A stretch of 62,007 nucleotides of DNA from an uncultured Candidatus Poseidoniales archaeon. GTDB lineage: Archaea; Thermoplasmatota; Poseidoniia; Poseidoniales; Thalassarchaeaceae. The DNA is taken from positions 1-62,007 of the forward strand of contig CACGIM010000003.1 of assembly GCA_902573115.1 (NCBI GenBank), in the 5' to 3' direction. The notes under the pieces are model-generated. The model did not search any database and had not been told where the DNA came from. It saw nothing but the letters and a program-made list of their open reading frames with translations. A program made the translations under genes and the position numbers. Shown here piece after piece: positions 1 through 62,007 of the stretch (within the stretch, counting starts at the first letter, position 1; the number at the start of each line of letters is the position of its first letter).

Positions 1-938
1 CTGGTCCAAGCTTTGGTTGCAAGCTGGCAGTGAAGAAGGGCTTCCCTTTGTTTTGTACTTCAGACGACCAAGAAAAAATAGACAGTTTTTCAAATGAAGG
101 ATACGAATGCAATGGGGGGATTTCGGACCTACTATCGGTTTCTGAAGTGGTCGTAGATTGTGCACCTGGCAAGATGGGGGCTGAGAATCTGGAAAAATAC
201 CAGTCTGCCGGTGTGAAATATATTTTCCAAGGTGGCGAGAAACATGATCTCACGGGTCTTTCTTACACCTCATCTGCCAATCATATTCAGAATCTTAACG
301 CACAAGGAACTAGAGTTGTTTCGTGCAATACAACCGGACTTTCGAGGACACTCGTTCCTTTATTTGACCACTGTGGATCTCTAAAAGTCGAATGCACGAT
401 GATAAGGAGGGCGGCGGATCCAGGTGATTCTAGCAAGGGGCCAATCAACGCAATTAAGCCAGTTTTGAAGGTACCCAGTCATCATGGTCCAGATGTAATG
501 ACCGTAAAACCCGAGATTGAAATTAACAGCCTTGCAGTAGCTGTCCCAACTACAATAATGCATGTCCATTCAATAATTGCCGATCTCCCTGAGGGCCATG
601 GCCTATCTACAGAATCAATCATTCGAATGTGGGAACAAACACCAAGGGTAATAGTAATGAATGGCTCAAAGGATAGGATAAGCACTACGGCAGAAGTAAT
701 GGAAATGGCAAGGGATATAGGGAGAAAATGGGGAGATTTACATGAAATATTCGTGTGGGAAGATGGTGTAAAATTGGTTGGAAACAGGCTTTATTATTTC
801 CAGGCAATCCACCAAGAAAGTGATGTAATTCCCGAAAATGTCGATTGTATCCGCTCCCTTATGGGAACAGAAGAAGATTGGGTCAAATCCGCAAACAAGA
901 CAGATGAATCAATTGCTCGATATTATTCCACATCATAG
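1..938 (+). CDS. gap: Archaeal type II glyceraldehyde-3-phosphate dehydrogenase (5' truncated by window)
   Basis: Catalytic VVSCNTTGL, DCAPG, RRAADP, SHHGPDV and QAIHQESDVIPENVD motifs of archaeal GAPDH. The frame is open to the window edge. Confidence 0.93.
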   Translation, partial: GPSFGCKLAVKKGFPLFCTSDDQEKIDSFSNEGYECNGGISDLLSVSEVVVDCAPGKMGAENLEKYQSAGVKYIFQGGEKHDLTGLSYTSSANHIQNLNAQGTRVVSCNTTGLSRTLVPLFDHCGSLKVECTMIRRAADPGDSSKGPINAIKPVLKVPSHHGPDVMTVKPEIEINSLAVAVPTTIMHVHSIIADLPEGHGLSTESIIRMWEQTPRVIVMNGSKDRISTTAEVMEMARDIGRKWGDLHEIFVWEDGVKLVGNRLYYFQAIHQESDVIPENVDCIRSLMGTEEDWVKSANKTDESIARYYSTS

Positions 939-997
939 ATCATTAGACACTCGTTCAGAGTCAATAGTCAAAAGAGGAACTAGTTTGCGAATCTCGT

Positions 998-3900
998 ATG
1001 CTGACTTCCAAATCGTTATGCGTCGTCATTACGATTGTTATTCTGTCACCATTGGGGCATTCAATTAACTCTGAATTCTCTAAAGAAAACTCACCTTTGT
1101 TGACGAACTCAGATACAATCAGGGAAAATAATTGGAACAAGCTGGAAAATCCTATTTCCAGCAACTACGATCTCGAGGAACTCACATACACAATCCACTC
1201 CCCGTACGGTAGTGTAGATCCCACTCTTGCTGCATTACCACCGGGACCATGGCAGCTTGCAGGGCTCCCATCTCAATTTAGTAGCAGGCTCTACGTAGTC
1301 CAATCCAACTCACCTGATCTAGATTCTCTAGAGCACATATTATCAAATCTCAAAATAGGGATCGTTGACCACATTCCCGAGAACTCGATAATAATCTCAC
1401 TTAATTCTCATCAATCGGGAGAAATCATAGATCAGATAGGTAAACTATCCGAGGTTCGATGGATCGGGGAAATGCCCACTACGTGGAAAATAGATAAGGC
1501 CCTAATTCCCATGCTCCACTCAGAAAATGTGCTAATAGACCTAGATATCATCCCCTCTCCGTCCAATTCGAATGCGGATACGACCAGTTTAGAGATGGAC
1601 ATTTATGATAGATTAGATCATTATTACCAATCTTCTCACTGTGACGAATACCTGTGCCAAATTCGGAAATCTCTTCCTTCCATAATTCCAGTTTTGGCTG
1701 TTGATCACAGAATAATGAGGATTGAACTAGGGGGACAATTGATTATCCAAAATTCCAATGCAAGCATAATTGCCGGCATTGACTATGCAAGGTCAATAAC
1801 AGACCTAAATCTTACAGGATACGGAGAAGTTCTAGGTATCACAGATACCGGTCTAGATGAAGATCACGGTGATTTCGATGGGAGGTTGAGGAGTCCAATA
1901 TTCAATCTATTTGGGCCAGACAACTCTGGAGCAGACTCAAACAGTGGCCATGGTACCCACGTCACAGCAACCCTACTCGGCGATGGTTCTGGAGACGACA
2001 ATGCAACAGGTATGGTGCCCGAATCAACATTCCATTTTTATCAGATTGAAGTTGATAGCTCAGGGCTACTGGCTAGGTGGGGTTCTCTCTATGAAATGTA
2101 TGAGCACTCTTTCCTTAATGATGCGAAAATCCACACCAACAGTTGGGGAAGTAATAGTCTGGTAGGGGATTATACTTCTGATTCAAGATCCGTAGACTGG
2201 TTCTCAAATGACAATCCAGAGCTATTGGTAATTTTTTCTGTGGGCGATATGGGTGAGGCAGGCGTAACATCCCCGAGTACGGCAAAAAACGTCCTTTCCG
2301 TCGGAGCCACTACTACTGCGGCCTACTCTTCCTCTCCAATCGGTTATGTGTACGACAACTCATCCAGAGGACCGACTTCTGATGGCAGGATCAAACCAGA
2401 AATTGTGGCTCCTGGGGTGATGATTTGCTCCGCTAGGGCTGAAGAGGCCAGCTTGGCCGCCGGCTCCACTTGCTCCCAAAATGTACACGAGGGCTCATCC
2501 ACGCCACTATACATAACAATGAGTGGTAGTTCTATGGCCACTCCAGTCGTTGCAGGAGCATCCGCAATGGCTAGGCAATACATGAAGGAAGAATTAGGTA
2601 TCCTGAATCCAAGGTCAGATTTGATTAAGGCATTACTCGTAAACGGAGCAGATGATTTAGGAGAAAAAAATGTACCCAACAATCTTGAAGGTTGGGGGCA
2701 ATTAAATCTCTCTAACAGCCTATTCCCGCAGAAGGATGGCGACAATCTTTCGCTGTTCTACGATCAGGATCGGCAACTGTCTCCCGGTCACAGTTTTGTC
2801 TACACATTCGATGTATTCGATGATTCGGGATTGGAGGCATCACTTGCTTGGAATGACAAAGAAGGATCTTCTTCCTCCAACCAGAATGCAAGTAGGCTGG
2901 TTAATGACCTAGATATGGTGATAAAATCCCCCGATGGAGATGTATACTACGGAAATAATTTCGGAAATGGAATTAGCCAAACAGGAGGGGTAAGAGATAC
3001 TCTGAATAATCTTGAACGGGTGAGAATTCCATCTACGGCCATCGGTACTTGGACAGTTGAGATAGGGCACTCTGGGGGTTTTGCACAGGCCTTCTCTCTG
3101 GTTTTAGCCGCAAATGCGGAAGAAATACAAAAGTCAGACCTGACAGTAGTCCCGAACTCGATATTCTCCCCTGATACAAGTCCACTATCAGGCGATACAA
3201 TCTCCTTGCAGCTTTCTTGGATGAACCAAGCAGCCTCATCGACCGGTGATTACTCAATTATACTCGAGGACCTTTCGGATGGATCGCAAATTGGTAGCTA
3301 TCCAATGCCATCACTGGGAGGTGGGGAGGTGGAGACATTCTCGATTTACCACTCTTTCCAATCGACCGGCAATCATCTTGTAAGACTCACACTGGACCAC
3401 CTCTCGGAAGTGGAGGAGCTAAATGATGAGAATACTGGGGTCGATAACAATGTCTTCGAATTGTTGTTTGAGGTTACTGAGATCGGTGTCAGAATCACGC
3501 CTCTTATGGAAGACGGCTCCTATCCTTCGACTTTCGAGGAAGTCCAGTCGGCGAAGCTGAGGAATATGGACCCAAGCTCAACAACATTTGGAAACTTCCA
3601 GCTCGAACTCCTCAACGAGGGGACCTCAGAAATTACTGTCGATTTATTGGTGACTAAGGTCCAAATTGTGGATGAAGCAGGGATTTTGCAAAACCCAGTA
3701 GATGAATGGTCTTGGGAAATTAACGAGTCTAAACCTTGGATATTGTCTCCCTTCGGGGAGGCAGGTGATAGCATTGTAATATCTCTAAACCTCACTGATG
3801 AAGATGCGGACTTAGAAAGCAGATACGCCCTTCCGGGATTATTTGTGACCGATCTGACTCTCTTCGACAAAAATGCACCAACGATATCACATTCAATAAG

Positions 3901-5764
3901 GCTGTCTGTAAATGTCGACAGGGTAGAAGGACTTTACACAGTCTCGGCTGGAACACAAGGACTGGGAGCACAACCCGATAAATTTGCTACATTTTTCGTC
4001 TCTGTAAGGAACATCGGTAATGGTCCAACAGAATACAGAATTTCTTGCGAGACAGAGGACAGGTGGGTTGTTTGGGTAGGTGGCGGACAAGCATCAGTAG
4101 CTACAATCGGGCCACTAAGTAGGCTGCAATTCGTCCAAGTACCAATTCAGGTTAAGGTACCGCCATCTTCATCAGGATTATCTTCGGGTGCTGAAAATGT
4201 AGTTTCATGCACCACCACATCAGTGAATGATCCTACATTGAAAACTACTGAAACAGCCATAATTGAGGTTCTGGAAAGCAGAGATTTTTCTACTCAAATT
4301 TATGATTCATCAGGCGAAGAAATTGGACCTTTGGCAATTTCAGACTCAAGAGCAGTACTCAATGGTGAGACTGTCATGACTACTCTCTCAATAAGCAACC
4401 AAGGAAATGTCCCCTTGGTATTCGAAATTAGAGCATTATCGTCAAGCAATGTTTGGCCCATTCAGATCTTCAAAGAAGGCGAAACACCTCCGAATGGAGA
4501 GGTTACGAATATGGAATCTTCCGTTAGCAGGGGTGAAACAACCAGAATCACAGTACTGACAATAGTACCATTAGCAGCTGAGAAGGGGGACAAAAATACA
4601 ATTTCCATAAAGACAACACTAGACGGAAACACAGTTTCTAATGGTACTTTATTGGAAGTTAAGGAAATTACCACATTGGATATAGTTAGTGATTCTGGAT
4701 TCTCAATTGCACTAGGAAAATCTGGTAATTCTGATGTTTTTCTTCACAACTCTGGAAACGTTCCGCTGATTATTAAACTAACAATTGGAACCTTGCCAGA
4801 TGGCTGGTCAGGTGGCCTCCTGACAGGTGATACATTCTCTCTTGATATGAACAGGGATTCGATTGTGACGATTGGCCTAGAATTGCCAAGTGGTATTTTA
4901 CCCGGAAAACTCACCGAAAAGGTCCCTGTAATCATTGAATCGACATCACCCAGTAATTCCAAAGAAGTGACAACTCTGGAAATCGAGGTAATTGTTCTTC
5001 CATCGGTGTGGATAGATGTGCAGAGCTCCACTCTGTCACTTCAGGGCGTTAATGAGAACGAGCGAGGCGAGCTTACTTTACAGATTTCAAACCTCGGAAA
5101 TATGCCAACAGGAGTCAGCCTTGGCTATTTAGCACCCGAGGGATGGATAATAGAAATACAACCCATCGAAATAACCAATCTCGAACCGGGCGCGACAATC
5201 GAATGCCGAGTCTTTATTACACCCAGGGAATCTTCAGAAGACGGACTAAAGGAACTGACAATAAATGCCAATTCAACTCTTGAAGGGGATGAAATCGCAA
5301 AAACGGCATCCGTAATAAATATCGATATCAGCAAGACCGGGAGTGGAAGTAATGGTGGCATCTTGGGGGTACTTGAATCGGCAGGCCTCCCTAGTTGGTC
5401 AATCGGGCTGTTGTTTATTGTCACAATTTCCTCAATGATTTTCGTTGGCATCAAAGCCAGAAAAGAATTCGCGCCATTTAGCTCCGAGGAAGAAATCATC
5501 CCTAGGGGCTCAGCTCTTTTGGCTGGATCTAGTGAAGAGAGAAAGGCTGCAGCATTGGAAATTGACACGACGGGGGATGTTGTGACAGGAGGAGTTTCAG
5601 ATTCCGAGATAGAAGAGATGATCCAATCCACAGTACCCACCTTGCCAACACACCAAGTCCCCGATGGAGCACTTCCTTTGCCCCTTACTGGCCTTCCAGA
5701 GGGGTGGACAATGGATCAATGGGTTGCATATGGCCATATTTGGTGGGAACAAAACGGACCCTAA
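998..5764 (+). CDS. Large secreted, membrane-anchored S8 (subtilisin-like) serine protease with CARDB/Ig-like repeats
   Basis: Signal peptide; triad motifs ITDTGLD, SGHGTHV, MSGSSMATP; KPEIVAPG; VDELNxxNN-like CARDB segment; C-terminal TM helix and cytoplasmic tail. Confidence 0.92.
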   Translation: MLTSKSLCVVITIVILSPLGHSINSEFSKENSPLLTNSDTIRENNWNKLENPISSNYDLEELTYTIHSPYGSVDPTLAALPPGPWQLAGLPSQFSSRLYVVQSNSPDLDSLEHILSNLKIGIVDHIPENSIIISLNSHQSGEIIDQIGKLSEVRWIGEMPTTWKIDKALIPMLHSENVLIDLDIIPSPSNSNADTTSLEMDIYDRLDHYYQSSHCDEYLCQIRKSLPSIIPVLAVDHRIMRIELGGQLIIQNSNASIIAGIDYARSITDLNLTGYGEVLGITDTGLDEDHGDFDGRLRSPIFNLFGPDNSGADSNSGHGTHVTATLLGDGSGDDNATGMVPESTFHFYQIEVDSSGLLARWGSLYEMYEHSFLNDAKIHTNSWGSNSLVGDYTSDSRSVDWFSNDNPELLVIFSVGDMGEAGVTSPSTAKNVLSVGATTTAAYSSSPIGYVYDNSSRGPTSDGRIKPEIVAPGVMICSARAEEASLAAGSTCSQNVHEGSSTPLYITMSGSSMATPVVAGASAMARQYMKEELGILNPRSDLIKALLVNGADDLGEKNVPNNLEGWGQLNLSNSLFPQKDGDNLSLFYDQDRQLSPGHSFVYTFDVFDDSGLEASLAWNDKEGSSSSNQNASRLVNDLDMVIKSPDGDVYYGNNFGNGISQTGGVRDTLNNLERVRIPSTAIGTWTVEIGHSGGFAQAFSLVLAANAEEIQKSDLTVVPNSIFSPDTSPLSGDTISLQLSWMNQAASSTGDYSIILEDLSDGSQIGSYPMPSLGGGEVETFSIYHSFQSTGNHLVRLTLDHLSEVEELNDENTGVDNNVFELLFEVTEIGVRITPLMEDGSYPSTFEEVQSAKLRNMDPSSTTFGNFQLELLNEGTSEITVDLLVTKVQIVDEAGILQNPVDEWSWEINESKPWILSPFGEAGDSIVISLNLTDEDADLESRYALPGLFVTDLTLFDKNAPTISHSIRLSVNVDRVEGLYTVSAGTQGLGAQPDKFATFFVSVRNIGNGPTEYRISCETEDRWVVWVGGGQASVATIGPLSRLQFVQVPIQVKVPPSSSGLSSGAENVVSCTTTSVNDPTLKTTETAIIEVLESRDFSTQIYDSSGEEIGPLAISDSRAVLNGETVMTTLSISNQGNVPLVFEIRALSSSNVWPIQIFKEGETPPNGEVTNMESSVSRGETTRITVLTIVPLAAEKGDKNTISIKTTLDGNTVSNGTLLEVKEITTLDIVSDSGFSIALGKSGNSDVFLHNSGNVPLIIKLTIGTLPDGWSGGLLTGDTFSLDMNRDSIVTIGLELPSGILPGKLTEKVPVIIESTSPSNSKEVTTLEIEVIVLPSVWIDVQSSTLSLQGVNENERGELTLQISNLGNMPTGVSLGYLAPEGWIIEIQPIEITNLEPGATIECRVFITPRESSEDGLKELTINANSTLEGDEIAKTASVINIDISKTGSGSNGGILGVLESAGLPSWSIGLLFIVTISSMIFVGIKARKEFAPFSSEEEIIPRGSALLAGSSEERKAAALEIDTTGDVVTGGVSDSEIEEMIQSTVPTLPTHQVPDGALPLPLTGLPEGWTMDQWVAYGHIWWEQNGP

Positions 5765-5802
5765 TGCGGATAATTTTTCCGTGAAGACTCTGACGGTAGA
5801 CC

Positions 5803-6427
5803 ATGCCGGAATCCATCGTTCTATTTGGCCCCCCCCGGGGCTGGAAAGGGAACTCAAGCCACAAAAATTGTCGAATTAACGGGAAAGCCGCAAGTTTCAA
5901 CTGGAGATATGTTGAGGTCAGCCCTATCCGAAGGGACAGAATTAGGTGTCGAGGCAAAGGCCTTTATGGAATCCGGAAAACTTGTTCCAGACGAAGTGAT
6001 AATTGGCCTAATAAGGGAGAGGCTGAAGCAACCTGACGCTTCTAACGGAGTCCTTTTTGATGGGTTTCCGAGAACAATCTTACAAGCGGAGGCATTGGAG
6101 GAAATCACAAAAGTATCGACTGTAATATCCATCGAAGTACCTGATGATGAGATTGTCAACAGGATAATTGGCAGAAGGATGGACCCTGTCACCGGTGATA
6201 TCTTTCATGTCACATTCAACCCAGCCCCTGAGGAAATACAGGACAGGCTCGTTCAAAGGAAGGATGACACCGAAGAAACCGTCAGAAGTAGACTTGATGC
6301 ATATCACAAGCAGACAAAGCCCCTGGGAAATTGGTATGGCGAAAGAGGCCTCCTAATTTCAATAGATGGCACAGGTTCGATTCTGGAAGTAGGAGCATTA
6401 GTGACTTCCGCCGTAAATACCGTTTGA
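5803..6427 (+). CDS. adk: Adenylate kinase, frameshifted by one extra C in the run 5829-5836
   Basis: ORF 5803 gives MPESIVLFGPP. The other frame gives PPGAGKGTQA, STGDMLR, GKLVPD, LFDGFPRT and QRKDD. Removing one of 8 Cs joins them. Confidence 0.9.
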
Positions 6428-6436
6428 GGCGAAAAT

Positions 6437-6778
6437 ATGCCTCCGGGACGTAGACGATCTCGTGGTAATGGGGCCATCAGATTGGAAGCGGCAAGGAATG
6501 CATTGCAATCACTTTCTAGCGTTCTGGAGGAAAATCTGATTTCAAATCCGGACATATCTGACAGTGCGGCGAGACAAATTCTGTCCATAGGGAAGAAGCA
6601 TGGAACTAGGGTCGGCCCTAGGATTAGCAGAATGATTTGCAGAAAATGCAAGAAGTCCATGGCCCCGGGTAGAACTTCTAGAATCAGACTCACGTCAAAG
6701 AAAATTACAACAACTTGCTTAAGGTGCGGAAGGATAACTAGAGAAGGCCCGGATTTTGGATGTGAATTAGATGAGTAA
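6437..6778 (+). CDS. rnp4: RNase P protein component 4 (Rpp21/Rpr2)
   Basis: ICRKCKKSMAPG...TTCLRCG Zn-finger pattern; adjacent to yhbY as in many archaea. Confidence 0.8.
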   Translation: MPPGRRRSRGNGAIRLEAARNALQSLSSVLEENLISNPDISDSAARQILSIGKKHGTRVGPRISRMICRKCKKSMAPGRTSRIRLTSKKITTTCLRCGRITREGPDFGCELDE

Positions 6779-7049
6779 AGCAGTCCCCAAAGCAATTTCG
6801 AAGATGGCGAAGAGCCCAGCCTTGGAAATATCACTCAGGATTGGAAAAGACGGAATCACTGAAGCAGTCCTTTCTGAGCTAGTTGACCAGCTTAAAAGAA
6901 GGGATATTGTAAAAGTTAAGGCAAATAAAAGCATATCCTCGGATAGAAAAAACAGGCAGCAGATCTTCTCTGAAATTTCCGAAAGAGCCCGATCGACAAT
7001 AGTCTTACAGAGGGGAAATGTTGCAGTGTTCTGGAGGACTAGTCTCTAG
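6771..7049 (+). CDS. yhbY: YhbY/CRM-domain RNA-binding protein
   Basis: LRIGKDGITEAVLSELVDQLKRRDIVKVK...QRGNVAVFWR. Confidence 0.88.
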   Translation: MSKAVPKAISKMAKSPALEISLRIGKDGITEAVLSELVDQLKRRDIVKVKANKSISSDRKNRQQIFSEISERARSTIVLQRGNVAVFWRTSL

Positions 7050-7084
7050 TAGTCTTCATATGCACCCAATCGAAGGGGAAACTA

Positions 7085-8692
7085 ATGAAGATCGCTCCGA
7101 GCGCCATTCGCCCCTCAGCGGCCTTGATTTTTTGTCTATTTTTTCTGATTTTATTGCTTCCCTCTGCTTTAGCAGCATCATCAACCTCCGGGGTATGGGA
7201 GCCGCCCAGTATGCCAAGCTGGGCGGTCCCAGCTGCCTTCGCCATCCTGATTGGGGTCTATACCCTGATCATCTTCGAGGCAATGCATAGAGCATTGGCC
7301 GCGGCCATTGGAGGAATTGCGGCGGTTGTAACATTACATGCCATCGGCGACGGTCCAGATTTGGGGACAATAGTTACTTGGATCGATGAGGAAACAATAG
7401 GCTTGCTAATCGGCATGATGGTAATCGTAGATATACTCGGAAAGACCGGTATTTTCGAATGGGCGGCAGTACAAGCATATGCGCTAAGCGGAGGATCAAT
7501 ATGGAGGTTAACGGTCATTCTTTGCACAATAACGGCAGTCTTCTCGGCCTTTTTGGATAATGTCACAACAATTTTGCTAATTGTTCCAGTGACTATCCAA
7601 ATTGCCAAAGTCCTCGATTTGGAACCAATTCCATTGATCATTGCAGAAGTCATGTTCTCCAATATCGGTGGAGCCGCAACCCAGATTGGAGACCCGCCGA
7701 ATATAATAATCGGTGCACAGTTATCCACACAAGCTCTATCCGGAACTGCTTTAGATGGACAGGGAATAACGTTTGTGGATTTCATTATACACGTCGGACC
7801 AGCAGTTGTGATCTGTATGGCCCCCTCCTTTTGGCTACTAAATAGGCTGGAATCATCGGGGCTATCTGGAGAGAAACACAAAAACATCGAATTACTAAGG
7901 CTCAGATATGGAATTAAGGATGTCCAACTACTGAAAAAATCAGGCGCAATACTTGCATTGGTTATCTTGGCCTTCTTTGCACACTCCTCGTTTCATCATG
8001 ATCTCCTCACCGTTGCAACCATCGCTCTTGGGGGCGCGGTGCTAATGCTATTGGTAACCTCGCCACACCATGTGGAAGAGCAGTTAGATGCGGTAGAGTG
8101 GACTACAATAATCTTCTTTGCCGGCCTATTCATTATGATTCACGGATTGGAACATATGGGTATGATAGATACCATAGCTGACGGGATTTCTGACACAATT
8201 AAGGGAGCATCTGAACAAAATAGACTTATGATTTCAGTTCTACTATTGTTGTGGGTATCCGCCATTGCATCCGCCTTTATCGACAACATCCCTTACACGG
8301 CGACTATGGTTCCGGTGGTGATCAAACTAGCTGAAGACCCAGAGTTGGGATTAGACCTAGCACCACTAGCATGGGCTTTGGCACTCGGTGCTTGCCTCGG
8401 TGGAAATGGAACCATTATTGGCGCCTCAGCAAACGTGGTCGCTGCCGGATTAGCCGAGGAAGCAGGTCATGATATTTCATTCAACAGATTCTTCAAAACC
8501 GGTTATCCAATAATGCTCCTCAGCGTTGCTCTTGCTACTATTTATTGCATAGTGAGATACGCAATAGAATGGTCTAACCAAATAATACCTGCTACGATAA
8601 TTCTAGTCATGATGATTGCCTCGCTCTCCTTGACTCCAATGATCTATGGCCCTCCTCCTAGAAAGTCCTCAATAAACTACGAAGTAGAGTGA
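7085..8692 (+). CDS. ArsB/NhaD/SLC13-superfamily ion transporter (P-protein-like)
   Basis: SAFLDNVTT, SNIGGAATQIGDPPNIII, SAFIDNIP and LGACLGGNGTIIGASANVV motifs; more than 12 hydrophobic helices. Confidence 0.88.
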   Translation: MKIAPSAIRPSAALIFCLFFLILLLPSALAASSTSGVWEPPSMPSWAVPAAFAILIGVYTLIIFEAMHRALAAAIGGIAAVVTLHAIGDGPDLGTIVTWIDEETIGLLIGMMVIVDILGKTGIFEWAAVQAYALSGGSIWRLTVILCTITAVFSAFLDNVTTILLIVPVTIQIAKVLDLEPIPLIIAEVMFSNIGGAATQIGDPPNIIIGAQLSTQALSGTALDGQGITFVDFIIHVGPAVVICMAPSFWLLNRLESSGLSGEKHKNIELLRLRYGIKDVQLLKKSGAILALVILAFFAHSSFHHDLLTVATIALGGAVLMLLVTSPHHVEEQLDAVEWTTIIFFAGLFIMIHGLEHMGMIDTIADGISDTIKGASEQNRLMISVLLLLWVSAIASAFIDNIPYTATMVPVVIKLAEDPELGLDLAPLAWALALGACLGGNGTIIGASANVVAAGLAEEAGHDISFNRFFKTGYPIMLLSVALATIYCIVRYAIEWSNQIIPATIILVMMIASLSLTPMIYGPPPRKSSINYEVE

Positions 8693-8696
8693 ACAT

Positions 8697-8918
8697 ATGG
8701 ATGAAGAAAATAAGCTAATATGTTCAGTGTGTGGCTTATCAAGCAATCAGATCGGCCCCTGTCCGGCTTGCGGTAGCGAAATTCGTAATCCCAATAGAGA
8801 CACTATGGTGACTGAATCCGATAAATCAATTGTGCTTAATTACGGAATCAGCTTTTCTCCTAAAATTGTAAGATCTGAAAACATACCCTTTGGGTTAAAT
8901 TTTGCACCAGACGTTTAA
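8697..8918 (+). CDS. Small Zn-ribbon protein, unknown function
   Basis: CSVCG...CPACG; starts 4 nt after the transporter stop. Confidence 0.55.
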   Translation: MDEENKLICSVCGLSSNQIGPCPACGSEIRNPNRDTMVTESDKSIVLNYGISFSPKIVRSENIPFGLNFAPDV

Positions 8919-9123
8919 AAAAATATGAATGCAAATTCCACAATTTACAACAGGATTCATGTACCGCTCCCCCCGTGTTGTTCAAATACCATAGGTTGGT
9001 CGCAAGCCTGCTTTGTGCGCTCTAATAGACTGTCTATTAGGGTAAGTGGTTGAGGTCGCTTCGCCCTGCGGGGAGACGGAGTGGCCTGAGAAACCAGAAT
9101 TGATATGCCTGGACACCAGAGGC

Positions 9124-12061
<2,938 letters not shown>

Positions 12062-12106
12062 TCTCTGTCCAAAAGAGCATATCAATTCACATTCGAAGGA
12101 AGAGTT

Positions 12107-12226
12107 GTGCACGGCCATAGCGGAGGGGTCCTACCCGGTCCCATATCGAACCCGGAAGTCAAGCCCTCCTGCGTCGATTCCGGTACTGTGGTGCGAAAGC
12201 CCACGGGAAAGGTCGTCGCTGTGCCA
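12107..12226 (+). rRNA. rrf: 5S rRNA
   Basis: ggccatagcgg...cccggtcccatatcgaacccggaagtcaagcc; terminal helix gcacggc/gctgtgc. Ends approximate. Confidence 0.95.
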
Positions 12227-12286
12227 CTCTCCTTCACCTCCCCGCAACACATTAACTAGTGACGTTAGTTATGATGGGGTAAGAAG

Positions 12287-12949
12287 ATGCCAATTTCCAC
12301 AGGAGACATACTTGGCCACTCGCAAGTGGGTGTATACCTAAGCGTGGTTGGCGACGTTCTGTTCATCCCAAGTAATCTTGAAGGCGAAATAGTCGATGAA
12401 ATCCAATCATGTTTCGATTTGGAAACCCATAGATTTCTAGTAGGCGGGTCCGCCTTACTCGGGAGTCTTGTTTGTGGAAACCGGAAGGGAATTGCAGTAG
12501 CCGACATCGCCACTCAGGATGATCTGGATGAGTTATCCAGTTTCGGTGATGTGGTCGTACTAGAAAGCGGTGTAAATGCCGCTGGAAACCTCATGGAATG
12601 CAACGACAAGGGTGCAGTGGTAAGTACTACTATACCGGAATTAGGTGCCGAAATGATCTCTGATGTTCTAGGGGTTAAAGTTGTTAGAACTGACATAGCT
12701 GGTCACAATACGGTAGGCAGTATGATTGTAGCCAACAATAACGGGGTCCTTGTGCACCCCGATGTAAAGACGCCTGAAGTAGAATCTATAGAATCTGCCT
12801 TGGGAGTCAATGTAATGGTCGGGACTGTAAACTTCGGATCACCATTCGTTGGTGCAGGATGTTGTACCAGCGACAGTCACGCACTCGTCGGTTCCGGTTC
12901 TACAGGGCCCGAGCTTAATCGAATCGAGGATGCATTGGGTTTGATCTAG
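12287..12949 (+). CDS. eif6: Translation initiation factor 6 (aIF6)
   Basis: Pentein repeats: LLGSLVCGNRKG, AAGNLMECNDKGAVV, TVGSMIVANNNGVLVHP, GTVNFGSPFVGAG, TGPELNRIEDALG. Confidence 0.95.
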   Translation: MPISTGDILGHSQVGVYLSVVGDVLFIPSNLEGEIVDEIQSCFDLETHRFLVGGSALLGSLVCGNRKGIAVADIATQDDLDELSSFGDVVVLESGVNAAGNLMECNDKGAVVSTTIPELGAEMISDVLGVKVVRTDIAGHNTVGSMIVANNNGVLVHPDVKTPEVESIESALGVNVMVGTVNFGSPFVGAGCCTSDSHALVGSGSTGPELNRIEDALGLI

Positions 12950-14157
12950 AATATTGAGTAATCAACATCCGATTTATCAATTCTAGAAATTACCTCTGGC
13001 AATGGATACTTCAAACCCGTCGCGGTATTGAACAAAACAACGTTATCATCAGGTGAGACCAATCCTTTCTCAATCGATTTCTGATAGGCAACTGCGGTGG
13101 CTGCTCCTTCTGGGCACATCAATAATCCATCTCTCTTTCCAATTTCATTCTGGATATTCAAAGTTTCTTCATCAGTGACTGACATGGCGAATCCCCCTGA
13201 AGCCCTAACTGCTTCTAATATCAAGAAATCTCCTAGTGCCGATGGAACCCTGATGCCGGACGAAATCGTCTCTGCCCCTTCCCAAAACTCTGCGAATTCC
13301 CTCTCTTCTTTCCATGCCTTAACAATGGGCGCGCAACCAGTAGACTGTACCGCTACCATCCTAGGTAATTCACAGTCCATCCATCCTAGCTCCAATAATT
13401 CATGAAATCCTTTCCACATCCCAATGATTCCTGTTCCTCCTCCAGTTGGGTAGAATATCACATCGGGCAATTTCCAATTCATTTGTTCAGCTAGCTCTAG
13501 ACCCATCGTTTTCTTTCCTTCTATCCTATATGGTTCTTTGAGGGTGGATACTGGAAACCAGTCCAAATCGCCCTCGGAAATTATCTTCCCACACTCGCCA
13601 ATTAATCCATTTACCAAATGTGTGTTCGCCCCTTGTATGGCAGTCTCTCTAACATTAATTTCAGGAGTATCATCTGGGCACAATACCGTAGTCTTAATGC
13701 CTGCTCTAGAAGCATAGGCCGCTAGTGCAGATCCAGCATTTCCATTCGTGGGAATTGCCAGATGAAGCACTCCAAGCTCCTTCGCCATCGATACTGCTAA
13801 TCCTAGTCCTCTGGCCTTGAAAGATCCAGTAGGAAGTCTGGATTCGTCCTTTACTGTGACTTTACCAGACCCACAACCAAGCAAAGCTGCCGAGTCCATC
13901 AACTCAACCAAAGGAGTGACAACCTCGCCAAGTGAGATTCTGTTTTGTTCTTTAGTGACGGGTAACAGTGGGGCGTACTTCCAAAAACCCGGTTCTCCAG
14001 ATTCCTCAATTCTTGATCTCGGAATCTCTTCTTTCAATGCCCTTAAGTCATATTTCACTAACAGAGGCTTCCCTTCTTCGGAAACCGTATGGGCCACTCC
14101 ACTATCGTATCTCTTTCCTGTAAAGGAGCATTCAAGGTGACTGACGTAGGTTTTCAT
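12946..14157 (-). CDS. thrC: Threonine synthase-like PLP enzyme
   Basis: KDESRLPTGSFKARG (PLP lysine), PTNGNAG, YRIEGKKTMGLE, YPTGGGTG, NTATGLKY. Substrate not provable from sequence. Confidence 0.8.
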   Translation of the reverse strand: MKTYVSHLECSFTGKRYDSGVAHTVSEEGKPLLVKYDLRALKEEIPRSRIEESGEPGFWKYAPLLPVTKEQNRISLGEVVTPLVELMDSAALLGCGSGKVTVKDESRLPTGSFKARGLGLAVSMAKELGVLHLAIPTNGNAGSALAAYASRAGIKTTVLCPDDTPEINVRETAIQGANTHLVNGLIGECGKIISEGDLDWFPVSTLKEPYRIEGKKTMGLELAEQMNWKLPDVIFYPTGGGTGIIGMWKGFHELLELGWMDCELPRMVAVQSTGCAPIVKAWKEEREFAEFWEGAETISSGIRVPSALGDFLILEAVRASGGFAMSVTDEETLNIQNEIGKRDGLLMCPEGAATAVAYQKSIEKGLVSPDDNVVLFNTATGLKYPLPEVISRIDKSDVDYSIF

Positions 14158-14193
14158 GATTTTTGAAGACCCGGTATGAAAATGAACATACCG

Positions 14194-14424
14194 CTAGATT
14201 GCCGTCGGAGCCACATGATCATCACCCTTGTACCCGTGCCCCCTAACCCTAGACCATATTCTTTTCATAAGCCTAGAATGGCATTTTTCGCAGTAATTAA
14301 ATCTCATATATGCTTCTCTGAACGAATACGCTTTATTTCCACTTGAGACCAGAAATCCATCGGGAGACAATCTACTGACCCTGCTCGCATCCTCCTCACA
14401 TTTATCCATGTCGCATTTAGACAT
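14194..14424 (-). CDS. Small Cys-rich hypothetical protein
   Basis: CDMDKC...CEKCH; start overlaps the upstream BCCP stop (translational coupling). Confidence 0.6.
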   Translation of the reverse strand: MSKCDMDKCEEDASRVSRLSPDGFLVSSGNKAYSFREAYMRFNYCEKCHSRLMKRIWSRVRGHGYKGDDHVAPTAI

Positions 14425-14824
14425 TATCGACCCTCACGCTTTCAATTTCCAACAACGGGACATTGGCCTCCACTCTATGGCCCGTGGCACAACTCACTTT
14501 TCTTATCACACCACCTAGTGGTGCCTTAATCTCGTTCTGCATCTTCATGGCTTCAAGAATTAAAACGACTTCACCCTGTTTCACCTCTTCGCCCTCCGAA
14601 ACAAGAATTGAAACTACCTTTCCTGGAATAGCGGAACTAACAATTCCAGAACCCATTTGCTCTTTCCTTGTTGACATCTTACGCCTTTTCTTCGGCTTAA
14701 TCATTGCTTCCGATTCAACTTTGAATTTTTTCCCGTTTATGGATACTTCCCAGTTATTGTCTTTCATCATTATGTCGACTTCGAACTCCTCTCCGTCGAC
14801 TTTAATCTTCCTTTTTTCAGACAA
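14417..14824 (-). CDS. Biotin carboxyl carrier protein
   Basis: ILEAMKMQNEIKAP biotinylation motif; SAIPGKVV. Confidence 0.93.
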   Translation of the reverse strand: MSEKRKIKVDGEEFEVDIMMKDNNWEVSINGKKFKVESEAMIKPKKRRKMSTRKEQMGSGIVSSAIPGKVVSILVSEGEEVKQGEVVLILEAMKMQNEIKAPLGGVIRKVSCATGHRVEANVPLLEIESVRVDNV

Positions 14825-14828
14825 TTGA

Positions 14829-15023
14829 TCACCTGTTCGCGCTTCTACCAGACTTAGTTCTCAAGATTGATCTCCTTCCTACGGAAACTCTTCTGTGGTC
14901 GATACTCCATTTTGCCCCTCCATCCCTGCCTTTGGAAGGGCGAATAGATAGGCCGGCAGACTCCTCGATTAGAACAGCCACAATTGCAACAGCTAGTAGT
15001 TTGTCTACCTCACCTTCACTCAT
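14829..15023 (-). CDS. Small accessory subunit of acyl-CoA carboxylase/decarboxylase (delta/epsilon-like)
   Basis: LAVAIVAVL stretch and a W...R...GR tail; lies between carboxyltransferase and BCCP. Start taken at ATG 15023. Confidence 0.55.
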   Translation of the reverse strand: MSEGEVDKLLAVAIVAVLIEESAGLSIRPSKGRDGGAKWSIDHRRVSVGRRSILRTKSGRSANR

Positions 15024-15027
15024 CGTA

Positions 15028-16581
15028 TCACAACGGTATGTTTCCATGCTTCTTCTCGGGACGGGACTCTTCCTTTTCCAGTAGGGCTCCTAGAGCCTTG
15101 ATAAGTACAACTCTACTTTCACGAGGGGGGATGACATCGTCTAAGTACCCCAAAGCTGCCGCTTTGTACGGGTTTGCGAAGGTCTCTTCGTAGTCATCCA
15201 CAAGTCTTTCCCGTTCTTGCTCTGGGTTCTTCGAACTAGCAATCCTCCTTCTGTGGATAATCTGTACCGCCCCCTTTGCACCCATTACCGCTAGCTCGGC
15301 AGTCGGCCAAGCAATATTGTAATCGCCTCGAATATGTTTTGAGGACATCACGTCATATGCCCCTCCGTATGCCTTTCTAGTAATCACAGTTAGTTTTGGA
15401 ACAGTAGCCTCGGCAAACGCGTACAATAATTTCGCTCCATGCCTTATTATGCCCCCCCACTCTTGACTAGCCCCCGGAAGAAAACCCGGTACATCCACGA
15501 AAGTAAGAATGGGGATGTTGAAGGCATCACAAAACCTGACAAACCTTGCAGCTTTCACTGAAGCGTCTATATCCAGACAACCTGCAAGGTGCAATGGCTG
15601 GTTGGCAACAATCCCAATCGACTGTCCACCAAGTCTTCCAATGCCCACAATAATATTACGGGCAAAATCAGCCTGTATCTCCAAAAAACTGTCCGAATCC
15701 AATACTTCCACTATGGCATCGAGCATGTCATATGGGACGCTAGAGTCTTCAGGTACCAGATTCTCAAGATCTTCGCAAAAACGATCAAGTGGGTCCTTTG
15801 TCTCCTTTATTGGGGCTCTTTCGAGATTGTTTGAAGGTATCAGTTCGACTAATTCCCTAACTATTTCAAGTGCATTTTCGTCATTTTCGGCCGTGAAATG
15901 AGTGACTCCAGATTTAGTAGCATGGGTGGAAGCCCCTCCTAGATCCTCAAAGCCAACCTCTTCATTTGTGACGGTTTTGATAACTTCAGGACCCGTTATG
16001 AACATGTGTGAGGTATCCTCCACCATCACGACAAAATCAGTAATTGCCGGGGAATAAACTGCACCCCCGGCACATGGCCCCATTATCACTGATATTTGGG
16101 GGATTACTCCGCTCGACCTTACGTTTCTGAAAAATATTTCAGCATAAGACCCAAGACTTGCCACTCCTTCTTGTATCCTAGCACCCCCACTATCGTTTAG
16201 CCCAATTACAGGTGCTCCAGTCTTCAATGCCATGTCCAGAATCTTGCATATCTTGAGTCCGTGCATCTCCCCAAGGGAACCACCGTAAACTGTGAAATCC
16301 TGTGCAAAACAGTACACCAATCTGCCATCAATTGTTCCATGCCCGCAGACGACCCCGTCACCCGGAATTACATTCCTATCCATCTCAAAATCCCTGCACC
16401 TATGTTCTACAAGGGCATCAACCTCTACGAAGGACTCAGAATCTAGAAGTTGATCTATCCTTTCTCTAGCGGTCAATTTCCCCCTAGCATGTTGCGCAGA
16501 AACCCTTTCTTGTCCACCTCCGGATATTGACTTGGCCTTTCTTCGCCTCAAGTCATCAATCCTCTCAGAGTCCTCACTCAT
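15028..16581 (-). CDS. Acyl-CoA carboxyltransferase (propionyl-CoA carboxylase beta / methylmalonyl-CoA decarboxylase alpha)
   Basis: [63 protein letters not shown]. Confidence 0.96.
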
Positions 16582-16685
16582 GACCCGCTTTACGAGACTA
16601 GGCCGCCCATGAGCATTCCTAAAGCAGCCCTCAATACTACTTGCGGTTCCTTGAAGTCATATTGCCATTTGGAACACCTTGTTGT

Positions 16686-17123
16686 ATGAGGATCGTAATC
16701 GCTAAGCCAGGCCTTGATGGTCACGACAGAGGGGCCAAAGTTGTCGCAAGAGCTCTCAGAGATGGCGGTCATGATGTCATCTACACAGGACTCAGAAAGA
16801 CCCCCGATGAGATAGTTAGAATAGTCAATGACGAGGATGCCGAGGTTCTCGGCCTTTCCACTCTTTCTGGAGCACACGACTCATTGATTCCAAAAATTTG
16901 TCAGAAATTAAAGATATCAGGCCTATCTAATGTAGTGGTATTTGCAGGCGGTATTATACCTGATAGGGACAGGTCTGATCTCCATAATTCAGGAGTAAGG
17001 GCAGTTTTCGGACCGGGAACTCCAACTTCCGACATACTGCATTTTCTCGAGGAAGTCAAATCCAGAAAAAATAAGCACCAAGAAGTTGGTGTAGGTCAAG
17101 ATCCGGGGTGGCACTGGAATTGA
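16686..17123 (+). CDS. Methylmalonyl-CoA mutase, B12-binding small subunit
   Basis: AKPGLDGHDRGAKVV...GLSTLSGAH...GGIIP...FGPGT; start at ATG 16686. Confidence 0.95.
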   Translation: MRIVIAKPGLDGHDRGAKVVARALRDGGHDVIYTGLRKTPDEIVRIVNDEDAEVLGLSTLSGAHDSLIPKICQKLKISGLSNVVVFAGGIIPDRDRSDLHNSGVRAVFGPGTPTSDILHFLEEVKSRKNKHQEVGVGQDPGWHWN

Positions 17124-18001
17124 ATGAGGCTCAGGAACTGTTTAAATCAGCTAAGAATGGTGATCGCAGGAGCCTATCTAGGTTAATGACCTCAATAGAG
17201 TCGGGAAACATTCCAAATCTTGAGAGAAAGCAATGCTGGACACTGGGAATAACAGGGCCACCAGGGGTTGGTAAATCAACTCTAATTGGGCAGATGATTA
17301 GTCATTGGTTGGTTAAGGGCCATAGAGTCGCAATACTCGCTTTAGACCCAACTTCTCCTGTTTCGGGCGGTTCTTTTCTTGCGGATAGGGTAAGAATGGA
17401 TCAAGCGGATTTGAGTGAGGAGGTGTTTGTTAGGTCAATTGCTTCCGGTTCGAACACAGGGGGAATTCCAAACTATCTCGGAGAGATGTGCTTCGCATTA
17501 TCCGAATGTGGTTGGACCCGGATATTGATTGAGACAGTAGGTACTGGTCAATATGACATCAGGATTTTTGGATACGCTCAGAGAGTTTTACTCCTAGATG
17601 GCCCTGACAGAGGTGATATTATTCAGGCCGAAAAGGCAGGAATTCTTGAATTGGCAGATTTTATTGCAGTAAACAAATCTGATCTGCCAGGATCAGAGTC
17701 TGCGGTTCAGGGCCTAAAACTATCACTTGGGTTGTCTGAAAATGAAAAAAGGAAGGTACATCTTGTATCGGCATTAGAAGGAACTGGAATTGCCGATCTA
17801 ATTTCAACGATTGACTCCTGTGAGATAAATGACTCAAGAAGGAAGATCAGAATGAGGGAGATGCTAATTTCAAATTGGGATTCGTTATTGCTCAATCATT
17901 CACAAATCGACTTATATCTAGAAAAGCTATGTAGCGGTTCTATAACTGTAAATGACGCCATTAATTCTATGGTTAGAGAAATAATATCGAGGGGAGAATA
18001 G
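17108..18001 (+). CDS. meaB: MeaB/ArgK GTPase chaperone of methylmalonyl-CoA mutase
   Basis: GITGPPGVGKSTL, DPTSPVSGGSFLADRVRM, IETVGTGQ, IQAEKAGILE, VNKSD. Confidence 0.92.
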   Translation: MALELNEAQELFKSAKNGDRRSLSRLMTSIESGNIPNLERKQCWTLGITGPPGVGKSTLIGQMISHWLVKGHRVAILALDPTSPVSGGSFLADRVRMDQADLSEEVFVRSIASGSNTGGIPNYLGEMCFALSECGWTRILIETVGTGQYDIRIFGYAQRVLLLDGPDRGDIIQAEKAGILELADFIAVNKSDLPGSESAVQGLKLSLGLSENEKRKVHLVSALEGTGIADLISTIDSCEINDSRRKIRMREMLISNWDSLLLNHSQIDLYLEKLCSGSITVNDAINSMVREIISRGE

Positions 18002-18002
18002 C

Positions 18003-18671
18003 ATGGATGCCCAAAAAAAAGATATTTTCGTAGATCACGTAGAGCACTCCGTTGGTGGATTTGGAGGACACGCTTTCAGGAGATTGACACATATTTCTAT
18101 GATCATAGTACCCTATTTGTACTACGTTCACGGAGAGGAAATTGCCTCCACAATAACATTCGATAATTTTTCAGCTAGGGAATTTGTTAGTGCATTCTGT
18201 ATTCTCATTCTTACTGTGGAGGCTATCCGACTTAGGACCGGCATTGTCATCATAGGCCAAAGAGAATACGAGTCAAGCCAGATTTCAGCTCTTGCCTGGG
18301 GATCTATCGCTGTCTCCTTAGCACTCCTTACAGCACCTACGGAAGGAAAAGATGGAGTACAATTGACGGGAATAAAGTCTGGATTGTATGGGGTTCCACT
18401 AATCCTGGGAATGACATTGGTTGATCCACTAATGGGCGAGGTTAAGAGAATAAAGAAGGACTTAGGGATGGCAATAATACTCGGGATTCTTGCATCATAC
18501 TCGATTTGGATGGGGTGCTACTTATGGCTCGGAACAGATTTCATCGCCTCGCTCCTACTCGCCCCTTTGACCGTGGCCGGTGAATTGCCAAGAAACCACC
18601 TGGTCGATGACAATGCAACTATGGTGCTTTTCCCTCTTGCCGGACTAATACTACTTTTGCCATTCCTTTGA
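18003..18671 (+). CDS. Membrane protein, dolichol/phytol kinase-like (CTP-dependent) family
   Basis: RRLTH, VDPLMG and VDDNATM resemble the family motifs; about 7 TM helices. Confidence 0.55.
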   Translation: MDAQKKDIFVDHVEHSVGGFGGHAFRRLTHISMIIVPYLYYVHGEEIASTITFDNFSAREFVSAFCILILTVEAIRLRTGIVIIGQREYESSQISALAWGSIAVSLALLTAPTEGKDGVQLTGIKSGLYGVPLILGMTLVDPLMGEVKRIKKDLGMAIILGILASYSIWMGCYLWLGTDFIASLLLAPLTVAGELPRNHLVDDNATMVLFPLAGLILLLPFL

Positions 18672-18995
18672 TTGACTTCCCGCCAAGTTTACATTCTAAT
18701 TTCCGACCCAGAGAGTATGGACTCATCTGGGACGGATTCTCCTCCCTCGAAGATCGATGATACAACGGAGAAAATGGCGGATCTAGCTACAGAAATACAA
18801 CAGGCCGTTGATGAATCAATCGGAGAGATGGAGGAAATTACTACCGAGCTTCAAGAAACAGAAGGCATGGAAAGTCAAACCTCGAATGATTCAGAGTTTG
18901 TTATGTGGGAATCACCACTCAAGCAGAGCACATACATGTTCATCTGGGCACTTGCATCGCTAGGGTCCTTTGCAGTCTTTTTCAGATACTTCTGA
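18672..18995 (+). CDS. Hypothetical acidic protein with C-terminal TM helix
   Basis: Acidic helical body and YMFIWALASLGSFAVFF; true start may be ATG 18717. Confidence 0.5.
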   Translation: MTSRQVYILISDPESMDSSGTDSPPSKIDDTTEKMADLATEIQQAVDESIGEMEEITTELQETEGMESQTSNDSEFVMWESPLKQSTYMFIWALASLGSFAVFFRYF

Positions 18996-19280
18996 AGCAA
19001 ATGCCTCAACGCCCTCTTCTTTGAGAAGCCTCTTCTTCTGTTTTGAACCGCCGGGACCGCTGTAACCCCCAATTCTACCATCAGACCGAATTACTCTGTG
19101 ACAAGGCACAGCTATTGGGTGGGGATTTTTCGAACATGCGTTTGCGACAGCCCTAGCCGCATTCGGTCTTCCTATTGCCACTGCTACATCTTTGTATGTC
19201 ACTGTTGTGCCTCGTGGAATATTCTTGATTTGGTCCCATACCATTCTCTGGAATGCAGTGCTATTTGACTCTCCAGTCAT
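18960..19280 (-). CDS. ogt: O6-methylguanine-DNA methyltransferase (MGMT, C-terminal domain only)
   Basis: IPRGTTVTYKDVA, AARAVANAC, VPCHRVI active site. Confidence 0.92.
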   Translation of the reverse strand: MTGESNSTAFQRMVWDQIKNIPRGTTVTYKDVAVAIGRPNAARAVANACSKNPHPIAVPCHRVIRSDGRIGGYSGPGGSKQKKRLLKEEGVEAFASEVSEKDCKGP

Positions 19281-19582
19281 TCACTTTCTTCCTTCGACTT
19301 TTCTTCAGGCTCTTCTGATTCGCCCATTCCGATGATTTCATAATTAGAAGGGAAAAGAGCGATTGCAACGCCAAAAATAATGCAACCCAGTCCAAACCAG
19401 AAAGATTTTCTGATCATCAATTCCATGCCAATCGCAAAAAGTATCAGTCCACCTACATTGGACACCCACACCAGGGTCTTGAAGGTGGACAAGGATACGC
19501 CAGTCGACCTCTTTGATCGCTTAGGCCCAAACTCCGCACCGAATCTAACCGGGTCACTTTTTGCCACTTTCTCACCTGTCAA
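19277..19582 (-). CDS. Small 2-TM membrane protein
   Basis: Two hydrophobic helices; overlaps both neighbours in the operon. Confidence 0.6.
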   Translation of the reverse strand: MTGEKVAKSDPVRFGAEFGPKRSKRSTGVSLSTFKTLVWVSNVGGLILFAIGMELMIRKSFWFGLGCIIFGVAIALFPSNYEIIGMGESEEPEEKSKEESE

Positions 19583-19934
19583 TCATAATTATGGCATCAG
19601 TTGGGCAACCTAGAACGCATAGTTTGCATCCCGTGCAGGGGTCCCTGAGTATTCTGGCCTTCCTGTTTACCTCTATATCCATTATTGGACTTGCCATCGG
19701 GGTATCGTAGAGCTCAATGGCATCATCGTCACAGACTATTGTACACTGGTCACATCCAATACACTGTTCTTCTTTGACCCATGCGACCCTATCCTCTCCC
19801 CCGATTATCTTTGCTTCCTCTTCAGCTTTCATAGAATTGAGCATTATCCTTATTCTAGACTGCTCCGCAGCTCTCCTCTCTAAAAGATCGGGAATATCTG
19901 TCATGTAATTCATTATCCCGCATGCGGTTTGCAT
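19572..19934 (-). CDS. 2[4Fe-4S] ferredoxin-like protein
   Basis: CIGCDQCTIVC and CTGCKLCVLGCP. Confidence 0.88.
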   Translation of the reverse strand: MQTACGIMNYMTDIPDLLERRAAEQSRIRIMLNSMKAEEEAKIIGGEDRVAWVKEEQCIGCDQCTIVCDDDAIELYDTPMASPIMDIEVNRKARILRDPCTGCKLCVLGCPTDAIIMIDR

Positions 19935-19958
19935 TTATGATAGTGAGTTCCTTGTTCC

Positions 19959-22766
19959 CTACTTAGATTCATTGATCTGCCTTGCAAGGAAACTTACTAC
20001 ATCGAGTATTTCGAAGTCGTATCTAGGATCGCCCTCAAATTTCAAACACTCGAAGTGAGCCACGCATTTCGGGCAAGTAGTCAACATTATGTCGGCCCCA
20101 GTCGCCCTCACCTCATCGAATCTTTGGACTCTGAGCGCCCTGCTATTCTCGTTGCAGGACATCATACTAGATACTCCGCAGCATAGAGCGTCTTCCCCCG
20201 TATGCTCCATCTCAACCATGCTTACTCCATCCACAGAATTCACTAGGTCCCGAGGTTCGTCGTAGATGTTCATCTGTCTTCCAAGTCTACAAGGATCATG
20301 GTAAGTCACAGTCACTTCGTCATCAGTTTTCAGGCTCATGTCGAATCCCTTTTCCACTAAGAATTCCGTTGTGTGCATGACCTTCATTTCGTCTAATTCG
20401 TAATCCATAGCAAAAGTTCTGAAGCACTCCGCGCAAGAAGTCACCAGTGTCTCAATTCCACTCTCCCCCAGTTTCTTCTGATTGTACGCCTTTAGTTTCT
20501 CAAACACCTCGGTCATACCCTGCCATTTCTGATCGTGCCCGCAACACTTCAGGAAATCCCTTCCGAGATATGTGACTTCTTCCCCCATCTCCTTGAAAAT
20601 GGTGAAAGCCGATGTTGTGGTATCGCCTAAGTCCATCTCGCCCTTATTCAGGTGGCTGAAAACCATCTCCTGATCTATGTAGTCTACACATCCGGGATAG
20701 TATCCCACGCTGGAGTCTAACGGGTATTCCTCGACGGGTATGAAGGACTCATCTGCATCCTCCTCGGCCTCAGCTGCAAGAACCGCTTGAAGGACAGTAT
20801 GAGGTATCTCTGTAGCCGGAGGGCCACCTACGACAAGATTCCTCCTAATGTCGATGTAAGAGTCGTAGTCGACCAATTGTGGACATGCGTTCGTGCAAGC
20901 GGTACATGTTAGGCACGAATAGAGTGGCACACCATCGTCTTCGTTATTCCACGTATTGTAGATGATATTCAACTTATCACCGGCATTGAACAGTCTGACT
21001 GGGCACGCATCGTCACAAAGGTCACATCCGTAGCATTTGTTCATCTCCCACTCATAGCCCCTGGCCATACTCCTCATCATCATGAAAACTAGTGCCCCTA
21101 CTCCCAGACAAGGTATGAACAGCGAATAGATTAGCTTAGCATCAAGACTCTTTGGGTTCTTCTGGAAAGTAGGGTTGTTGACAGACATAGTAGAGAGCTC
21201 CTCAGTACTAAGGCTGACATCGGATCTCATCAGGGCCGTACCATCTTCAGCCAAGAGAAGGGGCTGGTAGGATACTGCAGAGTAGTCGGATATCATAGTA
21301 ACGGAATCGTTCACTCCCTCCGTACTGAGGCCGAATGTTATGGTGTATGTTGAGCCTGCATCAAGATATAGTGTTGTAGAGTCGCACGTGACCCCGTCGT
21401 TACTCCAAACCAAATCTCCCGCAGAGTCTGTAAGTGCAAGGCTTTGCATGTGAGTCCCAGCACCCCTAACTGTTGTCCTAAAGTTACAACCTACGTCAGT
21501 GGGCACCTTCTCCATCCCCAGGTCTTCAACTAGGAAAGAGGATGCGTGCTCTGACACTATCGGGCTTCCGTCTTCCAACCCATCGTAAATAATTTCATCG
21601 GCCCCTATATTTCTCCCTGTTTGGGCGTCAGCGTGACCATTATCTCCGGAGAAATCTATTATGTCGGCTCTAGTAGGCTGATAGATTCCCCAATTAACCC
21701 AATGAACTGCTGGTAAAACGCACCAATCCGCGTAATCGTCTCCTTCATGCATTGAATCCCACACATCGAGATTGCTGGTCGTCTCGTACGGAAGACACTC
21801 GCCTTTCCAGTCGTCCCAGACGTTCCCAGTTTCTACATGGACCAGTGTATCAGAGGGTTGCCCTCTTATTCCATCAAGCTCTTCGATTTTTGCGTCGTAC
21901 TGGTATTCCCAGAAACCCATGGTGCCTAGTCCTCTCTGGTTCCAAAAGCCATTCTCGTACATCGGCCATGTGACGGTACAAAGAAGGATGGTAGTGATCA
22001 ATGACCCGACAGCTATCTGCCTTCCTAGGAAAGGAGTGAGTCTTGATCCCATTGGGCCCAATAGGAACTTCCTCACAGAGAAGTAGAGAATAACAAAAAT
22101 AAAGATTCCAGTTAGAATCCATGGGACGGCATTGAAAACCTCCGCGGTCCAAGGAGCTTGAGTTCCACACATGAATGAACCATGAGAGTTTGCCCAACAG
22201 TAATCAGTTCTATTTTGGGCGTACAACTCCAGGAAGATATTGATGGCAAAAACTGAGATGAACCACACGTGCGCCAAATATGCAGCTCCGGCGGAAGCAA
22301 ACCATGGATCTTCGACGCCCCTCTTCTCTCTCTTGCCGAGAATGAATGGCGGTAGCGCCAAGATTGTCACAGGAATGCCCGTGATCAGGGCGCCCCACCA
22401 GCCTGCGTTCCAGGATATTATGGGCTGGCCAAAGAACTCACCTATAGGTCCCGCCGGAATATCGAATTGAGGCAAATATTCCCCCCACCTCAAGTATCCG
22501 TAAGAGAATAGAACGTACCAGTCGGGGAATACGAAACCTGCCTGAGCGTAAGGGTCCGCCGCGTTGTGTAGTGGTGGTGGTATGACCCAGGCGTAAAATG
22601 CAATAACCATCACTATAGATGAGAAAATTATGGTGTCTCTCAAGACCTCGGTTGGGAAAGAGTGCCCAGTGAAAACCCTCCTTCTCTCGTCCTCTGCCTC
22701 AAGAAGCTGCTCCTTCTCAGCAATGTACGTGTCAGCAATTCTCCCAAATCGTTGTAGTAATCCCAT
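19959..22766 (-). CDS. Cytochrome b6 subunit IV (PetD-like) fused to an extracellular domain and an HdrD/GlpC-like 2[4Fe-4S]+CCG module
   Basis: N-terminal FPTEVLRD...NAADP...FPDWY (PEWY-like); later CYGCDLCDDACP, CLTCTACTNACP, YYPGC, KCCG, VTSCAEC, YHDPCRLGR, LCCG, TTCPKC. ATG 22766 follows GGGTGA. Confidence 0.9.
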   Translation of the reverse strand: MGLLQRFGRIADTYIAEKEQLLEAEDERRRVFTGHSFPTEVLRDTIIFSSIVMVIAFYAWVIPPPLHNAADPYAQAGFVFPDWYVLFSYGYLRWGEYLPQFDIPAGPIGEFFGQPIISWNAGWWGALITGIPVTILALPPFILGKREKRGVEDPWFASAGAAYLAHVWFISVFAINIFLELYAQNRTDYCWANSHGSFMCGTQAPWTAEVFNAVPWILTGIFIFVILYFSVRKFLLGPMGSRLTPFLGRQIAVGSLITTILLCTVTWPMYENGFWNQRGLGTMGFWEYQYDAKIEELDGIRGQPSDTLVHVETGNVWDDWKGECLPYETTSNLDVWDSMHEGDDYADWCVLPAVHWVNWGIYQPTRADIIDFSGDNGHADAQTGRNIGADEIIYDGLEDGSPIVSEHASSFLVEDLGMEKVPTDVGCNFRTTVRGAGTHMQSLALTDSAGDLVWSNDGVTCDSTTLYLDAGSTYTITFGLSTEGVNDSVTMISDYSAVSYQPLLLAEDGTALMRSDVSLSTEELSTMSVNNPTFQKNPKSLDAKLIYSLFIPCLGVGALVFMMMRSMARGYEWEMNKCYGCDLCDDACPVRLFNAGDKLNIIYNTWNNEDDGVPLYSCLTCTACTNACPQLVDYDSYIDIRRNLVVGGPPATEIPHTVLQAVLAAEAEEDADESFIPVEEYPLDSSVGYYPGCVDYIDQEMVFSHLNKGEMDLGDTTTSAFTIFKEMGEEVTYLGRDFLKCCGHDQKWQGMTEVFEKLKAYNQKKLGESGIETLVTSCAECFRTFAMDYELDEMKVMHTTEFLVEKGFDMSLKTDDEVTVTYHDPCRLGRQMNIYDEPRDLVNSVDGVSMVEMEHTGEDALCCGVSSMMSCNENSRALRVQRFDEVRATGADIMLTTCPKCVAHFECLKFEGDPRYDFEILDVVSFLARQINESK

Positions 22767-22776
22767 AATATCACCC

Positions 22777-23649
22777 TCAATGCGGCTCCGCAATACCTTG
22801 TACCCAAACAATGAACAAGTGGGCAAGAATTAATGTGGTTACAATCAACGGAAGGACAAACACATGAAGGAAGTACATCCTAACTACCGTCTGCCCTGTT
22901 AGCGTAGTGCCCCCGAACATTGCGTTCGCGACCCATTCGCCAATAAGTGGTGTAGCCATCGCCATGTTGATTCCTATGGTCGCAGCACCGAAAGCTAAGC
23001 TATCCCATGGCAAAAGGTAGCCGGAATAACCAAAGAAAATCGTGAAGAACATGAGTGCAACCCCAATTAGCCAGTTGAGCTCTCGAGGGTTCCTGTATGC
23101 TCCAGTGAAGTAAACCCTGCACATGTGCAAGAATACTGCTGCTACCATGAAATGTGTTGTCCAGTGGTGAATGGATCTTATGATGTATCCGAAAGGAAGC
23201 TCTAGCATGATAAATTCCATCGAGGCATAGGCAGGGGTTGGGTCCGAATCTAGGTCTCCTCCTGGCACGTAGTAAAAGCCCAGTATGGTGCCAGTGATTA
23301 CCAGGATGATAAATGCCAGGAAGGAAATTCCCCCTAAACAGTATAGGGGGTACCAGTACCAGATTATCCTGAGTTTGTATTTCTCCGCATGGGTAAGCGG
23401 CATCTGCCGGTGCATACTACTGTACGAATCCCTGGTCATCCCCCAGTAATCCTGAATCCTGAACCTAGTATCCAACCAGGAAAACGCCCAAAGGAAAGTT
23501 TTCTCAGCCAGCCCCATGCTTCCTGCATTTGTCTCTACCGCCCTGAGTATGTCTTTTCTAGGGAGGTCATCCCTCTCCCTCCTGAGTGTGAAAGCCACAA
23601 TTACAACCACGATGGCTATGAATATCCAGAGGAACCAGAATTGAATCAT
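22777..23649 (-). CDS. petB: Cytochrome b6-type N-terminal subunit (PetB)
   Basis: YCLGGISF, RSIHHWTTHFMVAAVFLH, GAYRNPRELNW, GYLLPWD, LH-x14-H. Confidence 0.95.
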   Translation of the reverse strand: MIQFWFLWIFIAIVVVIVAFTLRRERDDLPRKDILRAVETNAGSMGLAEKTFLWAFSWLDTRFRIQDYWGMTRDSYSSMHRQMPLTHAEKYKLRIIWYWYPLYCLGGISFLAFIILVITGTILGFYYVPGGDLDSDPTPAYASMEFIMLELPFGYIIRSIHHWTTHFMVAAVFLHMCRVYFTGAYRNPRELNWLIGVALMFFTIFFGYSGYLLPWDSLAFGAATIGINMAMATPLIGEWVANAMFGGTTLTGQTVVRMYFLHVFVLPLIVTTLILAHLFIVWVQGIAEPH

Positions 23650-23659
23650 ATTTCATCAC

Positions 23660-24508
23660 CTACCCGCAGAATGTGTACCAATCGAGAAAATCTGGAAGAG
23701 CCTCTATGGTGTCTCCATTAACAGTAAACGGAATCAGCGGCATGCCATAAGGTGCTGGGCCTCCGGTTTTCTTTACTCCAATGAAATCAAACTCCTGGCC
23801 GTTAGACCTGTTCCTTGCCGTGTTTTTCTCTATTACGGTATGATCGTATCTACTCGAATGGCATATGCAGAAGGACTTTTGTCCCCCGCTATCTGTCCCA
23901 CCGGGTAGCCAATTATCGTTTGTAAAGTCGTTCTGGACAAGTTGCCACCCCGGAATGCAGCAAAGGTGTGGGCACCTGGCGAAGACGATAACCATGTTAT
24001 CATGTATGTTTAGAGAGGCGTACTCTTCCTTTTCCTCTATCTCAAACCCAGATCCGACATAAGCCCCTCCAGCAGTGTAGCCGTCCATCATCTGAAACCT
24101 AGGCTCGTTCTCTGATAGAGGCTTGTTTTTATTTTCCTCATGAGGAACATAAGTTGCGATTATTGGAAGACCCGACCAAAGACCTGCAGCACCGGCCATG
24201 CCAGTGGGGGAGCTTGCTGCCTCATCCCTGAAAGCCTGCATCGTCATAGGCTGTTTATCCATGCTGCTATACCACACATCAGAACCCTTGGGGACGTAGA
24301 ACTTAATGGATGAATCGGAAGATCCTCCGCTAGACTGCCCCATCAGGAATGAAGCGAATCCAACACTACCGAGAGCACCTAGTGTGATGAGTCCCGCGGC
24401 CGTATTGAATGACAGACGCATAAACGCCCTTCTGTCAATTGCCCCGTTCTTTTCGCTACGAGATTGGCTTTTCGATTCCAGAGGCCTCAGTTTGAAATTT
24501 CTAGACAT
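23660..24508 (-). CDS. Rieske [2Fe-2S] protein with Tat signal anchor
   Basis: DRRAFMR twin-arginine motif, TM helix, CPHLCC and CICHSS boxes, GGPAP. Start at ATG 24508. Confidence 0.93.
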   Translation of the reverse strand: MSRNFKLRPLESKSQSRSEKNGAIDRRAFMRLSFNTAAGLITLGALGSVGFASFLMGQSSGGSSDSSIKFYVPKGSDVWYSSMDKQPMTMQAFRDEAASSPTGMAGAAGLWSGLPIIATYVPHEENKNKPLSENEPRFQMMDGYTAGGAYVGSGFEIEEKEEYASLNIHDNMVIVFARCPHLCCIPGWQLVQNDFTNDNWLPGGTDSGGQKSFCICHSSRYDHTVIEKNTARNRSNGQEFDFIGVKKTGGPAPYGMPLIPFTVNGDTIEALPDFLDWYTFCG

Positions 24509-24510
24509 GA

Positions 24511-24960
24511 TCACACCTCGTATTTCTTCCACGACTCCGTATCGTGACTAGGGATGTACTTGCTCCTGCGGTATTTAACTACCAGTACATCCGGTAATAC
24601 CCACTTCAAATACACGATTCCCATAATTATCAGTGTCAAGAGTGTCATTGCTAGGTTGAAAGAAAGTAATTGCTGGTCCCATTTATTGTATAGTCCATAT
24701 GATAGCGCTCCAGCCCAATACAAAGTCCACAGTATTCCCCAAAGGCCGACTAGCACAATTAGCCATGAGTCTCCCGAGGGAGACACAGTTGCCCGAACCA
24801 CGGTTCCAGGCTTAGGTTCGTTGAAGACACCATGGTCTACGGCTGCTACGAAGTCCTCCTCAGTCAGCTCAGCATCTTCCAAGGCCTTTCTTGCGTCTTC
24901 AACACTAACATCACCTGATTTAACCTTCCTAAGAAGGTCCATCACTGAATCCTCCTTCAT
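24511..24960 (-). CDS. 2-TM membrane protein in the Rieske/cytb operon
   Basis: Two hydrophobic helices; abuts the Rieske gene and overlaps the upstream gene. Confidence 0.7.
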   Translation of the reverse strand: MKEDSVMDLLRKVKSGDVSVEDARKALEDAELTEEDFVAAVDHGVFNEPKPGTVVRATVSPSGDSWLIVLVGLWGILWTLYWAGALSYGLYNKWDQQLLSFNLAMTLLTLIIMGIVYLKWVLPDVLVVKYRRSKYIPSHDTESWKKYEV

Positions 24961-25760
24961 ATTTGATCGCCCCTCCTTAGATGCTTTATTCTTAGCCTGA
25001 GCAGGTTACTCCTGCCGGTGTAATGTCTGGAGAAGCCATACCTGAGGAACAGACCGCAGAAAAGGATCACAAGTATCACTGCCGCGAAACCAAGCAATCC
25101 GAGCCAATGTGCTTTCAGCTTGGCACCCATGTGGTGCAGGTCTGTGTGTTCTTCGACAGGAGCAGGGGGGTTTATGTCTCCATTTCCAGAGAAGACTGTT
25201 TTTGTCCTTCCATTGTCTTCCCCCTCATCTATGCTAGTAGTTAGCCTATTCCACCTATCTAGGTTGGATGGTGCCAAATCCCCATTCACCGAATTCCCTG
25301 CAATTGCGAAAATAACCGTTCCCGTGCCCTCCCCCGGGCTGGTCCAGATGAATGTCCATGCTCTGTCGTTTGTCCTGGAACCTGCATCTGTGTGAGTAAG
25401 ACTTGATTCGTCTTCCTCCCAATTCTGTACAAGGTCCCCCGAGTCTTCAGACGAGCCCAATATCCCTGATGTCACCGTCATTGCGAAGCCTCCTGTATGG
25501 CTATCCATGTCTATTTCAGGACCACCTATCAATTGTAGCTTCATCTCATACTGAGTGTCCGGTGTGTAGTGGAACGGAACACCATCCAATATTACGGTCA
25601 CAGAATTGTCTGGGTCTTCAGCGTGGCAAGTGCATCCTGCTAATGATACATCTCCTTGCCCATTAGCATCTCCACCCACCCCTCCTGGGTATGCTTGACC
25701 CGTTCCGGCTATGAAAACCAAAATGAAAATTATAGCTAACGCTTTCTGGATTGTGGTCAT
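24957..25760 (-). CDS. Exported Reeler-like (choice-of-anchor V-like) protein with CxCH motif and C-terminal TM
   Basis: Signal peptide; AYPGG...AGCTCH; YTPDTQY, GGF, WTFIWTSP...GTVIFAIAGNSVNGD; HHMG...TM helix. Confidence 0.6.
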   Translation of the reverse strand: MTTIQKALAIIFILVFIAGTGQAYPGGVGGDANGQGDVSLAGCTCHAEDPDNSVTVILDGVPFHYTPDTQYEMKLQLIGGPEIDMDSHTGGFAMTVTSGILGSSEDSGDLVQNWEEDESSLTHTDAGSRTNDRAWTFIWTSPGEGTGTVIFAIAGNSVNGDLAPSNLDRWNRLTTSIDEGEDNGRTKTVFSGNGDINPPAPVEEHTDLHHMGAKLKAHWLGLLGFAAVILVILFCGLFLRYGFSRHYTGRSNLLRLRIKHLRRGDQI

Positions 25761-25838
25761 AGTTGTATCACCCGTCACTCAATCCAGCAATCGCTAGATG
25801 GCATTACCATCTGAAGGGGGGATATTAACGTTCCACTC

Positions 25839-25855
25839 CGGCCCCTTCGGGGCCG
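25839..25855 (+). other. GC-rich cUUCGg tetraloop hairpin in the divergent intergenic region
   Basis: cggcccc-ttcg-gggccg (one bulged C). Confidence 0.4.
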
Positions 25856-25909
25856 ATATTTGAGACGTGAATCGGAAAATCTCAAACACCACGTACTACA
25901 AGCATTGCC

Positions 25910-26215
25910 ATGAGCGCACCAAGGTGGAAGAACCTCTACAAATTGACCGAGCAACAAATAACAAGTTTGGGAGATGCTGAGGACAAAATGGAGCGTATGC
26001 AGATTACCGAAGCCGAAGAAATACTAGAAAAAATGATCCAAAAGGACAAGAATTGCATACCCGTACTCAATACCTTGGGACATCTAAATGGAAGGTATTT
26101 GTCGGATTTTGAAAAGGCGATAGGATATTATGAGATGGTATTGAAGTTAGAGCCGGATAACTCTTGGGCAAGAGACGAAAGAAGAAGATACAGACGTTAT
26201 GTCACTTATGATTAA
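25910..26215 (+). CDS. Small TPR-repeat protein
   Basis: VLNTLGHL...AIGYYEMVLKLEPDNSWA TPR pattern. Confidence 0.75.
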   Translation: MSAPRWKNLYKLTEQQITSLGDAEDKMERMQITEAEEILEKMIQKDKNCIPVLNTLGHLNGRYLSDFEKAIGYYEMVLKLEPDNSWARDERRRYRRYVTYD

Positions 26216-26250
26216 GACAAAATAATCTAGCTTGACCATATTCGAGGATC

Positions 26251-27156
26251 ATGGAGCAGGGGGCGATTCTGATCGTGGGTGTCGGAGGCATAGGCTGCGG
26301 TTGGTCATCTAGGGCCCACATAAGATGCTCCAAACTCTCCGATTTACTGCTGATAGATGCAGATGAGTCTTCTTTTGAGCTGAGCCACTCCGCACATTGT
26401 CTGCACCTAGATGCTTCGGGTAGGGGAAAGGGCGCAGCGGCACTCCCAAATTTGGCAGCCCATAGGTTAAACGAAGGCATCTCAAACATATCACCACTGT
26501 TGGAAAGTTCGGAGCTAGTCATTTTACTTACAGCTCTTGGCGGTGGTACTGGTTCTGGAGCGGCAGCAGAAATTGCTTCCAGAGCCAAAGATTCTGGTAG
26601 CCTGGTGATTAGCATTGTAGGTGAACCCTTTGCAGAGCAACCTCTCAGGCGCGCAATATCGGACATAGCGCTGCCCAAGATAGAGCAAAACTCTGATCTT
26701 ACCATCAGGGTGAGTCTTGAAAGATTAGCTTGGCAAGCGAGATATAGAGATTCTGATTGGAAACTAGGTTCAGAATGGATTGGTGAATTAATCGAAGGTC
26801 TTGTGATGACGCTTGCCAAAGTAGGAAAAATGAATCTTGATTTGATGGACCTCAGAACGATTGTAAACAGACCTGGAAATGCAACTTTGATAGTCGGCAA
26901 CGGATCAGCAGAAAATCCAGAGGAAATCGTTAACATTGCGAGGAAGTCACCACTCTCAGAGATTTCAGCTGATGGAGCGAAAGGATGCCTTATACAGGTC
27001 GAAGGTGGTCCCGACATGACACTAGCACACCTGAATTTGGTTTCTGAGGCCTTTGTCTCCACCTTAGATCCTGATTGCCAGGTAATTCTTGGTGCTAGGG
27101 CAAGCGACGATATGGCAGGAAGGCTAAGGCTGGTAGCCGTAGTTAGCGGGCTCTAA
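26251..27156 (+). CDS. ftsZ: Divergent FtsZ/tubulin-family protein
   Basis: IVGVGGIG, ALGGGTGSG signature, PFAEQ...RR, NLDLMD (T7-loop-like), ILGA...RLRLVAVVSGL. Confidence 0.82.
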   Translation: MEQGAILIVGVGGIGCGWSSRAHIRCSKLSDLLLIDADESSFELSHSAHCLHLDASGRGKGAAALPNLAAHRLNEGISNISPLLESSELVILLTALGGGTGSGAAAEIASRAKDSGSLVISIVGEPFAEQPLRRAISDIALPKIEQNSDLTIRVSLERLAWQARYRDSDWKLGSEWIGELIEGLVMTLAKVGKMNLDLMDLRTIVNRPGNATLIVGNGSAENPEEIVNIARKSPLSEISADGAKGCLIQVEGGPDMTLAHLNLVSEAFVSTLDPDCQVILGARASDDMAGRLRLVAVVSGL

Positions 27157-28427
27157 TCCAGCAATTCTACCTCTAGGTCTGATTCCTGCGATGTATTTTC
27201 TTGGGCATTATTTTTCTTTATTTCCATATCTGAGATTTTCCTTGAATCATTGTTTTCTGAAAAAGTATGCTCAGATTGTTCATTGACCCGGCCAACAAAG
27301 CCAACATATCCTATTGTGATAGGAAGTAAAACTACAGCTGACAGGCCCGTTATTAGGTGCCCAAGAGCCGTAATTGTGACGAGGTCTAAAACCCCGTCGC
27401 TCAGAGAAGACAGAGACGCAATGCTCCCTCCGTAGGCATATCCGAAACAAATTCCCCAATATACGGCGGACTGACCTTGAAAGATACCCCAACCCTTGTC
27501 CCTGCCTTTGTTGGAAATTGTCCATACCGCGAGCAATATTGTTATCGCCATTAATACGCCTTCTTCTATCAGGATGGAAGACTGACTAGGTGCCTGTGTG
27601 AACGGATTTCTCCTCCATGCACTGAATAAATGCCAACAACAGGTTAAGATCACAATCATCATGAATCCATCTGCCGCTCTCCCATCGATGAGCTCTCTAT
27701 TTCTTTTGACGGAAGTAATCATGTCAAGGAATACCACGATTAGCCCCAAGAAAACTAGGAAAACCAATTGCAGCATGAGGTTTAGTAAAGTTCCCTCATA
27801 ACCATAGAATTCAAACCCTTTGACAGAATCCTGAGAAGTGTAGCTCATCCACCAGATCAGTGGGCTAAACAACAAAACAATGGATGCAACTCTTAAGCCA
27901 ACATACCATTTACCTGATCTACTGGAACGCACGGTCAGCTGACGTCGATTAGAATATCGGATTCCACCGTATACTATGGATACTGCTTGGCCAAAGGACA
28001 TCATCAGGAAAAGAGAGCCCATAAACAGAATAACACTACTGTTGTACTCTCCTAGATTGATGTATAATGCGATCATGACAGAAATGCATATTGCTGAAAT
28101 TATGATCATGACCCTAGCACTCTTCTTCCAGTACCCTGAATTGAATATGCCACCACTATCATGCTCGACATTTAGCAGGAACTGTCCAATTCTGGTCGGG
28201 TTAATAATTGCTGCAATAACATACGTAATAGACAGAGAAAGGAATACCAAGCTGCCGGTTTCATTAATGCCAAACAATTGAATCTTCATCATCAGATACA
28301 GGAAACTAGATACTAAAATCATCGAAATAAAGTGGGGAAATGTTGACGGATCCGTGAAGGACTCCAATAGCCCGCCATCCTCAGATAACCTCTCAGACTC
28401 ATGCTCCATAATATCCGGAGACCCCAC
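27153..28427 (-). CDS. Polytopic membrane protein, unknown function
   Basis: About 11 hydrophobic segments in 424 aa. Confidence 0.7.
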   Translation of the reverse strand: MGSPDIMEHESERLSEDGGLLESFTDPSTFPHFISMILVSSFLYLMMKIQLFGINETGSLVFLSLSITYVIAAIINPTRIGQFLLNVEHDSGGIFNSGYWKKSARVMIIISAICISVMIALYINLGEYNSSVILFMGSLFLMMSFGQAVSIVYGGIRYSNRRQLTVRSSRSGKWYVGLRVASIVLLFSPLIWWMSYTSQDSVKGFEFYGYEGTLLNLMLQLVFLVFLGLIVVFLDMITSVKRNRELIDGRAADGFMMIVILTCCWHLFSAWRRNPFTQAPSQSSILIEEGVLMAITILLAVWTISNKGRDKGWGIFQGQSAVYWGICFGYAYGGSIASLSSLSDGVLDLVTITALGHLITGLSAVVLLPITIGYVGFVGRVNEQSEHTFSENNDSRKISDMEIKKNNAQENTSQESDLEVELLD

Positions 28428-28458
28428 TCTTGGTTAAGGTAAACCCCTTCGCGTAAGC

Positions 28459-28743
28459 ATGGCCCGTCTGAATAAGTCCGCTAGGGGGAAACACCGATGG
28501 ATTGGAATAACCTCAGACAGAGAAATTTCCAGATCGAAATTAAATGACTCGCTTTCTCCCATTTTAGGCACAATAAACTGGAGAATCTATGACGTAGAAA
28601 ATCGGGAAGGAACAACAATTTTCATTTTGCGGGTATCCCTTGATGAATACCAAAATACAATTTCCAAAATTAACTCCTCTAGCTCACTAACTACTCTCAC
28701 CAGCTCAGGTAAAATTCGGCTTGTTAGAGAAAGGATCATTTGA
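28459..28743 (+). CDS. Rpp14/Pop5-family RNase P protein
   Basis: KHRWIG...ILRV...TSSGKIRLVRER matches the Pop5 pattern. Confidence 0.72.
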   Translation: MARLNKSARGKHRWIGITSDREISRSKLNDSLSPILGTINWRIYDVENREGTTIFILRVSLDEYQNTISKINSSSSLTTLTSSGKIRLVRERII

Positions 28744-28746
28744 ATT

Positions 28747-30075
28747 CTAAAACTCCCATTGAGTTTCATCTAAGTCAGAAATCAAATTAGAACCATTTGG
28801 CCCCATAGCCTCTAACTCCCCGTATTGATTGAGTCCTACGGGCCTAAGAAGAAAACCACTCTTTCTTATTAACAGCCCTCTTGATAGTAGTTTGGAAAGA
28901 CCTATCCAGGACATGCAAATTAATGACTCAGATGAGGGTGATGGCACCATTTGGTTGTCTTCGAAGTAAGAGGAGATCGCACGATCAAGTTTTTTGAAGA
29001 CCTCATCGGCTTGGGCTTCGCCCAGAGTCTCTTCCCAACCAGAACCTAGGATTGGTCCATCCCAAAAGGATTTTTTGTTAGCGCCTATTCCTATTTTGAC
29101 CTCGTCTCCAGAATACTCAATTAACACTCCAGCCATCTTCCTTCCATCCGATGTGACTACGTCATTGGGCCATTTCACCATTGCATCCAAAGCGTTTGAT
29201 ACGATGGTCCCCAAGCTTACCTGCAAAACTCCGGCTGGTATTATCCGAAGAACACTCTCGTCGAGAACCCAAGTTGCGGAAACTCCCCCCTCCTTGGACA
29301 ACCAATGAGACCCCCGGCGTCCTCTGCCGTTTCTCTGGGACTTTGAGTAAACCCTACTCCAGCTGGTCCCCACAATTTTCTTCACCTCATCCATAGTTGA
29401 ATCGCAAGTTTCGACCTCTTTCGCTTCTGCTCCCTGTCCTGTTTTCCAAATAGCGTATACTTCTATTTTCTCATCCCCCATACGTCTGAAATCCAATGAG
29501 CGACAAGACCATCCATTCTCCTCCCAGTCAGAGATCTTGCTCAGACTTTCTGGGGATGTCCTCAATAACAATAGAACCGTAAGCTCGGGCGAAAGAAAAT
29601 CCTGTTCCTCTGAAATATGATTCAGCAATTCTCCACCCCAGCCCAATCCAGGAAGGTCGGATAAAGCAACCTCCCCAATTCCACTGGACCGGTCATTTGC
29701 ATCCGATATTGGGTCAAGGTAGGGAATGTTCCAGACCAATAAATCCGTGTCCCGGGGAATTTTTATTCCATCAAGAATTCCTGAATTTTCCACTCTAACC
29801 CTGTCTGTTAGTCCAAATCTCTTTACATTATCCTTAGTTGCCGAAACGGCGTATGGGTTGACATCGAAAGAGACAACATTCCATCCCAAACTAGCAAGTA
29901 CAATCGAGACGGCTCCCGAACCACATCCTATTTCTACCGCATTTTGTTTAGTCTTTTTGAGCCTGCTAATAACGGAACATAGCAATTCCGTGTCTTCTCT
30001 AGGAGGGTAAACGTTGGGAGGAGCACGAATTTCCCATTCTCCCACCCCTTCTACCTTGAACAATTCTCCACTCAT
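28747..30075 (-). CDS. HemK/PrmC-like methyltransferase fused to biotin-protein ligase
   Basis: VYPPREDTELL, EIGCGSG, NIPY; then SQRNGRGRRGSHW, VKWPND, RKMAGVLIE, GIGAN. Confidence 0.88.
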   Translation of the reverse strand: MSGELFKVEGVGEWEIRAPPNVYPPREDTELLCSVISRLKKTKQNAVEIGCGSGAVSIVLASLGWNVVSFDVNPYAVSATKDNVKRFGLTDRVRVENSGILDGIKIPRDTDLLVWNIPYLDPISDANDRSSGIGEVALSDLPGLGWGGELLNHISEEQDFLSPELTVLLLLRTSPESLSKISDWEENGWSCRSLDFRRMGDEKIEVYAIWKTGQGAEAKEVETCDSTMDEVKKIVGTSWSRVYSKSQRNGRGRRGSHWLSKEGGVSATWVLDESVLRIIPAGVLQVSLGTIVSNALDAMVKWPNDVVTSDGRKMAGVLIEYSGDEVKIGIGANKKSFWDGPILGSGWEETLGEAQADEVFKKLDRAISSYFEDNQMVPSPSSESLICMSWIGLSKLLSRGLLIRKSGFLLRPVGLNQYGELEAMGPNGSNLISDLDETQWEF

Positions 30076-30161
30076 CGAAATTTCAACCTCACAATTACAA
30101 TAATTATACCTTTCTTGGGACAATTAGCTCTCAAAAACATTTATGTCAAAGTCCGCCAAAG

Positions 30162-30268
30162 GGCTAATGCTCCTAGTTCCCCGAGGAGCACCCACCCCTC
30201 TAGCGGAAGCTCGTCATGGGGAACCTTTTTGAACACCCCTAGGGTCGCAGGAAAGCCCAGCATTAGCC
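30162..30268 (+). ncRNA. Candidate structured RNA of unknown class
   Basis: 10-bp terminal helix ggctaatgct/agcattagcc, internal gttcccc/ggggaac, agc-GGAA-gct tetraloop; ends 2 nt before tRNA-Lys. Confidence 0.45.
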
Positions 30269-30270
30269 AT

Positions 30271-30344
30271 GGGCCTGTAGCTTAGTCAGGTAGAGCGCCG
30301 GGCTTTTAACCCGGTGGCCGGGGGTTCGAATCCCCTCAGGCCCG
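30271..30344 (+). tRNA. tRNA-Lys(UUU)
   Basis: Cloverleaf: gggcctg/caggccc acceptor, ccggg-cTTTtaa-type anticodon arm with TTT, ggttcgaatcc T arm; no intron. Confidence 0.95.
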
Positions 30345-30393
30345 CCTGATAGCTTACCAGGCCCTCGCTTTTCTGGATAAGGGGGAAGCAAAA

Positions 30394-30981
30394 GTGGCAG
30401 TCAAAAGCTCGACCAAAAAAAGACTAATCGAACTAGGAATTCCTGAAGATCACGCACACAAACTCGCGGATGATGCCAACTTGGACACCATTAAAAGAAT
30501 GGCAAGAGAACAAGTCGCAAAGAAGGTCGGTGTCGAGGATGGCTCTGCAGAGCTTGACCTTATTATGTCAGTGATTAGCGAACACGTTGGCTCCAGGAAG
30601 AGGACCAAGAGCAATCGCATCACCATATCTAGAAAAGCGCTGTTGGAAGAGGATATTCCCCGAGGAGAATTCAGGTTTAATGTTTTGAATCACGAACTAG
30701 TACCCCATCATGAGTTAGTTCCAATTGAATCCGAGGCCGATATATTGGAACCATGGGACTTGCGGACAGACGATGCATTCGGAACAGATAGACTTGCTAA
30801 GGAATTACTCCCCAAGATTTTGATAACCGACCCTGCTATCCAAGCTATCAAAGAAATGGAAGAGATAGACAATGAAGAGCTTCCAGCAGGTTGGCTCACC
30901 AATAGAGTTGTAAAAATTGAACGATACAGCAGATCTGCGGGAAGTTCTACCGCATATCGACTAATAGTAGAGAGTACCTGA
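30394..30981 (+). CDS. rpoH: RNA polymerase subunit H (Rpo5) with about 95 aa N-terminal extension
   Basis: FNVLNHELVPHHE, LPKILITDPAI, VVKIERYSRSAG...YRLIV; first gene of the rpo operon. Confidence 0.9.
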   Translation: MAVKSSTKKRLIELGIPEDHAHKLADDANLDTIKRMAREQVAKKVGVEDGSAELDLIMSVISEHVGSRKRTKSNRITISRKALLEEDIPRGEFRFNVLNHELVPHHELVPIESEADILEPWDLRTDDAFGTDRLAKELLPKILITDPAIQAIKEMEEIDNEELPAGWLTNRVVKIERYSRSAGSSTAYRLIVEST

Positions 30982-30992
30982 TCGGAGATGTA

Positions 30993-33900
30993 ATGATGAA
31001 AGAAATAGTAGAGAGTTACTTCAAGCAAAGAAGCCTAGTCAACCATCAGCTGATGTCATACAATGACTGCATACCAGTCGGAGATGGAAAGGAAAGCAGA
31101 ATGGAAAGAATCGTCAGGAATATCAAGATAGGTACTGATGAGAATATGGATGATGATCAGGGAGGCCTAGTTAAACTGGATCTCTTAGACAAAGAAATTG
31201 TAGTCCGACTAAAAAACCTTAGACTCGGAAAACCTACAATAAAGGAGGCAAATGGGGCAGAGCATCCGGCTACGCCATTGGAGTGCAGGCTAAGAAAGCT
31301 GACCTACTTTTCACCGGTATTCCTCGACTTCAAGATTTTCCGAGACGATCTTCCTCCTTCTCCTGGTTCAGAAATGGGCTTCCAAGAGGAGAAGAGTGTT
31401 CACATCGGTAATCTTCCAATAATGGTTAGATCTGCACGATGCAACCTTCATCACAACCATATTGACGAGAATAGTAAGCTATCGCCCGAAACTAACGGAG
31501 AAGACTCTGAAAGATACACAAAACTACTGAGGAAGTCTGGCGAAGATCCATTGGACCCTGGTGGTTATTTCATAATCAACGGAACTGAAAGAGTGCTAAT
31601 CTCAATGGAGGACCTTGCACCTAACAGGGTGACTGTCGAGAAGAACAAGAAATACGCACACGAGACTCAGGTCGCAAAGATATTCTCCCAAAAGGACGGA
31701 GTTAGGAAACCTCTCAATGTCGAGAAAAGAAGGGATGGCATGCTCATGGTCAAGATTCCCAGCGCCGGGACAACACCGGTTCCATTAGTTCTACTAATGA
31801 GAGCTCTCGGTGTGGAGAACGACAGGGAAATTTTTGCCTCTATCGCCGGCCCACCAGAGGCAATGAAATTCACTGTGGCGAATCTAAACGATTTGAGGGA
31901 CAATGAGGAATATGGGGTGGACACTTCCGAAGAGGCTTTAGCATGGCTAGAAAAGAAATTTGCTGCAGGCCAACAGAAAGAATACCGAGAATCTAGAATC
32001 CAGAATCTTCTGGACAACGAGCTCCTGCCTCACTTGGGGTCCGATTTCGATAATCGATTGAAGAAAGCTATTTTCCTTGGTAGAATAGCCAGACAGGTGC
32101 TTGAAATGGCAATCAAGGACAAGGATCCCAATGACAAAGACCACTACGCAAACAAGAGAGTCAGGCTTGCTGGTGATCTGGTTGAGGACCTATTCAGAGT
32201 GAGCCTTCAGCAATTGGCCAGGGATCTAAAGTATCAGCTGGAAAGGCATCACAACAGGAAGAGGGAGCTCAGAATATCCTCCTGCCTGAGGCCAGATGTT
32301 CTCACCACGAAAATCATGCATGCACTGGCAACCGGCAACTGGGTGGGTGGTAGATCAGGAGTTAGTCAACTCCTTGACAGGACAACATACCTATCCGCTC
32401 TTTCACATTTAAGGAGGGTCACTAGCCCCCTTGTTAGGAGCCAGCCACACTTCGAGGCACGTGACCTTCATCCAACTCAATGGGGCAGGTTATGTCCAAA
32501 TGAGACTCCTGAAGGTCAAAATTGTGGTTTAGTGAAGAATGGTGCTCAGATGATAGACGTCTCTGAGGAAGTACCCGAGGTAGATGTGAAGGCACTCCTG
32601 AAAGAAGCAGGAGTAGATGACGATCCAGACGGATGGGCAGACGGTTCGAGGATTCACGTCAATGGTGACATTTTCGGACTGCACAAGAGACCTCACAAGC
32701 TAGTCACTCAGTTCAAAAGAAGACGTAGATCGGGGAGAATTAGACCAGAGGTCAGTGTAAGGCACGACTTGGAGAACAGGGACGTCTACATCAACACAGA
32801 CAGAGGGAGGATGCTAAGGCCACTTCTCATAATTGACCACGGTAGCCTGCAAATTACCAAGATGCACTTGGATGGTCTGCGCAATGGTGAAATTACATTT
32901 TCAGACTTAGTATCTGGCGGAGTTGTTGAGTGGGTCGATGCTGAGGAAGAAGAAGATCTTCTAATTGCGCCAAGGCCTTTTGACCTACCAGCTCTTTCTC
33001 CCAAGCACAAAAGACCGATTAATCCCTCAATGGTGGAATGGACCAACCTTGGTGAGCATGGAATTTCACATGCTAAGTTGCTTGCCGAAGTAAAGATGCC
33101 GAATGGCGAAACCAAGACCGAAAAAATTGAAGTCCCACTAAATTACTATCAAGAAAAAATCGACTCGCTAAAGAGGAAGGAAAAGAAGGCAAACACGGTA
33201 TTAGTTTACACCCACGTAGAGATTGACCCACAGCTCATTTTGGGGGTATGCGCTTCACTTGTCCCTTACCCAGAGCACAACTCAACTCCCAGGGTTACTG
33301 GTGGGACTGCAATGGTCAAGCAGAGCCTTGGAGTATCTTCATCTAACTTCAGATTAAGGCCCGACACAAGGGCACATGTGATGCATTATCCTCAGAGATC
33401 AATCGTTGGAACAAGGGCCATGAAGTCCACTAACTTCGACGAGAGGCCGGGCGGACAGAATCTCGTGGTTGCAATAGTCAGTCACCACGGATACAACATG
33501 CAGGATGCTGTGATAATGAACAGAGCATCTGTGGAGAGGGCAATGGGAAGATCAGCGTTCATCAGGACATACAATGCCGAAAACAAAAGGTTTCCCGGGG
33601 GCCAGGAGGAAAGAATAGAGGTCCCGGGAACAGGGCTTGATGAAATCAAGGGGCTAAAATCATGGGACTCATATTCTCACCTAGAAAGGGACGGACTCCC
33701 CGTTCCTGAGACAGAACTTACTAGCGAAGAGGGAGGAAGGTCAATACTAGTCGGAAAGACAAGCCCCCCTCGATTCCTAGAAGAAGCTCATGGGGCCTTC
33801 CTACAAGCACAAGAAAGAAGGGAATCATCAATGCTTGTTAGGCACGGTGAAAAGGGTTGGGTAGACAATGTATATGTCACAGAATCTCTCGATTCAGGCA

Positions 33901-34688
33901 GACTAGTCAGAATTACTCTAAGAACAAATAAGATTCCGGAGCTCGGGGACAAGTTTGCTAGCAGGCACGGACAAAAAGGAATCATAGGTAGGCTTGTCGA
34001 ACAAGAGGATATGCCATTTACAGAAGATGGGGTGATCCCTGATCTGTTGATTAATCCGCATGCCATACCTTCCCGGATGACAGTCGCTCACGTTCTAGAA
34101 ATGATCGGAGCAAAGGTTGGATCAATGGAAGGTAGGAGAATAGATGGAACGGCTTTTACTGGAGAAAAAGAAGAGTCACTAAGGTCTGGATTATTGAGAT
34201 CTGGATTAAAGCACACAGGAAGAGAATCCATGGTGAATGGAGAAACTGGAGAAGCATTTCCGGTGGATACCTTTGTCGGGGTGATATACTACCAGAGACT
34301 ACATCACCTAGTCAGCAGCAAGCTTCACGCAAGAAGCAGAGGCAGGGTCCAAATCCTTACTAGACAGCCAACTGAGGGAAGGGCTAGACAAGGTGGTCTT
34401 AGATTTGGAGAAATGGAAAGGGACTGCCTCATTTCACATGGTGCGTCAATGGTGATTAAAGACAGATTACTTGATGAATCAGACGGTTGGAATCTAATGG
34501 TATGCAACACCCCACGTTGCGGCCACATTGCCTATTACGATTGGAAGAGGAGGACTAGCGTATGCCCTGTGTGTGGGGATAGGGCAGACGTTCACTCGGT
34601 ACAAACATCTTACGCATTCAAGCTTCTCCTTGATGAGATGAAAAGTCTTGGTGTTGCTATGAGATTAGAACTGGAGGACAGAAGATGA
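30993..34688 (+). CDS. rpoB: RNA polymerase subunit B (unsplit)
   Basis: GGYFIING, ETPEGQNCGL, GDKFASRHGQKG, GLRFGEMERD. Confidence 0.99.
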   Translation: MMKEIVESYFKQRSLVNHQLMSYNDCIPVGDGKESRMERIVRNIKIGTDENMDDDQGGLVKLDLLDKEIVVRLKNLRLGKPTIKEANGAEHPATPLECRLRKLTYFSPVFLDFKIFRDDLPPSPGSEMGFQEEKSVHIGNLPIMVRSARCNLHHNHIDENSKLSPETNGEDSERYTKLLRKSGEDPLDPGGYFIINGTERVLISMEDLAPNRVTVEKNKKYAHETQVAKIFSQKDGVRKPLNVEKRRDGMLMVKIPSAGTTPVPLVLLMRALGVENDREIFASIAGPPEAMKFTVANLNDLRDNEEYGVDTSEEALAWLEKKFAAGQQKEYRESRIQNLLDNELLPHLGSDFDNRLKKAIFLGRIARQVLEMAIKDKDPNDKDHYANKRVRLAGDLVEDLFRVSLQQLARDLKYQLERHHNRKRELRISSCLRPDVLTTKIMHALATGNWVGGRSGVSQLLDRTTYLSALSHLRRVTSPLVRSQPHFEARDLHPTQWGRLCPNETPEGQNCGLVKNGAQMIDVSEEVPEVDVKALLKEAGVDDDPDGWADGSRIHVNGDIFGLHKRPHKLVTQFKRRRRSGRIRPEVSVRHDLENRDVYINTDRGRMLRPLLIIDHGSLQITKMHLDGLRNGEITFSDLVSGGVVEWVDAEEEEDLLIAPRPFDLPALSPKHKRPINPSMVEWTNLGEHGISHAKLLAEVKMPNGETKTEKIEVPLNYYQEKIDSLKRKEKKANTVLVYTHVEIDPQLILGVCASLVPYPEHNSTPRVTGGTAMVKQSLGVSSSNFRLRPDTRAHVMHYPQRSIVGTRAMKSTNFDERPGGQNLVVAIVSHHGYNMQDAVIMNRASVERAMGRSAFIRTYNAENKRFPGGQEERIEVPGTGLDEIKGLKSWDSYSHLERDGLPVPETELTSEEGGRSILVGKTSPPRFLEEAHGAFLQAQERRESSMLVRHGEKGWVDNVYVTESLDSGRLVRITLRTNKIPELGDKFASRHGQKGIIGRLVEQEDMPFTEDGVIPDLLINPHAIPSRMTVAHVLEMIGAKVGSMEGRRIDGTAFTGEKEESLRSGLLRSGLKHTGRESMVNGETGEAFPVDTFVGVIYYQRLHHLVSSKLHARSRGRVQILTRQPTEGRARQGGLRFGEMERDCLISHGASMVIKDRLLDESDGWNLMVCNTPRCGHIAYYDWKRRTSVCPVCGDRADVHSVQTSYAFKLLLDEMKSLGVAMRLELEDRR

Positions 34689-37600
34689 GTACACGAGACG
34701 CAGCCAAAATTCCAAAAAGGATAGACTCAATCAGGTTTACCCTAATGGATCCAAATGAAATTAGGAAGATGTCATCTGTTGAGGTAAAGACAGCTGATAC
34801 CTACAAAGATGATGGCCACGCTTTCAAACAAGGCCTGATGGATCCAAAGATGGGCGTAATAGACCCTGGAATTAGGTGCGAAACCTGTGGCAACAAACAC
34901 GAGGAGTGCCCCAGCCACTTCGGCCATATTGCACTAGAGCTACCAGTTTTGCACATAGGATTCTCTGGACTGATCAAGACATGCCTGAAGTCTACATGCA
35001 ATACCTGCAGTAAGGTCCTACTTCTGGATGCTCCAGAGACACACCCCACCGATCCAGAAAAGTCTGAACAGGACTATTACAGAGACAAGGTCAACGACAT
35101 CATACTCAAACACGGAGTAGGTGGCAGAGAATTCAAGAAGATAATCAAGGATATCGAAAACATATGCGCCGGCGCCAAAAGGACAATTTGCATGCACTGT
35201 GGAGCTGAGCAGGGCAAGATAATTCTAGATAAGCCAACTACTTTCAAGGAGAAGAAGGCCGACAAAGGTGAGCACAAGCTAAACGCCAGAGACATAAGGG
35301 AGTGGATGGAAAAGATACCAGACGAGCATCTAATATTCGTCGGTATGGAGAAAGACGTAAGTCGTCCGGAATGGACAATCATGAAGGTTCTGCCAGTACC
35401 TCCAATAACGGTACGACCCTCAATCACATTGGAGAGCGGGGATAGATCTGAAGATGACCTTACTCACAAACTCGTCGACGTTCTTAGGATAAATCAAAGA
35501 TTAAGGGAAAACAGAGACTCAGGAGCACCTCAGCTAATCGTTGAGGACCTATGGGAACTTCTACAATATCATTGCACGACGTACTTTGACAACCAGACTA
35601 GCGGAATACCCCCTGCGAGACACAGATCAGGAAGACCACTCAAGACCTTGTCTCAGAGGTTAAAAGGTAAGGAAGGAAGATTCCGGAGCAATCTATCAGG
35701 TAAGAGGGTTAACTTTTGTGCCCGTACGGTGATAAGCCCTGACCCTAATCTTGGAATTAATGAGGTAGGCGTACCCGTTAGGACAGCGAAAGAACTTACT
35801 GTCCCGATCAGGGCCACTAGTAGAAATAGGGAGCAACTAAGGCAGATGATCCTTAGGGGTCCCGATGTTCATCCTGGTGTTAACTACATTATCAGGGGAG
35901 ATAGATTTAGAGTCAGAATTACTGACCGAACGAAGTTTATTTGGGCAGGCTTCAGATGTTTGAATCCGGATTGCCATTCTGGAACGGAAGAGGAACCTTA
36001 CACGGGCTACCGACCAGATCTCAACGAAGTGCTCCCGGCTCCTAATTTCCTCCCAGGTCTCGTTCTCAAGGAACAAATGAGGAGAGACCCAATTACCGAT
36101 GACCTGGTACCCGAGTGGAATGTAAATTTGGAATCAACCCTCTGTAATCTCAAAGGAGAGGACGATACGGGGAAGTCACTGCCAGAAGATAATCCAGATT
36201 CGGTCATCCATCATCGCTGGAAGTGGCAGGTCGAAAACCCTGATGAGTACCTTCCAGAGCACTTGGAAGTCAGTTGCCCTCACTGTGGTAGCCCTGAAAT
36301 TGAGGATGAACACGGGAACGTCTATCCAACAGATGTCGAAGATAGGTTGAGCACCTACGACAGGGATGGCAACCCGAGGCCCGGTGTAGTGGTCGAGAGG
36401 CACCTAATCGATGGGGACGTTGCAATATTCAACAGGCAACCTTCACTTCATAGAATGTCTATGTTGGTACACGAAATCCGAGTCATGGAAGGGAAGACCT
36501 TCAGATTCAATCTTGCAGATTGCACCCCCTATAACGCCGATTTTGATGGGGACGAAATGAATCTGCACGTAATCCAGAGCGAGGAAGCCCGAGCCGAGGC
36601 CAGGATCCTCATGCGAGTTCAGGAACATATTATCTCCCCAAGATACGGTGGTAGCGTCATAGGAGGAATCCACGATCACATCACTGGAGCTTACCTCCTA
36701 ACCCATGGCGAAGCGTTCCTCCCGCAACAAGCTGCAATGGATGTCTTGAGCTCTATTGGATGGGAAGGCGACCTCCCCAAATTAGTAGAAAGGAACGGAA
36801 CTTCGGGATACTTGGGGAACGACATTTTCAGCCTCTTAGTTAGTGGTGGATTTAGTCTCAATTTCAAGAACAGGGCAGGAGAAGAGGTACACGTAACCGA
36901 GGGTGAGGTTTCCGGCTCTATCGACAAGAGGGGCATTGGGGCTGAAGATGGTAGACTCCTAGACGCGGTAGTGCAAACACACGGCACTACCACTGGCGCC
37001 GATTTCATCAACAAAATGACCAAGATGACAATAGCAATTTGTACTGCTTTGGGATTCACGACGGGTATCGATGACGAGGACCTTCCCTTGGCGGCGAAAG
37101 AAGAAATCGACAGGATAAACGCTCAGGCAAGCTCCGATGTTGATGCCGAGCTAGAGAAGTTTGGAAAGGATGGTAGGAGGTATGACGCCAGACCCGGTAG
37201 AACACCTTTGGAGACATTAGAGGAGAATATTTTGACAATTCTGGACTCAGCAAAGGCAGAGACCGGAAACGTTGCAAAAGCTCAACTTGAGGATCTTAAC
37301 TCAGCAGTCCTAATGGCCACATCCGGAGCAAGAGGTTCGATGGACAACCTTGCCATGATGGCCGGATCGATTGGTCAGCCAAAGGTAAGAGGTAAGCGTC
37401 TGGAGAGAGGCTATCAGGAGAGAGTTCTTTCCCACTTCCCCCGCAAGGTCAAGGGTGCTAAAGAAAAGGGATTCGTCTCATCATCATTCAAGAAGGGACT
37501 CGAACCAACTGAGTTCTTCATGCTATCAGTTTCAGGAAGAGAATCACTTGTTGATACCGCTGTAAGGACTAGCAAGTCAGGTTACATGCAAAGGAGACTG

Positions 37601-37780
37601 ATCAACGCTATGGATGATCTAAAAGTTGCTAATGACGACATGGCATCTGTACGAAATACGGCTAATCGGATCATTCAATTCGAATACGGCGAGGATGGAA
37701 CTGACCCCGCAAGAAGCAGGAAGGGAAGCCCATTCGACGTAGATCAAGTCCTCAGTGACGCCCTAGGGGGTGGAAAATAA
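34685..37780 (+). CDS. rpoA1: RNA polymerase subunit A' with Cys-rich insertion
   Basis: [44 protein letters not shown]. Confidence 0.99.
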
Positions 37781-39357
37781 TGGTAGTAAAGAGTGCCACT
37801 AAGAAGAAGCTAATGGATCTCGGTATAGAAGAAGAGTACGCTCACAAGCTAGCAGACGATAGAAAGTGGGACGACGTCAAGGGACTTTCGCCCGGCCAAA
37901 TAGCTCAAATCTGTGGGATTGATTCTGGGACGTCGCAAAAAATTCACGAGGTCATGTCCACCTCTGCTAAGTCATCTAGGTCCTCTGCTGCTAGCACTGA
38001 GAAAACAATAATCAGGAGGAGAGCTGCTAGGACTCGGAGAATAAAAAGATCCCTTCCCTTGCAGCCTTATGATGAAGAATCGAAGAAGGCTCAGATTGTA
38101 AGAGATATCGACAGCGAGGATGAGATGTACGTTCAGCTATCCAAGGCAGCAAGTGACTCCAAATCTACAATGACTCCGAAGATGATTGACGAACTTGTAA
38201 AAGGTCTACAAAAGAGAGGTGAAAAGAAGATATCGGCCGCAGCCGCTAAGAAAATAATCAAATCCGCTTCTCACTTTTATGATGAGGCAAGAGCAGTACC
38301 ACACGAGGCCGTGGGAATAACAACCGCCCAATCAATTGGTGAGCCGGGAACTCAAATGACGATGAGGACCTTCCACTACGCTGGTGTGGCGACAGTGAAC
38401 GTCACACAGGGACTCCCCAGAATCATAGAGATCGTCGATGCTAGGAAGGTTCCAAAGACCCCGACCATGATAATCTACATGGATGAAAAGAACTCAAAGG
38501 GTAAGCCACTAAAGACGAACGAGAAACTAGTCAGGGACATCGCGGCGGCGATAGAGACAACAACTGCCATGGACATAGCAACCATAGACGTTGATGTTGC
38601 GCAGAGAAACATTAGCCTGCAATTGAACAACTCTAACATGAAACTAAAGAATATGAGTGGAGCAGAAGTCAGGGACAAGCTTTCTCGGGCCCTTAGGCTA
38701 TATGTTCAGGCAGACAATGAGGACAAACCGAAGTCTCTTAGAATCATCCCGGGTGTTTCCAAGGAGGATGACTTGGCTAGTCTAGCCTCTGACCCGCCTA
38801 CATACACAGCACTTCTTCAATTGGAGGACAAGATCAAGAAGCTCAGGCTAAAGGGCCTACCGGGAATATCCCGAGCCACAGTTCAAGGGCCAACCTCTGA
38901 AACTGGAGAATACTATATCTCGACAATTGGATCTAACCTGGCGAAAGTAAGTGAGTACGATGGAATCGACAGGTCCAGAACCTACACAAACAATATCAAC
39001 GAAATTCATGACTATCTGGGGATCGAAGCAGCGAGACAGGCAATAATCAATGAAATGTGGGACACATTAGAAGGCGCTGGACTAGATGTCGATGTCAGGC
39101 ACCTCATCATGGTATCCGATGTCATGACAACCGGTGGAGAGGTAAGGGCTATCGGTAGGCACGGAGTCAGCGGAACGAAACACTCAATCCTGGCTAGGTC
39201 GGCTTTCGAGGTGACAGTAACGCACCTTCTAAAGGCCGGTGTTATAGGTGAAAGAGACATGCTTTCGGGAGTCACGGAGAACATCATTGTTGGACAACCT
39301 GTGGCATTAGGGACTGGAAGTGTAGAGCTATTCTACATACCCGAAGAAAATAACTGA
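37780..39357 (+). CDS. rpoA2: RNA polymerase subunit A'' with long N-terminal extension
   Basis: [43 protein letters not shown]. Confidence 0.98.
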
Positions 39358-39366
39358 GGTCTAAAG

Positions 39367-39663
39367 ATGGATATCGCAAGGCAACTAAAACAGGGCATCA
39401 ACAGCGGCACCATAGTGTTCGGACAACGTCAAACGGCCTCGGAATGCTCTAAGGGAGAGGCAAAGTTGGTGCTTATTGCTGCGAATTGCCCAGAGCCATT
39501 CATAGACGAGATAAGAAATAGCTTCCCCACTGTTCCCGTTCATCAAGTGGCAATGGTAAACCGCCAATTGGGCGCTGCCTGTGGTAAGCCATTTCCCGTC
39601 AGTTCACTTTGCATAGTTGATCCCGGTCAAAGCGATCTTCTACAACTCTCGCCAAATCTGTGA
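39367..39663 (+). CDS. rpl30e: 50S ribosomal protein L30e (eL30)
   Basis: KLVLIAANCP...LGAACGKPFPVSSLCIVDPGQSDL. Confidence 0.93.
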   Translation: MDIARQLKQGINSGTIVFGQRQTASECSKGEAKLVLIAANCPEPFIDEIRNSFPTVPVHQVAMVNRQLGAACGKPFPVSSLCIVDPGQSDLLQLSPNL

Positions 39664-39709
39664 GTAAACATCACCCTCACCCATAATTTAGGGTTTTCTT
39701 GAAAGTCAT

Positions 39710-40642
39710 GTGCCACTACGACACTACGTGGATGAGACACTAAAGGACTTGTTGGAAATTAGTGCGAACAATCTTTCCGTTCCGGATATCATCGAAGATG
39801 TTAACGGATTCACCTGTATTGGCGTTGCTGAGTCAATACCAGTACTAGGCCAAGGGGATACTGAAGTATTCGTGTGGCATGTCCCAGATGGAATTTTACC
39901 TCTCACAGGGGCGGAATTAACCAGATGGTCTTTGGACGCTCCTAGTGGCTTACATTGGATACTTAGCCAGAGAACAATACAGGGGGAATATGAACACATA
40001 GATGGAATAAATATTGAAATCTGGGGTCCCGAGGAAATTGCAACGTGGATAGGTGAATCAGTCTTATCAGGGGATCTAATTGCATATGCACCAAAATTCG
40101 AAGTTGACGAGATTGAACTTCGAAAAAATCCTTCAGAAGAATTCACCAGTCCAAAGACTCTGAGGCCACTAATCGACCCCGAAGTTTGGATATCCCAGAG
40201 AGGAATGGAGGGAGTCGGGCTCTCTCCTATTTTACTGGATGCCAGACTATGGTTGGTTGCTGGAGAAATCAAAGGGCCTAATGGACAACTAGAACCCGGC
40301 ACATGGAAAATTTTTGAGGATCCATGGGCCCTATCTCTTCAGATTATAGAAAATGAGGAAATTCTGAAATCCGCTGATTTGCGTTGTATAGGGCCTAATA
40401 CATCCTCTTGGATCACAAAGGAGCGGTTTTCACAAGAAGTAGTGAAGCTTCTTAGCGTTAGGAGAAGGGGTGAAATCACGAAGTCTGAATCATCCAGCTC
40501 GGTTAGAAGCACACTATTGCAAAAATGGGAATTTGACTTGGATGGCTCCAATATTAGAAGTACTGGCCTCTACATCCCAGGATGGATCGTTCACTTTGAA
40601 GAGGAGAAACTGCTGCATGGTAGGAATGGGCGTTTGTTCTAG
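39710..40642 (+). CDS. Hypothetical protein
   Basis: 310 aa ORF with normal composition; no family recognised. Confidence 0.65.
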   Translation: MPLRHYVDETLKDLLEISANNLSVPDIIEDVNGFTCIGVAESIPVLGQGDTEVFVWHVPDGILPLTGAELTRWSLDAPSGLHWILSQRTIQGEYEHIDGINIEIWGPEEIATWIGESVLSGDLIAYAPKFEVDEIELRKNPSEEFTSPKTLRPLIDPEVWISQRGMEGVGLSPILLDARLWLVAGEIKGPNGQLEPGTWKIFEDPWALSLQIIENEEILKSADLRCIGPNTSSWITKERFSQEVVKLLSVRRRGEITKSESSSSVRSTLLQKWEFDLDGSNIRSTGLYIPGWIVHFEEEKLLHGRNGRLF

Positions 40643-40643
40643 G

Positions 40644-41507
40644 CTAGTTCCTCTGAAGCATCATCAGCTCATCTGTTGAAAGAGTGTCTCCGGACATAAG
40701 TTTGGACATTAGGTCAGTAACATCCACCCTCTCCTCTTCGTCATCATCTTTCCTAGAGCCGGACAGTTTCAGAATGTCTTGCATCGAATGGATACACCTC
40801 AGGGAGATAATGTACCTATTGTGCTTGTCATCGGCATCATTCTTTGTTGAAGTTAGCTTCAGGTGCTCATTATTTGCTAACCCCCTCAATCTATCAACCT
40901 CGTTCGAAAGCTCCATCATCAGTGAGTGAGCTTCCTCTGACTTCTCTGATGCAGCCGTGACTGCATCATGGGCCTTCTGTTGAACCTTCTCAGCATGCTT
41001 TACTTCTTTCAAAACACTGGAGCTGCTAGCTTCCTCCTCCGCCCTCAAAGCCTTATATTCGCCTTGCAACCTTTTCATGGTAGAGAAAAAATCCTTCTCC
41101 TTTTTCGGACTTATCTGTCCAGTTTGGTGCCTCCATTCGAGTTTGTTCATCTGTTCCCTAACACTTCTTGAGGATTTTCCATTTTTCTTTCTTCCTTCGG
41201 ATATAGCGTCATGCTTCGATATGCCTCTCAGTTTTGATCTAACCTCTTTAAGCTCATTTGTCCTTTCTAATCTAATTTTTCTAAGCTCTGCAACTCTCCC
41301 GTTAGCTTCGTTTCTTATCGCCTTCTGTTTTTGGACTTCGATAATAAGCTCCTTTACTTGCCTATTAATTTCGTTCCTTCTATCTAGTTGGCCCCTAACC
41401 ATCACATTGAGCTCATCTCTTTGATTTTTATATTCAGAAAGCTTACCGCTCACTTCACCTGTCTTGGATTCAAATAAATCCGTTATATTCGACTGATTGA
41501 GTCCCAA
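40644..41507 (-). CDS. Archaeal long coiled-coil protein (COG1340-like)
   Basis: Heptads, LEWRHQT...EK, C-terminal SGDTLSTDELMMLQ. Confidence 0.78.
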   Translation of the reverse strand: MGLNQSNITDLFESKTGEVSGKLSEYKNQRDELNVMVRGQLDRRNEINRQVKELIIEVQKQKAIRNEANGRVAELRKIRLERTNELKEVRSKLRGISKHDAISEGRKKNGKSSRSVREQMNKLEWRHQTGQISPKKEKDFFSTMKRLQGEYKALRAEEEASSSSVLKEVKHAEKVQQKAHDAVTAASEKSEEAHSLMMELSNEVDRLRGLANNEHLKLTSTKNDADDKHNRYIISLRCIHSMQDILKLSGSRKDDDEEERVDVTDLMSKLMSGDTLSTDELMMLQRN

Positions 41508-41568
41508 GGTACCCCTCTGATCGTGCTAATTTGATATTCCATTTAAGCAATACCGAATTTTCTCCAAT

Positions 41569-42531
41569 CTAATCTCTTCGCGTGGCAATATTTCCCTTTC
41601 TGCTCCCTCTTCTCGAAACACTAAGTTTTCGCCCCTTCTTCCTAGTCTTCGGATTATTATTTCCCTCAGTTTTTTCGTTGCCCCCAGCCCCTTTTATTGA
41701 AGAAATACCTCCAGATTCCAGTAGTGCGCCCATTTCTTGTGCATTAAGAGCCCCTCCCTTAGCAGCAATTCCACGAATATCTGAAATTTTTATTCTACCC
41801 GATCGGCCCGATGAGATATTCGAATAACTTTCAATCCTCTTTACCTCTTTTTTGACCTCTCTCACTTTAATTTTAATTTCGTCAAGTCTTTTGTCTATCT
41901 GGGAAATTCTTTTGCTGATTTTGTTAATTTCTTTCCTGCTGATCTTATCTCCGCCTATGTCTGCGGAGTCTTGGATTTCAGAAACTGTATTTTGTGCCTT
42001 CTTTTTGTTTTCATCCAGCTTTGCTGATATCTTCCGCATCTCTGAAACATGCTCCATATAAATCGAATGTGCTTCTTCAGCCTCCCTCTTCCTAATGATG
42101 GAGACTTGAATTTCAAAAAATCTGCCGAATGATGATAGCTCAGACTTAAGCATCGGAACCAAAGTGAGTTCATTATCTATCGTTGTTAGGCCATTGTAAG
42201 TTTCTGATAGCCATTCTTCAAGAATTTTGGAAGGTGGTGGGATGAATTTGTTCGTTGAATCCCTTTTCTCTCTTTGTACCTGTGCCCCCTTTCTCGAAAT
42301 ATGAAACTTGTTAAGGAGATTCTTTCTACCAGAATTAGAAGCCTCCACACCGCTTATCGCCGATCTGAGTGATTTTACAATATGGACCTGATCTTTCCTC
42401 TCGGATCTGAGGGCCTTCATCTCGTTGTCGAGATAGTATATCTCGTTCTTCTTATCTTTGACCATAGACTTAATTTCATCATTTTCCAGGGCATCTAGGT
42501 CTTCCCATTTGCCTCCTGATGCTTGTTTCAT
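41569..42531 (-). CDS. Coiled-coil protein (divergent COG1340-like)
   Basis: K/E/R-rich heptads; KGGALNAQEMGALL; basic tail. Confidence 0.7.
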   Translation of the reverse strand: MKQASGGKWEDLDALENDEIKSMVKDKKNEIYYLDNEMKALRSERKDQVHIVKSLRSAISGVEASNSGRKNLLNKFHISRKGAQVQREKRDSTNKFIPPPSKILEEWLSETYNGLTTIDNELTLVPMLKSELSSFGRFFEIQVSIIRKREAEEAHSIYMEHVSEMRKISAKLDENKKKAQNTVSEIQDSADIGGDKISRKEINKISKRISQIDKRLDEIKIKVREVKKEVKRIESYSNISSGRSGRIKISDIRGIAAKGGALNAQEMGALLESGGISSIKGAGGNEKTEGNNNPKTRKKGRKLSVSRRGSRKGNIATRRD

Positions 42532-43361
42532 TCCTCTTCCCCCCTGGTCTTACTAGAATTTTTTGACTTAGATTTAGTTGATTTGGAAAAAGACGATGCC
42601 CCACCGCCGGCTACTATATTGTATCCTTTGAGTAGATCCGGAAATCCTGGACCAATATCCCCGAACCCTTTTTGCAATCTAATTTCCCAATGCTCAATTG
42701 CTCTGTCACTCTGTTTTAGTAGCTCTCTTGCACGATCTAATTGGCTCCTAATGTCCCTCAGTTCAACAGAGACGGATGTAGATTTTTCATACGACGGTTG
42801 GGCCTTTTTCACGGCGTCGAGCATCTTTGTATGTGCGGAATCAGCCTTTTTGTAGAGATTCGACATTTTTCTGCTTTTTTCTATATACTCCAACATATCC
42901 GGGTTGGAATCCTTTCGTTCCTTGAGCCACTTATCATTCTGATAAACTAACGCTCTCCTTTTGTCCAAAAGTTTCCTTTCTGATTTTTGATCTAATGCAG
43001 AAGTCTGTATCTTGTGTTCGATTTCTTCTATTCTTTCAATCAATCTTTCTTTTTTCCATTTAGGATCTAGATTTACCATTCCTCCAGATTCTTCTATTCT
43101 CTTCCGGATTAATTTTACTTTTGATATTAGTACACCAGCCTCGGATTGAGCTTTGTCTCGTGCCTGTTTGAAGTTAGCTACCTTACTATTGGCTTCTTCA
43201 TATGATTTGGACAACCTTTCCGCCTTTGGAGATAATGCTTCTTCTTCCGCCTCAAGGTTTCTAATCACTCCCGGAAGACTTTCCTTAAGCATCAATCTCC
43301 TCTGGAGTAAGGACTTCGCCAAGTCTTCTGGCTTTACGTTCAACAGGCTCTCGGTGTCCAT
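42528..43361 (-). CDS. Coiled-coil protein (COG1340-like)
   Basis: IEEIEHKIQTSALDQKSERKL motif; heptads. Confidence 0.72.
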   Translation of the reverse strand: MDTESLLNVKPEDLAKSLLQRRLMLKESLPGVIRNLEAEEEALSPKAERLSKSYEEANSKVANFKQARDKAQSEAGVLISKVKLIRKRIEESGGMVNLDPKWKKERLIERIEEIEHKIQTSALDQKSERKLLDKRRALVYQNDKWLKERKDSNPDMLEYIEKSRKMSNLYKKADSAHTKMLDAVKKAQPSYEKSTSVSVELRDIRSQLDRARELLKQSDRAIEHWEIRLQKGFGDIGPGFPDLLKGYNIVAGGGASSFSKSTKSKSKNSSKTRGEEE

Positions 43362-43424
43362 TTCATTCCGCAGTGCGACAATACATCCATTATAGCCCTA
43401 TTTGGGGTGGATTTTTGCGTTTGA

Positions 43425-45026
43425 TTGATACGCTGGAGTTACGAGGATTGCTTGATGGTAGGTGCAAAAGCCAATCCGTTAGCTCTCATCATGGCGATTG
43501 TCATAGTTTCTGCTAGTTTAAATCTCTATAATAATCCACAAGAATTAGCTTCAGAAAATTTTGACATAATGTACTCCGGCGAAACAGAAGGTGTGGCAAA
43601 CTTCAGCTCTTCAGGAAACTCTGGTGTGGCAATATCCGGTGAACCAGCACACATAGGTGACCTTCTAGCTGCTTCTCTGTTGGTAAGTAATTCTGGAAAT
43701 TCTACAGGTATGGCCTCCCTAAATTTGGAAGATACACAGACCGGAGAAATTTTTTCTGGACCATATGTGGAGATTGGTCCAGGCTCAACAAGAGAAGTTA
43801 GTACTATTTTTTCACCTTTTTCAAACGGCTCCAATTCCTACGCTTGGTGGGTATCAATGTCAGATGGGGATGACCCAGAGTCCCTGAATGGGCAATTTTC
43901 AGTCCACGTATCAGCTAAACAATCATTGCTCTTGACTATCGATAACTACCGATGGGACTTGGAATCAGGGCTAGAGGTAGAGGCTTCCGTTTACTTGTCA
44001 CAAGGCCTTTCTAGAATCATTGGGATGGGGATTTCAGTCGCTACTCAGGGAGACCCAAATCTTCTCCAATTGATTACCATTGATGCAGATCCCGGTAGGA
44101 GGAGCTTAGACCTATACTTGGGTCATCCGATAGCTGATTCAATTATTATCGAGCTGATTCCCGATGGGTGGAGTCCAGCTTCAAACTCTGTTAATGTCAC
44201 ACAGATCTCAGTCGAGATGCCTATTGTTGAAAGCTCATCACTAGAGATTAACTCCCAAATTACCCCTTCCGAACCCACGCCCGGAGACCCGGTCGTTGTT
44301 ACTGTTTCAATAACAAATAACGGAGATTACAGAGCAGATCGGGGGAAAATTCGAGTCATTTCTACTACTGACAGACAGGTTTTGGCCGAGTCGTCCTCCC
44401 AATTCGTCAGTTCTGGAGCTACTGTTTCCGATGATATCGTAATTCCATCTTGGCCGGACAGAGACAGGGTTGATCTTGAGATCCAATGGCTTTCGGGAGA
44501 AAATACAAAAATAGAGTACCTTCTTATTGACTCAAAATCAGAGAATAATGGCCTAACAACCCCCTTCGATTTACTTTCAGCAACTTATGGGGCGATAGGC
44601 GGAGTTTTAGCAATACTATTGGGGACCTTAGTTTGGAGGGGGATTGCAAACAGGACTCCTTCAACCTCCAAGATCGGGCTAAGGGAGACTAAGGAGGAAA
44701 AGGCAACCAGATCGAAACTCGACAAAAGAGAGTTGTCTTGCGCCTTCTGCGACCAGAGGTTAATGGTCCCAATAGGTCACATAGGGGCAGTGAAGTGTCC
44801 TTCTTGTACTATGGAGTTTCAAGTTGGAGGGGAAGAAGAAAGGGTGGTAACGCCCCAAGACAATAATAGGGAGATCATTAATGATCGAGATTACCAAATA
44901 GCACGTTCAAATGAGGACAATCTAAACTGCCCTGAATGTGATCAGGCACTTAGGGTGCCGATTGAGAGGAGGCCGGTAATGTCTAGATGTCCAGTTTGCA
45001 AGACAGAATTCATGGCAGAAACCTAG
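43425..45026 (+). CDS. Membrane protein: exported Ig/CARDB-like domains, TM, two cytoplasmic Zn ribbons
   Basis: N-terminal signal/anchor; TM YGAIGGVLAILLGTLVW; CAFC...CPSC and CPEC...CPVC. Likely start ATG 43455. Confidence 0.75.
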   Translation: MIRWSYEDCLMVGAKANPLALIMAIVIVSASLNLYNNPQELASENFDIMYSGETEGVANFSSSGNSGVAISGEPAHIGDLLAASLLVSNSGNSTGMASLNLEDTQTGEIFSGPYVEIGPGSTREVSTIFSPFSNGSNSYAWWVSMSDGDDPESLNGQFSVHVSAKQSLLLTIDNYRWDLESGLEVEASVYLSQGLSRIIGMGISVATQGDPNLLQLITIDADPGRRSLDLYLGHPIADSIIIELIPDGWSPASNSVNVTQISVEMPIVESSSLEINSQITPSEPTPGDPVVVTVSITNNGDYRADRGKIRVISTTDRQVLAESSSQFVSSGATVSDDIVIPSWPDRDRVDLEIQWLSGENTKIEYLLIDSKSENNGLTTPFDLLSATYGAIGGVLAILLGTLVWRGIANRTPSTSKIGLRETKEEKATRSKLDKRELSCAFCDQRLMVPIGHIGAVKCPSCTMEFQVGGEEERVVTPQDNNREIINDRDYQIARSNEDNLNCPECDQALRVPIERRPVMSRCPVCKTEFMAET

Positions 45027-45036
45027 GGTGATTTGA

Positions 45037-45696
45037 ATGTCGAAATTTAGCGAGATCGAAGAGATGTATCTCAAGAGGATGTTTGAAGTTCACAGTCAAA
45101 CACCCGATGCCATTGTCAAAACTACTCAATTAGCGGAAATAATGGGCATTAGTCCCGCATCAGTCACTGAGATGATTCAACGGCTATCGGACAGGGGTAT
45201 GGTCACTCACATTCCATACAGGGGAAGCAGACTAACCCCGGAAGGATTTCAGCTAGCTGCCAGTGTAAAAAGGAGAGAATATCTTTTACAAATTCTGCTC
45301 TCCGATGTTATTGGATACAAAGGTAATGTCCATGATGTAGCATGCAAGATGGAACATGCCGTGGACCCTGATCTTGAAGCTACAATTGACAGATTCTTAG
45401 GATTTCCAGAGCTCTCCGCAGACGGTTCAAGAATTCCCGGTGTAAAAAGGGCCGTCGAACCAATCGGAATAGGGGCACTTCTCCCTGTCTCGGCAATCCC
45501 GGACGGAACCTCAGCATCTGTTGAGGTGATATTGGCTAGTGAAGTAGAGGCAGTGACTTTGAGGGAAACCGGCCTTATGCCCGGTTCAAAGATAGTAAAC
45601 CTAAACGGGGAAATTACAATTGATGGTAAACGGTGTGAGATTTCACCAGGAATGTCGATGAAGGTATTGGTAAGAGTTACTGAATTGGGGGCTTAA
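45037..45696 (+). CDS. DtxR/MntR-family metal-dependent repressor
   Basis: EEMYLK, LGISPASVTEM-like HTH, LTPEG, ACKMEH, FeoA-like tail. Confidence 0.9.
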   Translation: MSKFSEIEEMYLKRMFEVHSQTPDAIVKTTQLAEIMGISPASVTEMIQRLSDRGMVTHIPYRGSRLTPEGFQLAASVKRREYLLQILLSDVIGYKGNVHDVACKMEHAVDPDLEATIDRFLGFPELSADGSRIPGVKRAVEPIGIGALLPVSAIPDGTSASVEVILASEVEAVTLRETGLMPGSKIVNLNGEITIDGKRCEISPGMSMKVLVRVTELGA

Positions 45697-45698
45697 AA

Positions 45699-47276
45699 TT
45701 GGCGGAGGACTCTGACCCTAGATCTTTGTTGGATCTTGAGACAGACATCGACTCAATGGTCGCCGCCCTGGAATCTGAAACGCCCTCTGCACCAGATATT
45801 AACAAAATACTGAAAGAAGGAGAGAAAGAAAGCACCCAATCTTACAAAAGCATCCTAAAAAATAGAGAAATTCTTCTTTCCGGAGTTGACGATTTTATAA
45901 TTAGTAGTGGGGCACGACTGATACTATTCCTTCCGATCATAGTGGTATTCCTGTACGGCCTCGCCCAATCATTCAGAGGTTCTGATCCCCAATGGTGGGA
46001 GGGAAGCGTCAGAGAGCTATTTCTGGACCTATCCTTCTATGAGTCTGTCTACTTGCTTTCTTTGGTAATCATGGTTGCAGATTTATTGTTGTTATTCGTA
46101 CTTCATTACCTATTATGGTTGACTAAGAAAATTTTCCAGATTGAGACCGACGAGATCACTTCTTCGGGAGTAACTTTCCGAAGTGCACATGGATATAGCG
46201 AAATGCGTGCCGTCATTGAGGGCGCTTCGATTCAACTAAGGGTAACAACTACGCTAATGGTTTTGGCAACATTCCTTTTGGGGTCTGCATTGCTTTTCCC
46301 AAGCAATACCGAAGGCGTGCCTGTCCTTATCGCCTTGTCCACAGGCTCACTTCTATCTAGTCATGGCCTATACATGGCATCTGAGAGGCCCAGATTTAAC
46401 ACTGTCAACCCTTGGGGACTATTGGATTCATTTTCCCCTCCAATACACCCTGCACTTTTGAATAAGCCATTCACGGACGTAATTCGAGCTCATGTAGATC
46501 CTATGCTAGCCGTGAAATTCTCAAAGTACGTGTCTTCATTCGACTCGGACTTAAAGAAGGGAGTATCGCTTCAGGATCTCCAAGAGTACCTTCTACAGAT
46601 GTTAGACATGTTCAGGTCTGGAGTTATTGACGAGGACGATTTCCATCTAGCTCTATCATCTGTGGTAGACTCGCAGACAATCGACCAGATTATCAATCAT
46701 CCTGAGCTAGGCGAAGAGACACTTGACAGGTTGCTTATGCACGCTAGAGATAGGTGCGCACCATTCTTCAGACTTAACGACAGAATGAGAATGCAGATGA
46801 CTACCACAACAAGCTCCGGCATCTGGTTCGATGTAGATATGGAGAACCTGACGCTTGGCCAGGCGAATCTATTCGCATTTATCATAAATCACTCCCAAGA
46901 CACTCAGGACCTGATCCTAAGGGTGCAAACACCCGACTTTAGGCCAAATGAATGCGTATACCGATTGAGGGCTGAGCCTTATGATGCAACCTCAACTAAT
47001 GGGGCGCCTATATACCAAAGAATGTCAGATTCAATGGCTTCATCCAGAATTATTTGGCAGACTCTTATACCATCTTCTAACGGAGAGTCCACAGTCACGG
47101 TTAGATTAGAAGACTCTTCTGGAAACCTGATTTCGGGGAAGGTACTAACCTCTCAAGTAAGGTCAGACCTATTTACTAGATTGAGGATAACAACTGGCGC
47201 AGTATTCATGATCGGAGCCGCTCTGGCCGTGATATCGCCAATTTTGCCCTTTGCAGCTAGGATACTGGGGCTTTAG
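45699..47276 (+). CDS. Hypothetical membrane protein
   Basis: Four N-terminal TM helices, a soluble domain and a C-terminal TM; TTG start. Confidence 0.7.
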   Translation: MAEDSDPRSLLDLETDIDSMVAALESETPSAPDINKILKEGEKESTQSYKSILKNREILLSGVDDFIISSGARLILFLPIIVVFLYGLAQSFRGSDPQWWEGSVRELFLDLSFYESVYLLSLVIMVADLLLLFVLHYLLWLTKKIFQIETDEITSSGVTFRSAHGYSEMRAVIEGASIQLRVTTTLMVLATFLLGSALLFPSNTEGVPVLIALSTGSLLSSHGLYMASERPRFNTVNPWGLLDSFSPPIHPALLNKPFTDVIRAHVDPMLAVKFSKYVSSFDSDLKKGVSLQDLQEYLLQMLDMFRSGVIDEDDFHLALSSVVDSQTIDQIINHPELGEETLDRLLMHARDRCAPFFRLNDRMRMQMTTTTSSGIWFDVDMENLTLGQANLFAFIINHSQDTQDLILRVQTPDFRPNECVYRLRAEPYDATSTNGAPIYQRMSDSMASSRIIWQTLIPSSNGESTVTVRLEDSSGNLISGKVLTSQVRSDLFTRLRITTGAVFMIGAALAVISPILPFAARILGL

Positions 47277-47310
47277 TTCTCTTCAATAAGGGGCCACTTC
47301 TCCGATTAAC

Positions 47311-48297
47311 GTGAGTGATGCGGAAGGTGCAACTGACGATCTCAGGACTAGACTCCATGCTATGGAGTCCAAGCTAAGGAGAATTTGGAGCCAACGGGAC
47401 TCTCACAACGAATCGGCCAAGCGAGCTGCGGACTCTAGAAACTCTGTCCATACGCAACGATCAGAGCTGGGCGAGATCATTCAGCAAAAAATGGATGAAC
47501 AAAAGTCAGTGAGAGCTCAGGCCAAGCTTCACCAAGCAAGAAGGGACGAGATACAGAAGAGCATCAGGGAACTAATTTCAAGGAAAAAAGGAAGGAGAGA
47601 GGGTGGGCCTGGAAAGTCTGTGGTTATTCAACTGTCAGAGACTTTGGGTGAGATAGAGAGGATAGAGAACAGAATAATGACGGACGGCGCCCTTTCTTTA
47701 GAAAAAGAAAACTCGCTTCTGAAAAAGCTCAGAACTCTAATTGCAAAGAGGGACGAGCTGATTCCAGAAGTTGAACAACAGAACATAATATCGATTGATC
47801 TAAGCGATATGGATGAATCAATCCAGAAGCTCAGGGCCGAAGCCGATAACGAACACAATATGATGATTGAGCAAAATAAGCTAGCAGATGATATCTGGGC
47901 CGATATTAAGCCAATGTTGGAGGAGAGGGATTTCCTTAGAGGAGAAGGGGACAGACTACATTCCCTTTTCATAGAAGAAAGGGGCAAAGCGGATGAAGCA
48001 CATAGCAGTGGATTGGTGTTACTCTCCAAGGTCAATGAGATAAGGGATGAAATGAAGACTCAGCATCTTGAGCGAGAAGCACTGATCAGGGATCACAATA
48101 AGTCCGTCCGGGAGGCATTGAGGGGACCGGATGAAGACGAAAACCTCGCCGATTCAATGACCAAGAGCTTATTTGAGGGCGGATCAATAACATTCGGTGG
48201 GACAGGATCTGCCTCAGAAAGCAATCAAAACTCAAACAAATCAACTACCAAGAGGCAAACAAGGAGGTTAGGAACTTCTCGAGGAAGGAAGAGGTGA
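47311..48297 (+). CDS. Coiled-coil protein (COG1340-like)
   Basis: IERIENRIMTDGALSLEKEN motif; heptads; basic tail. Confidence 0.75.
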   Translation: MSDAEGATDDLRTRLHAMESKLRRIWSQRDSHNESAKRAADSRNSVHTQRSELGEIIQQKMDEQKSVRAQAKLHQARRDEIQKSIRELISRKKGRREGGPGKSVVIQLSETLGEIERIENRIMTDGALSLEKENSLLKKLRTLIAKRDELIPEVEQQNIISIDLSDMDESIQKLRAEADNEHNMMIEQNKLADDIWADIKPMLEERDFLRGEGDRLHSLFIEERGKADEAHSSGLVLLSKVNEIRDEMKTQHLEREALIRDHNKSVREALRGPDEDENLADSMTKSLFEGGSITFGGTGSASESNQNSNKSTTKRQTRRLGTSRGRKR

Positions 48298-49287
48298 CTA
48301 CCAACCTCTCTCGTCAAGTCTGACCTCAAGGCTGTCAATCTCCAAACCGGGCATCGCCTCGCCAATCATTTCGCTAGCTTCTGCAACAACTGATGGATCT
48401 TCATAATTGTGAGCTGCTAGTACTATTGCCTCAGCGGTGTTTGCTGGGTCGGAGCTCTTGAAAATGCCAGATCCAACAAAGATCCCATCCATTCCATGAC
48501 TCATCATCAAAGCAGCGTCGGATGGGGTGGCAATTCCTCCTGCTGAAAATGTGACCACTGGAAGCCTCCCCATCTTTATCACTTCATCTAGGACAGAGGA
48601 AATTTCATCCCCCAACTCTTCTAAATCTCCGAAAGGTGTAGTTGTAACTATTGCGCCAATATCTGAATGGTCTTCCAGTTTAGAATACCCCCCCATTATT
48701 GCCTCGACCATTTCATTCCTCCCTTCCGAGGTTGCTCTAATTGCCGTTCCAATTTCTGTCTCTAACAACCTAGCGTGTTTGACCGCGGAAACGACATTTC
48801 CAGTACCAGCCTCTCCCTTTGTTCTTATCATCGCTGCTCCCTCCGCAATCCTCCTTACCGCTTCCCCTAAGCTTGTGCAACCACAAACGAAGGGTATGGT
48901 GAAACTCTTTTTTGCGATGTGGTAAAATGGGTCCGCTGGAGTAAGTACTTCCGACTCATCAATCATGTCCACTCCCAACGACTCTAGCACCCTAGCTTCT
49001 TCGTCATGACCAATTCTCGCCTTTGCCATGACTGGTATGCTGGTTGTTTCAATTATTTCTTTAATCATAGTTGGGTGGCTCATTCTAGCCACACCCCCGG
49101 ATGCTCTTATGTCGGCAGGAACACGCTCGAGAGCCATTACAGACACAGCTCCTGCGTCCTCGGCAATATGGGCCTCTTCGGGAGTGACGACATCCATGAC
49201 GACGCCACCTTCTTGCATCTTGGCAAAACCTCTCTTGAGCAAGTCAGTACCGAAACGCATGTCTTTGAGGTCTATCTTATCACCCAT
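48298..49287 (-). CDS. pdxS: Pyridoxal 5'-phosphate synthase lyase subunit PdxS
   Basis: [61 protein letters not shown]-like. Confidence 0.97.
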
Positions 49288-49340
49288 ATCAACCGCTCCG
49301 GGTGGCTATTCAAGAACCTATGTTCGGCTCGCATTGCCAA

Positions 49341-49616
49341 TTAATCTGCCAGGACAGGTGAGTCGCCTTCTGCTATAGGGAGGTTAGGGGCCTCTTCTTC
49401 GTTTTTATCTAACCAAGCCATCTCCTCATCTGGCAAATCAGTGTCGGCATATATTGCTTCTGTCGGGCACTCGGGTATGCAAGCGGCGCAGTCTATGCAC
49501 TCGTCGGGGTCTATAACCAGGTATTCTTCGGCTTCCCTAAAGGCTTCTACTGGACAAACATGGACGCAGTCTTGGTATTTGCAGCTAACACATGCGCTTG
49601 TTACAACGTGAGTCAT
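49341..49616 (-). CDS. fdxA: 7Fe (FdxA-type) ferredoxin
   Basis: MTHVVTSACVSCKYQDCVHVCPV...IDPDECIDCAACIPECP; start at ATG 49616. Confidence 0.9.
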   Translation of the reverse strand: MTHVVTSACVSCKYQDCVHVCPVEAFREAEEYLVIDPDECIDCAACIPECPTEAIYADTDLPDEEMAWLDKNEEEAPNLPIAEGDSPVLAD

Positions 49617-49662
49617 ACAACGATTGCGTGGACGGGAATCGCATATCAAGGCTTGTGTCTTG

Positions 49663-50094
49663 TCATTTAATTGCCACATCTTTGATCAGGGTCTCGGCAA
49701 TATCGTGAGGGATTTGACCCGGATATACTTCTAGTTTGAATTTACCCTTGACAAAACCGTAGTTATTGTCCTTGACTATGGTTGGTGTGCCCATCACCAA
49801 TCCATCTAACCCGATCCTAATGTGCAGAACCTTGTCTTCATCAATTCTGGACTGTAGGCCTTGAGATAGCCACTCCAACAATGAAACAGAGTCGATTTTA
49901 CGCAAGGATTTCTTTGCAACCTTGGCGCTCATCTTGCACTCAAGACAATACATGGGTGCCCCTAACGCCGACTTTATTCTTTGGACCTGCACTCCATCCT
50001 TGTCTCCACAAAGCCATCCAAGAGAGTCAGTGATCAGGGTAATGTCGTCCACCGCGCTTGCATGGACTCTCCATAACCCGCCGTGTATTGTCAC
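49663..50094 (-). CDS. Archaeal RNA-binding protein (COG1325-like)
   Basis: VHASAVDD..., SRIDEDKVLHIRI, KFKLEVYP. Confidence 0.6.
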   Translation of the reverse strand: MTIHGGLWRVHASAVDDITLITDSLGWLCGDKDGVQVQRIKSALGAPMYCLECKMSAKVAKKSLRKIDSVSLLEWLSQGLQSRIDEDKVLHIRIGLDGLVMGTPTIVKDNNYGFVKGKFKLEVYPGQIPHDIAETLIKDVAIK

Positions 50095-50172
50095 GTTCCT
50101 GCTAAGGCCTCAATAACTTGAATGCAACTGTTGTCAGGGTTTCAAACACTGCATTTCGTTCAAATACTGGGT

Positions 50173-50213
50173 GTATTTCGGATGGCTCGCAAACGGGGCA
50201 GCCCCCGAAATAC
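50173..50213 (+). promoter_or_regulatory. Stem-loop in the eS1 5' leader
   Basis: gtatttcgg/ccgaaatac 9-bp stem with inner ggct/agcc; ends 12 nt before ATG 50226. Confidence 0.45.
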
Positions 50214-50225
50214 GGAGTCGTTCAA

Positions 50226-51128
50226 ATGGCCAAAGGAGCATCAGCAAGAGCGGCAGCAAGAAGGCAGAAGGATAAATGGAAGGCGAAGCGCTGGTATTCC
50301 ATCAGAGCCCCAAGAAATCCCTGGTCATTCAAGGTCATCGGAGAGACCCTTGCAGAAGAAGAGGGCATGTTGGTTGGCAGGCCGTACGAGATGATGCAGA
50401 ACGAACTTGATGGTGACTTCAGTAAAATGCATGTGAAAATAAAATTCCGGATCAAAGAAGTCGTTGGCAATGACGCATTGACCGAATTTGTTGGGCATGA
50501 TGTCCAAAAGGACCATGTGAGGCGTCAAATCAGAAGAGACCGAGGTAAAATAGACGACACAATCGATGTCGTCACGGATGATGGATACTTCATCAGGATT
50601 AAGCCTTTTATGGTCACAAGGTCCAGAATAAAGGGAAGTCAAAAGCAAGAAACTAGGACCGTCGCAAGAAATGTGGTAATCAAATTTTGCTCTTCCGCTA
50701 CTTGGATTGCGGTACAAAAGGCTCTGATGGATGGTTCACTGGAAGAGAGTGTGAGTGAAGCAGTTTCAAAGGTGCAGCCAGTCAGATCTGTCTTCTTCAG
50801 GAGAAGTCAACTTATACAGGATGGTGTGGTAATAGATGACGGGCCAACACTTGAAGAAATTAAAGCCGAGGAGAAGGCTACCAAGGAAGCTGCGACAAAA
50901 GAATCCGAAGAAATCCAGTCTGTCGAGGAGGTCAGTGAAATCAATGAAGATGCCATTGTGGATGAGGAAATCGTCGAAGAAGATGTCGGTGAATCACAAG
51001 ACTCTGAACAAGAAGATGAACTAGATTATGAATCAATGACAGTTCCTCAATTAAAAGCTCTACTCAAAGAGGCCGGCAAGCCTGTTTCAGGCAAGAAAGC
51101 AGACTTAATCGCCAGACTCTCGGAGTGA
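50226..51128 (+). CDS. rps3ae: 30S ribosomal protein S3Ae (eS1) with acidic linker and C-terminal SAP/HeH-like domain
   Basis: KDKWKAKRWYSIRAP, DFSKMHVKIKF, RRDRGKIDD; tail MTVPQLKALLKEAGKPVSGKKADLIARL. Confidence 0.93.
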   Translation: MAKGASARAAARRQKDKWKAKRWYSIRAPRNPWSFKVIGETLAEEEGMLVGRPYEMMQNELDGDFSKMHVKIKFRIKEVVGNDALTEFVGHDVQKDHVRRQIRRDRGKIDDTIDVVTDDGYFIRIKPFMVTRSRIKGSQKQETRTVARNVVIKFCSSATWIAVQKALMDGSLEESVSEAVSKVQPVRSVFFRRSQLIQDGVVIDDGPTLEEIKAEEKATKEAATKESEEIQSVEEVSEINEDAIVDEEIVEEDVGESQDSEQEDELDYESMTVPQLKALLKEAGKPVSGKKADLIARLSE

Positions 51129-51132
51129 GGAG

Positions 51133-51903
51133 ATGCCTCGCATTTCCGTTTTGTGCGGAACAGGAATGAGCGGCCTTTCTTCAATATTGAAGGATATTGA
51201 AGGTCGCCAATCCGAGAAATTAGTATTGGAAAGTCCCTGGGGCTTAGTTCCTATTGAAGTGGTTTCTGGCGAATCAGACCAAGTTTTTGTGATTGATAGG
51301 CATCACTCCAAAGGTTCGGAAAGGACACCACCACACCGAATAGAGCATAGAGCTAACGTTTACGCTGCTATTAGTTGTAATCCTGATGCAATATTGAGTA
51401 TAAACTCAGTAGGTTCATTCTCGGAAAATCTGCCCCCGGGGACTGTAGGGGTGGCATCAGACGTTCTAGATCTGTCGACTAAGCCTTGGTCTTTTTATGA
51501 CGATGAAGCAATTCACTCCGATAGAACCTGTCCATTCGATCAGGATATAATATCCGTTTGCAAAGAGCAATTAGAGGAAACCCAAGGAGTTGCGCCATCA
51601 ACCTTGGTCGTTGCTCAATGCACTGGCCCTCAATTTGAAACTCCGTCAGAAATCAACGCTCTTGAAAAGCTAGGCGCCCATGTGGTGGGGATGACTCTGG
51701 GCCCCGAGCAGAGACTTGTATCAGAATACGAAATCCCACATGTTTCACTAGTATGCTCTTCAAATTGGGCAGCAGGACGGACCCCTGGTGACCCCACTGC
51801 GGAAATCGATCATTATGCAGTTGACACAATAGCTTCTAAGATGAGAGAATCATTAGTAGCTTGCGTAATTTCAGTGCTTCAATCGATGCAAAACAACAAC
51901 TAG
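51133..51903 (+). CDS. MTAP/purine nucleoside phosphorylase family
   Basis: GTG, RH, HRANVYA, SVGS, GPQFETPSE, VVGMT, SSNWAAG. Confidence 0.88.
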   Translation: MPRISVLCGTGMSGLSSILKDIEGRQSEKLVLESPWGLVPIEVVSGESDQVFVIDRHHSKGSERTPPHRIEHRANVYAAISCNPDAILSINSVGSFSENLPPGTVGVASDVLDLSTKPWSFYDDEAIHSDRTCPFDQDIISVCKEQLEETQGVAPSTLVVAQCTGPQFETPSEINALEKLGAHVVGMTLGPEQRLVSEYEIPHVSLVCSSNWAAGRTPGDPTAEIDHYAVDTIASKMRESLVACVISVLQSMQNNN

Positions 51904-51933
51904 ATTCATGGTGCTCACACACTTCCCCAATTC

Positions 51934-52329
51934 ATGATAAGGCGGTTAAGAGTAGATGACTGGATACAGGTCGAAGGGACTGATGAACCGGATGGCTCAT
52001 GGAATACCATGATGTCTAGGGTAGCCGCATTTCATCATAAACACTCATTTTCTTCTCGAAAGAACAATGGCCACGACATGGGTTACAGGATAGCATTAAC
52101 GATAGAGGAACTAGGGGAATTGTCCTCCGCAATAACGAAGGGAAAGCCTCCTGAAGAGGCCGCGGAGGAGCTTGCGGATCTTCTGATACTGATTATGGGT
52201 CACTCTCTTGCCATGGAAGTCGACCTCGAGATGGAGTTCCACAGGAAGATGGACATGATTATGAATAGGGATGCAATAATGGGGAACCTCGGGATCAGAA
52301 TAACTGATTACACAGGAACCAATAACTAG
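51934..52329 (+). CDS. MazG-like nucleotide pyrophosphohydrolase
   Basis: EELGEL...EELADL motif. Confidence 0.8.
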   Translation: MIRRLRVDDWIQVEGTDEPDGSWNTMMSRVAAFHHKHSFSSRKNNGHDMGYRIALTIEELGELSSAITKGKPPEEAAEELADLLILIMGHSLAMEVDLEMEFHRKMDMIMNRDAIMGNLGIRITDYTGTNN

Positions 52330-52838
52330 GAAAACCACGAATGCTTCCCAAATTGATTTTTTGAAACTAGATTACCAGTGTCGCAGAAATAAGCAAGTCC
52401 CGCCAAAACTGATCGGAGGTACCGATTAAGCTTGGGCCTAACGTAAGTTATGTAGGGGGCCGATGAAACGAAAAGTGGCCAATTTCTAAGGTAGTAAGGG
52501 TGGACAGAGATTGAGACCTTGGTGAATCCATTGGATGAATCATCAAGGCGCCACTCAACATATGATTCAGGACCCCCATTTTCCCCTATCATCAAAGAGT
52601 ACCCTGCAAGATCCTCCCAAACCAAGAACCTACGGTGAAGAACCTTCCCGTTTAGATATTTGATCTCGTCCTTAGCCCCCACTCCCGGCCAGACTGCTAC
52701 TTTGTTTGTTTCACAAAATGGGTGGAAACTCTCCAAGTTTCCTGGCGAAGAGATAAGATTCCAAATCTCACTTCTGCTCATCTTGACGAATGATGATGAT
52801 CTACAGACCAATGGCCATCTGTTTCTCATGATATCCAC
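52326..52838 (-). CDS. SRPBCC/START-fold protein
   Basis: IWNLISSPGNLESFHPF...WPGVG...RRF. Confidence 0.6.
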   Translation of the reverse strand: MDIMRNRWPLVCRSSSFVKMSRSEIWNLISSPGNLESFHPFCETNKVAVWPGVGAKDEIKYLNGKVLHRRFLVWEDLAGYSLMIGENGGPESYVEWRLDDSSNGFTKVSISVHPYYLRNWPLFVSSAPYITYVRPKLNRYLRSVLAGLAYFCDTGNLVSKNQFGKHSWFS

Positions 52839-52975
52839 TCAAAGGCTGTCCGGTTTATGTTATTGTATCGGAGATGTAAAAAGTAAATTAAATATATTTT
52901 TTTTACCCAAGTCGCTTTCCGGTGTGACGTTTTTTACCAAAAATTGGGTGTTTATCGGGATTTTAGTCTACAAGA

Positions 52976-52983
52976 TTATATAA
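52976..52983 (+). promoter_or_regulatory. TATA box of proteorhodopsin (leaderless transcript predicted)
   Basis: ttatataa 22 nt upstream of ATG 53006, in an AT-rich intergenic region. Confidence 0.6.
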
Positions 52984-53005
52984 GGATAAAATAGAGTCGG
53001 AAAAC

Positions 53006-53806
53006 ATGGATAAGAGTCCATACAATATTGAGACAAGAAAAACGAGAGGCCTAGCTATAGGCGGCGCTACAGCTCTTGCTGTGGTAGCTTTGCCAACAGT
53101 TGCGGCTGAGACGACTGCTCTTGCATCGGATGACTGGGTGGGGATAAGCTTCTGGATTGCCACAGCGGCAATGCTAGCCTCCACTGCATTCTTCCTGATC
53201 GAGAGGCAGAATGTAGACGACAAGTGGAAGACGTCAATGACTGTTGCAGCACTAGTGACTGGTGTTGCATGGTATCATTACACCTACATGAGGGAAGTAT
53301 GGGCCATGGATGGCACCTCGCCACTAGTTTACAGATACATTGACTGGTTGATTACGGTTCCACTGCAGATTGCAGAGTTTTACCTAATTATGGCAGCAAT
53401 AGGAGCTGCATCATTTGCCATGTTCAGAAACCTGATGGGAGCATCAGTCATCATGTTGGTAGCAGGATTCTTTGGAGAATCAGGGGCAATGGATTCGGTA
53501 ATAGAGTTGGATGCCATGATCTGGTGGATCATAGGAATGGCTGGTTGGGGATACATCCTGTACGCCATATGGGCAGGAGATGTCAAGGAAGCTTCAGAAT
53601 CTGGCAGTGAAGGTGTCCAATTCGCGTTTACCTCCATGAGACTAATTGTCACCGTTGGGTGGGCTATATACCCGATTGGATATTTCCTAGGAACTGGCGA
53701 CAATCCAGATTTTGATTCCCTCAACATACTATACAACATCGCTGACTTGGTCAACAAGACCGCCTTCGGCATGATGGTATGGTACGCTGCGAAGATGGAC
53801 TCATAA
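53006..53806 (+). CDS. Proteorhodopsin, DTE proton-pump motif, Gln at the spectral-tuning site
   Basis: WYHY (H75), RYIDWLITVPLQIAEF (D97/T101/Q105/E108 equivalents), DLVNK (D227/K231). Confidence 0.97.
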   Translation: MDKSPYNIETRKTRGLAIGGATALAVVALPTVAAETTALASDDWVGISFWIATAAMLASTAFFLIERQNVDDKWKTSMTVAALVTGVAWYHYTYMREVWAMDGTSPLVYRYIDWLITVPLQIAEFYLIMAAIGAASFAMFRNLMGASVIMLVAGFFGESGAMDSVIELDAMIWWIIGMAGWGYILYAIWAGDVKEASESGSEGVQFAFTSMRLIVTVGWAIYPIGYFLGTGDNPDFDSLNILYNIADLVNKTAFGMMVWYAAKMDS

Positions 53807-53836
53807 TAGTCGAAAAGCAGTGACGGAATTACGTAA

Positions 53837-53867
53837 ACCGGGCGGCCGAAAATTCGGCCGCCCCGGT
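53837..53867 (+). terminator. Strong GC hairpin after proteorhodopsin (terminator or 3' stabiliser)
   Basis: acc-gggcggccga-aaat-tcggccgccc-c-ggt, 13 bp; no U-tract follows. Confidence 0.55.
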
Positions 53868-53985
53868 GACCATTCTACTTCCATTCATATAACGAAATAT
53901 CAGTGGAAATCTTATACGGTAAAGCAGATATCTGTTTTCAAACCCAAACATCTATTGATAAGGTAAGGAATGTAAGCCCGGATTA

Positions 53986-54600
53986 ATGACAATTCAAGTC
54001 GGACCTAGAAGCAAGCACAATGACATCGAAGCCGATGCTTACCTGCCTACCGAATTTGGGAACTTCAGAATAAGGGTGACTGTAGACGAAGAAGGGAAGG
54101 AACACTCGCTATTGTACACGGGCGAAATGACAAGCGACAACCCTCCGCTAATCAGAATTCACTCCGAATGCCTAACTGGAGATGCATTTGGGTCAATGAA
54201 GTGTGATTGCGGACCGCAGTTGAAAGCAGCAATGCAAAGGATTCAGGAAGAGGGTAATGGGGCCATTGTATACCTTCGCCAGGAGGGTAGGGGCATAGGC
54301 TTACACTCCAAAATACAAGCTTACGCACTGCAGGACATAGGTTATGACACTCTAGATGCAAACCTTGCACTTGGACATCCTGCTGATGGTAGAACCTACG
54401 ACATTGCCGCTAAGATGCTAAAAGATATGGGGATCAGTCGAGTTAAGCTCATGACAAACAACCCTCTGAAAATTCAAGGACTTCTGGATAATGGAATTGA
54501 AATTGTAGAGAGGCTTACACACGTGAGTGGCATATCCACGGAAAACAAAGGCTATCTAACAACAAAGCAAAACAGGATGGGGCACATCCTGGATCTGTAG
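53986..54600 (+). CDS. ribA: GTP cyclohydrolase II
   Basis: RIHSECLTGDAFGSMKCDCG, YLRQEGRGIGL, MTNNPLK. Confidence 0.96.
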   Translation: MTIQVGPRSKHNDIEADAYLPTEFGNFRIRVTVDEEGKEHSLLYTGEMTSDNPPLIRIHSECLTGDAFGSMKCDCGPQLKAAMQRIQEEGNGAIVYLRQEGRGIGLHSKIQAYALQDIGYDTLDANLALGHPADGRTYDIAAKMLKDMGISRVKLMTNNPLKIQGLLDNGIEIVERLTHVSGISTENKGYLTTKQNRMGHILDL

Positions 54601-54646
54601 TAGTACACAACAGTCGAATAAATATAATAAAACCACAGGAGAAATT

Positions 54647-55114
54647 GTGATGACGCTAAGAGATGGGGAAAAAGCACCAAACTTTCAACTCCAAACTAGC
54701 GAGGGTAAAACATTCGAATTATCTCAACTTGATGGCGAGTGGAAGATTATTTTCTTTTTCGCCAAAAGCGGTTCTCCGACCTGCAAGAGGGGTTGCCTTA
54801 GCTTCAAAGAACAATACGAGCTTTTTCGTTCCCTTGATCCCCCAGTTGAAGTTATTGGGATCAGTCAAGATACCGTCGAACAACAACAAGAATTCAAGGA
54901 TGAATTGGATTTGCCATTCTACCTATTGTCGGATTCTAACAGAGATGTTTCAGAAACCTATGGTGTCCCCCTGCATCTAGGGATGTTTCCATCTAAATCC
55001 TCCTTCGTTATAGGGCCCGACAACACTATTCATCACGTATACGACTGGCTATTCAGACCTAGGAAACATGTAGCTGTTATTTTGTCAGCTTTAGCCAAAC
55101 AAGGAGATGAATGA
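54647..55114 (+). CDS. BCP/PrxQ-like peroxiredoxin-fold protein with atypical active site
   Basis: GEKAPNFQL, TCKRGC, IGISQD, LLSD; AKSGSPTC replaces PxxxTxxC. Confidence 0.8.
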   Translation: MMTLRDGEKAPNFQLQTSEGKTFELSQLDGEWKIIFFFAKSGSPTCKRGCLSFKEQYELFRSLDPPVEVIGISQDTVEQQQEFKDELDLPFYLLSDSNRDVSETYGVPLHLGMFPSKSSFVIGPDNTIHHVYDWLFRPRKHVAVILSALAKQGDE

Positions 55115-56483
55115 AATGGACTGGGATCAAATATTAAGCGACGCAGGGTTATCAAAAAGAGAAGTGGATGCAATAAAGGTTCTATCTAAAAAACCTAATT
55201 TAAAGGCGAGCGAAATAGCAAAGGAACTCGGGACCACTAGGCTAGACGCCTACAAATCTCTCGAGAGATTACAAACCATAGGCGTAGTCACGGTAATCGC
55301 AGACAGACCTATGAGGTTTTACTGCCCCCCAATCAACGAGACGGTCAAGCATCTGATCGAAATTAGAAAGGAGCAATTATCCAGAATCGAAAAGGGATTC
55401 GAGGACCTCCAATCTTCAATTGACAACTCAAACTACACTTTCGACAAGCCAGAAGAGTTGAACAATCCTAAATTCACGATTCTAAAGGAGAGAGTTCACA
55501 TTCTGAATAGGCTGAGTAAGATGGCCGACGAGTCTCAATCAGATTATGTACTGATACTAGGGAGATTCGGAATACTTCCACTGTGTAGGGGCGACTCGCT
55601 GGCAAGCGTTAATGAAGCTGCAAAGAGGGGGGTGAGGGTCCGGGTCTTAGCGCAGTTAGATAAGCGGACAATTCGTTTCTACAAAGAATTGCACGAGACC
55701 GTGGAGGTTAGGCACACAGATGACCTTGATGCTCAAGGGGTCTTGATGGATGAAACCCAAGTGATTCAATACCTTAGCTCAGATGAAAATCCAGTAGGCA
55801 GAGGAAAGAATGAAGCCGCATTAGTTATCGAGTCCAAACAATTCGCTGAGAATCAGAGGAACCTAATTGAGACAATATGGGAAGAAGCAATTCATTTCGA
55901 GTCAGCATCCAGTAGGTTCACCGAACAAAAAATAACGGATCCTCTAAGGCTTACAATAGACCAAGGGTCTTTCCTCGAGAAAATAAGAGAGGTCCTCAAA
56001 ATTGAATCAGACCTTCCAAATGAAGATACGCCATTCAATGCAGAGGCATTCTTAGCATCTGGCTTAGAGATTAGTGACGCGAGGAGGAACCTCCAGGAAG
56101 GTGGAATTTCCAGTCTCAAATCATTCGGTATAGACGTCGTGTCGCTCCTCAGACAGGTAGGGAACAGAGTAGGAGAAGAATTGGCATTTAGCCTGAAGAG
56201 CATAGACCAGGAGATAGAATTCCTAAGTGAGATGATGGATTGGTGGGAATACGCCGGACTGGGTCAACTCAGCTATGAACTAGACCCTAATTTCCACATC
56301 AGAGTAGAATTCATGGAGTGTCCAGAATCAAAGAACCTACCAATCTGGGCTCTAGATGATGGAATCATAGAAGGGGCCCTAAAAGCTCGTTATCCAGACG
56401 GGGGAGACGTGAAGATAAGCAGAGAGGTCATATCAAAGGAACCCGAAGGGTTGCACAGGTATAGTCTAATTATGAGTGAATAA
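55107..56483 (+). CDS. TrmB-family transcriptional regulator
   Basis: N-terminal wHTH (GLSKRE...ASEIAKELG..RLDAY..L..L..G.V), central GVRVRVL PLD-like domain, extra C-terminal domain. Confidence 0.8.
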   Translation: MNEMDWDQILSDAGLSKREVDAIKVLSKKPNLKASEIAKELGTTRLDAYKSLERLQTIGVVTVIADRPMRFYCPPINETVKHLIEIRKEQLSRIEKGFEDLQSSIDNSNYTFDKPEELNNPKFTILKERVHILNRLSKMADESQSDYVLILGRFGILPLCRGDSLASVNEAAKRGVRVRVLAQLDKRTIRFYKELHETVEVRHTDDLDAQGVLMDETQVIQYLSSDENPVGRGKNEAALVIESKQFAENQRNLIETIWEEAIHFESASSRFTEQKITDPLRLTIDQGSFLEKIREVLKIESDLPNEDTPFNAEAFLASGLEISDARRNLQEGGISSLKSFGIDVVSLLRQVGNRVGEELAFSLKSIDQEIEFLSEMMDWWEYAGLGQLSYELDPNFHIRVEFMECPESKNLPIWALDDGIIEGALKARYPDGGDVKISREVISKEPEGLHRYSLIMSE

Positions 56484-56587
56484 TTACTTTTCTTCGGACA
56501 AATATGCCCATGATAAAACACCAGTATAAATGGTAAAACAAATATTTCGAACATCCATTCATTAATGGATTGTCGGCACAATAGAAT

Positions 56588-57538
56588 ATGAATAGCAGAA
56601 TGATCATGCCGATCATCGTAGGGATCTATGTATCTTTTACCATAGGTGCAATGTCCATGGCCCCTGTAGTGGCCGCAGATGAGAATGAAGACATACCAAC
56701 GAACGCGCAGAACACCGGAGTACACGACTCTCTCGTAGCCGCATTGACGCAGGCAGAGCTGGTTGCTACGCTCCAGGGGGATGGCCCATTCACGGTCTTC
56801 GCCCCGACCGACCAAGCCTTCGCCGACGCGGGCATCGACCTAGCGGCGTTGGACAACGTGGATGGAAAGGCTACCTTGACAGACATCCTGACCTACCACG
56901 TTTACGCGGGAGCTGTACAATCCTCGGCAGTGACAGACGGAATGACGGTCACCATGCTGAACGGCGACGATGCTACGTTCACAGTGACTGACGGAACGGT
57001 GAAGATAGGCGAGGCTACGGTGACCACGGCAGACGTCATCGCATCCAACGGAGTCATCCACGTGATTGACAAGGTGCTTATGCCCCCAGTAGACGAGCCA
57101 GCTCTCCCAGTAGGTTGTGATTACCTCATTGGAATAGATGATACAGGCTTTGCATATGACAACACAGACATCTCGATCAACAAGGGTGAAACTGTCTGTT
57201 GGATATGGAATGACGAGACAATGGCTCACAACGTTGCGCAGATAGCCAACGAAGGAGACACGGCTAGAATGATTGGTGGAGCATATAGCGGGGAAGCAAT
57301 GACCTCCGTAGATTACAGATTGACCTTCGATGAGGATCAGACATTCCTGTACATGTGCGAACCACACGCCACAATGGACATGGCTGGCAAAGTCATCGTT
57401 GGCACTGGTATTGAGCAAGTACAAGACTCACCTGCAGATAATTACGGTGATGACGATGAGAATAATACTCCTGGATTTACCGTAATCCTACTTGGCATTG
57501 CCGCAATAGCCGCAGTCATGGTATCAAGAAGGCAGTGA
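56588..57538 (+). CDS. Fasciclin + type-1 copper (halocyanin-like) fusion with PGF-CTERM-like anchor
   Basis: GPFTVFAPTDQAF and ASNGVIHVIDKVL; HNV...CEPH...M Cu ligands; TPGF-TM-RRQ tail. Confidence 0.88.
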   Translation: MNSRMIMPIIVGIYVSFTIGAMSMAPVVAADENEDIPTNAQNTGVHDSLVAALTQAELVATLQGDGPFTVFAPTDQAFADAGIDLAALDNVDGKATLTDILTYHVYAGAVQSSAVTDGMTVTMLNGDDATFTVTDGTVKIGEATVTTADVIASNGVIHVIDKVLMPPVDEPALPVGCDYLIGIDDTGFAYDNTDISINKGETVCWIWNDETMAHNVAQIANEGDTARMIGGAYSGEAMTSVDYRLTFDEDQTFLYMCEPHATMDMAGKVIVGTGIEQVQDSPADNYGDDDENNTPGFTVILLGIAAIAAVMVSRRQ

Positions 57539-57639
57539 GGGGATGAAACTAAACCTACCCCTTAAGAAAGTGAAGACTAGTTCTAGGTTGAACTGGTGGG
57601 ATCTTTTCTAAGACGAAAGGCATCTTTGGGGGAGAAGGC

Positions 57640-59262
57640 GTGTCCTGGGCGATTACTCGTCCCGGTGAAGGCGCCTTCTCCTCCAAGATTGCTGAAAACA
57701 CGGCTCTTACGCCAAAAAACTGGTGGTTCCTCCCATACGACCAACTAAACTTAGAATTGTTGGATGGAAAAGAATGTAATGGGATCATTTTGATTGAATC
57801 TACCAACAAAGCGAAATCGCTTCCTTATCACAAACAAAAACTTTTTTTCGTCATATCTAGCATCAGACATTTCGCCGTAGAATGCAATAATCTAGGGATT
57901 CCAACACTCCATATTAGCTCTAACGGGCCATATCACGAGGTAATTGATGAAATTTCTGAGCGGTTAGGGCCGATAAATGTGAACATGCCATCAGAAAGAT
58001 CTCTCAGGAGAGAATTACAACCACTCGAAGAAAGTGGCAAGCTAATCCTGCACAAACATACGGGGTGGCTGACAGAAAAAGATTGGTTCGTCGAGAGTAA
58101 TGGCTTGAGACCACCCTTCAGAATGGATAAATTTTACAGAAAGGTAAGAAAAGAGTTAGATTGGCTCATGGATAATGGAAAACCGAAGGGAGGAAAGTAT
58201 AGTTTCGACTCTGAGAACAGGAAACCATGGAAGTGGGACCCATTACCCCCCAAAGAAAACGAATATGAATACGACTCCATTGACTGTGAGGTAGTCAAAA
58301 TAGTCAATACGTTATTTCCTAACAATCCAGGTGATCTCGGAGAGAAGAAATATCCAACCAATTCTCTAGAAGTCAGGGAAGCTGTAGATTATGCACAGAG
58401 AGTTTTGCCTTCCTTTGGCGATTATGAGGATGCGATGTCGGCACAGAGCAAATCTCTATTTCACACCAAACTGTCTCCATTACTAAATCTCCATAGAGTA
58501 ATGCCATCAGAAATTGCCGATGTGGCATTAAATTCTGACTCTCCGTTAAATTCCGTTGAGGGCCTGTTAAGGCAGCTCATATGGAGGGAATATGTACATC
58601 ACATACACGAAATTACTGATGGTTTTAGGACCTTAGATGTCACTAAAACATCATCTTTACCTAGAGATGCAGGATGGGAGGATCATAAGATATCCATTAC
58701 ATCTGCACCAGAACCGAATCATCTTAAGCAGACAAATCCGATACCTCTTGCATATTGGGGAAAAAAAACTAGGATGAATTGTCTAGACTCTGTCGTTGAG
58801 TCCGTTATTGACGATGGATGGACCCACCACATTCCACGATTGATGATTCTTGGAAACTTTTCACAATTGTTAGATGTTGAGCCAAGGCAAATTACTGATT
58901 GGTTTCATTCTGCGTTTGTTGATGCATTCGATTGGGTTGTAGAGCCAAATGTATTGGGAATGGCAACATTCGGACTCGGTGAATCTATGATGACCAAACC
59001 CTACGTATGCGGTTCCCCATACATCAAAAAAATGAGTGATTATTGCGACTCTTGTGATTTGTCAAAGGAAAATAAATGTCCTGTCACCAACCTCTACTGG
59101 GCTTACTTGGAAAGGCATAGGGACAAGTTGGAAAAAGTACAAAGGATGGCAATCCCAATGAGAAACGTATCTAAAAGGAGCGATTTCCAGAAAGCGGAAG
59201 ATGCTGCTATTTTCAATTCAGTCTCTAAACAGTTACAAGACGGATTACCAGTTATAGAATAA
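57640..59262 (+). CDS. Fe-S cryptochrome/photolyase (PhrB/CryB-type)
   Basis: YDQL, HKQKL, GWTHHIPRLM, DAFDWVVEPNVLGM, KPY, cluster cysteines MNCL, YCDSC, CP. Confidence 0.92.
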   Translation: MSWAITRPGEGAFSSKIAENTALTPKNWWFLPYDQLNLELLDGKECNGIILIESTNKAKSLPYHKQKLFFVISSIRHFAVECNNLGIPTLHISSNGPYHEVIDEISERLGPINVNMPSERSLRRELQPLEESGKLILHKHTGWLTEKDWFVESNGLRPPFRMDKFYRKVRKELDWLMDNGKPKGGKYSFDSENRKPWKWDPLPPKENEYEYDSIDCEVVKIVNTLFPNNPGDLGEKKYPTNSLEVREAVDYAQRVLPSFGDYEDAMSAQSKSLFHTKLSPLLNLHRVMPSEIADVALNSDSPLNSVEGLLRQLIWREYVHHIHEITDGFRTLDVTKTSSLPRDAGWEDHKISITSAPEPNHLKQTNPIPLAYWGKKTRMNCLDSVVESVIDDGWTHHIPRLMILGNFSQLLDVEPRQITDWFHSAFVDAFDWVVEPNVLGMATFGLGESMMTKPYVCGSPYIKKMSDYCDSCDLSKENKCPVTNLYWAYLERHRDKLEKVQRMAIPMRNVSKRSDFQKAEDAAIFNSVSKQLQDGLPVIE

Positions 59263-59307
59263 TTTCATTGAACATTACTTTTTATTTAGCCCACGATAAA
59301 TCATATC

Positions 59308-59664
59308 ATGGAAATATATGGGATATACAATGCTGATGGGGGAATAATTGGGGAACTAAAATACGTACTCGGGAAAATCATGGCGAAGACTCATTGCTCG
59401 TTATGCGACATAACTCATTCCTACATATGGAAAAAGAAATCTTGGAAGGCTTTGGAATCAAGTGGAGACTTCGCGATAAACCTACTACACATTAACGAAC
59501 AAGAACCAGAATTACGAGAATTTACTCAGGGAAATACACCATGTGTTGTAGCTAAAGAAGTAAATGGAATAAGGATTCTATTGAACTCAGAACAACTAGA
59601 AAGTTGCAATAAATCAGTTAGTAGGTTTCAGGAGTCACTTCTTGATTCGATAACTTCCGGTTGA
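59308..59664 (+). CDS. Small conserved CxxC protein, unknown function
   Basis: YNADGGIIGEL...HCSLCDITH. Confidence 0.7.
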   Translation: MEIYGIYNADGGIIGELKYVLGKIMAKTHCSLCDITHSYIWKKKSWKALESSGDFAINLLHINEQEPELREFTQGNTPCVVAKEVNGIRILLNSEQLESCNKSVSRFQESLLDSITSG

Positions 59665-59670
59665 CTTTGG

Positions 59671-60192
59671 TTAGAAAAACTCTTTTTCGAGATCCTTTAT
59701 ACTATCCTTACTCGTTGCTTTCTCATATTCCTCCAGAGGTTCTTTATTCAAACTAAAGAAATGCTCCCCAAATTGGAATGGCTCTAGAATTTTTCTTGCT
59801 TGCCCCCACCTTCCGAGGATAGCTAAAGATGCTGCCAAAGCTTCTGCTGAGGAAAGCCTCCCAACCTTGCCCCATGATACAGGATTTGCCGCCAATAGTA
59901 GGGGTAATACCCTTCCCTCTAGCATGGTATTTCCACTTAGCCGCCCGAGTGAAGCATCAACTTTCTTCCATGAGCAGTCCAAGACCACTAATGAGCAACC
60001 TAGGCTGATCATTTCCTTGTCACGGCCCCCTAGGATCGTGTCCGAGTTTGGATCAAGAAGGAACCCTCTTCGAGGAACACCATCTAAAGAATCATGAGTT
60101 TTAACAAATCCCAGAGAATCCATTCTCCTTGCAGTGCACTTCTTCGGATCATCCTGATTCAGGTGAATCACATGAAGTGGCACATCTTCCAT
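59671..60192 (-). CDS. tsr3: 16S rRNA aminocarboxypropyltransferase Tsr3 (DUF367)
   Basis: QDDPKKCTA, VLDCSW, LPLLLAANPVSWG..RLSSAEA, F..LNKEPLEEY. Confidence 0.92.
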   Translation of the reverse strand: MEDVPLHVIHLNQDDPKKCTARRMDSLGFVKTHDSLDGVPRRGFLLDPNSDTILGGRDKEMISLGCSLVVLDCSWKKVDASLGRLSGNTMLEGRVLPLLLAANPVSWGKVGRLSSAEALAASLAILGRWGQARKILEPFQFGEHFFSLNKEPLEEYEKATSKDSIKDLEKEFF

Positions 60193-60195
60193 TTC

Positions 60196-60756
60196 TTATC
60201 TCCTTGAACGGGCACCCGATCTTGAAACTCCCAATTTCCTACCCCTTTTCTTGGATTTTTTGGGCTTGACTACCTCATCCTTACTGCTTTTAGCATCCGA
60301 GATAGTCATCTCCCTATTCGATTCCGAGGCAACCACCGTGTGCCCGCTAGGTGTACTCTCCACCATTAGCGAAATGCCCAATGTCTTCGAAAATTTCTCA
60401 AGGAGCTTATCTGTAGGCCTTATGCCGCTCTCTGCTTTTTGTACTGTGCCTACTTTCTCATTCATTCTTTTAGCAAGCTCCTCTTGCGAAATCCCCCTTC
60501 CTACTCTGGCATTTCTTATTCTGTTGTGAAAGTCCCCAGCTAACTCCGTTTCTTCCTTTGTCATTATATCAATCCCAGAAACCCCTCTTCCAATTACTTG
60601 TGTCTCCAATTTTGGAGTTTTCAGTATCGGGGAGGAGTGCTTCACTGGTAGGCCCATCGACTCTATACATCTTGTGCAACACTCAAGTATAGAGTTTGAT
60701 ACACTAGCTCTCCTCGTCGAAACGCCCTCAGCACCACACAATTCGCATGCTCCCAT
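60196..60756 (-). CDS. mbf1: Archaeal multiprotein bridging factor 1 (Zn ribbon + HTH)
   Basis: MGACELCG...CTRC; IRNARVGRGISQEELAKRMNEK...ESG..P; start at ATG 60756. Confidence 0.88.
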   Translation of the reverse strand: MGACELCGAEGVSTRRASVSNSILECCTRCIESMGLPVKHSSPILKTPKLETQVIGRGVSGIDIMTKEETELAGDFHNRIRNARVGRGISQEELAKRMNEKVGTVQKAESGIRPTDKLLEKFSKTLGISLMVESTPSGHTVVASESNREMTISDAKSSKDEVVKPKKSKKRGRKLGVSRSGARSRR

Positions 60757-60827
60757 GGAGATTCGAGAGAAGGTGAAAGAAATAGTCCTTCGTAGGGGTC
60801 TTAAGCACCGGTTTGTTGGGGTTACAC

Positions 60828-62007
60828 GTGACCAGTGAAGCCGGAGAACCGAGTGGAGAGGACAATGTACGCGTAGGCGGGTCGAAAGATTCTGAGTCAC
60901 TTAAAAGACTGAGGAGTGACTTTCAGGAGCTTTCAGACAAAGCCCAACAATTGCTAACGGAGAAACTATTCCTAGAGAACGAATTTTCCCAGCTAAAGAA
61001 GAGAACAAGTAGACTTGAAGAGGAAATAAATAGTATTCGGACTCCTCCGCTAGTAGTAGGATATGTTCAGGACGTGGTGAAAGAACAAGCCATTGTCAGA
61101 AGCTCAAATGGGACCGTATTCCTTGTCTCTATCAATAAAAGATTAGATTTTTCTATACTTAAACCCGGAACAAGAGTAGCACTGAACCAAGACACTCTTT
61201 CTGTAGTTGAGGTACTCTCAGATTCTTGGGACCCCTTGGTAAGCAACGCAGAGATAGTTGAAACCCCTAAAATCGAATATTCACATATCGGTGGTCTGGA
61301 CAATCAGATTAGGGAATTAAGAGAGGCAATAGAACTCCCATTCGAAAACCCGGCTGCCTTCTCAAATCTAGGCATAGAACCTCCAAAAGGAGTCCTCCTA
61401 ACTGGCCCCCGGGAACTGGCAAAACCATGCTTGCAAAGGCCGTAGCTAACTCAACTAAAGCAACATTTCTAGGGTTAGTGGGGGCTGAACTTGCCCAGAA
61501 ATACATTGGAGAAGGAGGTAGGATGGTCAGAGAGCTATTTGAAATGGCAAGACAAAAAGCTCCAGCAATTATATTCATAGATGAGATAGACTCGATCGGC
61601 TCAAAAAGACTCGATACAGCTACTTCTGGTGATAGGGAAGTTCAGAGGACCCTGATGCAGCTCCTTTCAGAGATAGATGGATTTGAGAGTCTGGACAATG
61701 TGAAGGTAATAGCAGCTACTAACAGGCCCGAACTATTGGATGCCGCTCTATTGAGGCCGGGCCGTTTTGATAGGATTATTGAGATTCCAATCCCCGACTC
61801 AGAAGCTAGGAAAACAATATTCTCAGTGCACACCAAGTCAATGCCACTATCGAAGGATGTAGGCGTAAACACTCTGTCTTCGTTAACTGATGGGTTTAGC
61901 GGGGCCGAAATAAAATCAACTGTCGTCGAAGCAGGGATTTCTGCTATTTCTAGCGGAAGAAAATCCGTAAGAAAATCTGATTTTATTTCCGCCATAAAGA
62001 AGGTCGA
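60828..62007 (+). CDS. pan: Proteasome-activating nucleotidase, frameshifted near 61410 and truncated by the window
   Basis: Coiled coil, [31 protein letters not shown]; second frame [38 protein letters not shown]. One C is missing in the run 61406-61410. Start approximate. Confidence 0.93.

Follow-up and report, generated by a model that had tools for sequence, protein, structure and literature searches.

In a 62,007-nt stretch of genomic DNA from an uncultured Candidatus Poseidoniales archaeon (the window), a minus-strand operon encodes a Rieske/cytochrome b6 complex in which the subunit IV-like protein, PetD, is continued into an iron-sulfur module resembling HdrD. An electron wire on the n-side of the membrane is the best reading of this arrangement, because the fusion is universal in the order, the module is predicted to be cytoplasmic, its ligands are conserved and no functional characterisation was found. 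On the evidence of sequence and of analogy with known systems, the wire would assist the Q cycle by letting electrons from ferredoxin in at the Qi site, a reading to which we assign a probability of roughly 0.45. A single petB, a single PetD and a single Rieske gene are present in the assembly, which is 63% complete, and judging from this partial genome and from the literature the operon appears to encode the only detectable Rieske/cytochrome b complex of the organism.

The operon occupies positions 19277-25778 and consists of seven tightly packed genes. The original prediction described six of these, and all six open reading frames were recovered on the minus strand at the coordinates it had given, with gene identities that hold in ORF checks and HMM searches. 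As a list of the complete operon it fell short by one, the conserved gene at 19277-19582 being absent from it. In the order of transcription, and with the fusion gene divided into its domains, the features are the following:

24957-25778, minus strand: reeler-fold (choice-of-anchor V) CxCH protein, exported, with a C-terminal transmembrane (TM) anchor
24511-24960, minus strand: accessory protein of 149 aa with two TM helices and a weak match to DUF7318
23660-24532, minus strand: Rieske [2Fe-2S] protein with a twin-arginine signal, one TM anchor and the boxes CPHLCC and CICHSSRY
22777-23649, minus strand: PetB, cytochrome b6-type, 290 aa (PF00033, NF002990)
22212-22766, minus strand: fusion protein, residues 1-185, PetD/subunit IV core with helices E, F and G and PDWY at 81-84
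21957-22211, minus strand: fusion protein, residues 186-270, outside loop and extra TM helices H and I (213-231 and 251-269)
21135-21956, minus strand: fusion protein, residues 271-544, acidic extracytoplasmic domain, mainly beta-sandwich, Poseidoniales-restricted and fast-evolving
21066-21134, minus strand: fusion protein, residues 545-567, sixth TM helix (J; KD score 2.2), then RSMARGYEWEMNK
20787-21065, minus strand: fusion protein, residues 568-660, HdrC-like domain with two CxxCxxCxxxCP motifs (two cubane [4Fe-4S] clusters)
19959-20786, minus strand: fusion protein, residues 661-935 and stop codon, HdrB-like CCG pair (PF02754) with both Cx(n)CCGx(m)CxxC motifs complete
19572-19934, minus strand: 2x[4Fe-4S] ferredoxin-like subunit of 120 aa, RnfB/PorD-like (Fer4_21)
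19277-19582, minus strand: seventh gene, protein of 101 aa with two TM helices, overlapping the end of the ferredoxin gene

The Rieske protein matched TIGR01416 in NCBIfam (E=1.2e-9); a twin-arginine signal (DRRAFMRL) and the CPHLCC...CICH boxes can be read from its sequence, and its TM helix lies at residues 46-64. Serine and tyrosine follow the CxCH at positions +2 and +4, a combination cited as a 'high potential' signature (Kao and Hunte, 2014; PMC4122944). The Rieske gene precedes petB, which is located 10 nt upstream of the fusion gene. PetB matched PF00033 (E=3.8e-42) and the cytochrome b6 model NF002990 (E=5.5e-57), has an extra N-terminal TM helix and contains the four haem histidines, spaced by 13 residues in helix B and by 14 in helix D. 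It also carries the motif YCLGG, with Cys103, which is of the b6f/b6c type and conforms to the definition of the haem-ci attachment motif, CxGG/YCLGG (Kao and Hunte, 2014; PMC4122944), and would place a putative haem ci at the Qi side of PetB.

In the fusion protein of 935 aa, PetD is continued by two extra helices and an acidic beta-sandwich ectodomain; after one further TM helix come a 2x[4Fe-4S] domain and two CCG domains. The start of the protein was placed at the ATG at 22766, as homologues begin with MGL; this agrees with the originally predicted length, while an open reading frame counted from an upstream TTG would give 955 aa. No direct Pfam match to PF00032 was obtained for the protein. 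The profile of the fusion family, when compared to the PDB, matched the C-terminal halves of bc1 cytochromes b (residues 233-357, E=5e-12) and subunit IV of b6f (5e-8), and compact homologues match PF00032 above the cut-off, so that the N-terminal part is assigned by sequence to the family of the cytochrome b C-terminal domain and b6f subunit IV. The HMM domain search suggested in the original prediction thus found its CCG and 4Fe-4S domains, PF00033 and TIGR01416 directly, and PetD by way of the family profile. In an alignment of 53 sequences P81, D82 and W83 are invariant and Y84 is nearly so.

Six TM helices were predicted in the fusion (41-59, 125-143, 161-179, 213-231, 251-269 and 545-563), with lysine and arginine enriched in the predicted inside loops. 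The PDWY Qo motif falls in the E-F loop (residues 60-124), which is predicted to be outside and has one Lys/Arg, and the inside loop between helices H and I is Lys/Arg-rich. The ectodomain loop of 275 aa holds 46 D/E vs. 13 K/R. Cysteine pairs conserved outside the cluster motifs are found only in segments predicted to be outside, namely C190/C200 in the loop before helix H and C427/C461 in the ectodomain (29/29 Poseidoniales-type rows for each). The positive-inside rule, these cysteine pairs and the precedents of EtfD and HdrDE all suggest that the Fe-S/CCG module faces the cytoplasm. The hand count of helices behind the original prediction, with the acidic domain outside and the module inside, is therefore in accordance with TM prediction, charge distribution and cysteine pairs.

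The ectodomain was modelled with good confidence (pLDDT about 85-95, strands at 387-499), and its fold matches were weak and of the GOLD/jelly-roll kind. Among 1.84 billion representative proteins no homologue of it was found outside Poseidoniales. It may be regarded as a lineage-specific insertion that is probably dispensable for the wire. Helix J behind it aligns with the last TM helix of compact fusions.

Sequence comparisons place the remaining part of the protein among HdrD-type modules, i.e., an HdrC-like dicluster followed by two HdrB-like CCG domains. The dicluster domain matched Fer4_9/Fer4_8 in Pfam and HdrC by profile (2.5e-10); the CCG part matched PF02754 in two stretches (E=3e-22) and HdrB both by profile (2e-7) and by fold, LutA being the second fold match. 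The module stayed below every NCBIfam cut-off for the CCG-protein equivalogs, with scores against cut-offs of 113.8/385 for TfrB, 76.8/800 for LdhH, 41.5/278 for GlpC, 34.3/333 for GlcF, 33.7/400 for DsrK and 33.5/735 for TmcB. There is no HdrE-type partner in the operon, where PetB/PetD take that place. By its position the dicluster would form the membrane-proximal end of the wire; this region of the AlphaFold model is of low confidence. Every one of the 18 cluster cysteines is invariant or almost so across the 53 sequences, distant compact forms included: C578, C581, C584, C588, C618, C621, C624 and C628 in the dicluster, and C693, C741, C742, C778, C781, C826, C862, C863, C898 and C901 in the CCG domains. 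Within the order the 2x[4Fe-4S] domain has the highest mean identity of any domain (92.6%); the PetD core reaches 75.9% and the ectodomain 43.5%. The small ferredoxin-like subunit (Fer4_21, E=3.9e-12; rnfB, E=7.8e-12 but below cut-off) is the probable outer end of the wire; 14 of the 19 loci containing the HdrD module have a homologue of the subunit's gene behind the module, as against none of the 31 loci in which the module is missing.

Among solved structures, mycobacterial EtfD is nearest to the module and, in the form of the Mycobacterium smegmatis structure 9ojn_A, its best match by sequence (E=1.7e-20), profile (1e-41) and Foldseek (3.4e-13). EtfD is a proven wire for electrons of a cytoplasmic donor, which pass from the CCG clusters via the cubane clusters to haem b, at 7 A, and further to menaquinone; the first CCG motif is CTG with a linear [3Fe-4S] cluster, and His583 caps the second cluster, making it non-catalytic (PMC13083937). 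In both proteins the Fe-S dicluster and then the two CCG domains follow directly after the last TM helix on the cytoplasmic side. The anchors differ, however, EtfD having a five-helix, single-haem b anchor of the HdrE type where PetD is found here, and both CCG motifs are complete in the fusion (C741, C742), which has an invariant Glu780 at the position of His583. As the double cysteines of catalytic Hdr are kept and the histidine is a glutamate, disulfide chemistry may occur. A separate EtfD-like protein of 671 aa is encoded on another contig of the genome, which makes ETF a less likely donor to the fusion.

The fusion is one open frame in 151/151 Poseidoniales genomes, representing 22/22 genera; more than 1000 homologues were collected, on contigs of up to 1.49 Mb. 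A survey of this kind had been proposed in the original prediction, and it establishes the fusion as real and universal in the order. An assembly or gene-calling artefact joining two genes, to which we would give virtually no credence, is ruled out by these unbroken frames in independent assemblies, single-contig genomes among them, and by the occurrence of homologues on hundreds of independent contigs. Compact PetD-HdrD fusions that lack the ectodomain, in which four TM helices lead into the same Fe-S/CCG module, occur elsewhere in the Thermoplasmatota, and a protein labelled Ca. Geothermarchaeales is a further case. A fusion confined to Marine Group II (MGII) is thereby excluded: it is the form with the ectodomain that is restricted to the order. 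The CCG half is encoded by a gene of its own, still inside the operon, in a sister family that belongs to the same class and is probably MGIII. Splitting in relatives had been named as grounds for refutation; it was seen only for the CCG half in this one family, never within Poseidoniales, and such a split within the operon supports a functional unit. In all its forms, fused, compact or divided into Fer4 and CCG halves, the HdrD module remains associated with the Rieske/b6 operon, and almost every locus inspected includes a Rieske gene. The fusion is followed in two other lineages by HdrA/Qmo-like flavoproteins or an MvhD domain.

On the outer side of the membrane, Pfam, NCBIfam and a motif scan found no c1 or f family match and no CxxCH among the products of the operon. 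The originally predicted lack of cytochrome c1 is thus correct as far as homology goes, but a lack of its function does not follow, the CxCH reeler protein having been overlooked as a candidate acceptor. This protein matched NF041895 (choice-of-anchor V; E=2.8e-25). Near its mature N-terminus the motif G-C-x-C-H (C49, C51, H52) is invariant in the alignment, and in another family of the phylum its place is taken by a canonical CxxCH. The AlphaFold model (pLDDT 79) retrieved the reeler domains of F-spondin in Foldseek (E=2e-7) as well as cytochrome f (E=4e-5 and 3e-4), the likeness to the cytochrome f fold being weak (E=4e-5, TM about 0.37). Elsewhere in the genome the same domain is fused to COX1, subunit I of the oxidase. 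Sequence and model together suggest that the CxCH protein is probably the electron acceptor of the Rieske protein, with a build like that of cytochrome f.

Several known systems share parts of this architecture. Split cytochrome b, the 14-residue spacing in helix D, YCLGG, a Tat Rieske protein and a Qo motif in the ef loop of PetD are features of b6f and of the b6c of Firmicutes and heliobacteria, and the acceptor resembles cytochrome f in its beta-sandwich ectodomain, in its C-terminal anchor and in having a haem-type motif close to the N-terminus. Unlike these complexes, the one described here belongs to an archaeal host, has no cytochrome f/c1 homologue and has PDWY as its Qo motif; PetD is extended by three helices, the ectodomain and the HdrD module, and the operon adds a ferredoxin subunit and two small 2-TM subunits. 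In HdrDE, DsrMK, HmeCD, TmcBC and QmoABC an HdrD-like protein (HdrC and HdrB fused) is likewise wired to transmembrane b haems, but these systems have neither a Rieske protein nor a Qo/Qi cytochrome b, their anchors being of the NarI/HdrE type. Their substrates (CoM-S-S-CoB, DsrC) belong to anaerobic metabolism and are not expected in aerobic MGII. In HdrDE, DsrMK, Hme, Tmc and Qmo electrons mostly flow from quinol to the cytoplasm. Most HdrD-type modules on b cytochromes run in that direction, which speaks against entry of electrons through the module.

Similar in gene content is the locus of Ca. Angelarchaeales, where hdrD-like and rnfB-like genes were noted beside a Thermoplasmata complex III and ferredoxin entry was proposed (Diamond et al., 2022; PMC9038741). 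There the genes are adjacent, a plastocyanin-like acceptor is proposed and the description takes one sentence; no PetD fusion, topology, conservation or distribution is reported for the locus in that paper. Tully (2019; PMC6336850) mentioned an 'MGII-specific complex III' as well as an orphan RnfB, and also described the obligate aerobic heterotrophic lifestyle of MGII. Bacterial cytochromes b fused to Fe-S/MvhD domains were reported by Kao and Hunte (2014; PMC4122944); their 'PDWF-FeS' clade combines a Qo-motif cytochrome b with 4Fe-4S, MvhD or flavin domains in one fusion protein, but the gene clusters lack the Rieske gene, which is present here, and CCG domains were not reported. In the light of these three papers the word undescribed in the original prediction was too strong; the gene neighbourhood had already been mentioned briefly in the literature. 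The literature searched contained no functional study of a Rieske/cytochrome b complex with HdrD/CCG in MGII, Poseidoniales or Thermoplasmatota, and a prior functional characterisation, which would have told against the prediction, was thus not encountered.

If electrons enter at Qi, quinol would be oxidised at the PDWY Qo site, one electron passing to the Rieske protein and from there via the outward CxCH reeler-fold protein to a haem-copper oxidase. The extension helices of PetD would bring the chain back to the cytoplasm, with two cubane clusters near the membrane and, beyond them, the two clusters bound by the CCG domains, and the 2x[4Fe-4S] ferredoxin subunit would lengthen the Fe-S chain. 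Such a chain would sit under the n-side face of cytochrome b6, beside haem bH and haem ci at Qi, where it could inject electrons from reduced ferredoxin-type donors. It would amount to a built-in ferredoxin:quinone reductase, comparable to the wire of EtfD to haem b and menaquinone. We put forward tentatively a fuller version for the Poseidoniales enzyme and for the wider archaeal family with this operon: a b6f-like complex with a six-cluster n-side ferredoxin:quinone reductase, tethered covalently to subunit IV and leading from ferredoxin to haem ci/bH, in which a haem-type cofactor on the CxCH protein would replace f/c1 and hand electrons on to the corresponding CxCH domain of oxidase subunit I.

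The same chain could be run outwards. Quinol-driven bifurcation has been suggested for anammox Rieske/b complexes that carry n-side modules, and here the low-potential electron, instead of being recycled at Qi, would leave via haem bH/ci and the Hdr clusters to ferredoxin, by way of the 2x[4Fe-4S] subunit, or to a disulfide at the CCG clusters, while the high-potential one would go to the Rieske protein, CxCH and oxygen. We consider this rather unlikely, although the two complete CCG motifs without the non-catalytic histidine of EtfD speak for it, as do the usual quinol-to-cytoplasm direction of HdrDE, DsrMK and Qmo, the large driving force at Qo that the S-Y 'high potential' signature of the Rieske protein would provide, and the HdrA/Qmo-like partners in related operons. 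Weighing against it, the catabolism of an aerobic heterotroph (PMC6336850) already yields low-potential reductant, and in what would be the only complex III half of all quinol electrons would be diverted from oxygen. Solvent-exposed catalytic noncubane clusters are moreover expected to be oxygen-sensitive (PMC13083937), and no candidate gene for a disulfide substrate was found in the operon.

Entry of electrons need not be from ferredoxin. The module might serve as a docking site for a flavoprotein dehydrogenase (ETF, HdrA/Qmo-like or of the lactate/glycolate type), its distal CCG clusters accepting electrons as in GlpC, GlcF, LutA, SdhE and EtfD. In favour of this, the nearest solved relative is EtfD, the second fold match is LutA and the best NCBIfam similarities are to TfrB, LdhH, GlpC and GlcF, and HdrA/Qmo-like flavoproteins stand directly after compact fusions in other lineages. 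However, all the equivalog scores are far below cut-off, the Poseidoniales operon has only the small ferredoxin and no flavoprotein gene, and the genome has its own EtfD-like protein, which together make such docking improbable. More improbable still is a module off the main electron path, either a redox sensor or regulator or a structural remnant: some relatives do have a plain PetD with the same operon, but the 2x[4Fe-4S] domain is the best conserved part of the fusion, the ligands are kept across classes and a dedicated ferredoxin gene co-occurs with the module.

In the surface ocean, Marine Group II belongs to the most abundant archaeal groups. With this as apparently their only complex III, the wiring would shape energy conservation in much of marine heterotrophic archaeal respiration. 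A Rieske/b complex to which an n-side Fe-S chain is covalently joined offers a natural test case for whether Qi/haem ci can take electrons from ferredoxin (the FQR route of cyclic flow), and equally for tapping the low-potential branch of Qo bifurcation for cytoplasmic reductions. If electrons from ferredoxin do enter at Qi, nature would have hard-wired in this complex the ferredoxin-to-b6f route that has long been debated for cyclic electron flow. In the fuller version put forward above, the CxCH of a reeler-fold protein would be an unprecedented haem-type motif replacing cytochrome f or c1. Further handles open to testing are the compact fusions elsewhere and the CxCH domain common to complex III and the oxidase.

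The relation of the module to haem ci was compared over 50 loci, 19 with the HdrD module and 31 without. The haem-ci cysteine occurs in 16/19 module-bearing loci vs. 10/26 of those without the module, in a pattern that follows phylogeny. Strict coupling of the two is ruled out by the ten loci that have the cysteine without the module and by three module-bearing loci of the probable MGIII sister family, in which serine is found at the haem-ci motif. As to the small membrane proteins, the 149-aa protein matched DUF7318 below the cut-off (E=3.1e-5), and its gene holds the same position in other Thermoplasmatota operons. The 101-aa gene directly after the ferredoxin gene is kept within the genus (72-81% identity) and is also found in another Poseidoniales family at 54% identity.

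The complex is encoded on the minus strand of the window by tightly packed open reading frames that lie no more than 24 nt apart or overlap slightly:

24957-25778, minus strand, CxCH protein of 273 aa with a "choice-of-anchor V" domain (E = 2.8e-25)
24511-24960, minus strand, protein of 149 aa with two transmembrane (TM) helices
23660-24532, minus strand, Rieske protein of 290 aa (TIGR01416, E = 1.2e-9)
22777-23649, minus strand, PetB, cytochrome b/b6 of 290 aa (PF00033, E = 3.8e-42; NF002990, E = 5.5e-57)
19959-22826, minus strand, PetD-HdrD fusion, 955 aa with a TTG start, 935 aa with the ATG start at 22766
19572-19934, minus strand, 2x[4Fe-4S] ferredoxin of 120 aa, similar to RnfB/PorD (Pfam, NCBIfam)
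19277-19582, minus strand, 2-TM protein of 101 aa, overlapping the end of the ferredoxin gene

All six genes of the original prediction are present, but the last gene in the list had been omitted. It is kept after the ferredoxin gene with 72-81% identity in the same genus and 54% in another Poseidoniales family, and the operon thus comprises seven genes (19277-25778). The Rieske protein has the boxes CPHLCC...CICH and a twin-arginine signal (DRRAFMRL). Its box II, CICHSSRY, carries the S-Y signature, taken to denote a high-potential cluster, and is paired with the Qo motif PDWY; in bacteria PDWY accompanies low-potential Rieske proteins. PetB has an N-terminal extension of approximately 75 residues, comprising an extra TM helix (residues 4-22) and then a basic stretch, which is also kept in another Poseidoniales family.

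The HdrD module of the fusion consists of a 4Fe-4S dicluster and two CCG domains (Pfam/NCBIfam; PF02754, E = 3e-22). The 935-aa form is the real length, since homologues begin with MGL. No direct Pfam match was obtained for the N-terminus; it was identified as PetD based on the invariant PDWY (residues 81-84), the matches of the family profile in PDB (bc1 cytochrome b C-terminal halves, 5e-12; b6f subunit IV, 5e-8) and the shorter homologues, which match PF00032. Six TM helices were found by hydropathy analysis. The N-terminus and loops 144-160 and 232-250, which are predicted to be inside, are rich in Lys and Arg; loops 60-124 and 180-212 and a 275-aa loop (46 D/E vs. 13 K/R), predicted to be outside, are poor in them. 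The cysteine pairs C190/C200 and C427/C461 occur in 29/29 Poseidoniales-type sequences and are confined to predicted outside segments. In the AlphaFold model (overall pLDDT 74) the ectodomain, mainly a beta-sandwich, reaches ~85-95 and the CCG region 83-90; the dicluster region, modelled without cofactors, scored poorly. Given the charge pattern over the six helices and the outside cysteine pairs, the Fe-S/CCG module is cytoplasmic; the helix count of the original prediction, which had placed it there, agrees with hydropathy, charges and cysteine pairs.

An assembly artefact is ruled out. The fusion is a single stop-free frame of ~925-970 aa in 151/151 genomes and 22/22 genera of Poseidoniales, and more than 1000 homologues were found, on contigs of up to 1.49 Mb. 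Across 53 sequences, distant compact forms included, the eight cubane-motif and ten CCG-motif cysteines are all invariant or nearly so. Mean identity to the window protein within the order is 92.6% for the 2x[4Fe-4S] domain, 82.6% and 78.1% for the CCG domains, 75.9% for the PetD core and 43.5% for the ectodomain. The fusion is under strong selection. In another Poseidoniales family a 1334-aa fusion (L029:4519-8523, genome G004) has an ectodomain longer by ~400 residues; its PetD part is 60% and its HdrD part 77% identical to the window protein.

The nearest relative of the HdrD module is Mycobacterium smegmatis EtfD (9ojn; sequence E = 1.7e-20, profile 1e-41, fold E = 3.4e-13), followed by LutA, HdrB and HdrC. 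EtfD takes electrons from a donor in the cytoplasm and passes them through CCG clusters D1 and D2, cubanes D3 and D4 and haem b (7 A) to menaquinone (PMC13083937). As in EtfD, the dicluster domain directly follows the last TM helix. However, the first CCG of EtfD is CTG whereas both motifs of the fusion have the double cysteine, and His583, which renders the second CCG cluster of EtfD non-catalytic, corresponds to an invariant Glu780. Matches to the curated CCG equivalogs TfrB, LdhH, GlpC, GlcF, DsrK and TmcB were all far under the NCBIfam cut-offs, and judged by sequence the module is a distinct subfamily. The same genome also encodes a 671-aa EtfD-like protein (contig C2:60739-62754, minus strand) whose membrane anchor of several helices is combined with 2x[4Fe-4S] and a pair of CCG domains, the first of them degenerate (CSG).

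An exhaustive search of 1.84 billion representatives with the N-terminal 570 residues matched 129 proteins and gave no ectodomain homologues outside Poseidoniales. Several distant matches are compact, 543-690 aa long; they match PF00032 and have four TM helices ahead of the dicluster and the two CCG domains. Among them are proteins labelled "Thermoplasmata archaeon" (on a contig of 2.28 Mb) and "Ca. Geothermarchaeales". Among 50 loci from the phylum, scored for operon content, the order CxCH protein, 2-TM protein, Rieske, PetB, PetD with or without HdrD, and ferredoxin is widely kept, and a Rieske gene is found in nearly all, compact-fusion loci included. The HdrD module occurs in 19 of the loci, fused in 11; the other eight belong to a sister family of the same class, probably MGIII, where the dicluster stays on PetD and the gene after it encodes the CCG half. 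PetD is plain or otherwise extended in the remaining 31. In two other Thermoplasmatota lineages (L023:3134-5754 and L024:5903-7462) HdrA/Qmo-like flavoproteins (FAD + Fer4) or a Fer4-MvhD protein (Fer4 + FlpD/MvhD) follow the compact PetD-HdrD fusion, which hints at a flavin-based partner there. Ectodomains seem to be inserted into PetD especially often in the phylum; at L026:5994-7733 and in protein P0222 a PetD homologue is fused to a Laminin_G_3 (concanavalin-like) domain facing outward and to additional TM helices, and has no Fe-S module.

The system had been called a candidate for an undescribed one. Indeed, no functional or structural study was found in the literature, but brief prior notes exist: an "MGII specific complex III" with an orphan RnfB (Tully, 2019; PMC6336850), genes resembling hdrD and rnfB next to complex III of Angelarchaeales, for which ferredoxin entry was suggested (Diamond, 2022; PMC9038741), and bacterial gene clusters lacking a Rieske protein, in which cytochrome b is fused to Fe-S/MvhD domains (Kao and Hunte, 2014; PMC4122944).

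To the observed parts, fusion, topology, ligand sets, conservation and genetic linkage a mechanism can be added, in which the HdrD module would dock under cytochrome b6 and trade electrons with haem bH/ci. Tentatively, at a probability of roughly 45%, we favour the entry of electrons from ferredoxin-type donors. EtfD sets the precedent for this direction, and the ferredoxin partner is dedicated to the module: its gene follows the module in 14/19 loci (the remaining five end at a contig boundary or have no detectable ferredoxin match) and is found in 0/31 loci without it. Moreover, the host is an aerobic heterotroph (PMC6336850), only one complex III was detected in the assembly, which is 63% complete, and the separate EtfD-like protein is free to serve ETF. 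The main rival, exit of electrons via Qo-site bifurcation, is held to be somewhat less likely; in its favour, both CCG motifs are intact and of the catalytic type, the usual flow in HdrDE, DsrMK and Qmo agrees with it, and the Rieske protein bears the "high potential" S-Y signature.

On the Qi side, PetB contains YCLGG, the motif at which haem ci is attached in the b6 of cyanobacteria, chloroplasts and heliobacteria (PMC4122944). The haem-ci cysteine is present in 16/19 loci with the HdrD module vs. 10/26 scorable loci without, so strict coupling was rejected; the association tracks phylogeny and is not taken as proof.

On the acceptor side, cytochrome c1 had been predicted to be absent. The first gene indeed has no homology to c1, but its haem-like motif and the presence of its domain on an oxidase subunit mean that the statement needs qualifying. 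AlphaFold models the CxCH protein (pLDDT 79) as a beta-sandwich of the reeler type, which matches an F-spondin reeler domain (E = 2e-7) and weakly resembles cytochrome f (E = 4e-5, TM ~0.37). The invariant G-C-x-C-H aligns with canonical CxxCH in another Thermoplasmatota family, f29 (L030, L034, L039, L041, L044, L045, L048, L058), and a second ligand may be provided by His129, which is nearly invariant. To our knowledge, no haem c motif with a spacer of one residue has been described. CcmF-/CcmC-like genes (PF01578) were found in 61/61 Poseidoniales genomes and 20/20 other genomes tested. Elsewhere in the genome (C19:9038-11374, minus strand) a 778-aa protein combines the same CxCH domain (NF041895, E = 1e-24; CNCH) with COX1 (PF00115, E = 8.9e-139) and a TM helix; its gene is flanked by a COX2 gene (PF00116) and a putative COX3-like gene. 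That the terminal oxidase shares a domain with complex III is expected of an electron link between the two, and this suggests such a role for the CxCH domain, with a putative haem-type cofactor. A third paralogue (C17:5153-6217, minus strand; 354 aa, CSCH, C-terminal TM helices) adjoins genes that, as read from their sequence, resemble transhydrogenase (pntAB).

Follow-up and report, generated by a model that had tools for sequence, protein, structure and literature searches.

Probable tandem promoters and a candidate anti-Shine-Dalgarno RNA upstream of the tRNA-Lys/RNA polymerase unit of Marine Group II archaea

The region before the tRNA-Lys gene of an uncultured Candidatus Poseidoniales archaeon appears, on comparison with its relatives, to consist of two plus-strand BRE/TATA promoters in tandem (P1 and P2), 86 bp apart, and not of a single folded RNA of 110 nt. 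The DNA under study, here called the window, is a stretch of 62,007 nt (Thalassarchaeaceae; assembly GCA_902573115.1, contig CACGIM010000003.1); the comparison set comprised about 90 related loci, and the genus alignment 29 sequences. The locus reads as the stretch that controls one conserved transcription unit of the Marine Group II archaea and their class, tRNA-Lys(UUU)-rpoH-rpoB-rpoA'-rpoA''. Between the two promoters a plus-strand non-coding RNA is predicted, so far unclassified and physically linked to tRNA-Lys. As the loop of its hairpin is complementary to the ribosome-binding site of rpoH, it may tune polymerase synthesis in these abundant marine archaea. The best reading, which is put forward tentatively and at somewhat less than an even chance, takes it for a leader or small RNA that serves the RNA polymerase operon as an anti-Shine-Dalgarno element.

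Among the uncultured microbes of the surface ocean, Marine Group II archaea are some of the most abundant, and, to our knowledge, little is understood of how archaea control the amount of their RNA polymerase. What would be new here is that tRNA-Lys(UUU) is linked to the polymerase operon throughout the class, that the tRNA appears to be clamped within the operon leader, and that a conserved upstream hairpin has a loop which seems to track the ribosome-binding site of the operon. Jointly these three points give a testable model for post-transcriptional control of the transcription machinery.

Two predicted promoters before tRNA-Lys

A promoter was taken to be a TATA box rich in A/T, preceded by a purine-rich BRE and lying about 24-30 nt before the start; apparently leaderless neighbouring genes in relatives have a TATA-like box 24-29 nt before their ATG. 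These BRE/TATA sequence features, and conservation, were found for both P1 and P2, the start sites being predicted. P1 (30133-30147, plus strand), recognised by its invariance and its fixed distance in relatives, consists of an A-rich BRE-like run and a TATA box (together caaaaaCATTTATGtc). The tttatgt within it (30140-30146) had been called a weak TATA-like sequence in a preliminary description of this DNA. It does look like a promoter box, but hardly a weak one, as TTTAT and the flanking A's of the BRE are invariant in all 29 genus sequences. P1 stands at -127 to -140 from the tRNA; this holds for 10 of the 12 genera of the family (g1, g8, g10, g12-g16, g18 and g19) and for several sister-family loci. 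The 0.98-Mb genome has just four copies of the motif RAAMMTTTAT. A second P1-like motif in the window, at 55177 on the minus strand, lies within coding sequence and was therefore taken as chance. The sequence (G/A)AAGG (30158-30162, plus strand), which follows the first T in the TATA box of P1 by 18-22 nt, is probably a promoter-proximal element; in the genus alignment the conservation of its AA is 90% or more, and the GGTCG of P2 stands at the equivalent offset. The usual archaeal TATA-to-start distance places the predicted start of P1 transcription (TSS1) at 30164-30169 on the plus strand.

P2 (about 30218-30234, plus strand) comprises a BRE-like sequence and a TATA-type box (together ggggaacCTTTTTGAAc). 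It was located by alignment with boxes of the sister family, and is in register with their canonical TATA boxes TATAAGAA, TATATCAA, TTTATGAA and TTTAATAA. It also resembles boxes that lie 31-38 nt before other tRNA genes and the LSU rRNA of its own genome, and it is kept even in genera without P1. P2 would appear to be the ordinary promoter of tRNA-Lys. About 17-21 nt after its TATA box comes GGGTCGC (30242-30248, plus strand), a GGTCGG-type element conserved throughout the order; in the same genome, the promoters of tRNA-Gln(CUG) and LSU rRNA carry GTCGG or GTCGC at a comparable distance. Order-wide alignment gave a predicted start (TSS2) and pre-tRNA-Lys 5' leader, aGCCCAGCAUUAGCCAU, at 30254-30270 of the plus strand. 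The P2 transcript should begin at about 30254 with (A)GCCCAG, and AGCCCA(G/A) is almost invariant across the order. The T-run of P2 (30226-30230) could also terminate transcripts from P1. A scan for sigma-70 promoters and intrinsic terminators, which is uninformative for an archaeon, returned a single weak promoter-like site, which falls outside the region, and found no terminators.

It had also been proposed that the stretch is an element on the other strand controlling the divergent HemK-BirA gene, which it could serve as a 5' UTR, an operator or a small ORF. On the minus strand the 121-nt stretch reaches a fold of equal quality (z = -2.7 against dinucleotide shuffles), and in the window this strand carries a 40-aa ORF across the region. 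This frame, however, ends after 18 aa in many relatives and has lost its start in others; broken in most relatives, it was rejected as a gene. HemK-BirA has, in relatives inspected by eye, a TATA-like box of its own about 27-29 nt before the ATG, suggesting a leaderless mRNA. Conservation is anchored to the tRNA and not to the upstream gene, and the orientation of BRE and TATA and their fixed distance are likewise tied to the tRNA side. A role on the minus strand is scarcely credible. A plus-strand leader peptide was rejected as well, ATG frames differing in frame and length or being absent in the aligned relatives (by eye).

The proposed RNA of about 110 nt

The preliminary description had taken the stretch for one structured RNA, closed by a 10-bp helix, with a 7-bp helix or a pseudoknot or switch inside it, and freed by RNase P 2 nt before the tRNA. 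The complementarities are perfect in the window: ggctaatgct (30162-30171) is the reverse complement of agcattagcc (30259-30268), gttcccc (30176-30182) is complementary to ggggaac (30218-30224) and tgctcct (30168-30174) to aggagca (30184-30190), and agc-GGAA-gct is present at 30202-30211. The 121-nt stretch has a fold of -44.7 kcal/mol (z = -2.8 against dinucleotide shuffles), a perfect 10-mer complement is improbable by chance (about 0.006 expected in 130 nt, by our own estimate), and two compensatory changes are seen in the outer part of the 10-bp helix in one sequence of the genus alignment (L027).

Set against this, the 10-bp and 7-bp helices were paired in only 46.5% and 40.7% of cells, respectively, among the 29 genus sequences, no better than shuffles or slid partners. 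For the whole proposed structure the figure was 48.1%, compared with 48.7% in shuffles, and no excess of covariation was found in these sequences. The ggggaac that was to pair with the loop is peculiar to the window. Part of the 5' strand of the 10-bp helix precedes the predicted P1 start, and the 3' strand of this helix corresponds to the P2 initiator and leader, which are conserved for other reasons. Moreover P2 sits inside the stretch, which argues against an RNA that ends 2 nt before the tRNA. Neither the architecture of closing and 7-bp helices nor a pseudoknot built on them is kept in relatives, and the model of a single RNA, which appears to be largely refuted by this comparison, must be considered very improbable.

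The best-conserved part of the stretch, its 3' 45 nt, seems to be made up of the BRE/TATA of the tRNA, the promoter-proximal element, the initiator and a leader of 12-17 nt. The lesson for a 'candidate ncRNA' is that its best-conserved part can be a promoter and a processing helix, and not RNA structure. Other parts of the preliminary description fared better. The tgctcct/aggagca hairpin, given there as an alternative, emerged as the conserved element when the family sequences were folded one by one (hairpin A, below), and there does appear to be a conserved, unclassified plus-strand non-coding RNA element here, behind a promoter and linked to tRNA-Lys. RNase P might also free read-through transcripts by cutting at the 5' end of the tRNA.

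The stretch had been matched to no known family, and comparison with Rfam 15 agrees with this: no family was found in 30076-30270, either at the gathering threshold or at E <= 10 with permissive filters, and the tRNA alone scored. The element itself is thus a further unclassified RNA, for which an Rfam model could be built. An RNase P RNA would show a CR-I/CR-V P4 helix and a match to RF00373, and should be the single copy in its genome. The sequence AGGAAAGCCC resembles CR-I, but a full copy (237 bits) is located elsewhere in the genome (C1:78277-78568) and this reading was therefore rejected; a full RNase P RNA was found in 46 of 61 relatives. A C/D box sRNA was rejected on direct reading of the window and its relatives, in which the C box RUGAUGA and the D box CUGA are absent from the plus strand. 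So was an H/ACA sRNA, which would be expected to have a pseudouridylation pocket in a hairpin, a K-turn or K-loop, and an ACA box 3' of the stem: there is no ANA/ACA box after any conserved stem, and the loop of hairpin A is simple, without an internal pocket.

tRNA-Lys and the RNA polymerase operon

The tRNA-Lys(UUU), with the 3' CC encoded, occupies 30271-30346 of the plus strand (ARAGORN; Rfam RF00005, 75.4 bits). Its trailer (30345-30376, plus strand) contains a hairpin formed by CCUG (30345-30348) and CAGG (30358-30361) and a U-run (30369-30372), and the pattern CCUGA..UCAGG-CnCGSUUUUUCUGGG is conserved family-wide. The leader motif AGCCCA(G/A) pairs with CUGGGC in the spacer. In the window, where the 5' strand is GCCCAG (30255-30260) and the 3' strand CUGG (30373-30376), both on the plus strand, this helix has only 4 bp (CCAG/CUGG). 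Compensatory variants are seen in g16, g8, g10/g18, L024 and L004, the forms of the helix being GCCCAG/CTGGGC, GGCCCAG/CTGGGCC, TCACCAA/TTGGTGA, CCCAC/GTGGG and CCAGCA/TGCTGG. The complementarity gave a permutation p of 0.0002 in the family, and in the sister order a helix of 12-14 bp, including a perfect one of 14 bp, is found at the same place. The complementarity and the compensatory changes indicate a leader-trailer processing helix that clamps tRNA-Lys.

Downstream of the tRNA lies the RNA polymerase operon, which the preliminary description had overlooked. It starts with rpoH (30394-30981, plus strand; Pfam Rpb5_C, E 2e-13) and continues with rpoB (30993-34688, plus strand; Rpb2 domains 1-7, Pfam). 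The RpoH N-terminus, MAVKSSTKKRL, is conserved in 77/77 order loci scored, and rpoH-rpoB-rpoA follows 47-52 nt 3' of tRNA-Lys(UUU) in every one of the 77 scorable order loci. In the sister orders sampled, too, rpoH comes after the tRNA in those loci that have a readable downstream frame. Since the spacer of 47 nt between the tRNA and rpoH leaves too little space for a separate promoter, rpoH is most likely read as part of a transcript that runs through the tRNA. All loci have a G-run 6-13 nt ahead of the rpoH start. The G-rich Shine-Dalgarno sequence of rpoH, GGGGGAAG (30381-30388, plus strand), is proposed as the target of the hairpin A loop on the basis of complementarity; its 3' flank (AAG) mismatches the 16S 3' end, GAUCACCUCCU, and fits the loop.

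Hairpin A and the rpoH Shine-Dalgarno sequence

Hairpin A was identified by per-sequence folding in relatives. It has its stem at 30168-30174/30184-30190 and a C-rich loop at 30175-30183 (plus strand), which contains the proposed anti-Shine-Dalgarno core UUCCCC (30177-30182, plus strand), and it begins 29-33 nt after the P1 TATA box in most of the 53 distinct family sequences. The stem is formed by many unrelated sequences (GCUCCU/AGGAGC, GUACCGG/CCGGUAC, GCUCCAC/GUGGAGC, GCGGUUCC/GGAACUGC, UCGCCUCGG/CCGGGGUGA and others), and while these vary by lineage the loop is C-rich in every case. Local folding gave a mean z of -1.31 over 61 distinct sequences. On the MAFFT alignment hairpin A is one column out of register, a slide of +1 being best, and so the covariation count is uninformative. 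Re-alignment with MAFFT misaligned 12 hairpins again, and a covariance model built from eight hairpin A seeds was too specific, retrieving near-identical hairpins only; for these reasons the evidence for the stem is that of per-sequence folding. Hairpin A is followed by a variable second domain, CCCC...AGC-GGAA-GCU...GGGG (30195-30221, plus strand). One or two stable hairpins of differing shapes are present here in every relative, and a GC-GNRA-GC cap is retained in most of the genus, its two pairs being standard in 24-26 of the 29 sequences.

The RNA between P1 and P2 was searched against the rpoH initiation region for the longest Watson-Crick run. In most family loci this run lay between the loop of hairpin A and positions -11 to -18 before the rpoH start, with matches of 6-12 nt at these two places. 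In the window, UUCCCC of the loop is complementary to GGGGAA (30382-30387) of the Shine-Dalgarno sequence (6 bp). Lineage-specific pairs of loop and Shine-Dalgarno sequence are CTTCCCCCGG/CCGGGGGAAG (10 nt), CTCCCGGGG/CCCCGGGAG (9 nt), CCCGAACTC/GAGTTCGGG (9 nt), CCCCCCTA/TAGGGGGG (8 nt) and ATTCCC/GGGAAT, together with CACACCCTCACC/GGTGAGGGTGTG (12 nt) and CCACAC/GTGTGG in the other family. For 50 cluster representatives the cognate run length was 5.62 as against 4.95 +/- 0.14 for permuted pairs, and 0 of 5000 permutations reached it, while four control region pairs of the same phylogeny were null by run length (p = 0.55, 0.65, 0.96 and 0.13). The control of hairpin A against the P2-proximal region, null by run length, gave p = 0.014 by duplex energy. 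An alternative from RNAalifold, in which the C-rich loop is paired with GGAGG near P2, was rejected (run length p = 0.55, energy p = 0.014).

The advantage of cognate pairs, though real, is a small one of about 0.65 bp, or 1 kcal/mol, and the complementarity is mostly that of a C-run against a G-run. Pairing is poor in some lineages, among them the group of L005, L013, L014 and L015, g11, g17 and part of the sister family. Of the 1290 candidate initiation regions in the genome of the window, rpoH takes 84th place in pairing with the loop; specificity would need to come from linkage. What the sequences do offer for an anti-Shine-Dalgarno element is a segment, predicted to be unpaired, that is complementary to the Shine-Dalgarno sequence, and a complementarity that appears to be kept by co-variation, with a small effect.

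These limits on the pairing, together with the conservation of both promoters and the structural variability of the second domain, would also fit tandem promoters and nothing further. P1 would then be a second, differently regulated promoter of the tRNA-Lys/rpo unit, comparable to the promoters found in tandem before stable-RNA operons, and the RNA between P1 and P2 a long leader removed by RNase P. The 5' hairpin would merely stabilise the 5' end or help folding or processing, and the match to the Shine-Dalgarno sequence would be a by-product of C-rich and G-rich composition; many other initiation regions in the genome do pair with the loop equally well or better, and a good match is missing in several lineages. 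Against this, the loop stays C-rich over two families although the stems are free to change, L018, L082 and L105 have lineage-specific matches of 9-12 nt outside the C-run, and the signal is specific to the pair of hairpin A and Shine-Dalgarno sequence, the four equally related controls being null by run length. Tandem promoters with a functionless match are judged unlikely, though worth serious consideration.

If the RNA is an anti-Shine-Dalgarno element, as we tentatively prefer, transcripts starting from P1 at about 30164-30169 would carry the hairpin (30168-30190) with its C-rich loop and then the variable hairpin domain, and pairing of UUCCCC with GGGGAA of rpoH would mask the ribosome-binding site. 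The masking could take place in cis, on transcripts that read through from P1, or in trans, by an RNA of about 60 nt ending at the T-run that would double as the TATA box of P2. Transcripts from P2 would be without the mask. The RNA derived from P1 would lower or time translation of the first polymerase gene, the effect being either repression or protection. Against this reading, excision of the tRNA would sever the cis link between mask and target.

An RNA of about 60 nt from P1 could also be an independent small RNA acting in trans, with an end at the T-run before P2 and a C-rich loop that seeds many G-rich ribosome-binding sites or other targets, its connection to tRNA-Lys and rpoH being mere genomic linkage. 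Such an RNA would have a strong promoter of its own in P1. The inter-promoter RNA ends in a stem and then a U-run in most genera of the family (U6 in L090), many G-rich initiation regions pair with the loop as well as rpoH does, and archaeal sRNAs that mask ribosome-binding sites are known, namely sRNA41 and sRNA154 of Methanosarcina mazei (PMC5867862). The T-run, however, has no more than 4-5 T in most loci, and g10, g11, g14 and most of the sister family lack it; there is co-variation between the loop and the Shine-Dalgarno sequence of the linked rpoH; and the place of the RNA with respect to the tRNA does not change across the order. An independent sRNA is thought improbable.

In sRNA41 and sRNA154 an anti-RBS sequence binds the ribosome-binding sites of (polycistronic) mRNAs and controls translation initiation, and both are unlinked, trans-acting and nitrogen-responsive (PMC5867862). 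The common feature would be an archaeal non-coding anti-RBS RNA, the pairing here being predicted. The RNA proposed here differs in lying in the same transcription unit as its target, 5' of a leader-embedded tRNA, and in having the RNA polymerase operon as that target. In Staphylococcus aureus, the hairpins of RNAIII, and RsaE/RoxS, bind G-rich ribosome-binding sites through an unpaired C-rich motif (UCCC/CCCC). The likeness is in the presentation of a C-rich motif by a hairpin, but those are bacterial trans-acting regulons with no sequence relationship to the present RNA, whose proposed target is linked. RNA thermometers and the expression platforms of riboswitches sequester a Shine-Dalgarno sequence by an upstream segment of the same transcript. 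In contrast, a distance of about 200 nt that includes a complete tRNA separates mask and Shine-Dalgarno sequence here, the mask would be present only on transcripts from the upstream promoter, and a ligand or temperature logic is not evident.

A wider version of the preferred anti-Shine-Dalgarno reading, with RNA polymerase synthesis wired to a tRNA-containing leader across the class of Marine Group II and its sister orders, the choice between P1 and P2, or a parting of the P1-only mask from its target by tRNA excision, acting as a feedback or growth-rate switch for polymerase production, and Tan1 possibly the precursor, is rather unlikely. Tan1 is an abundant, highly expressed and unclassified ncRNA of 229 nt from Marine Group II archaea of the Thalassoarchaea type, of unexplained function (Hou et al. 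2016, PMC5069720). The span between predicted TSS1 and the start of rpoH at the present locus (about 225-230 nt) is of nearly the same length; that the two are identical is a lead and no more. No internal tRNA is mentioned by its authors (PMC5069720), whereas the locus here contains one.

The arrangement of the transcription unit also has precedents outside this group, from which it differs in several respects. In E. coli thrU-tyrU-glyT-thrT-tufB, tRNAs are co-transcribed with a gene of the expression machinery and are excised by RNase P and 3' processing; the unit here is archaeal, with a single tRNA, RNA polymerase subunits downstream and a class-wide linkage. In archaeal rRNA and tRNA precursors, leader-trailer processing stems are bulge-helix-bulge substrates. 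The predicted clamp of 5' leader and 3' trailer is similar (GCCCAG/CUGGGC here, 14 bp in the sister order), but the helix here is short and its 3' strand adjoins the ribosome-binding site of the mRNA.

The closed fold in the window and among relatives

The window DNA is archaeal, with archaeal LSU and 5S rRNA genes at 9149-12227 and a sole tRNA, tRNA-Lys(UUU), at 30271-30346. A preliminary description had proposed a structured RNA of about 110 nt at 30140-30270, closed by its own helices. All of these were found in the window, including the mini-stem capped by GGAA: 30162-30171 and 30259-30268 form a 10-bp perfect complement, gttcccc/ggggaac and tgctcct/aggagca are both present, and tttatgt was confirmed at 30140. 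The stretch folded somewhat better than shuffled sequences on either strand (z = -2.8 and -2.7). No Rfam family matched it, even at E ≤ 10.

Of 36 genomes belonging to the same genus, about 29 had the stretch upstream of tRNA-Lys(UUU) by DNA search. Searches seeded with the tRNA extended the locus to 11 more genera of the family, to the sister family and to sister orders within the class. Across the 29 genus sequences pairing was seen in 46.5% of cells for the closing 10-bp helix and in 40.7% for the 7-bp helix gttcccc/ggggaac. For the whole proposed structure the figure was 48.1%, against 48.7% in shuffles, and there was no excess of compensatory change. The closed structure is thus not upheld in relatives.

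Predicted promoters P1 and P2

The best-conserved feature in the 5' half of the stretch is P1 (30133-30147), with the motif (C/T)RA(A/C)AAC(A/C)TTTAT. Almost every genus of the family, and several sister-family loci, have it at -127 to -140 relative to the tRNA. It is predicted to be an archaeal BRE/TATA in plus orientation, with a start (TSS1) at about 30164-30169 from TATA spacing. The tttatgt had been described as a weak TATA; a TATA is present, but "weak" does not fit, since TTTAT and the preceding A's are invariant in the genus alignment. A second copy of this rare type of motif, agaacCTTTATtg, at 55170-55185 on the minus strand, is within overlapping plus-strand coding sequence and is taken as chance.

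The 3' 45 nt of the stretch are 84-94% identical within the genus. A reading of this as RNA conservation was dropped, as the order-wide alignment places a second predicted promoter, P2 (about 30218-30234), in this position. There CCTTTTTGAAC (30224-30234) is in register with sister-family TATAAGAA, TATATCAA, TTTATGAA and TTTAATAA, each with a GAAAC- or GAAGCC-type BRE-like sequence 5' of it. The box is like those 31-38 nt before other tRNA genes and the LSU rRNA of the same genome; downstream of it come GGTCGG, AGCCCA(G/A) and a leader of 12-17 nt, in this order. This register, the likeness to stable-RNA boxes and the downstream elements identify P2 as the putative promoter of tRNA-Lys itself, with a start predicted at about 30254 from TATA spacing. 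A single RNA reaching up to the tRNA is therefore not borne out, as the stretch would include the tRNA's promoter.

GTCGG or GTCGC is present about 18 nt past the TATA-type box in several stable-RNA promoters (30242-30248; upstream of LSU rRNA, about 8990-9000; upstream of tRNA-Gln(CUG) on contig C9) and may be a lineage-specific promoter-proximal element.

The 10-bp complement 30162-30171/30259-30268 may be a clade-specific contact of the P2 leader with the 5'-terminal part of the P1 RNA, because the chance of a perfect 10-mer is about 0.006 by our own estimate and one related locus (L027) has two compensatory changes in the outer part of the helix.

Linkage of tRNA-Lys to rpoH

The gene rpoH (30394-30981, plus strand; MAVKSSTKKRL...) starts 45-60 nt past the tRNA in all 77 scorable loci of the order; Pfam gave Rpb5_C for rpoH and RpoB for the ORF after it. 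The linkage is also found in the sister-order loci with a readable downstream frame (L108-L119). The sister-order rpoH is without the extra N-terminal domain and starts about 40-45 nt past the tRNA in one family and about 195 nt in another.

The tRNA-rpoH spacer has four parts: a small hairpin CCUGA..UCAGG, a U-run, CUGGG(C) and, 6-13 nt ahead of the rpoH start, a Shine-Dalgarno rich in G. With the Shine-Dalgarno there, a correctly spaced TATA would not fit, and A/T-rich boxes are wholly absent from the sister-family spacer; transcription through tRNA-Lys is therefore the most likely route for rpoH.

GCCCAG (30255-30260), at the predicted 5' end of P2 transcripts, complements CUGGGC just 5' of the Shine-Dalgarno. 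Compensatory variants of this leader-trailer helix include GGCCCAG~CTGGGCC and ATAGCCCAG~CTGGGCTAT and, by genus, TCACCAA~TTGGTGA (g16), CCCAC~GTGGG (g8) and CCAGCA~TGCTGG (g10 and g18); a permutation test gave p = 0.0002. The window's own helix is CCAG/CUGG only. Sister-order loci (L110, on G184:C95, and also L113 and L114) have a helix in the same place: in one genus the tRNA is clamped by a perfect helix of 12-14 bp, CTCCAGCGTGTCGG~CCGACACGCTGGAG, its trailer strand beginning at the tRNA's 3' CC, and a second genus has another sequence there with 10 of 12 positions paired.

In four genomes of one family genus (L076, L077, L078, L086) tRNA-Lys(CUU) and tRNA-Lys(UUU) form a tandem pair with 72 nt between them. 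CCGTTGTAATTATAG precedes each of the two, and the gene that follows the pair is unrelated and not rpoH. In the window's genome about 830 nt separate tRNA-Lys(CUU) (C1:77373-77449, minus strand) from the gene for RNase P RNA (C1:78277-78568, plus strand), a neighbourhood also seen in at least one relative (G032:C19).

Hairpin A and the rpoH Shine-Dalgarno

The RNA between P1 and P2 is non-coding, because reading frames are conserved on neither strand: the minus-strand ORF across the stretch is broken in most relatives, and the plus-strand frames, judged by eye, are not conserved. The alternative hairpin of the preliminary description, tgctcct/aggagca (hairpin A, 30168-30190), would form the start of the predicted P1 RNA and recurs at a fixed TATA offset in the family, 29-33 nt past the P1 TATA in most of 53 distinct sequences. 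This rests on per-sequence folding, as the alignment is out of register there and the covariance model too specific for covariation counts. The stems are of 5-12 bp and unrelated in sequence, and the loop (30175-30183 in the window) is C-rich throughout (UUCCCC, CUUCCUCC, CUCCCC, GCCCCC and others). The surrounding region is more stable than dinucleotide shuffles (mean z = -1.31, 61 sequences). A second domain, 3' of hairpin A, has one or two hairpins differing in shape by lineage; in most family genera it ends in a stem and 4-6 U overlapping the P2 TATA, a possible termination site, not in all lineages.

The preliminary description is thus borne out in part, as to both its observation and its interpretation. 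The element is real, conserved and unclassified, but it is best described as a control region of two tandem promoters and a 5'-hairpin RNA, not as a closed 110-nt ncRNA, since the helices of the latter are unconserved and P2 is inside it.

The loop of hairpin A is complementary to the rpoH Shine-Dalgarno, and in most family loci no Watson-Crick match of the inter-promoter RNA with the initiation region is longer than the one between these two. The matches are lineage-specific and attain 10 nt within the family and 12 nt within its sister family; the window's is of 6 bp, UUCCCC (30177-30182) with GGGGAA (30382-30387). The 16S rRNA has the canonical 3' end (GAUCACCUCCU), and the Shine-Dalgarno words mostly used in the genome are GAGGT, GGTGA and AGGTG; the rpoH Shine-Dalgarno, GGGGGAAG, is off-consensus in the flank fitting the loop. 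For 50 cluster representatives the cognate run length was 5.62, against 4.95 ± 0.14 when permuted (0 of 5000 permutations reached the cognate value), and the duplex energy gave p = 0.004. Four control region pairs of equal relatedness were null by run length (p = 0.13-0.96); by energy, the control of hairpin A with the P2-proximal region gave p = 0.014.

The pairing is mostly of C-run with G-run and its cognate advantage is small. Among 1290 initiation regions of its own genome, that of rpoH comes only 84th for loop pairing, and several lineages pair poorly. For these reasons the tandem-promoter architecture is held with high confidence, and an anti-Shine-Dalgarno function of the hairpin A RNA is put forward tentatively, as somewhat short of an even chance.

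The proposed loop partner ggggaac (30218-30224) resembles GGGGGAAG and could compete with the rpoH Shine-Dalgarno for the loop in the window's species; it is not kept among relatives.

In bacteria, sRNAs with C-rich loops and cis anti-Shine-Dalgarno leaders are common. Operons that mix tRNA and mRNA genes are also known, as are leader-trailer processing stems. The literature searched contained no description of this combination of features, of the RNA polymerase operon as target, of a tRNA between mask and target, or of class-wide conservation. Archaeal sRNAs that mask ribosome binding sites are known, namely sRNA41 and sRNA154 of M. mazei (PMC5867862). Tan1, an abundant MGII ncRNA of unknown function (PMC5069720), has a length (229 nt) near that between TSS1 and the start of rpoH in the window, a likeness in length alone that makes its origin from this locus only a lead.

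Follow-up and report, generated by a model that had tools for sequence, protein, structure and literature searches.

The RNA polymerase (RNAP) subunit RpoA' (Rpo1N) of the Poseidoniales (Marine Group II) carries a domain of ~139 aa inserted in its dock, and we are highly confident that it is a real, conserved and probably zinc-binding dock insertion domain. In the genome examined here it spans aa 424-562 of the protein, which corresponds to positions 35954-36370 (+ strand) of the window, the whole 62,007-nt stretch of DNA that was analysed. The domain is delimited by what is missing in sister lineages and other archaea, and it is further characterized by the confidence of its predicted structure (pLDDT), its charge, and its ratio of non-synonymous to synonymous substitutions (dN/dS, omega). 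Insertion domains in the large subunits of RNAP are already known; what is new is an archaeal, order-wide and acidic dock domain with four conserved cysteines and an unrecognised fold, and a search of one literature library found no description of a dock insert in the Poseidoniales. Lineage-specific insertions have been well described for the bacterial RNAP and hardly at all for the archaeal enzyme, and in this case a 139-residue domain on a conserved surface spans a whole uncultured and globally abundant order of the ocean.

Host gene and site of insertion

The host gene is part of a standard archaeal RNAP operon, rpoH-rpoB-rpoA'-rpoA'', contained in the window. In the list of open reading frames (ORFs), rpoH (30394-30981, + strand) is followed by rpoB (30993-34688), rpoA' (34685-37780, + strand, 1031 aa) and rpoA'' (37780-39357), with rpoA' overlapping the end of rpoB at its own start and the start of rpoA'' at its stop. 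Two more lineage-specific additions are encoded in the same operon, as extensions at the N termini of RpoH and RpoA''. In addition to the ORF list, the identity of rpoA' is drawn from Pfam, in which Rpb1 domains 1-5 are all present, domain 2 as two separate matches divided at the point of insertion, and from the match to Rpo1N of Pyrococcus furiosus (8cro_A; E 1e-273).

The alignment to Pyrococcus Rpo1N breaks at query residue 418 (Pyrococcus residue 400) and resumes at query residue 567 (Pyrococcus residue 409), leaving ~140 aa extra in the Poseidoniales protein. A preliminary description of this DNA had reported an extra segment of ~140 aa at positions 35942-36380. The reading frame of rpoA' does run through this interval, giving 146 aa with CLNPDC and CPHC, and the Pyrococcus alignment breaks there, so the insertion itself stands, while its boundaries are to be drawn more narrowly at 35954-36370. 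On the upstream side, the dock flank (aa 397-423; 35873-35953, + strand), placed from alignments and the secondary structure of the models, consists of a beta hairpin and the dock helix and is conserved in all archaea in the alignments. On the downstream side, the dock/active-site flank (aa 563-587; 36371-36445, + strand), placed by alignment, ends in FNRQPS and aligns from residue 409 of Pyrococcus Rpo1N and residue 429 of yeast Rpb1. The insert follows the dock helix and precedes the strand running into FNRQPS; the catalytic NADFDGD (aa 617-623; 36533-36553, + strand), read from the translation and invariant in the alignment, comes ~55 aa downstream of the insert. The preliminary description had put the extra segment near the dock, and alignment to archaeal and eukaryotic polymerases of known structure bears this out, with the insert lying within the dock element of Rpo1N itself.

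The canonical dock loop at the insertion point is ~9-10 aa long, and in the rpoA' genes of sister lineages just 27 nt separate the matches to the two flanks. The distance between the motifs PGxNY and FNRQPS provides a measure of the insertion that can be compared among genomes. This spacing is 191 aa in the present genome, 179-194 aa in 51 Poseidoniales genomes, and exactly 51 aa in nine RpoA' proteins from sister lineages and other Thermoplasmatota, in a comparison that sampled the Thermoplasmatota and the species represented in the PDB and left out five further loci with no match to the motif expressions. The flanks of the insert are shared with the canonical Rpb1/Rpo1N dock as conserved dock elements, whereas the Poseidoniales add ~139 aa to the canonical motif spacing of 51 aa. 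Long RpoA' proteins (~1000-1150 aa) elsewhere in the phylum were considered as carriers of the insert and rejected; the spacing is 51 aa wherever both motifs were found, and the extra length must therefore reside elsewhere in those proteins.

The inserted domain is strongly acidic throughout the order, with a net charge of -10 to -21 and a pI of 4.2-5.1 in 46/46 sequences. In the present genome the insert has a net charge of -21 and a pI of 4.3, and the remaining 890 residues of RpoA' have a net charge of 0 and a pI of 7.35.

Distribution among genomes

Searches of whole genomes with the insert only recovered it in all three families of the Poseidoniales (40/40 genomes of family f1, 2/2 of f2 and 63/65 of f3), and of the two f3 genomes without a match, one (G086) has a contig break inside rpoA'. 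The same type of search did not find the insert in 45 genomes from two other families of the class (f4, 0/43; f5, 0/2), and across 201 genomes of the phylum, those outside of the Poseidoniales were matched through the flanks only. The claim that the expansion is specific to a lineage, made originally from a single sequence, thus holds for the sister families and the rest of the phylum as sampled. A scan of the genomes of named species returned 436 loci, and the best 80 of the 436 are all from Candidatus Poseidoniales, Thalassarchaeaceae or Marine Group II and come from metagenome-assembled genomes (MAGs) and single-cell genomes. When an insert-only profile was applied to five Poseidoniales genomes, RpoA' alone was matched, with no paralogue and one copy per genome. 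The distribution is that of one clade and fits vertical descent; the insert arose a single time, on the stem lineage of the Poseidoniales, and every member examined retains it.

Conserved cysteines and a putative metal site

The insert contains two cysteine knuckles ~100 aa apart, one at its start and the other near its end. The first (C425-x4-C430, CxNPxC; 35957-35974, + strand) is situated at the base of the insert, and the second (C531-P-H-C534, CPHC; 36275-36286, + strand) is followed by G-S-P. The four cysteines were retained at every one of the 131 loci (131/131), representing 117 distinct sequences, and in the sole apparent exception a Ser replaces the Pro inside the knuckle and the Cys are intact. 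The preliminary description had named two observations that would refute its interpretation, a lack of conservation of the cysteines and homology to an intein or homing endonuclease, and neither was borne out; across the order the four cysteines of the knuckles proved to be invariant. Its term 'Cys-rich' was correct as to the presence of cysteines but overstated, given that there are 5 Cys in ~140 aa, four of them conserved. Similarly, the further Cys and His residues that it mentioned are present, but the His inside CPHC is the only invariant one among the His, and conservation does not extend to C487, the fifth Cys in this genome.

The natural reading of the four cysteines, taken from the sequence pattern, is one structural Zn(II)/Cys4 metal site that would connect the insert's two ends at the base. 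Pfam zinc-ribbon models scored below the cut-off of 27 at CPHC (Zn_ribbon_3, 15.7 bits; Zn_ribbon_PaaD, 15.4 bits). The arrangement has features in common with the zinc-ribbon Cys4 modules of the TFB ribbon, Rpo12, Spt4 and TFS, specifically two Cys pairs, of which the second is CPxCG, followed by short beta strands. It differs from these modules in the ~100 residues of alpha/beta structure placed between the knuckles and in the Cx4C spacing of the first knuckle. The same residues could conceivably form a redox or metal-sensing switch, in which the Cys4 site binds Zn or Fe reversibly and oxidative stress in sunlit surface water remodels the dock and tunes transcription. Four invariant cysteines and a rubredoxin-like second knuckle (CPHCG, of the form CPxCG) would suit such a switch, as would the oxidising photic zone that the Poseidoniales inhabit, but RNAP subunits commonly contain structural Cys4 zinc sites that need no sensing role to account for them, and we regard a switch as quite improbable.

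Predicted fold and search for relatives

An AlphaFold2 model of the dock-plus-insert segment assigned the insert a pLDDT of ~85-93 and predicts a mixed alpha/beta fold comprising three helices, a pair of long strands and, following the CPHC knuckle, a small sheet of three strands. A second, independent AlphaFold2 run, on full-length RpoA' with 52 sequences, returned identical secondary-structure elements for the insert at a pLDDT of 80-90. The full-length model is otherwise poor (pTM 0.34, with large regions at a pLDDT <50), and the insert alone is modelled with confidence, so this model was set aside as a guide to where the insert sits relative to the B-ribbon site.

Structural searches with the insert model gave a best E of 0.7 with Foldseek against the PDB and a best Z of 2.1 with VIA-align against 48,161 chains; re-examination of the Foldseek candidates yielded none at Z>=2, and a fold search among the viral models of the BFVD gave a best E of 0.16. 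The predicted fold is thus unrecognised in the libraries searched, though empty fold searches are not proof of a new fold. At the level of sequence, an exhaustive phmmer search of the insert against 1.84 billion representative proteins returned 26 matches, all of them fragments of RpoA' save one. The ESM Atlas search returned only the insert's own RpoA' clusters, and the insert-only profile searched against the sequences of PDB chains, A190 included, found nothing below an E of 0.17. The one phmmer match outside of RpoA', an insect C2H2 zinc-finger repeat protein (P0142), was dismissed as spurious, with the repeated match confined to the context of the knuckle.

Sequence conservation and selection

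An alignment of 46 sequences from the three families, with a between-family identity of ~50-60%, shows 28 invariant positions within the insert, and these include G-F-R-C-x-N-x2-C, APNFxPG, T-x2-N-L-x-G, a Trp, C-P-H-C-x-S and D-R-L-x-T-x-D. Two blocks stand out as invariant alignment columns: APNFLPG (aa 452-458; 36038-36058, + strand) and VEDRLSTxD (aa 551-559; 36335-36361, + strand), the latter leading back into the dock with D553, R554, L555, T557 and D559 invariant. At the codon level, the median omega across ten usable pairs was 0.039 for the insert versus 0.014 for the remainder of rpoA', and the insert evolves at ~three times the rate of the RpoA' core. The low omega of the insert indicates that the block is translated and strongly constrained. 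Together with the predicted structure, on which this reading partially depends, the insert is interpreted as an autonomous folded domain under selection.

A discrete in-frame block of this kind could in principle be what is left of a degenerate intein, a homing endonuclease or another mobile element, tolerated by the host and non-functional, and archaeal RNAP subunits are known to carry inteins. Pfam searches of both the whole protein and the insert, however, gave no match to Hint, intein, LAGLIDADG or HNH models at E<=1, and neither the translation nor the alignment contains a His-Asn followed by Cys/Ser/Thr junction, in agreement with the preliminary description, which had seen no intein-like junction. 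Further, presence across the order and absence elsewhere point to vertical and not sporadic inheritance, and an omega of ~0.04 with 28 invariant positions at ~50% identity argues against a tolerated remnant. With no intein feature, a vertical distribution, and strong purifying selection, this origin is effectively excluded and its probability is minimal.

Function of the dock and a possible role for the insert

The dock has several roles in transcription that provide a context for the insert. The zinc ribbon of TFB/TFIIB binds the dock and so recruits RNAP (PMC7289017; PMC10881513), and the exit path of the RNA runs along the dock, such that at 12-13 nt the RNA clashes with the B-ribbon and the factor is released (PMC7111264; PMC6212726). 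Outside of the active centre, few surfaces of the archaeal and eukaryotic RNAP are as conserved as the dock region (PMC2680338). In eukaryotes, class-specific cofactors also make use of this surface: Mediator contacts the dock of Pol II, and the dock insertions specific to the A190 subunit of Pol I contact the initiation factor Rrn3 (PMC5362265).

In the mechanism proposed here, Zn(II) bound by the four cysteines would clamp the ends of the insert at its base, and the clamped insert would project from the dock as a rigid acidic module. Because the dock is both the landing site of the TFB ribbon and the exit path of the RNA, the module would most likely be an extra docking surface for proteins, placed next to where the TFB ribbon binds and the RNA leaves, from which position it could alter the recruitment of TFB or its release at promoter escape. 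A zinc-stabilised dock platform that modulates TFB-dependent initiation or promoter escape is our preferred reading of the insert; it draws on the functional analogy with other polymerases and is put forward tentatively, as plausible and somewhat short of probable.

The closest functional precedent, by analogy, is the set of dock insertions in A190 of Pol I, which are likewise class- or clade-specific additions in the dock of a largest subunit and, in the case of A190, contact Rrn3 (PMC5362265). The two differ in that a profile search of PDB chains revealed no sequence relationship between the A190 insertions and the insert, and in that the host lineage here is archaeal, with a single RNAP. 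To our knowledge the A190 insertions do not carry a Cys4 site. Should the insert act as a factor-docking pad, it would show a single archaeal polymerase acquiring paralogue-specific control of initiation in a manner that resembles the specialisation of the eukaryotic polymerases.

The position of the insert is also compatible with a role after initiation. The dock platform could receive elongation or termination factors (Spt4/5, aCPSF1/FttA, the ribosome or another partner at the RNA exit) or could shape the exit path through repulsion of the RNA. The RNA exit does run along the dock (PMC7111264), and a domain that is conserved, predicted to be folded and acidic would suit such partners, with nothing that links the insert exclusively to TFB. 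Set against this is the observation that the sole lineage-matched change found so far is TFB-1, and we consider a platform of this type to be unlikely, although it is the foremost of the rival explanations.

A structural role is the second of the rivals, and in this case the insert would stabilise the polymerase or pack against the extended N termini of RpoH and RpoA'', without regulating transcription directly. These extensions, as two more lineage-specific additions from the same operon, lend such packing some credence, and the strong conservation of the insert fits a role in assembly. On the other hand, Rpo5 and the A'/A'' junction are canonically not adjacent to the dock, and the uniform and strong acidity of the insert suggests a surface for interaction and not for packing. 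The site is, in addition, a functional surface that ranks among the most conserved outside of the active centre (PMC2680338). We regard a purely structural decoration as an improbable account of the insert. The order of preference among the rival explanations is the platform at the RNA exit, then structural decoration, then the redox switch, and lastly the mobile-element remnant.

TFB paralogues

A lineage-matched candidate for the partner of such a platform is present in the TFB complement of these genomes. The Poseidoniales genomes encode two TFBs, of which TFB-1 is a 335-aa protein located on another contig of the present genome (L073:1378-2382). Based on predicted start codons, on which all TFB tail lengths rest, the N-terminal tail directly before the ribbon measures 22-45 aa in TFB-1 (median net charge +6 in family f1 and +3 in f3), while the canonical TFB-2 has a median of 11 aa of net-negative N-terminus before its ribbon, and TFB-2 and the TFBs of the sister order taken together have median tails of 11-17 aa with a net charge of -2. 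A basic motif of the Arg-Pro-Ser-Arg type precedes the first Cys of the ribbon by ~10 residues in 24/28 TFB-1 genomes and in 0/16 TFB-2 or sister-order TFBs. In an unrooted maximum-likelihood tree, TFB-1 forms a clade with 100/100 support on a very long stem, and in the same tree TFB-2 groups weakly (83/66) with one paralogue of the sister order.

The divergence of TFB-1 and its basic tail arose in the same lineage as the acidic dock domain, and the support that this lends to a connection is correlative only. As a single phylogenetic event, the co-occurrence of insert and TFB-1 is without statistical weight, and one sister-order TFB paralogue, which has a Lys-rich N-terminus of 17-39 aa in genomes without the dock insert, is a counterexample to the pairing.

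In its most specific version, the proposed mechanism would have the acidic module contact the basic N-terminal tail of the order-specific TFB-1, directly before the B-ribbon, and this contact would provide TFB-1 with a second anchor that has no counterpart in the canonical TFB-2. Contact between the TFB-1 tail and the acidic dock domain is a speculative proposal that we think doubtful. Equally doubtful is the broader scheme in which the acidic dock domain and the basic-tailed TFB-1 together constitute an order-specific second anchor, by which one polymerase might discriminate two TFB paralogues at recruitment or escape. Such a second-anchor system would possibly cooperate with the extra domains on RpoH and RpoA''. 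Were this scheme to hold, it would represent an archaeal and independently evolved counterpart of the docking of Rrn3 on the dock insertion of Pol I. It should be noted that the same RNAP must serve the canonical TFB-2 as well, which counts against a role specific to TFB-1.

Relation to bacterial insertions and phylogenetic use

Among bacteria, the insertions in the beta and beta' subunits (SI1-SI3; BEAN, HABAS and related domains) are comparable to the insert as in-frame domains that are added to universal RNAP domains and follow phylogeny (PMC11515920). These bacterial insertions are found at different sites and fall into fold families that recur, in contrast to the insert, which is archaeal, located in the dock, and matched to no known fold. 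The catalogue of bacterial insertions does not mention the dock, zinc or the Poseidoniales (PMC11515920). For the Poseidoniales, the insert is a clean molecular synapomorphy. Where RpoA' is employed as a phylogenetic marker, the insert will require handling, because ~140 columns are unalignable outside of the order.

Additional domains on the polymerase

Two further subunits of the RNA polymerase encoded in the window, RpoH (30394-30981) and RpoA'' (37780-39357), carry an extra N-terminal domain, such that the canonical Pfam domains Rpb5_C and Rpb1_5 begin only at residues 95 and 159, respectively. The two extra domains are homologous to each other and share 47% identity across 53 aa (E 9e-17), and therefore this polymerase has at least three order-specific additions.

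TFB paralogues

A very divergent TFB paralogue, TFB-1, is specific to the Poseidoniales and is encoded in the source genome on the plus strand of contig C20 (L073:1378-2382), with orthologues at loci L074-L103. Its basic N-terminal tail of 22-45 aa bears a conserved motif of the Arg-Pro-Ser-Arg type a short way ahead of the B-ribbon, and the ribbon sequence differs from those of the canonical paralogue TFB-2 and of the sister-order TFBs. In an unrooted maximum-likelihood tree, TFB-1 forms a clade with 100/100 support on a very long stem. One TFB paralogue in the sister order has a Lys-rich N-terminus, of 17-39 aa (L104, L107 and L113 in genomes G041, G043 and G046). Despite this Lys-rich N-terminus, RpoA' in the sister order lacks the dock insert, the acidic four-Cys domain of the Poseidoniales.

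Long RpoA' frames in other Thermoplasmatota

In several Thermoplasmatota outside the Poseidoniales, from family f7 and others, the open frame of RpoA' runs to ~1020-1030 aa and the dock spacing between PGxNY and FNRQPS is the canonical 51 aa (L061, L062, L072 and related loci). In-frame sequence upstream of the start codon accounts for part of the excess, and genuine additional domains, if present, are located outside the dock, elsewhere in the protein. The phylum search also met much longer frames across the dock region in three other genomes (1979 aa, G318:C71; 1636 aa, G269:C40; 1601 aa, G213:C215), which may represent fused large-subunit genes or read-through of adjoining genes.
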